The notes under the pieces: model-generated
What the model was told of the DNA's origin: nothing
Seen by the model: only the letters and a program-made list of their open reading frames with translations
Databases searched by the model: none
Shown: one piece after another, positions 1 through 16,750 of the stretch
How the letters are laid out: the number at the start of each line of letters is the position of its first letter
Position numbering within the stretch: position 1 is the first letter of the stretch
Program-made: the position numbers and the translations under genes
From: a virus
IMG/VR virus record: IMGVR_UViG_3300035140_000050
Strand: one strand, 5' to 3'
Length of the DNA: 16,750 bases

Positions 1-7170: not shown

Positions 7171-7257
7171 GGAGAGGTCGCATAGAGGCTGAGTGCACGT
7201 GCTTGGAACGCACGCGGGGTAACACCCACGCGGGTTCGAATCCCGCCCTCTCCGCCA
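7171..7257 (+). tRNA. tRNA-Ser (anticodon GGA), type II, CCA encoded
   Basis: Acceptor ggagagg/cctctcc, D-stem gca/tgc, anticodon stem cgtgc/gcacg with loop ttggaac (anticodon gga), 15-nt variable arm, T-arm gcggg-ttcgaat-cccgc, g + cca. Confidence 0.7.
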
Positions 7258-7260
7258 GCT

Positions 7261-7452
7261 TTGAGGAACGCCGTGGATTTTGAGCCCGAAAAGGATGCCT
7301 GGGACTTATTGAAAGCGGCTGGCTACAAAGAACATCGCTTCGAGATAGCCCCGATTGGTCGGGCACCGACGGAGAAAGAGTATTTAGCGATTTGGTATCT
7401 TTGTGACGAGTGGGATTGGGCTTGGGGAGGATATTCCGATGGCCAAGACTAA
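7261..7452 (+). CDS. small hypothetical protein (Trp/acidic-rich, 63 aa)
   Basis: ORF opens with TTG 4 nt after the tRNA, so the start is uncertain. It overlaps the next gene's start by 14 nt. Confidence 0.35.
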   Translation: MRNAVDFEPEKDAWDLLKAAGYKEHRFEIAPIGRAPTEKEYLAIWYLCDEWDWAWGGYSDGQD

Positions 7453-7702
7453 GATCGTTCACTGCAGACGAGATCCCTATGATGTCTACGTAGGGCGCCC
7501 CTCGAAATGGGGAAATCCCTTCAAAGTCGGAATCCACGGAACACGGACGGAAGTCATTAAGAGATATCGAGCTTGGATATCAGAGCAACCGGAACTGATG
7601 GCCGAGGTGCGTATACTCAAAGGCAGAGTTCTCGGCTGCTGGTGCGCGCCTCTTCCTTGTCATGCCGAAGTGCTAGCCGAGCTAGCAGATCAGGGGGAGT
7701 AA
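7439..7702 (+). CDS. DUF4326-family protein
   Basis: ATG 7439 with RBS ggggagga 7 nt upstream. Motifs match my recollection of DUF4326: IVHCRRDPYDVYVGRPSKWGNPF ... GRVLGCWCAPLPCHAEVL. Confidence 0.55.
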   Translation: MAKTKIVHCRRDPYDVYVGRPSKWGNPFKVGIHGTRTEVIKRYRAWISEQPELMAEVRILKGRVLGCWCAPLPCHAEVLAELADQGE

Positions 7703-7736
7703 TGAAAGTATCTACATCCTTACTCACTTTCCAGAG

Positions 7737-8048
7737 ATGAGCAGTATTGTTATGGAGGCCATTGCGGACACCAAGTATTTGGCCCAGAGGCGGGGCCAGC
7801 TCTACAGAGCGGAAAAACCAATGAGAGAGGCGCGCATATTGTTAACATTGCTCGATGAAGAATCTGTTGGGGTCGAGCCTGCGAACCCTAATGGGGAGCA
7901 CCAAAACATCGAGGACTTTGGCGGCGCGGGTACACTTATAATGACTCTTGAGGAGCTTCGCAAGTTTAGCTCAGATGTTGCGGACGCAGTTACTCGTGAT
8001 GGCCGCGCCACGGCTATCGTTGGTATAAAGCCTAGGAGAGATACATAA
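7737..8048 (+). CDS. hypothetical protein (103 aa)
   Basis: ORF with a weak RBS. Its stop overlaps the next ATG (TAATG). Confidence 0.45.
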   Translation: MSSIVMEAIADTKYLAQRRGQLYRAEKPMREARILLTLLDEESVGVEPANPNGEHQNIEDFGGAGTLIMTLEELRKFSSDVADAVTRDGRATAIVGIKPRRDT

Positions 8049-8137
8049 TGTCGCACAAAGCAGCCCATACACATAGCAGGCGGCGCCGAAAGTTTGGCTC
8101 CAAGAAGAGGAAATCGCGCAAGAATAAGCGTCGATAA
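8048..8137 (+). CDS. 29-aa highly basic peptide (MSHKAAHTHSRRRRKFGSKKRKSRKNKRR)
   Basis: ATG 8048 overlaps the preceding TAA. RBS aggaga 8 nt upstream. Ends TAA 8135-8137. Below the ORF-track size cutoff. Confidence 0.4.
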   Translation: MSHKAAHTHSRRRRKFGSKKRKSRKNKRR

Positions 8138-8160
8138 GGCAGCCATAAGAGGAGAACTAG

Positions 8161-8553
8161 ATGCCCATCGAAGACTACCCCAAGGATATTGACCCGGAGA
8201 TGGTGCCTTACATGGATGCTCTCAACGCTCTTCCAGGCGTCGAAACTCGATCATCCTGCATTGGGCATGATAAGAGCCACGCCCACGTCAGCCTCTGCAT
8301 CAGTTGGTCATTCGACCAACTTTTCCGGGTATTTATGCAGCTGGAGGCGGCGCCCGACGGAAACTTCGTAGTAGGGCTGAATGGTTACGAAGTCGGGGTA
8401 GGCATTCCACGGTGGGTAATCTGGTTTGAGGACAAGTGGGAAGAGCAAATTAAGCTGCTCATTTTCTTCTTGGGTCGAGCCTGTGTTAGCCCCGCTTTCG
8501 TCCTTGAGGATTTACTCAAAGTCGGAAAGGAGAAAATTGGTAATGAGTGTTGA
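8161..8553 (+). CDS. hypothetical protein (130 aa)
   Basis: ATG 8161 with a strong RBS aagaggag 6 nt upstream. Confidence 0.55.
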   Translation: MPIEDYPKDIDPEMVPYMDALNALPGVETRSSCIGHDKSHAHVSLCISWSFDQLFRVFMQLEAAPDGNFVVGLNGYEVGVGIPRWVIWFEDKWEEQIKLLIFFLGRACVSPAFVLEDLLKVGKEKIGNEC

Positions 8554-8953
8554 TTATTCGGCCCTCACCGTAGTTGGTGTTAAGATTAATAGAGCCGATC
8601 TTTCGGAAAAGCACGAAGTTCGGGGTTGCGCTCACGAAGTTCCTCCCGACGCCGCCTATTGTCCTACGTGTGGCAAGAAAATTAAGAACATCGTGGTGGC
8701 TCCTCTTCCCATCTTCGAGAAGGGCAACGGCAAAGTAGGTCCGTTTGATGCCATAGATAGCAGGACATCCGACGGGCTGGTCGTTGGAGTGGTGCTAGGC
8801 CTGTCCGGCGGCTATTGTGGATCCTTCAATTACTATGATCCCACCAAGCTGGACATCCAGAAAACCAAAGCAGAGCTGAAGGCGCTACTTGAGCCCTACG
8901 ACCTGTTCAAGGAGAACTCTTTTGGTCTCTGGACGGTTTTGCGGTGCGCGTAA
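8543..8953 (+). CDS. hypothetical protein with C..H...YCPTCG zinc-ribbon-like motif (136 aa)
   Basis: The track ORF starts at 8426. The internal ATG at 8543 has RBS aaggag and overlaps the previous stop by 11 nt, so it is the likelier start. Confidence 0.5.
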   Translation: MSVDYSALTVVGVKINRADLSEKHEVRGCAHEVPPDAAYCPTCGKKIKNIVVAPLPIFEKGNGKVGPFDAIDSRTSDGLVVGVVLGLSGGYCGSFNYYDPTKLDIQKTKAELKALLEPYDLFKENSFGLWTVLRCA

Positions 8954-9438
8954 CCATGAAACTAACTGTCAAAATAAATGAGCCCCAAAAAGAAGTTCCG
9001 GAAGTGCTGGTCAATGGAAAGCCAGCAAAACGACTATATCTAGCCTCCGAACATCAAGGGGAACGCTTGATCTATCGCAGAGGCTCGGTTATTGTAAAAG
9101 TTGAGCCTCCCATGCCTGCCTTTGATCAATCTGCCCGAGAGCTTTACCTATGGAATCAATTAATAGAAGAAGAGGATAAATGGTGCTTTGGTCCCATTTT
9201 GGCTGGTGAAAAAGCGCGACGGGGACACCGAGGCTGGATTGCTCAGCCTTTCTACAGATTTAGGCGGGGGCGGCGCCCCACGTCGGCTTGGGAATTAGTT
9301 CGATATTTAGGGGAAAAATATAATATCCAGGACTTCATTAATTGGTCGGACGAGCCTGCGGATTATCCAATCATGAATTGGGGAATGATACGAAAGAGGA
9401 AGAAAATACAACCCATAATTTTCGATTACGGGTGGTGA
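8944..9438 (+). CDS. hypothetical protein (about 160 aa, Arg-rich centre)
   Basis: GTG 8944 or ATG 8956, with a weak RBS. Confidence 0.45.
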   Translation: MRVTMKLTVKINEPQKEVPEVLVNGKPAKRLYLASEHQGERLIYRRGSVIVKVEPPMPAFDQSARELYLWNQLIEEEDKWCFGPILAGEKARRGHRGWIAQPFYRFRRGRRPTSAWELVRYLGEKYNIQDFINWSDEPADYPIMNWGMIRKRKKIQPIIFDYGW

Positions 9439-9441
9439 TCT

Positions 9442-9576
9442 ATGGCTGACGATAATGATCAAGAGTTGCCAGTAGATTGGGCTGAATTAGTATTAGACAA
9501 TAAGAGTACCGAGGACGAGCTAGACGAGGAGATGATGACCACATTTGATGAGTGGTCTGGACCAGACGAAGATTGA
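9442..9576 (+). CDS. 44-aa strongly acidic peptide (MADDNDQELPVDWAELVLDNKSTEDELDEEMMTTFDEWSGPDED)
   Basis: ATG 9442 lies 3 nt after the previous stop, with gggtggtga upstream. Below the track cutoff. Confidence 0.35.
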   Translation: MADDNDQELPVDWAELVLDNKSTEDELDEEMMTTFDEWSGPDED

Positions 9577-9854
9577 TAGGAAAAAAGTTGCCAAGAATCA
9601 GAATTACTCCTGCGGCCAGACAAGAGGCATTAGATGCTATTTCCAGGACACTAGAATGGCGGCTGGATCAAAAAGGTCCGCTTAGCTACACATCGTCCCA
9701 TGAGGTTTTGGGGATCATCACCGAAGAGTATCTTGAACTTATTGATGCAGTCAAAGCAAACGACCGCGCTGCGATTATTCGAGAGCTTCATGATATTGGC
9801 GTAGCGGCCATTTTTGGAGTAGCCAGCGCTGAGGAAGGAGGGTTTGATTGGTGA
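9552..9854 (+). CDS. possible MazG-like all-alpha NTP pyrophosphohydrolase
   Basis: Pattern LGIITEEYLELIDAVKAND...IIRELHDIGVAAIFGVAS resembles the EE..EL......D helical pair of MazG/HisE-type NTP-PPases. Start uncertain: ATG 9552 or TTG 9588. Confidence 0.35.
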   Translation: MVWTRRRLIGKKLPRIRITPAARQEALDAISRTLEWRLDQKGPLSYTSSHEVLGIITEEYLELIDAVKANDRAAIIRELHDIGVAAIFGVASAEEGGFDW

Positions 9855-10570
9855 GTCTATTCTACAAAGAAAATCCCAAAACGCGGGGCAGCGGAATTAT
9901 TTGTGCAATTCCGCAGAGAGGAACATGCCCCAACAAATGTTCGGATTGCTTCTTCCAATCTGGCAGATCGTATCTGGAGCCCCTTGAGGATAATCTCCCA
10001 AACATGCCGACGTATGATGATGTAGAAGGTCGCGTCGTGCGCGTGAACGACGGCAATGACAGCAACGTGCAGCGTGATCTAGTAATAAGCGAGACGGCGC
10101 GATATCCTCTACGGTTCTACAATACAGCAATCCCATCACTAGATTTTCCGGCGCCCGTTGTCTTGACCGTAAATCCCGGTGAAATGACGGATGAGGACTT
10201 TCATGGGATAGACGAGCCACCGATTAATCTGATGTTCGTGCGTATTCGAACGAATACATGGAACATGGCTACGGTGGCGCGTGCGGTAGCATATTATACT
10301 TCACGCGATGTGCCCGTTGTCCTGACATTCATGGCATACTTTGACCAGGACATCTCGCCCCAATATCGGCGCGACTACGAATTCCGTAAGCGCACATTGA
10401 ATTCGTATTGGTGCATCACCAAGGATGCTTACGCGCGCGTGATGGAGCGGTTCAAAGATGATTTTCCCGTCTACTCATGTAGTGGTCCAGGGCCGAGCGG
10501 CTGCAAGCATTGCGGGAACTGTCTGCGCGAATATTTCGCAACTATGGAACGGATGCAAAAGAATTTATAG
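9848..10570 (+). CDS. CxxxCxxC protein, possible radical-SAM-like enzyme (240 aa)
   Basis: Strong RBS aggaaggaggg immediately upstream of TTG 9848 / GTG 9851. N-terminal motif GTCPNKCSDCFF has C-x3-C-x2-C spacing. A second Cys cluster CSGPGPSGCKHCGNC lies near the C-terminus. No clear GGE/SAM motif seen. Confidence 0.35.
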   Translation: MVSLFYKENPKTRGSGIICAIPQRGTCPNKCSDCFFQSGRSYLEPLEDNLPNMPTYDDVEGRVVRVNDGNDSNVQRDLVISETARYPLRFYNTAIPSLDFPAPVVLTVNPGEMTDEDFHGIDEPPINLMFVRIRTNTWNMATVARAVAYYTSRDVPVVLTFMAYFDQDISPQYRRDYEFRKRTLNSYWCITKDAYARVMERFKDDFPVYSCSGPGPSGCKHCGNCLREYFATMERMQKNL

Positions 10571-10648
10571 GCTAATAACATGCGCAATAAGGGCCACACC
10601 TTTAGGAGACCCATAAAAAGAGGCTCTGAGGTCTTGATGAGAGGATAA

Positions 10649-11230
10649 ATGACTATGAGCGAGGATTGTCATGATTGCTACGGGCCTGATCCTGTTCGGT
10701 GGGAAGGAGAGCCCGTCGGCCCCCGCATGCGGGAAGGAGGGAGCATAAGGGAGGACATGCAGTGTCCGAACTGTGGTAGCCACGAGGTCTTTCCGGACCA
10801 CGGAGGTTACTATTGGCATTTTGATGATGACGAGGGGCGGCCCTGGCTGTGTAATGGGTGCGGGGGCCGCCCCAAACGGGCTTTTTTGATTTGTCCCGTT
10901 CGGGGAGTTTCTCCCGATGAGACCAAAGATCTGGTTGAGAGCCTCGAAAAGGACGGCTGGACGATTCATTGGCCCCCGCGCGATACAAACCAGGACGACC
11001 CAACGGGGCTGAGGATATGTGAAGATAACAGACAGGCCATTGCGGACGCCGCAGTGGTTTTCTTTGTATGGGACGGCAAATCCCAAGGGTGCCTTTTCGA
11101 TCTTGGGATGGCCTTTGCTATGAAAAAGCCTGTTCGATGCATGCTGCTTCCTCAGCCAACCGACGGCAAAAGCTTTCAGAATATGGCGCGGGAATGGGAG
11201 CAACGGACGACTCCGGAGAAAGAGAAATGA
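10649..11230 (+). CDS. nucleoside 2-deoxyribosyltransferase (NDT/DNPH1)-like domain fused to N-terminal zinc-ribbon motifs
   Basis: C-terminal half FLICPVRG...DNRQAIADAAVVFFVWDGKSQGCLFDLGMAFAMKKPV matches the NDT/Rcl flavodoxin-like fold pattern (..D.aD.vva..dg...Gt.fElG.A.a.gKPV). N-terminal half has CHDC...CPNCG...CNGCGG. RBS gagagga. Confidence 0.45.
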   Translation: MTMSEDCHDCYGPDPVRWEGEPVGPRMREGGSIREDMQCPNCGSHEVFPDHGGYYWHFDDDEGRPWLCNGCGGRPKRAFLICPVRGVSPDETKDLVESLEKDGWTIHWPPRDTNQDDPTGLRICEDNRQAIADAAVVFFVWDGKSQGCLFDLGMAFAMKKPVRCMLLPQPTDGKSFQNMAREWEQRTTPEKEK

Positions 11231-11520
11231 GGATACACCAGATATTGTCCCCCGAAATAAGGGACAAGATACCTGATGTCTCTTTTGTCTGCCTGATTCG
11301 CCTTTCTCTAGTACCCGAAGCGCCTGATCAGGCGATGCTGCGGCCAGAGTCCGTGAAGTCGCTAGCTCAATTTCTTGAGCAATCAGACTGGCCCGAAAAT
11401 GCCGCCCTCCTTCTTACCCCTCACGGTAACCTTGAATTAGGATGGGCTGAGGGGGGCTATGATTGCGGCATTGAATTCAAGGACGTAGATAGTGTCGAGT
11501 CCTGGAAATTCGAGGTTTGA
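11227..11520 (+). CDS. hypothetical protein (97 aa)
   Basis: The track ORF 11068-11520 overlaps the previous gene. ATG 11227 is preceded by ggagaaagagaa and forms an ATGA overlap with the previous stop. Confidence 0.45.
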   Translation: MRIHQILSPEIRDKIPDVSFVCLIRLSLVPEAPDQAMLRPESVKSLAQFLEQSDWPENAALLLTPHGNLELGWAEGGYDCGIEFKDVDSVESWKFEV

Positions 11521-11926
11521 AGTGGATCCGGTTAGCCTTCGTCGACTGACCTTAGAAGAAGTTCAGCAGGGCGGGCTTCATTTGGTTGATTTTGATGGGA
11601 CAATGACTACGGGAGGCTACCCCGACATTGGGGAATACAGGCCCAAAGTTATAGCCTATCTTTCTCTCCTTCGTACCACGGCCCCCGTTGTGATCTGGAC
11701 ATGCCGAACATCTCTAGCACTGTGCAAGACCCCAATTGATGTTTCTGAAGCCGTGCGGCAAATCGAGGCGTGGCTAACAGAGAACGAGATCGATCAAATT
11801 GACGGCATCTTGATGCACGACAAACCGATCTGCATATCCTACATTGGCGACGAGACAATTCATCCCGATGAAATAGAACGAGTGAACGAGATCATAAACT
11901 TAGTTGCGTTGAGTAAGACAAAGTAA
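11492..11926 (+). CDS. HAD-superfamily phosphatase-like small protein
   Basis: HAD motif I LVDFDGTMT (DxDGT), motif II VVIWTCRTS, motif IV-like YIGDETIHPDE. Alternative GTG start at 11522 with gaggt 5 nt upstream. Confidence 0.5.
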   Translation: MSSPGNSRFEVDPVSLRRLTLEEVQQGGLHLVDFDGTMTTGGYPDIGEYRPKVIAYLSLLRTTAPVVIWTCRTSLALCKTPIDVSEAVRQIEAWLTENEIDQIDGILMHDKPICISYIGDETIHPDEIERVNEIINLVALSKTK

Positions 11927-11938
11927 AGCACTCAAGTC

Positions 11939-11965
11939 TTGACTAAAGATTAGTTGTGGTATTTT
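11939..11965 (+). promoter_or_regulatory. candidate sigma70-like promoter: TTGACT - 15 nt - TGg-TATTTT (extended -10)
   Basis: Sits in the 52-nt gap after a long run of translationally coupled genes. Hexamers read directly from the sequence. The spacer is short (15 nt), hence low confidence. Confidence 0.25.
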
Positions 11966-11978
11966 GCAGGAATAGATC

Positions 11979-12158
11979 ATGGTACACGGTATATACGCCT
12001 ACATCAACAGAGATGCCCTCAGAGACCATGTTAAGCGCGTATGTAAGAAAAATACAAAAGCAAAATGTAAGTGCTGCCAAAAGTGTCCTTTTAGGGACGC
12101 AGTAGAGAACATGTTGGCTGTTCTGGCTGTGGAGAAGAAACTTGGGAAGCATAAGTGA
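11979..12158 (+). CDS. 59-aa Cys-rich basic small protein (…CKKNTKAKCKCCQKCPF…)
   Basis: ATG 11979 with RBS aggaa 6 nt upstream, ending TGA 12156-12158. Below the track cutoff. Confidence 0.4.
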   Translation: MVHGIYAYINRDALRDHVKRVCKKNTKAKCKCCQKCPFRDAVENMLAVLAVEKKLGKHK

Positions 12159-12714
12159 TACTGAGCTTGAGCGTTTTCTGCTCTTCTCAATCGCCGTGGC
12201 CGGCAAGACAGCTTGGATGATCGAGAAAGCAATGGACGCCTTTCTTGGTGATGCAAAGCAGCCGTTTGCCGAGGTTCGACGGCTGGTTAAACAGCGTCGG
12301 CTGAGGAGCAGGCTCAAGCAGGCCCGAATGGGGCAATACGCTAAGATAACCAGGGGCTTCAAGGAGGTCGCATTCAGCGGCCTTGATCTGCGTACCTGCA
12401 CTCCCGACGATCTCATGACGATTCACGGTATCGGTCCCAAGACGGCCCGCTTCTTCCTGCTCTACACGAGGAAGGATGCTCGATACGCTGTACTGGACAC
12501 TCATATCTTGGCTTTCCTTAGAGAAGCAGGGCACAAGGTTCCTAAGACGACACCACAAGGAGCCAAACGATACGCAGAGCTTGAGGCGTTGGTCTTGAAG
12601 ATTGCTGACGAGCAGGGTGTGAGGCCTGCCGATTTTGATACGGCCATTTGGATGAGCCGAGCCAGGCGTAATCCAAATACAGGACGAGCGAATCCGGGGG
12701 TGCCTGAGCTATGA
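12142..12714 (+). CDS. HhH-GPD superfamily DNA glycosylase, small 8-oxoguanine-glycosylase (Ogg2/thermostable Ogg)-like
   Basis: Helix-hairpin-helix IHGIGPKTARFFL followed by an Asp-containing segment (RYAVLDTHILAFL), plus N-terminal FSIAVAGKTA resembling the F.ILTANSSA block of small Oggs. TTG start at 12142. Confidence 0.5.
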   Translation: MGSISDTELERFLLFSIAVAGKTAWMIEKAMDAFLGDAKQPFAEVRRLVKQRRLRSRLKQARMGQYAKITRGFKEVAFSGLDLRTCTPDDLMTIHGIGPKTARFFLLYTRKDARYAVLDTHILAFLREAGHKVPKTTPQGAKRYAELEALVLKIADEQGVRPADFDTAIWMSRARRNPNTGRANPGVPEL

Positions 12715-12965
12715 GCAAGAAGTGGAAGACGGAAGCTATCGCTAAACGGGTGAGGGAGGCCAAGAACATCGTTATTGCTACGCTCGGGGTAGTGGGTGGG
12801 GAAGTGCTGCCCGAGACTCAACTCGATAAACTAGCCCACGACGACATCGATCTTTTGGCACTCTATATGGAACTTGAGGATTCTTTCTATATAGAGATCC
12901 AGGAGGATACACCTCCTAAGACAGTGCAGGATTGCATTGATCTGGCAATTCAGGAGCTACGCTAG
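12711..12965 (+). CDS. acyl-carrier-protein-like protein lacking the phosphopantetheine-attachment Ser
   Basis: ATGA overlap with the previous gene. LAHDDIDLLALYMELEDSFYIEIQEDTPPKTVQDCIDLAIQEL aligns by eye to E. coli ACP [41 protein letters not shown], but the DSL serine is replaced (DDI). Confidence 0.5.
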   Translation: MSKKWKTEAIAKRVREAKNIVIATLGVVGGEVLPETQLDKLAHDDIDLLALYMELEDSFYIEIQEDTPPKTVQDCIDLAIQELR

Positions 12966-12983
12966 CTCTAGAGAGCGCTGACC

Positions 12984-13226
12984 ATGATACGGCTCATCCA
13001 GTGCCCCAAGAGCACTCTCAGAGGAATCATCAGGGGAGCGATCAGAGGCTACATTAACGACCACCCCGGTACGCTTGATATTCAGCACGTTGAGAGCCTT
13101 GCGAAGAGAGTGACGGGGTGCGTAGCGGGCGCGGTTTCGGTCGCCCTCGATAATCTCAAGGATCAGATAGAAGAGCTTAAGCAGTCTGCAGATTCCATTC
13201 CCGCCAAAGTTCCCAATGAAAACTGA
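12984..13226 (+). CDS. hypothetical protein (80 aa)
   Basis: ORF with a weak RBS and no motif. Confidence 0.4.
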   Translation: MIRLIQCPKSTLRGIIRGAIRGYINDHPGTLDIQHVESLAKRVTGCVAGAVSVALDNLKDQIEELKQSADSIPAKVPNEN

Positions 13227-13277
13227 GCCCCCTTGACTTGCCCATGATTTGGTCCCTGTATTTGTAGGGAGTGTCCT

Positions 13278-13892
13278 ATGGGTAGAATCTACGCCGATCT
13301 CGATGAGCTTATGGAAGCTGCTCGTAACTCCGGGGTTACCCGAGACGACGTGATAATGATCAACGGAAAGCCCGTAAAACTGCGCCCAAAGATCCGCTCC
13401 CACTGTCTTCCTGGAGGCTTAAATAACCCCGATAGGTGGACCCCCCAGAGGCCGTGGTTCGAAACACATACCGTACAATGGGGCGACATGGGAGTAGTTA
13501 TCGGATCCAAGGGCACATACCGCACCGCGTTTTTTGAAGTATTTTCGACCATTGACCCAAGATTCGTGCGGGGCGAGGGAAGTACAGTCGAAGAGGCCGA
13601 GGCAGACGCGTGGCAAAAAACAGTGAAGTTCTGCAAGTGCCAGAATCATGAATTCGAACGAGGCACGTATAGAAACGGCGCGGGACTCTGCAAGCACTGT
13701 GGTATGTTCAAATCGGGTGTCTTCCCCCCGAGTACGCATTGTACGATCTGTGGCATCCCCACTTATTGGACTTATGATACGGATGATAACTGGTATTGTG
13801 AGAAACATGCCAATGACATTCCTGAGGAGAAGCTGACTGCCTCGGGCAAGTTTATCCGCGATATACGGAGGGACGAAAAAAATGACTCCTAA
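13278..13892 (+). CDS. hypothetical protein with C-terminal Cys/His cluster (CKC..H...CKHCG...HCTICG...CEKH)
   Basis: ATG 13278 with RBS taggga 6 nt upstream. Confidence 0.5.
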   Translation: MGRIYADLDELMEAARNSGVTRDDVIMINGKPVKLRPKIRSHCLPGGLNNPDRWTPQRPWFETHTVQWGDMGVVIGSKGTYRTAFFEVFSTIDPRFVRGEGSTVEEAEADAWQKTVKFCKCQNHEFERGTYRNGAGLCKHCGMFKSGVFPPSTHCTICGIPTYWTYDTDDNWYCEKHANDIPEEKLTASGKFIRDIRRDEKNDS

Positions 13893-14574
13893 CGAATTGT
13901 ACGCATGCCCACCAATACGGACGAGTTCCGACATATGGGGGCTACGTAATTTTATATCTCTTGACCTAGATGACGTCGAGGAGGGGGCGAACACTAAAAT
14001 AGAGCTAAGATATTACGCACAGCATCAGTTTGATGATCGTCGCGGATGGAATCTCTTCTCGGTTTGGTATCAAGACAAGCCGATAATGATATGTCAGGCA
14101 GCCGGCAGAGAGCTGGACGATTATACAAACGACTTCGTCACCGATCCAAAGGGATATGAGGAGATGTTTCATTATATTGCCTCCCTCATCGATTCCTATG
14201 CTTCGCCCGAGGCTAAGTACGGTCCAGATGTTGACCGCGAAGATCTGACAACATTTTATGGTGCATCTCTGGACGAATTCTACGCCCCAGCAGGCGTTAG
14301 TCCTAAGCATAAGGTTAACGATGAGGTAGTTGTTTTAGTTCTCGAAGACCACCTACGTCACTGGGAGTCCAAAAAGATCAAGACATGGGTACGAATCTCA
14401 GACGTGCGCCCACGCAATCCCAAGATCACCTACTCGGGGGTACAGATAAACCGATGCTGGGAAGGGTTTGGACCTGGTACCCACATGGTAACTGCGGCTG
14501 GCGAGGGAAACGTAATGGTCCACTTCAATGAGTCAGAGATTTGTGAAGACGAGGATCTCCCTAAGGGGGAATAG
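13882..14574 (+). CDS. hypothetical protein (230 aa)
   Basis: ATG 13882 with RBS ggaggga 8 nt upstream. Overlaps the previous gene by 11 nt. Confidence 0.5.
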   Translation: MTPNELYACPPIRTSSDIWGLRNFISLDLDDVEEGANTKIELRYYAQHQFDDRRGWNLFSVWYQDKPIMICQAAGRELDDYTNDFVTDPKGYEEMFHYIASLIDSYASPEAKYGPDVDREDLTTFYGASLDEFYAPAGVSPKHKVNDEVVVLVLEDHLRHWESKKIKTWVRISDVRPRNPKITYSGVQINRCWEGFGPGTHMVTAAGEGNVMVHFNESEICEDEDLPKGE

Positions 14575-14602
14575 AGGGCAAGTTCTTTGAGAGGAGGCAG
14601 GT

Positions 14603-15061
14603 ATGTCCTGGGAATCATGGGAAAAGGCGGCTGAAAAGGGGCCGGAGGCAATTGCGTTGAAGGTTGGCATTTTCGTGGCAGCGGTCTTAGTGCTCGCAGC
14701 AGTCGGACGCTTCGTGTTGTACCCCCTCACGCAGGGGGCCGAGGTCGTAACGAAAACGCTCGATGCGGACAACATGATCTACAACTACGAATGGTTCAAG
14801 CAGCGGAACCAGGACATCCAGGCTATCGATTCAAAGGTTCGGGGTGCCGACGAAGCCGTGAAAATGTTCAAGGACGAGGCTGGTCCGCGCAAGGACTGGA
14901 AGCGCGGCGACCGTGAGGAGTCGGCCCGCCTTAGCTCAATTCTGCTGGGGTTGAAGCAGCAGAGAGCAGATCTGGCCGCAGAGTACAACGCCCGGTCTCA
15001 GATGGCGAATAGGTCGCTATTCAGGACGGGCGAGTTGCCGGAGCGCATTAGCGTAGAGTAG
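14603..15061 (+). CDS. membrane-anchored protein (one N-terminal TM, helical C-terminal domain)
   Basis: ATG 14603 with RBS gaggagg 5 nt upstream. Hydrophobic segment LKVGIFVAAVLVLAAVGRFVLY. Confidence 0.5.
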   Translation: MSWESWEKAAEKGPEAIALKVGIFVAAVLVLAAVGRFVLYPLTQGAEVVTKTLDADNMIYNYEWFKQRNQDIQAIDSKVRGADEAVKMFKDEAGPRKDWKRGDREESARLSSILLGLKQQRADLAAEYNARSQMANRSLFRTGELPERISVE

Positions 15062-15087
15062 TTCCGTTAGAAAGAGAGGGGATGGAC

Positions 15088-15615
15088 ATGTCGAGGATCA
15101 GAACGGCGTTGTCGGCTGCAGTGCTTGTCGCGGTGATGGGCTGTGACGCGCCCAAGACGGGCGAGACGACCAAGCAGGAGATGGAGTTGACGGAGGAGAA
15201 CCATACCAGACTCATCAAGGCCGTACCCCCGCCGAAGCTGAGCACATCGCAGGAGCGAAAGAACCTCAAAAGGCGGCTGGAGACGTTCAACAAGGACTCA
15301 AAGATTTCCTACATCTATCTCATCGACTATGGTAAGGTCATGGGGTTCCACGTGGTCAAGGGCAAAGTCTCTTCAGTCAACTCAAAGCTCACAACGGGCG
15401 ACCAGATCGTACGTACCCACAGCGGCGGGGGCTACTACTCACACGTGATCGAGTCGCCGCAGTTGGACGGAAGCTACGGCACGAACGGCGATGCGATATT
15501 TTTCTTCACCGCGGACGGTACATACGTGGAGTGGAACGGCCGCTACATGCTCTGCGACAAGCCGTTGAAGATGTCCACCCCGCCGCAATTGGTGGTTCAG
15601 GTTGAAGACGATTAG
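15088..15615 (+). CDS. secreted protein / possible lipoprotein (signal peptide ending VAVMGC)
   Basis: RBS gagagggg 6 nt upstream of ATG 15088 (the track starts at ATG 15082). n-region MSRIR, h-region ALSAAVLVAV, Cys at +20 in a non-canonical lipobox. Confidence 0.45.
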   Translation: MSRIRTALSAAVLVAVMGCDAPKTGETTKQEMELTEENHTRLIKAVPPPKLSTSQERKNLKRRLETFNKDSKISYIYLIDYGKVMGFHVVKGKVSSVNSKLTTGDQIVRTHSGGGYYSHVIESPQLDGSYGTNGDAIFFFTADGTYVEWNGRYMLCDKPLKMSTPPQLVVQVEDD

Positions 15616-15665
15616 GAACAGGGAAGACGTGACGGGCACGCCCTAGTTTGTGAGAGGAGTCTGTG

Positions 15666-16238
15666 ATGCATTCGAGCCAAAGTGGTGGGAAGTGGCCGCG
15701 TTGGATTATCCCAACCGCCGTTGGGGGAACGATTCTGTTACTCGTTATCGTCGTAGCTTCGATGGGGGTCGGCTATAGCAACAGCGAGATCGATCTTCGT
15801 ACGGCTATCGAGGCCAAGATGAAGGACAACGAGTCCGAGTTTGACAATATGTTCAAGAAGATCTCCCAGGTCGCCCAGGTCAGCGAGGCGCAAAAGCAGG
15901 CGATCATAGATCTTGTTGCCGGCCATGCCGAGGCCCGGGGTGGGATCAAGGGCGGTGGTAGCTTTGTCAACGCTCTGCATGAGTCGATCCCGAACCAGAC
16001 GATGGATCAGTACAAGCAACTCAGCACAATCATTGTTGCCTCACGTGACCGTTGGACCATGCGCCAAAAGGAGCTTGTCGATCTCTCGCGGGCACATGAG
16101 AGGCTGCGCAGAAGGTTCCCGTCGAGCATGTTCGTCGGCGGGCGCGAATCAATCGCCATTGTAGTCGTAACGTCTACCCGCGCGAAGGAAGCGATGGTAA
16201 CGGGCGTTGACGATGATATCTCTGTTTTCGGAAAGTAG
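15666..16238 (+). CDS. membrane-anchored protein (one N-terminal TM)
   Basis: RBS gagaggag 6 nt upstream of ATG 15666 (GTG 15663 is also possible). TM segment IIPTAVGGTILLLVIVVASMGVG. Confidence 0.5.
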   Translation: MHSSQSGGKWPRWIIPTAVGGTILLLVIVVASMGVGYSNSEIDLRTAIEAKMKDNESEFDNMFKKISQVAQVSEAQKQAIIDLVAGHAEARGGIKGGGSFVNALHESIPNQTMDQYKQLSTIIVASRDRWTMRQKELVDLSRAHERLRRRFPSSMFVGGRESIAIVVVTSTRAKEAMVTGVDDDISVFGK

Positions 16239-16245
16239 GTGACTT

Positions 16246-16750
16246 GTGTGGTTTTTCTATCTCTTCGCGCTTCTTCCGGTGATCGTCGGCGCCGTCATTT
16301 GGATGAAGAACAAGGAAGTCACGTGGTGGGAATGGCTGGCGGGAACGGGCATTGCGTTCCTGATGGCTGTTATCTTCCACGTCGTTTCCTATAGCGCCAT
16401 GACCAGCGACATCGAAACGTGGTCAGGCCAAGTGACCAGGACCACGCACCACCCAAGATGGGTCGAACAGTATCAGCAGATGCATACTCGAACGGTGGGC
16501 TTTGGCAAGAACGCGCGGACAGAGATTTACTATACAACCGAATATCGAACCCATCATGAGCACTGGACCTACCAGACCACCCTCGGCGTGGGCCTCTTGG
16601 GAGGGCGATGCAGCGAGGCCGAATTCAGGGCGATGGCCACCAAGTTTGGCGGGATAGTTAAGGAGCGCCCGCACAAATCAGGCTTCTTCTCCGGTGACCG
16701 GAACATCTATGTGTCCTACAATAAGTCGGGCTTTGTTGTTCCGGTGACGT
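16246..16750 (+). CDS. integral membrane protein, 5' partial (runs off the window end)
   Basis: GTG 16246 follows an in-frame TGA, with aggtga upstream. Open through the window end (168 codons). Two hydrophobic segments FFYLFALLPVIVGAVIW and LAGTGIAFLMAVIFHVV. Absent from the track because it is unterminated. Confidence 0.45.
   Translation, partial: MWFFYLFALLPVIVGAVIWMKNKEVTWWEWLAGTGIAFLMAVIFHVVSYSAMTSDIETWSGQVTRTTHHPRWVEQYQQMHTRTVGFGKNARTEIYYTTEYRTHHEHWTYQTTLGVGLLGGRCSEAEFRAMATKFGGIVKERPHKSGFFSGDRNIYVSYNKSGFVVPVT

Follow-up and report, generated by a model that had tools for sequence, protein, structure and literature searches.

The DNA we analysed, a 16,750-nt stretch referred to here as the window, derives from an uncultivated, tRNA-rich phage and carries a long, co-directional and tightly packed row of genes of which the block under study forms one part (Table 1). 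The original prediction had seen in this block six translationally coupled genes in a row for enzymes acting on nucleotides or DNA bases. All six are indeed present on the plus strand, at the coordinates predicted; the row, however, comprises eight ORFs, all on that strand, with a 97-aa ORF and a 59-aa Cys-rich ORF having been overlooked, and gaps of 78 and 52 nt leave two of its junctions uncoupled. In order along the row, the junctions measure -4, -7 (the overlap between the MazG-like and radical-SAM genes), +78, -4, +1, +52, -17, -4 and +18 nt; the ATG of the 97-aa ORF overlaps the preceding stop (ATGA) and its end lies 1 nt ahead of the GTG of the HAD gene. Overlapping ORFs go on both upstream and downstream of the six predicted genes, and stop/start overlaps are common throughout the window. 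Promoter-like sites are not in excess (2 found, 4.2 expected from shuffled sequence), and the surplus of terminator-like sites (7 against 3.5 +/- 2.0 expected) is non-significant. The block may well be part of one long transcription unit, in which passengers are loosely attached to a functional core.

Table 1. Features of the block and their positions in the window
Feature	Position	Strand	Remarks
44-aa ORF	9442-9576		stop overlapped 4 nt by MazG-like start
MazG-like all-alpha NTP pyrophosphohydrolase	9573-9854	+	93 aa from TTG 9573
rSAM-240, radical-SAM-fold enzyme of unannotated family	9848-10570	+	
Zinc-ribbon + mini-NDT protein	10649-11230	+	alternative start ATG 10757
Zinc-ribbon N-terminal extension	about 10649-10870	+	fused to mini-NDT
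Mini-NDT domain	about 10874-11230	+	roughly 112 aa
97-aa ORF	11227-11520	+	insertion specific to window genome
Small cap-less HAD-type phosphatase	11522-11926	+	134 aa from GTG 11522
59-aa basic Cys-rich ORF	11979-12158	+	pI 9.8, five Cys
Ogg2/AGOG-type HhH-GPD DNA glycosylase/AP-lyase-like protein	12142-12714	+	
Acidic ACP-like protein without phosphopantetheine serine	12711-12965	+	pI 4.55

Protein families of the block

The MazG-like protein, whose longest ORF form begins at GTG 9552 (the 93-aa form is the choice of gene callers on identical contigs), exceeds the Pfam MazG cutoff (PF03819, 25.5 bits against 22), scores 22.0 against a cutoff of 21.3 with PRA-PH and displays, read straight from its sequence, the metal-binding motif EYLE-x16-RELHD (ExxE-x16-ExxD). 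The next gene encodes rSAM-240, a protein of some 240 aa whose family members in diverse phage contigs share roughly 60% identity. A CPNKCSDC cluster motif lies at its N-terminal side, the CxxxCxxC residues (C27, C31, C34) are invariant in 30 sequences and the protein adopts the partial TIM-barrel radical-SAM fold; one SAM-binding [4Fe-4S] cluster is predicted. Extra to this motif, an invariant C-terminal C-x7-C-x2-C-x2-C probably provides a second Cys4 metal site. The family numbers about 1,300 protein clusters, its profile retrieving only 235 cluster representatives among 1.84 billion, and extends to chromosomal contigs of Patescibacteria and DPANN; one copy bears an intein, and elsewhere its neighbours include HD_3, dGTP_diPhyd_N, cytidylate kinase, ThyX and IMPDH. 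Neither Pfam, NCBIfam nor PHROG gave a match even at E = 1, and rSAM-240 is absent from every deposited GenBank phage genome searched. Since its profile connects to no characterised radical-SAM family, it offers no clue to the chemistry. Spore photoproduct lyase (SPL) was considered as an identity and rejected: rSAM-240 neither belongs to that family nor has its length of ~340 aa.

Downstream, a zinc-ribbon extension precedes a domain of NDT fold, mini-NDT; the protein scores 28.3 bits with PF05014 (cutoff 28.8), under which most of its close homologs are listed, and in other loci its neighbours include dUTPase, DCD and RNR. The catalytic Glu was not found at its aligned position in mini-NDT: where a solved NDT has the Glu of VELGMA, there is an invariant Asp151 (FDLGMA). 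This Asp takes the place of the nucleophile Glu of NDT and DNPH1, which makes mini-NDT a putative rather than an established catalyst.

Motif I (DxDxT) of the HAD protein reads DFDGT and aligns with 2obb and BT0820-type models. Its matches are phrog_1238 at 3e-8 (residues 31-134 of the 144-aa form of the longest ORF, which starts at 11492), PDB 2obb at 0.0098 and the NCBIfam BT0820-type model at 3.8e-5, the last aligning with the N-terminal third only and, at 24 bits, falling far under its cutoff of 165. The glycosylase exceeds the cutoff of Pfam Ogg-HhH (PF22175, 28.6 against 27) and matches phrog_11575 at 1e-47 and PDB Ogg 9o00 at 1.3e-10, with the GIGPKTA lysine and LDTHIL aspartate aligned; 16 phage homologs all retain these catalytic residues, and the protein is ~45% identical to phiCbK-like phage proteins. 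The last protein resembles ACP models (1.8e-8, under the cutoffs of all of them) and PDB ACPs (7.6e-5, LGADSLD aligned to LAHDDID), and the position of the carrier Ser (DSL) is occupied by Asp in the window (DDI) and by Glu in the ortholog of the relative L083 (DEI; LAADEID); GenBank phages gave no match to it. Profile searches found no family for the 97-aa and 59-aa ORFs.

That the enzymes are of nucleotide or DNA-base type, as predicted, is supported. Nearly all domain calls made beforehand prove to be real, including the MazG-like protein, the radical-SAM-type Cys triad, the zinc-ribbon-fused NDT-like protein, the DxDGT phosphatase and the Ogg-like glycosylase; the ACP mimic holds as a likeness, in a protein without the carrier serine.

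Fusions, adjacency and gene turnover

The first three genes are linked by fusions of their homologs. In P0276, found identical in two samples, rSAM-240 (residues 4-224, E 1.3e-64) is joined to mini-NDT (residues 250-378, hhalign 99.2%, E 6.8e-20), and a thymidylate kinase gene follows downstream with an overlap of 8 nt. In P0288, rSAM-240 is fused to a domain matching PDB 2p06 AF_0060 (4.4e-7), which SCOP places in the all-alpha NTP pyrophosphohydrolase superfamily (PMC2238974). Moreover, of 19 viral loci with mini-NDT, 5 have an unrelated radical-SAM gene (family phrog_9298) as its immediate neighbour, in both gene orders and with radical-SAM proteins just 22-50% identical, and a different, 160-aa NDT-like gene occupies position +1 or +2 of rSAM-240 in several loci (L014, L019, L021/L022, L038, L068, L076); immediate radical-SAM/NDT-like adjacency recurs in three different family combinations. 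Glycosylase loci, which served as control, contain none of these families. Within the fetched flanks, no partner was found in ~55 of the 64 rSAM-240 loci and 14 of the 19 mini-NDT loci, and a small number of phage lineages may account for the adjacency cases. With independent support from fusions and adjacency, it is quite plausible that the MazG-like protein, rSAM-240 and mini-NDT work together at the nucleotide level, so that the joint action originally proposed for all six genes finds backing for the first three and not for the remainder.

Colinear relatives show how the block comes apart. L083 has no radical-SAM gene, 97-aa ORF or glycosylase and retains MazG (67% conserved), NDT and HAD, from which it follows that NDT does not depend on rSAM-240. 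In L107, the 97-aa ORF is missing, rSAM and NDT overlap and the glycosylase is 83% identical. NDT and HAD abut in both relatives, where HAD is 84% identical and the 59-aa ORF 64-67% conserved, and L108 has only the HAD of the block (59% identity), adjoining a vault-like gene. Among the loci of the glycosylase family (16 viral contigs of 40-560 kb), none of the other block families lies nearby. That the six genes make up one module is therefore not upheld: three genes of the row are absent from L083, the glycosylase is unlinked in those 16 contigs and HAD stands alone in L108. Based on presence and absence in L083 and L107, the 97-aa ORF, the glycosylase, the 59-aa ORF and the serine-less ACP-like protein can reasonably be seen as passengers, i.e. 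accessory genes that come and go independently of one another and form no steps of the core's pathway. Presence and absence of the radical-SAM gene do coincide with those of the glycosylase in three relatives, and the two could be linked after all. A note of caution follows: several suggestive domains in succession along a phage operon need not make one pathway, when half of the row is dispensable in a close relative.

A candidate core and its rivals

Our preferred reading of the block, to which we give a probability of about 50%, is that a core processing nucleotides is accompanied by accessory genes independent of it. Folds, motifs and genetic linkage (fusions and adjacency) are established; the substrates, step order and product given here are inferred. 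The MazG-like pyrophosphohydrolase would act first, turning a (deoxy)nucleoside triphosphate into the monophosphate; rSAM-240 and then the NDT-like enzyme would next act on the resulting nucleotide, the latter breaking or exchanging its N-glycosidic bond. The nucleotide might be destroyed, leaving base and sugar-5-phosphate, or be turned into a non-canonical (d)NMP, and the downstream HAD phosphatase may dephosphorylate a product. More tentatively, rSAM-240 and its NDT-fold partner could represent an undescribed nucleotide pathway present in Patescibacteria/DPANN cells and in uncultivated phages, the latter probably anaerobic, fed by an all-alpha NTP pyrophosphatase and followed by a thymidylate-type kinase; strong conservation of rSAM-240, the intein-bearing copy and the two fusions suit a core nucleotide enzyme better than an accessory gene that can be dispensed with. 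If so, its product would be a non-canonical (d)NMP destined for DNA, or it would use radical chemistry for a core step in precursor supply, for example base methylation or sugar modification.

Gene-sized presence/absence differences between close relatives, varying neighbourhoods of rSAM-240, mini-NDT and the glycosylase, and stop/start overlaps that are general in the window would suit a pure mosaic, eight unrelated accessory ORFs brought together by early-region packing with no two cooperating. We consider this rather unlikely in view of the two rSAM-240 fusions, the one with mini-NDT recovered from two samples, and of the radical-SAM/NDT-like adjacency in its three family combinations. At the other extreme, a single pathway of all six genes, for dNTP-pool remodelling and virion DNA base hypermodification as initially suggested, agrees with known exclusion and modification logic in its enzyme classes and with the thymidylate kinase adjoining P0276. 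Examples of that logic are the dTTP pyrophosphatase and dTMP phosphatases of dU-DNA phages, in which Dcd is accompanied by dTMP phosphatase or dTTP pyrophosphatase (PMC12697855). Such a pathway is nonetheless very unlikely, given the three genes missing from L083, the unlinked glycosylase and HAD elsewhere and an ACP-like protein whose usual attachment site cannot take a prosthetic group. Moreover, the window ORFs scanned with Pfam include no known base-synthesising or DNA-inserting enzyme, be it a thymidylate-synthase-like hydroxymethylase, DpdA/TGT with QueC/D/E, a 5-hmdU/base kinase or a glycosyltransferase. The nucleotide-type enzymes of that suggestion stand, its hypermodification part finds no known hallmark enzyme in these ORFs, and DNA hypermodification in this phage is a mere possibility.

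Alternatively, MazG, radical-SAM, NDT and HAD might serve counter-defence and destroy host immune nucleotides rather than DNA precursors, the targets of which could be ddhNTP-type chain terminators, cyclic or ADPR-derived signals or dITP-type signals. This we think is quite unlikely, since ~60% identity of rSAM-240 in very diverse phages, its presence in Patescibacteria/DPANN and the intein are a pattern of core nucleotide enzymes, not of fast-evolving anti-defence genes, and a thymidylate kinase is linked to P0276. Least probable to us is a DNA-repair set in which an SPL-like radical-SAM protein, the Ogg-type glycosylase/AP-lyase and a 3'-phosphatase-type HAD mend damaged phage DNA: the SPL match, at 6% identity, is scarcely above those to viperin and QueE, no viral locus among the 74 + 16 examined has rSAM-240 together with the glycosylase family, and the fusions indicate nucleotide rather than DNA enzymes.

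Comparison with known systems

DNA modifications by which phages overcome restriction and CRISPR depend on enzymes of their nucleotide pools, and these enzymes have repeatedly been a source of new enzymology. Being fused to an NTP pyrophosphatase in one protein and to a minimal partner of N-glycosidase type in another, rSAM-240 offers a concrete two- or three-enzyme system in which to seek what may be a new nucleotide reaction. Among nucleotide-directed radical-SAM enzymes, rSAM-240 stands apart by its 240 aa and additional invariant C-terminal cysteines, and it has no detectable sequence relationship to viperin/pVip, QueE, MoaA, OxsB with OxsA or SPL. Compared with Lactobacillus-type NDT, DNPH1/Rcl and MilB/BlsM, mini-NDT has a core of only about 112 aa, the invariant Asp in place of the catalytic Glu, RDTxQ and KSFQNM motifs of its own and, in the window lineage, the N-terminal zinc ribbon. 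By Pfam score and aligned catalytic Lys/Asp, the glycosylase appears to be like Ogg2/AGOG-type 8-oxoguanine glycosylase/AP-lyases, yet belongs to the phage-specific family phrog_11575, and its first ~70 residues fall outside the best alignment with solved Ogg enzymes (query 71-172). Likeness of the ACP-like protein to acyl carrier protein spans most of the domain, helix II region included, except that Asp or Glu stands for the phosphopantetheine Ser.

Phage dNTP-pool sets are known from T4 (dCTPase gp56, dCMP hydroxymethylase, dNMP kinase), from the dU-DNA phages mentioned above and from 2-aminoadenine phages (MazZ/DatZ/PurZ). Like these, the present genes lie in an early or replication region, have an NTP pyrophosphohydrolase adjoining enzymes of nucleoside monophosphates and are linked, through a fusion homolog, to a dNMP kinase. 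Unlike them, the window has no thymidylate-synthase-like, PurZ-like or deaminase enzyme and instead presents a radical-SAM enzyme and an NDT-fold protein as the candidate middle steps, a combination that to our knowledge is used by none of those sets.

Domain content and layout of the block

Positions 9552-12965 had been described as six translationally coupled genes with signatures of enzymes acting on nucleotides or DNA bases. The domain calls for the individual ORFs hold in profile, PHROG and PDB comparisons. The MazG-like protein scores 25.5 against a Pfam MazG cutoff of 22 and carries the ExxE...ExxD motif, while the HAD-like assignment is based on a DFDGT motif, phrog_1238 (3e-8), a BT0820-type match below threshold and PDB 2obb. 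The HhH protein lies over the Ogg-HhH cutoff and matches phrog_11575 (1e-47); aligned with a solved Ogg enzyme, it has both the lysine and the aspartate in place, and neither residue varies among 16 phage homologs. Similarity of the ACP-like protein to ACPs scores under the cutoffs; at the carrier-serine position this protein has Asp in the window and Glu in the ortholog from L083, a relative of the window phage.

Principal features of the window and the block
Feature	Position	Strand	Matches
HNH endonuclease and DUF4326 protein, respectively	483-1040 and 7403-7702	+	
Vault-like protein, 865 aa	2842-5439	+	major-vault-protein shoulder domain (9.5e-25), vault repeat
Cys-rich protein flanking block	8426-8953	+	weak zinc-ribbon or C1-like
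MazG-like	9573/9552-9854		
CxxxCxxC protein (rSAM-240), 240 aa	9848-10570		
Zinc-ribbon + NDT-like protein, 193 aa	10649-11230		
97-aa ORF	11227-11520		
HAD-like protein	11522/11492-11926		
59-aa basic Cys-rich ORF	11979-12158		
HhH protein, 190 aa	12142-12714		
ACP-like protein, 84 aa	12711-12965		
Cys-rich protein flanking block	13278-13892	+	weak zinc-ribbon or C1-like

The claim of six coupled genes in a row does not stand, as the block holds eight ORFs. Junctions along the row are, in order, -4, -7, +78, -4, +1, +52, -17, -4 and +18 nt; tight packing is therefore general, extending past the block, with two breaks inside it. Promoter-like sites in the window do not exceed the shuffled expectation, and the excess of terminator-like sites (7 vs 3.5 +/- 2.0 expected) is non-significant.

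The window is phage-like; all its long ORFs are on the + strand and a PHROG virion protein lies toward its right end. Exact protein look-ups for its parent contig returned nothing longer than fragments (1.5-10.8 kb). Eight tRNA genes (Ile-TAT, Leu-CAA, Lys-CTT, Phe-GAA and four different Ser) with small ORFs interspersed occupy the stretch between 132 and 7257 (+), and four Ser isoacceptors in one phage are unusual. The DUF4326 protein (3.7e-29; phrog_464) recurs close to members of rSAM-240, the ~240-aa radical-SAM-fold family, in L028, L030, L056 and L057. Small Cys-motif proteins are unusually dense in the region (the two flanking the block, the NDT zinc ribbon and the 59-aa ORF).

Conservation of the block in relatives and other loci

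Three relatives of the window phage were found, among which the predicted six-gene module is not conserved: L083 lacks three block genes, L107 (2.2 kb) lacks the 97-aa ORF and L108 has of the block genes the HAD gene alone (59%), adjoining the vault-like gene. The vault-like protein, which sits among phage tRNA genes and had no match in a PHROG search, is 76% identical in L083 and 53% in L108. From this gene to the end, L083, a 43.6-kb scaffold, is colinear with the window and retains MazG (67%), NDT (73%), HAD (84%), the 59-aa ORF (67%) and the ACP-like protein (52%); absent are the radical-SAM gene, the 97-aa ORF and the glycosylase. At the place of the window's radical-SAM gene, between MazG and NDT, L083 has a 100-N scaffold gap (9855-9954), and we considered whether the gene could be hidden there. 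We reject this, since a duplicated 55-nt sequence borders the gap on both sides and fuses the MazG 3' end straight to the NDT start codon, so that the absence is real. The gap itself may reflect an assembly-graph branch, i.e. population variation at the site. L083 also has, ~6 kb downstream (16797-17486, -) and next to a metallophosphatase-like gene, another NDT-superfamily gene (DUF4406 / weak PF05014, 229 aa) that is unrelated to the first.

L107 carries rSAM-240 (69%), NDT, HAD, the 59-aa ORF, the glycosylase (83%) and the ACP-like protein. Each of the three relatives either has both the radical-SAM gene and the glycosylase or has neither, a pattern for which shared ancestry is as good an explanation as function. 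Of the five shared genes, two are somewhat more similar to the window in L107 than in L083; for the remaining three, L107 is level with L083 or marginally more distant.

Beyond these relatives, tblastn across 74 viral rSAM-240 loci placed none of the window's other genes around rSAM-240 outside the same phage. Nor was rSAM-240 near mini-NDT, the ~112-aa NDT-like domain family, in any of 21 mini-NDT loci, or any other block family near the glycosylase in 16 loci (viral contigs of 40-560 kb). HAD-anchored scans gave four loci in metagenomes and none in viral contigs. Isolates with a member of the glycosylase family are phiCbK-like Caulobacter phages and an Erythrobacter phage, where its neighbours are rII genes, a helicase or DNA polymerase I; the protein after the phiCbK glycosylase was tested for an ACP-like identity and is not ACP-like. 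Against 50,697 GenBank phages, neither the block DNA nor, in protein searches, mini-NDT, the ACP-like protein or rSAM-240 found a match.

Fusions and neighbours of the radical-SAM family

The rSAM-240 profile matched just 235 of 1.84 billion cluster representatives, and two of its members are fused to further domains of the kinds found in the block. P0276 (381 aa) joins rSAM-240 (residues 4-224) to mini-NDT (residues 250-378; hhalign 99.2%, E 6.8e-20), and is identical in two independent samples (L150 432-1577, L151 67-1212), the downstream gene, overlapping by 8 nt, matching thymidylate kinase (2e-25). P0288 joins rSAM-240 to a C-terminal domain which Pfam does not recognise and which in a PDB sequence search matches 2p06, AF_0060 (4.4e-7), a protein placed by SCOP along with MazG in the all-alpha NTP pyrophosphohydrolase superfamily (PMC2238974).

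Adjacency points the same way. In five of 19 mini-NDT loci (L086, L088, L089, L096, L102; near position 6000 in each), mini-NDT directly adjoins and overlaps a gene for a radical-SAM protein of a different family, phrog_9298 (~285 aa). The two genes are found in either order, and these radical-SAM proteins are only 22-50% identical to one another. Profile-profile comparison of phrog_9298 with rSAM-240 aligned the Cys motif alone. The phrog_9298-type family is also seen in Clostridium tetani phage phiCT453B and Bacteroides phages. A 160-aa PF05014-type gene, different from mini-NDT, lies at +1/+2 of rSAM-240 in L014, L019, L021/L022, L038, L068 and L076, and 2.3 kb from it in one jumbo phage; the viral contig L014 (4836-8779) has phrog_9298 radical-SAM, rSAM-240 and the 160-aa gene all within 4 kb. 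Further neighbours of rSAM-240 are HD_3, dGTP_diPhyd_N, cytidylate kinase, ThyX and, in Patescibacteria, IMPDH, and those of mini-NDT are dUTPase, dCTP-deaminase-like genes and RNR. MazG-like neighbours of rSAM-240 in a motif scan were too noisy for a count (background 5%).

Cellular carriers of rSAM-240 (21 of 185,579 species genomes; L113-L133) are mostly Patescibacteria, DPANN archaea and Thermoguttaceae MAGs; in some, the contig with the gene is 190-920 kb long, and IMP dehydrogenase is among the neighbours in three. Among variants, the P0309 gene is interrupted by an intein that includes an HNH endonuclease, and P0245 bears a WDGH domain at its N-terminal end. Foldseek against predicted viral structures returned nothing at E <= 0.001; the best weak matches include other viral radical-SAM proteins.

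A proposed nucleotide-processing core with accessory genes

The most economical reading is in two parts. The MazG-like enzyme, rSAM-240 and mini-NDT would form a core that processes nucleotides, with HAD possibly following it. The accessory genes, each mobile independently, would be the Ogg2-type glycosylase, the ACP-like protein that lacks the serine, and the 59-aa and 97-aa ORFs. Folds, motifs and genetic linkage of the core are observed; its substrates, step order and product are inferred. Against a strict version of the core speak L083, which does without rSAM-240, the fact that most rSAM-240 and mini-NDT loci have no partner within the fetched flanks, and Asp in place of Glu at the NDT nucleophile position of mini-NDT. 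The enzyme classes are in keeping with the proposed DNA hypermodification; Pfam matched no known hypermodification hallmark enzyme among the window ORFs scanned.

Taken together, the original observation is borne out in part, and its interpretation likewise finds partial support. Literature searches turned up no account of the rSAM-240 family and none of phages that pair a radical-SAM with an NDT protein. What is novel here is not a six-gene module but an unannotated, highly conserved putative radical-SAM family tied by fusion and adjacency to NDT-fold and all-alpha NTP-pyrophosphatase proteins.

Follow-up and report, generated by a model that had tools for sequence, protein, structure and literature searches.

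An acyl carrier protein homolog of an uncultivated phage, with an acidic residue in place of the phosphopantetheine serine

The stretch of viral DNA analyzed here (16,750 nucleotides; IMG/VR record IMGVR_UViG_3300035140_000050; hereafter, the window) contains a gene for an 84-amino acid protein which, as judged from sequence comparison, is a true homolog of acyl carrier proteins (ACPs), and which probably acts by binding other proteins rather than by carrying fatty acids. The chances are about even that it represents a highly diverged phage version of the ACP fold, which is no longer a carrier and serves as a cofactor-less binding protein or decoy. The ORF proposed in an earlier note on this DNA was found as described, with an ATG start and an 84-aa product (Table 1). 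The product is acidic (pI 4.55; 17 acidic and 10 basic residues) and is designated "acyl carrier protein" in the JGI annotation.

Table 1. Features of the ACP-like gene, its product, and its immediate neighbors (positions in the window).
Feature	Position	Strand	Basis
HhH glycosylase-like protein, phrog_11575, basic (pI 10.1); upstream neighbor	12142..12714	+	Pfam, PHROG
Gene for ACP-fold protein	12711..12965	+	ORF with ATG start, 84 aa
ATGA start/stop overlap with upstream gene	12711..12714	+	Direct sequence reading
Basic N-terminal extension MSKKWKTEAIAKRVRE lengthening helix I	12711..12758	+	Absent from canonical ACPs
D44-D45-I46-D47 codons (GAC GAC ATC GAT) replacing the D-S-L-D attachment motif	12840..12851	+	HMMER, HHalign, column count
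Helix II ("recognition helix"), residues 45-59	12843..12887	+	Model secondary structure, comparison with 111 ACPs
Pro68-Pro69 for Ala59-Glu60, followed by two-residue deletion; helix III unformed in the model	12912..12917	+	Alignments
Invariant Cys75 of helix IV (Ala68 in E. coli)	12933..12935	+	Family versus ACP alignment
Conserved 80-aa protein with Arg-rich N-terminal helix; downstream neighbor	12984..13226	+	Orthologs in all relatives

The relationship to ACPs had been proposed from an alignment to the E. coli protein made by eye, which turned out to be the same as that returned by HMMER. There, the 24-residue segment running from klahDDID to DsFyieI was aligned to the corresponding segment of solved ACPs, and ktvqdcidl was paired with atvqdaadm; ACPs in the PDB were matched with E-values down to 7.6e-5, and ACPs or carrier subunits made up 44 of the 55 matches listed. 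Four ACP models of NCBIfam matched the protein with E-values between 1.8e-8 and 6.3e-7, at scores (23.8–34.5 bits) well below all of the curated equivalog cutoffs (66–106 bits for the set of TIGR00517, NF002149, and NF002151). The profile phrog_5934 ("acyl carrier protein"), for which PHROGs holds no curated cutoff, matched residues 7–79 over positions 9–84 of 93 (E 1.4e-7); it also matched protein P0015 (E 4.9e-5). Pfam model PF00550, the search suggested by the earlier note, failed to match the 84-aa product at a threshold as loose as E ≤ 10, and matched two of the five members of its family (the window protein and the four relatives described below) weakly, at best with E 2.9e-4. Because of this null result, other profile libraries and profile–profile comparison were needed. 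HHalign comparison of the family profile with 73 serine-containing ACPs assigned a probability of 99.2% (E 3.5e-19) over 72 columns, and an HMM built from serine-containing ACPs alone retrieved the window ORF from a small local ORF set at E 1.4e-13. Thus, despite the silence of PF00550, the NCBIfam, PHROG, and HHalign results bear out the ACP relationship.

Structure prediction pointed in the same direction. The AF2 model derived from a 120-sequence alignment had ACP topology and a pLDDT of 88.6, a confidence that depends on the canonical ACPs dominating this alignment. When it was used as a query for Foldseek, the best 50 PDB matches were all ACPs (TM 0.77–0.83; rmsd about 1.5 Å). The five family sequences alone made too shallow an alignment (pLDDT 57), and the corresponding ACP matches were non-significant (E 0.37; TM 0.42–0.48). 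The model places helices at residues 2–25 and 45–59 and coil at 60–70; helix III is absent.

The serine to which phosphopantetheine is attached in ACPs is missing. This substitution (DSL to DDI), already recognized in the earlier note, was confirmed by HMMER, by HHalign, and by a column count: Asp45 (GAC, 12843–12845), with which helix II begins in the AF2 model, occupies the column that contains serine in 111 of 111 canonical ACPs. Across the five family members, the column reads D, D, E, E, D, a sample biased toward acidic substitution by search queries that carried Asp there. A serine elsewhere could have taken over as the modification site; S2 and S58 were rejected as candidates because neither is conserved in the family, and a search of the whole family alignment for an alternative conserved serine found none. 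The four relatives, each with Asp or Glu in the serine column, all reside on syntenic contigs of uncultivated phages. The dN/dS ratio was 0.20–0.40 for the window gene compared with its orthologs and 0.20–0.63 over all family pairs, the acidic residue being kept among relatives whose dS reaches about 1.4–1.6, which indicates that the gene is under purifying selection. Since the serine is lost, no other serine is conserved, and selection is purifying, it can soundly be concluded that the protein is permanently without the canonical cofactor.

Relatives were sought well beyond this clade. A tblastn search of 50,697 GenBank phage records with the window protein yielded nothing at E ≤ 1, and a scan of IMG/VR found no relatives. 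None was found in GTDB genomes, either, and so neither a prophage nor a host could be assigned. A metagenome scan added one further copy (L014, frameshifted), and of 13 HMMER matches among 1.84 billion representatives, two were true family members and the remainder ordinary ACPs.

Besides the serine, much of what typifies ACPs has changed. Positions 3–7 of the window protein correspond to gaps in 109 of 111 canonical ACPs, and the N-terminal MSKK..W/A..R motif of the window protein is shared by P0003 and P0016. Helix II retains the equivalents of D35, D38, E47, and E48 (E. coli numbering), V43 is replaced by Y52, and E41, a glutamate in 110 of 111 ACPs, is replaced by A50 (Ala or Ser in the family). 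Where the family has Pro-Pro, 109 (Ala59) and 110 (Glu60) of the 111 canonical sequences have the E. coli residue. Cysteine is present in the Cys75 column of all five family members but in only one of 111 canonical ACPs (Val in 85, Ala in 24). Further near-invariant positions altered in the family are F28 (Leu or Ile), G33 (Ala), V43 (Tyr or Phe), D51 (Tyr), and P55 (Gln), to which changes at A68 (Cys), Y71 (Leu), and I72 (Ala or Val) are added. In the window protein, the conserved acyl-pocket and helix III residues F28, V43, A59, I62, A68, Y71, and I72 (pocket residues as in E. coli ACP structures) have become Leu, Tyr, Pro, a deletion, Cys, Leu, and Ala, respectively.

Exchange of the cofactor serine for an acidic residue makes protein binding, rather than fatty-acid carriage, the probable function. 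Presumably an early or accessory gene product of a phage of alphaproteobacterial type, the protein would act in stoichiometric amounts, as a small acidic module for binding. The retained acidic face around the start of helix II (D44, D/E45, D47, E54, E56, and D57) would bind to a basic surface on the partner, and the carboxylate that replaces the serine would cap the helix and occupy the site of the cofactor phosphate. The most likely partner would be one particular host protein that reads ACP, with the phage protein acting as its cofactor-independent decoy or modulator; a phage-encoded partner would be the main alternative to such a host target. The loss of E41, together with the changes at G33, F28, V43, P55, A59, E60, Y71, I72, and in helix III, argues for a specialized partner, and it is improbable that the protein soaks up ACP clients at large. 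The earlier idea of a host AcpP mimic holds with respect to its apo character, but general mimicry is unlikely because E41 has become Ala or Ser and other near-invariant residues have changed. Titration of host ACP-binding proteins, also part of that idea, may occur, as the apo-ACP precedent (see below) and the retained equivalents of D35, D38, E47, and E48 on helix II would allow.

A more specific version of the decoy reading, which we regard as unlikely, holds that Asp or Glu mimics the cofactor phosphate, and that a constitutive ACP decoy of this kind evolved at least twice in phages, locking onto one host ACP-reading enzyme without requiring CoA or transferase of the host. Phospholipid or lipid A acyltransferase, the desulfurase IscS, and SpoT are examples of conceivable targets; if this version were true, membrane synthesis or stress signaling would be reprogrammed during infection. 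A preference for Asp or Glu at a helix start is explicable by helix N-capping alone, which makes phosphate mimicry unnecessary.

Alternatively, the protein could be an accessory subunit which stabilizes or regulates a phage partner and leaves host ACP clients alone, comparable to the mitochondrial ACP-LYR and Plasmodium mACP-Isd11-Nfs1 assemblies, a reading that is possible, if doubtful. Use of a cofactor-less ACP as a structural subunit has precedent (PMC8547962), and a divergent recognition surface lacking E41 would fit a private partner. Downstream of the ACP-like gene, an Arg-rich protein of 80–95 aa, a 204-aa protein, and a 230-aa protein follow in strict synteny in the window (where the last two lie at 13278..13892 and 13882..14574), in L001–L005, in L006, and in L007. 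The Arg-rich product (12984..13226) aligns over its full length to orthologs on L001, L006, and L007, has no family match in Pfam or PHROG, and is, by inference only, a candidate phage partner of the ACP-like protein. However, since the family is confined to a single syntenic phage clade, conserved adjacency is little informative, and co-occurrence cannot discriminate between partner candidates. Moreover, the neighbors belong to no recognizable LYR-type or ACP-binding family (Pfam, PHROG, PADLOC), and the defense models of PADLOC matched neither them nor the ACP-like protein.

The upstream neighbor offers a second candidate. Ugi, which is small and acidic, inhibits uracil-DNA glycosylase, and the ACP-like product, of the same character, could in a similar manner regulate, or inhibit as a DNA mimic, the basic HhH glycosylase-like enzyme (matched by Pfam Ogg-HhH at E 1.2e-6, HHH at E 2.3e-6, and phrog_11575 at E 9.6e-48) whose gene it overlaps. 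The overlap is real: at the junction, gagctATGAgcaag, the ATG (12711–12713) shares nucleotides with the TGA (12712–12714) of the upstream ORF, which reflects tight packing and possibly translational coupling, and the adjacency is kept in L001–L005 and L014. However, overlapping starts are the norm along the window contig, and in relatives the ACP-like start overlaps differing upstream genes (by 20 nucleotides in L001; by 4 nucleotides, with a different small ORF, in L006). L006 keeps the ACP-like gene without any glycosylase homolog in its 20-kb locus (tblastn best E 0.93), and the glycosylase homologs of phiCbK-like Caulobacter phages and Erythrobacter phage L02 have no adjoining ACP-like gene. 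An obligatory partnership was therefore rejected; the coupling to this gene pointed out earlier is real without being functionally obligatory, and regulation or inhibition of the enzyme is quite improbable.

The protein might still be a carrier, loaded in a non-canonical way via the thiol of Cys75 or another residue modified by an unfamiliar enzyme, for which the invariance of Cys75 in a family of proteins whose canonical counterparts almost always lack it (see above) could be taken to speak. Yet Cys75, at the helix IV position of Ala68 in E. coli, presumably faces the core, which counts against attachment there, and we know of no precedent for carrier use of such an attachment. A loading enzyme is absent nearby: Pfam identified no phosphopantetheinyl transferase, no FAS, PKS, or NRPS enzyme, and no acyl-ACP ligase among the 26 ORFs of the window, and precomputed Pfam hits covering about 20 kb around each relative included no phosphopantetheinyl transferase, FAS/PKS enzyme, or ligase. 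A second ACP gene was not found in the window or in the stretches from the relatives, either. Thus, non-canonical carriage is highly improbable. Least credible is a decaying remnant, by now functionless, of a phage ACP gene that once worked, as the loss of the catalytic serine and of many conserved residues, and a 1-nt deletion which breaks the frame of the L014 copy (possibly an assembly error), are set against an intact frame in at least 24 contigs from several samples, dN/dS of 0.2–0.4 at dS up to about 1.5, and 25 columns invariant among the five family sequences.

ACP homologs are labeled "auxiliary metabolic genes" in many phages, and to our knowledge, a role is known for none. The present lineage, which is under selection although its cofactor serine, helix III, and acyl pocket are gone, suggests that a phage can put the ACP fold to a non-carrier use, and it cautions that viral "acyl carrier protein" annotations, such as the JGI label here, need not all mean lipid metabolism. 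Should the putative decoy act on a client of host ACP, it would represent a naturally occurring, gene-encoded inhibitor of a pathway against which antibacterials are already directed. It would also help to separate ACP contacts that rely on the phosphate from those that rely on the acyl-pantetheine arm.

Compared with AcpP (PF00550, TIGR00517, NF002148–NF002151), the window protein is alike in fold, size, and acidity, and collinear over about 72 residues. It keeps L32, D35, D38, M44, L46, E47, E48 (as Asp), F50, E53, I54, V65, and D70, but differs by S36D, G33A, E41A, V43Y, D51Y, P55Q, A68C, Y71L, and I72A, by Pro-Pro in place of A59-E60, by a two-residue deletion and the lack of helix III, and by the basic N-terminal extension. 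With the ACP homologs of other phages (PHROG 5934 and 4154), it shares small size, a single domain, and a position among early or accessory genes. In contrast to the window protein, all four homologs compared from cultured phages (phiCbK gp124, Erythrobacter phage R6L gp32, Ralstonia phage RP13 ORF197, and that of Xanthomonas phage PhiXhv-12) retain the serine, within D-S-L/I, and a normal helix III. A literature search for characterized phage ACP functions or Ser-to-Asp ACPs returned nothing specific, and the role of phage-encoded ACP homologs has been said to remain "unclear" (PMC5463345).

Acidic replacement of the serine is not restricted to this family. Asp is also present at this position in a second, phage-like lineage (P0012, P0020, P0022, and P0105), the contigs of which carry small same-strand ORFs and a phage-type replication initiator. 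The members of this group differ from the window protein in having G33, E41, and an ordinary helix III, and precomputed hits assign them to Pfam PP-binding. Their identity to the window protein is 33–35% over the global alignment and reaches 40% in the best BLASTP segment; the substitution appears to have arisen independently in this second lineage. P0007 is a cellular Ser-to-Asp homolog with a signal-peptide-like N-terminus.

Two better-known systems show that an ACP without its cofactor can be biologically active. Obligate apo-ACP of E. coli inhibits growth via glycerol-3-phosphate acyltransferase, according to the passage in PMC4736557 that cites Keating (1995). Like the phage protein, the engineered Ser-to-Ala variant and accumulated apo-ACP are unmodifiable or unmodified; both, however, are otherwise wild-type AcpP, whereas the phage protein lacks E41 and has a largely changed pocket, so that the targets need not be equivalent. 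In Plasmodium and other apicomplexans, mitochondrial ACP is a cofactor-less binding subunit, the partner of which is Isd11-Nfs1 (Falekun et al, 2021; PMC8547962). It differs from the phage protein in being eukaryotic and organellar and in having a known partner, the phage locus containing no recognizable LYR-type partner and the contexts being unrelated. Nevertheless, there, as in the phage family, an ACP is under selection without its attachment serine.

The ORF encodes an acidic protein of 84 aa (MSKKWKTEAIAKRVREAKNIVIATLGVVGGEVLPETQLDKLAHDDIDLLALYMELEDSFYIEIQEDTPPKTVQDCIDLAIQELR; pI 4.55; D+E = 17 versus K+R = 10). In all alignments, its residues D44-D45-I46-D47 (GAC GAC ATC GAT) fell on D35-S36-L37-D38 of E. 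coli ACP, and the column occupied by Asp45 was Ser in 111 of the 111 canonical ACPs aligned with it. The earlier note's claim that the DSL serine is missing was thus confirmed. Very large sequence searches yielded four relatives and no more: P0002 (a fragment, 89% identical to the window protein; locus L007; motif DDID), P0003 (53%; L008; DDLD), P0015 (54%; L001-L005, at least 24 contigs; DEID), and P0016 (52%; L006; DEID). Every member of this family carries an acidic residue at the serine column. The window protein has just two serines, S2 and S58. Neither is conserved among the relatives, whose own serines map to window-protein residues N19, G30, and A50. Pattern scans of viral contigs, genomes, and metagenomes revealed no further copy except a metagenomic one of the P0015 type (L014), in which a single-base deletion (CTTGAGGAT to CTTAGGAT) splits the reading frame; the deletion is a natural null allele or else arose in assembly.

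The proposal that the protein is an ACP look-alike was borne out by all profile tests but one. PF00550, the profile that the earlier note had suggested, gave no match to the window protein even at E ≤ 10 and was matched weakly by two of the five family members. phrog_5934 ("acyl carrier protein") matched residues 7-79 (E 1.4e-7). The window protein was also matched by four NCBIfam ACP models, with E between 1.8e-8 and 6.3e-7, and by TIGR00517 (E 3.1e-5), all of these scores being far under the curated cutoffs. The matches listed by phmmer among PDB sequences were nearly all ACPs (best E 7.6e-5), and a local HMM built from serine-containing ACPs alone matched the ORF with an E of 1.4e-13, as calculated for the small local set of ORFs. 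When the profile of the five family sequences was aligned with 73 serine-containing ACPs (HHalign), the probability was 99.2% (E 3.5e-19). It is these sequence statistics that carry the claim of homology. Structure prediction with the five family sequences alone was unreliable (pLDDT 57), and its ACP matches were non-significant. With a 120-sequence alignment, pLDDT rose to 88.6 (helices 2-25, 38-41, 45-59, and 72-80), helix II started at D45, matching Ser36 in ACP, and the model fitted solved ACPs with TM 0.77-0.83 and an rmsd of about 1.5 Å (all of the best 50 matches were ACPs). Because that alignment consists mostly of canonical ACPs, the model confirms compatibility with the ACP fold and is not independent proof.

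Column-by-column comparison with the 111 canonical ACPs (E. coli numbering) revealed what the family has kept (L32, D35, D38, M44(I), L46, E47, E48(D), F50, E53, I54, V65, and D70) and which near-invariant positions have changed: F28 to L/I, G33 to A, S36 to D/E, E41 to A/S, V43 to Y/F, D51 to Y, P55 to Q, A68 to an invariant Cys, Y71 to L, and I72 to A/V. In addition, A59-E60 is replaced by P-P followed by a two-residue deletion, which leaves helix III unformed in the model, and the family has a basic extension at the N-terminus (MSKK…), which is missing from canonical ACPs. The acyl-chain cavity of E. coli ACP is ringed by F28, V43, A59, I62, A68, Y71, and I72; for many partner enzymes, E41 is an important point of contact. 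These changes are taken to mean that the protein no longer serves as a carrier, having neither arm nor pocket, and that its recognition surface has been re-tuned. By sequence comparison, the protein is homologous to ACP but lacks the attachment serine, any conserved serine that might replace it, and the canonical pocket residues.

The window resembles an accessory or early part of a large phage genome; its ORFs, about 26 in number, run in the same direction and are closely packed. Neither the window nor ∼20 kb around each relative contained a gene for a phosphopantetheinyl transferase, an FAS/PKS/NRPS enzyme, or an acyl ligase, and no second ACP gene was found in the window or the stretches around the relatives. 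Downstream, synteny across all relatives extends over the gene for the 80-aa protein and the two genes after it. The product of the upstream gene matches Pfam Ogg-HhH and HHH as well as phrog_11575 (E 9.6e-48); its closest cultured homologs (42-46% identity) belong to phiCbK-like Caulobacter phages and an Erythrobacter phage, with one match each in a Sinorhizobium and a Tunturiibacter phage, which suggests an alphaproteobacterial host. In the phiCbK-like Caulobacter and Erythrobacter phages, no ACP-like gene follows the glycosylase homolog.

Features of the window and of compared loci
Feature	Locus	Position	Strand
HNH endonuclease	window	483..1040	
Major-vault-protein-like protein, 865 aa	window	2842..5439	+
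DUF4326	window	7403..7702	
MazG	window	9552..9854	
Nucleoside 2-deoxyribosyltransferase-like protein (zinc ribbon N-terminal)	window	10649..11230	
HAD-like protein (match to phrog_1238)	window	11492..11926	
Small Cys-rich ORF, 59 aa	window	11979..12158	+
Small Cys-rich ORF	L001	9273-9452	
Small Cys-rich ORF	L006	9807-10004	
HhH glycosylase-like protein (listed start TTG, 12142)	window	12142..12714	+
ACP-like protein	window	12711..12965	+
Codons of D44-D47	window	12840-12851	
ORF containing Rhizobium-phage-like stretch	window	14603..15061	
Rhizobium-phage-like stretch	window	about 14744..14819	+
P0015-type copy, frame split	L014	1877-2112	
P0012	L009	407-649	
P0022	L013	176-418	
P0007	L010 (also L011, L012)	5277-5687	
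phiCbK gp123-gp124	L022	9638-10626	

The MazG, deoxyribosyltransferase-like, HAD-like, and glycosylase-like genes form a run of nucleotide/DNA-related accessory genes that may indicate base salvage or modification of DNA; in the relatives, the opposite strand bears one more deoxyribosyltransferase/DUF4406 gene. The conserved Cys-rich ORF (…CKKNTKAKCKCCQKCPF…) overlaps the listed start of the glycosylase-like ORF by 17 nt. Between 11000 and 15000, the sole DNA-level similarity to GenBank phages was a stretch of 55-76 nt with 79-89% identity to ∼155-kb Rhizobium phages (RL2RES, RHph_I46, and others), located inside hypothetical genes and oddly short and well conserved against otherwise unrelated DNA. 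In its C-terminal part, the 865-aa protein is similar to the major vault protein (MVP) of eukaryotes. Its matches were Pfam MVP_shoulder (E 9.5e-25) and a vault repeat, and the segment 481-777 could be aligned with positions 465-762 of MVP in solved vault structures (E 5e-14). Related contigs L001, L002, and L006 encode orthologs, and three uncultured phages with huge genomes (LR756500, LR756501, and LR756503; 462-735 kb) encode others that are 42-46% identical. This phage homolog of a vault protein seems to merit separate study.

The family protein probably acts through binding rather than carrying, the likely contact surface being the acidic residues clustered where helix II begins (D44, D/E45, D47, E54, E56, and D57). 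The carboxylate at position 45 may cap helix II, as both Ser and Asp make good N-caps, and may also place negative charge at the site of the cofactor phosphodiester. According to the passage of PMC4736557 that cites Keating 1995, ACP lacking the modification inhibits both growth and glycerol-3-phosphate acyltransferase, and growth was also suppressed by an ACP engineered from Ser to Ala. The contact of E. coli ACP with IscS needs D35, D38, and S36, but not E41 (PMC13343975), and the family keeps the equivalents of D35 and D38. Plasmodium mACP is a working binding subunit without the cofactor (PMC8547962). By analogy with these precedents, a host-directed role is plausible. Because E41 is lost and many other surface positions have changed, a single specialized partner is favored over a broad "sponge" for all ACP clients; we give a host protein about an even chance of being that partner and consider a phage protein less likely. 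That the protein inhibits the upstream glycosylase-like enzyme is an idea weakened by L006, where the glycosylase gene is absent across the whole 20-kb locus and the ACP-like gene is retained, its start overlapping a small Cys-rich ORF instead. The ATGA overlap to which the earlier note had pointed, in which the ATG of the ACP-like gene shares bases with the upstream TGA, is present (gagctATGAgc), but L006 indicates ordinary phage gene packing, not a functional pair. A carrier with a non-canonical attachment point would have Cys75 as its sole basis. A relic is contradicted by pairwise dN/dS of 0.20-0.63 (0.20-0.40 against the window gene) at synonymous divergence of up to about 1.4-1.6, which indicates that the gene is maintained by selection.

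Among the best 120 profile matches, non-serine sequences were confined to the window family, P0007, and the group of P0012, P0020, P0022, and P0105. The latter proteins (79-80 aa, with Pfam PP-binding matches) carry LGADDLD in an otherwise canonical AcpP-like sequence; their contigs bear small ORFs on the same strand, along with a replication initiator of phage type (DnaD-like or O-like), and the group appears to be an independent phage case of Ser to Asp. P0007 is a 136-aa ACP homolog with the same exchange and a signal- or lipoprotein-like N-terminus, encoded in a cellular context directly downstream of an HNH endonuclease gene. This adjacency recurs in phiCbK, where the serine-containing ACP (gp124) directly follows an HNH endonuclease (gp123). 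Ser to Asp thus probably has several origins, two or more of them in phage-like DNA; as the queries carried Asp at the serine column, the sample of acidic substitutions is biased and is no measure of their enrichment. P0010 (161 aa) is a tandem two-domain ACP-like protein whose first domain has LGADELD, with Glu at the serine position, and whose second has the canonical LGADSLD.

ACP homologs in phages and cofactor-less ACPs in apicomplexan mitochondria are already known, and the window protein bears the JGI label "acyl carrier protein"; what is new is therefore not the homology but the loss of carrier features. In the literature, no description was found of a phage family with an acidic serine-site residue and a dismantled pocket. 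Very small and from uncultivated phage, the family is a clean, testable case. The four cultured-phage ACPs compared, whose function is unclear (PMC5463345), differ from it at the serine site: phiCbK gp124, Erythrobacter phage R6L gp32, and those of Ralstonia phage RP13 and Xanthomonas phage PhiXhv-12 all retain D-S-L/I (4/4), whereas the window protein has Asp in place of that Ser.
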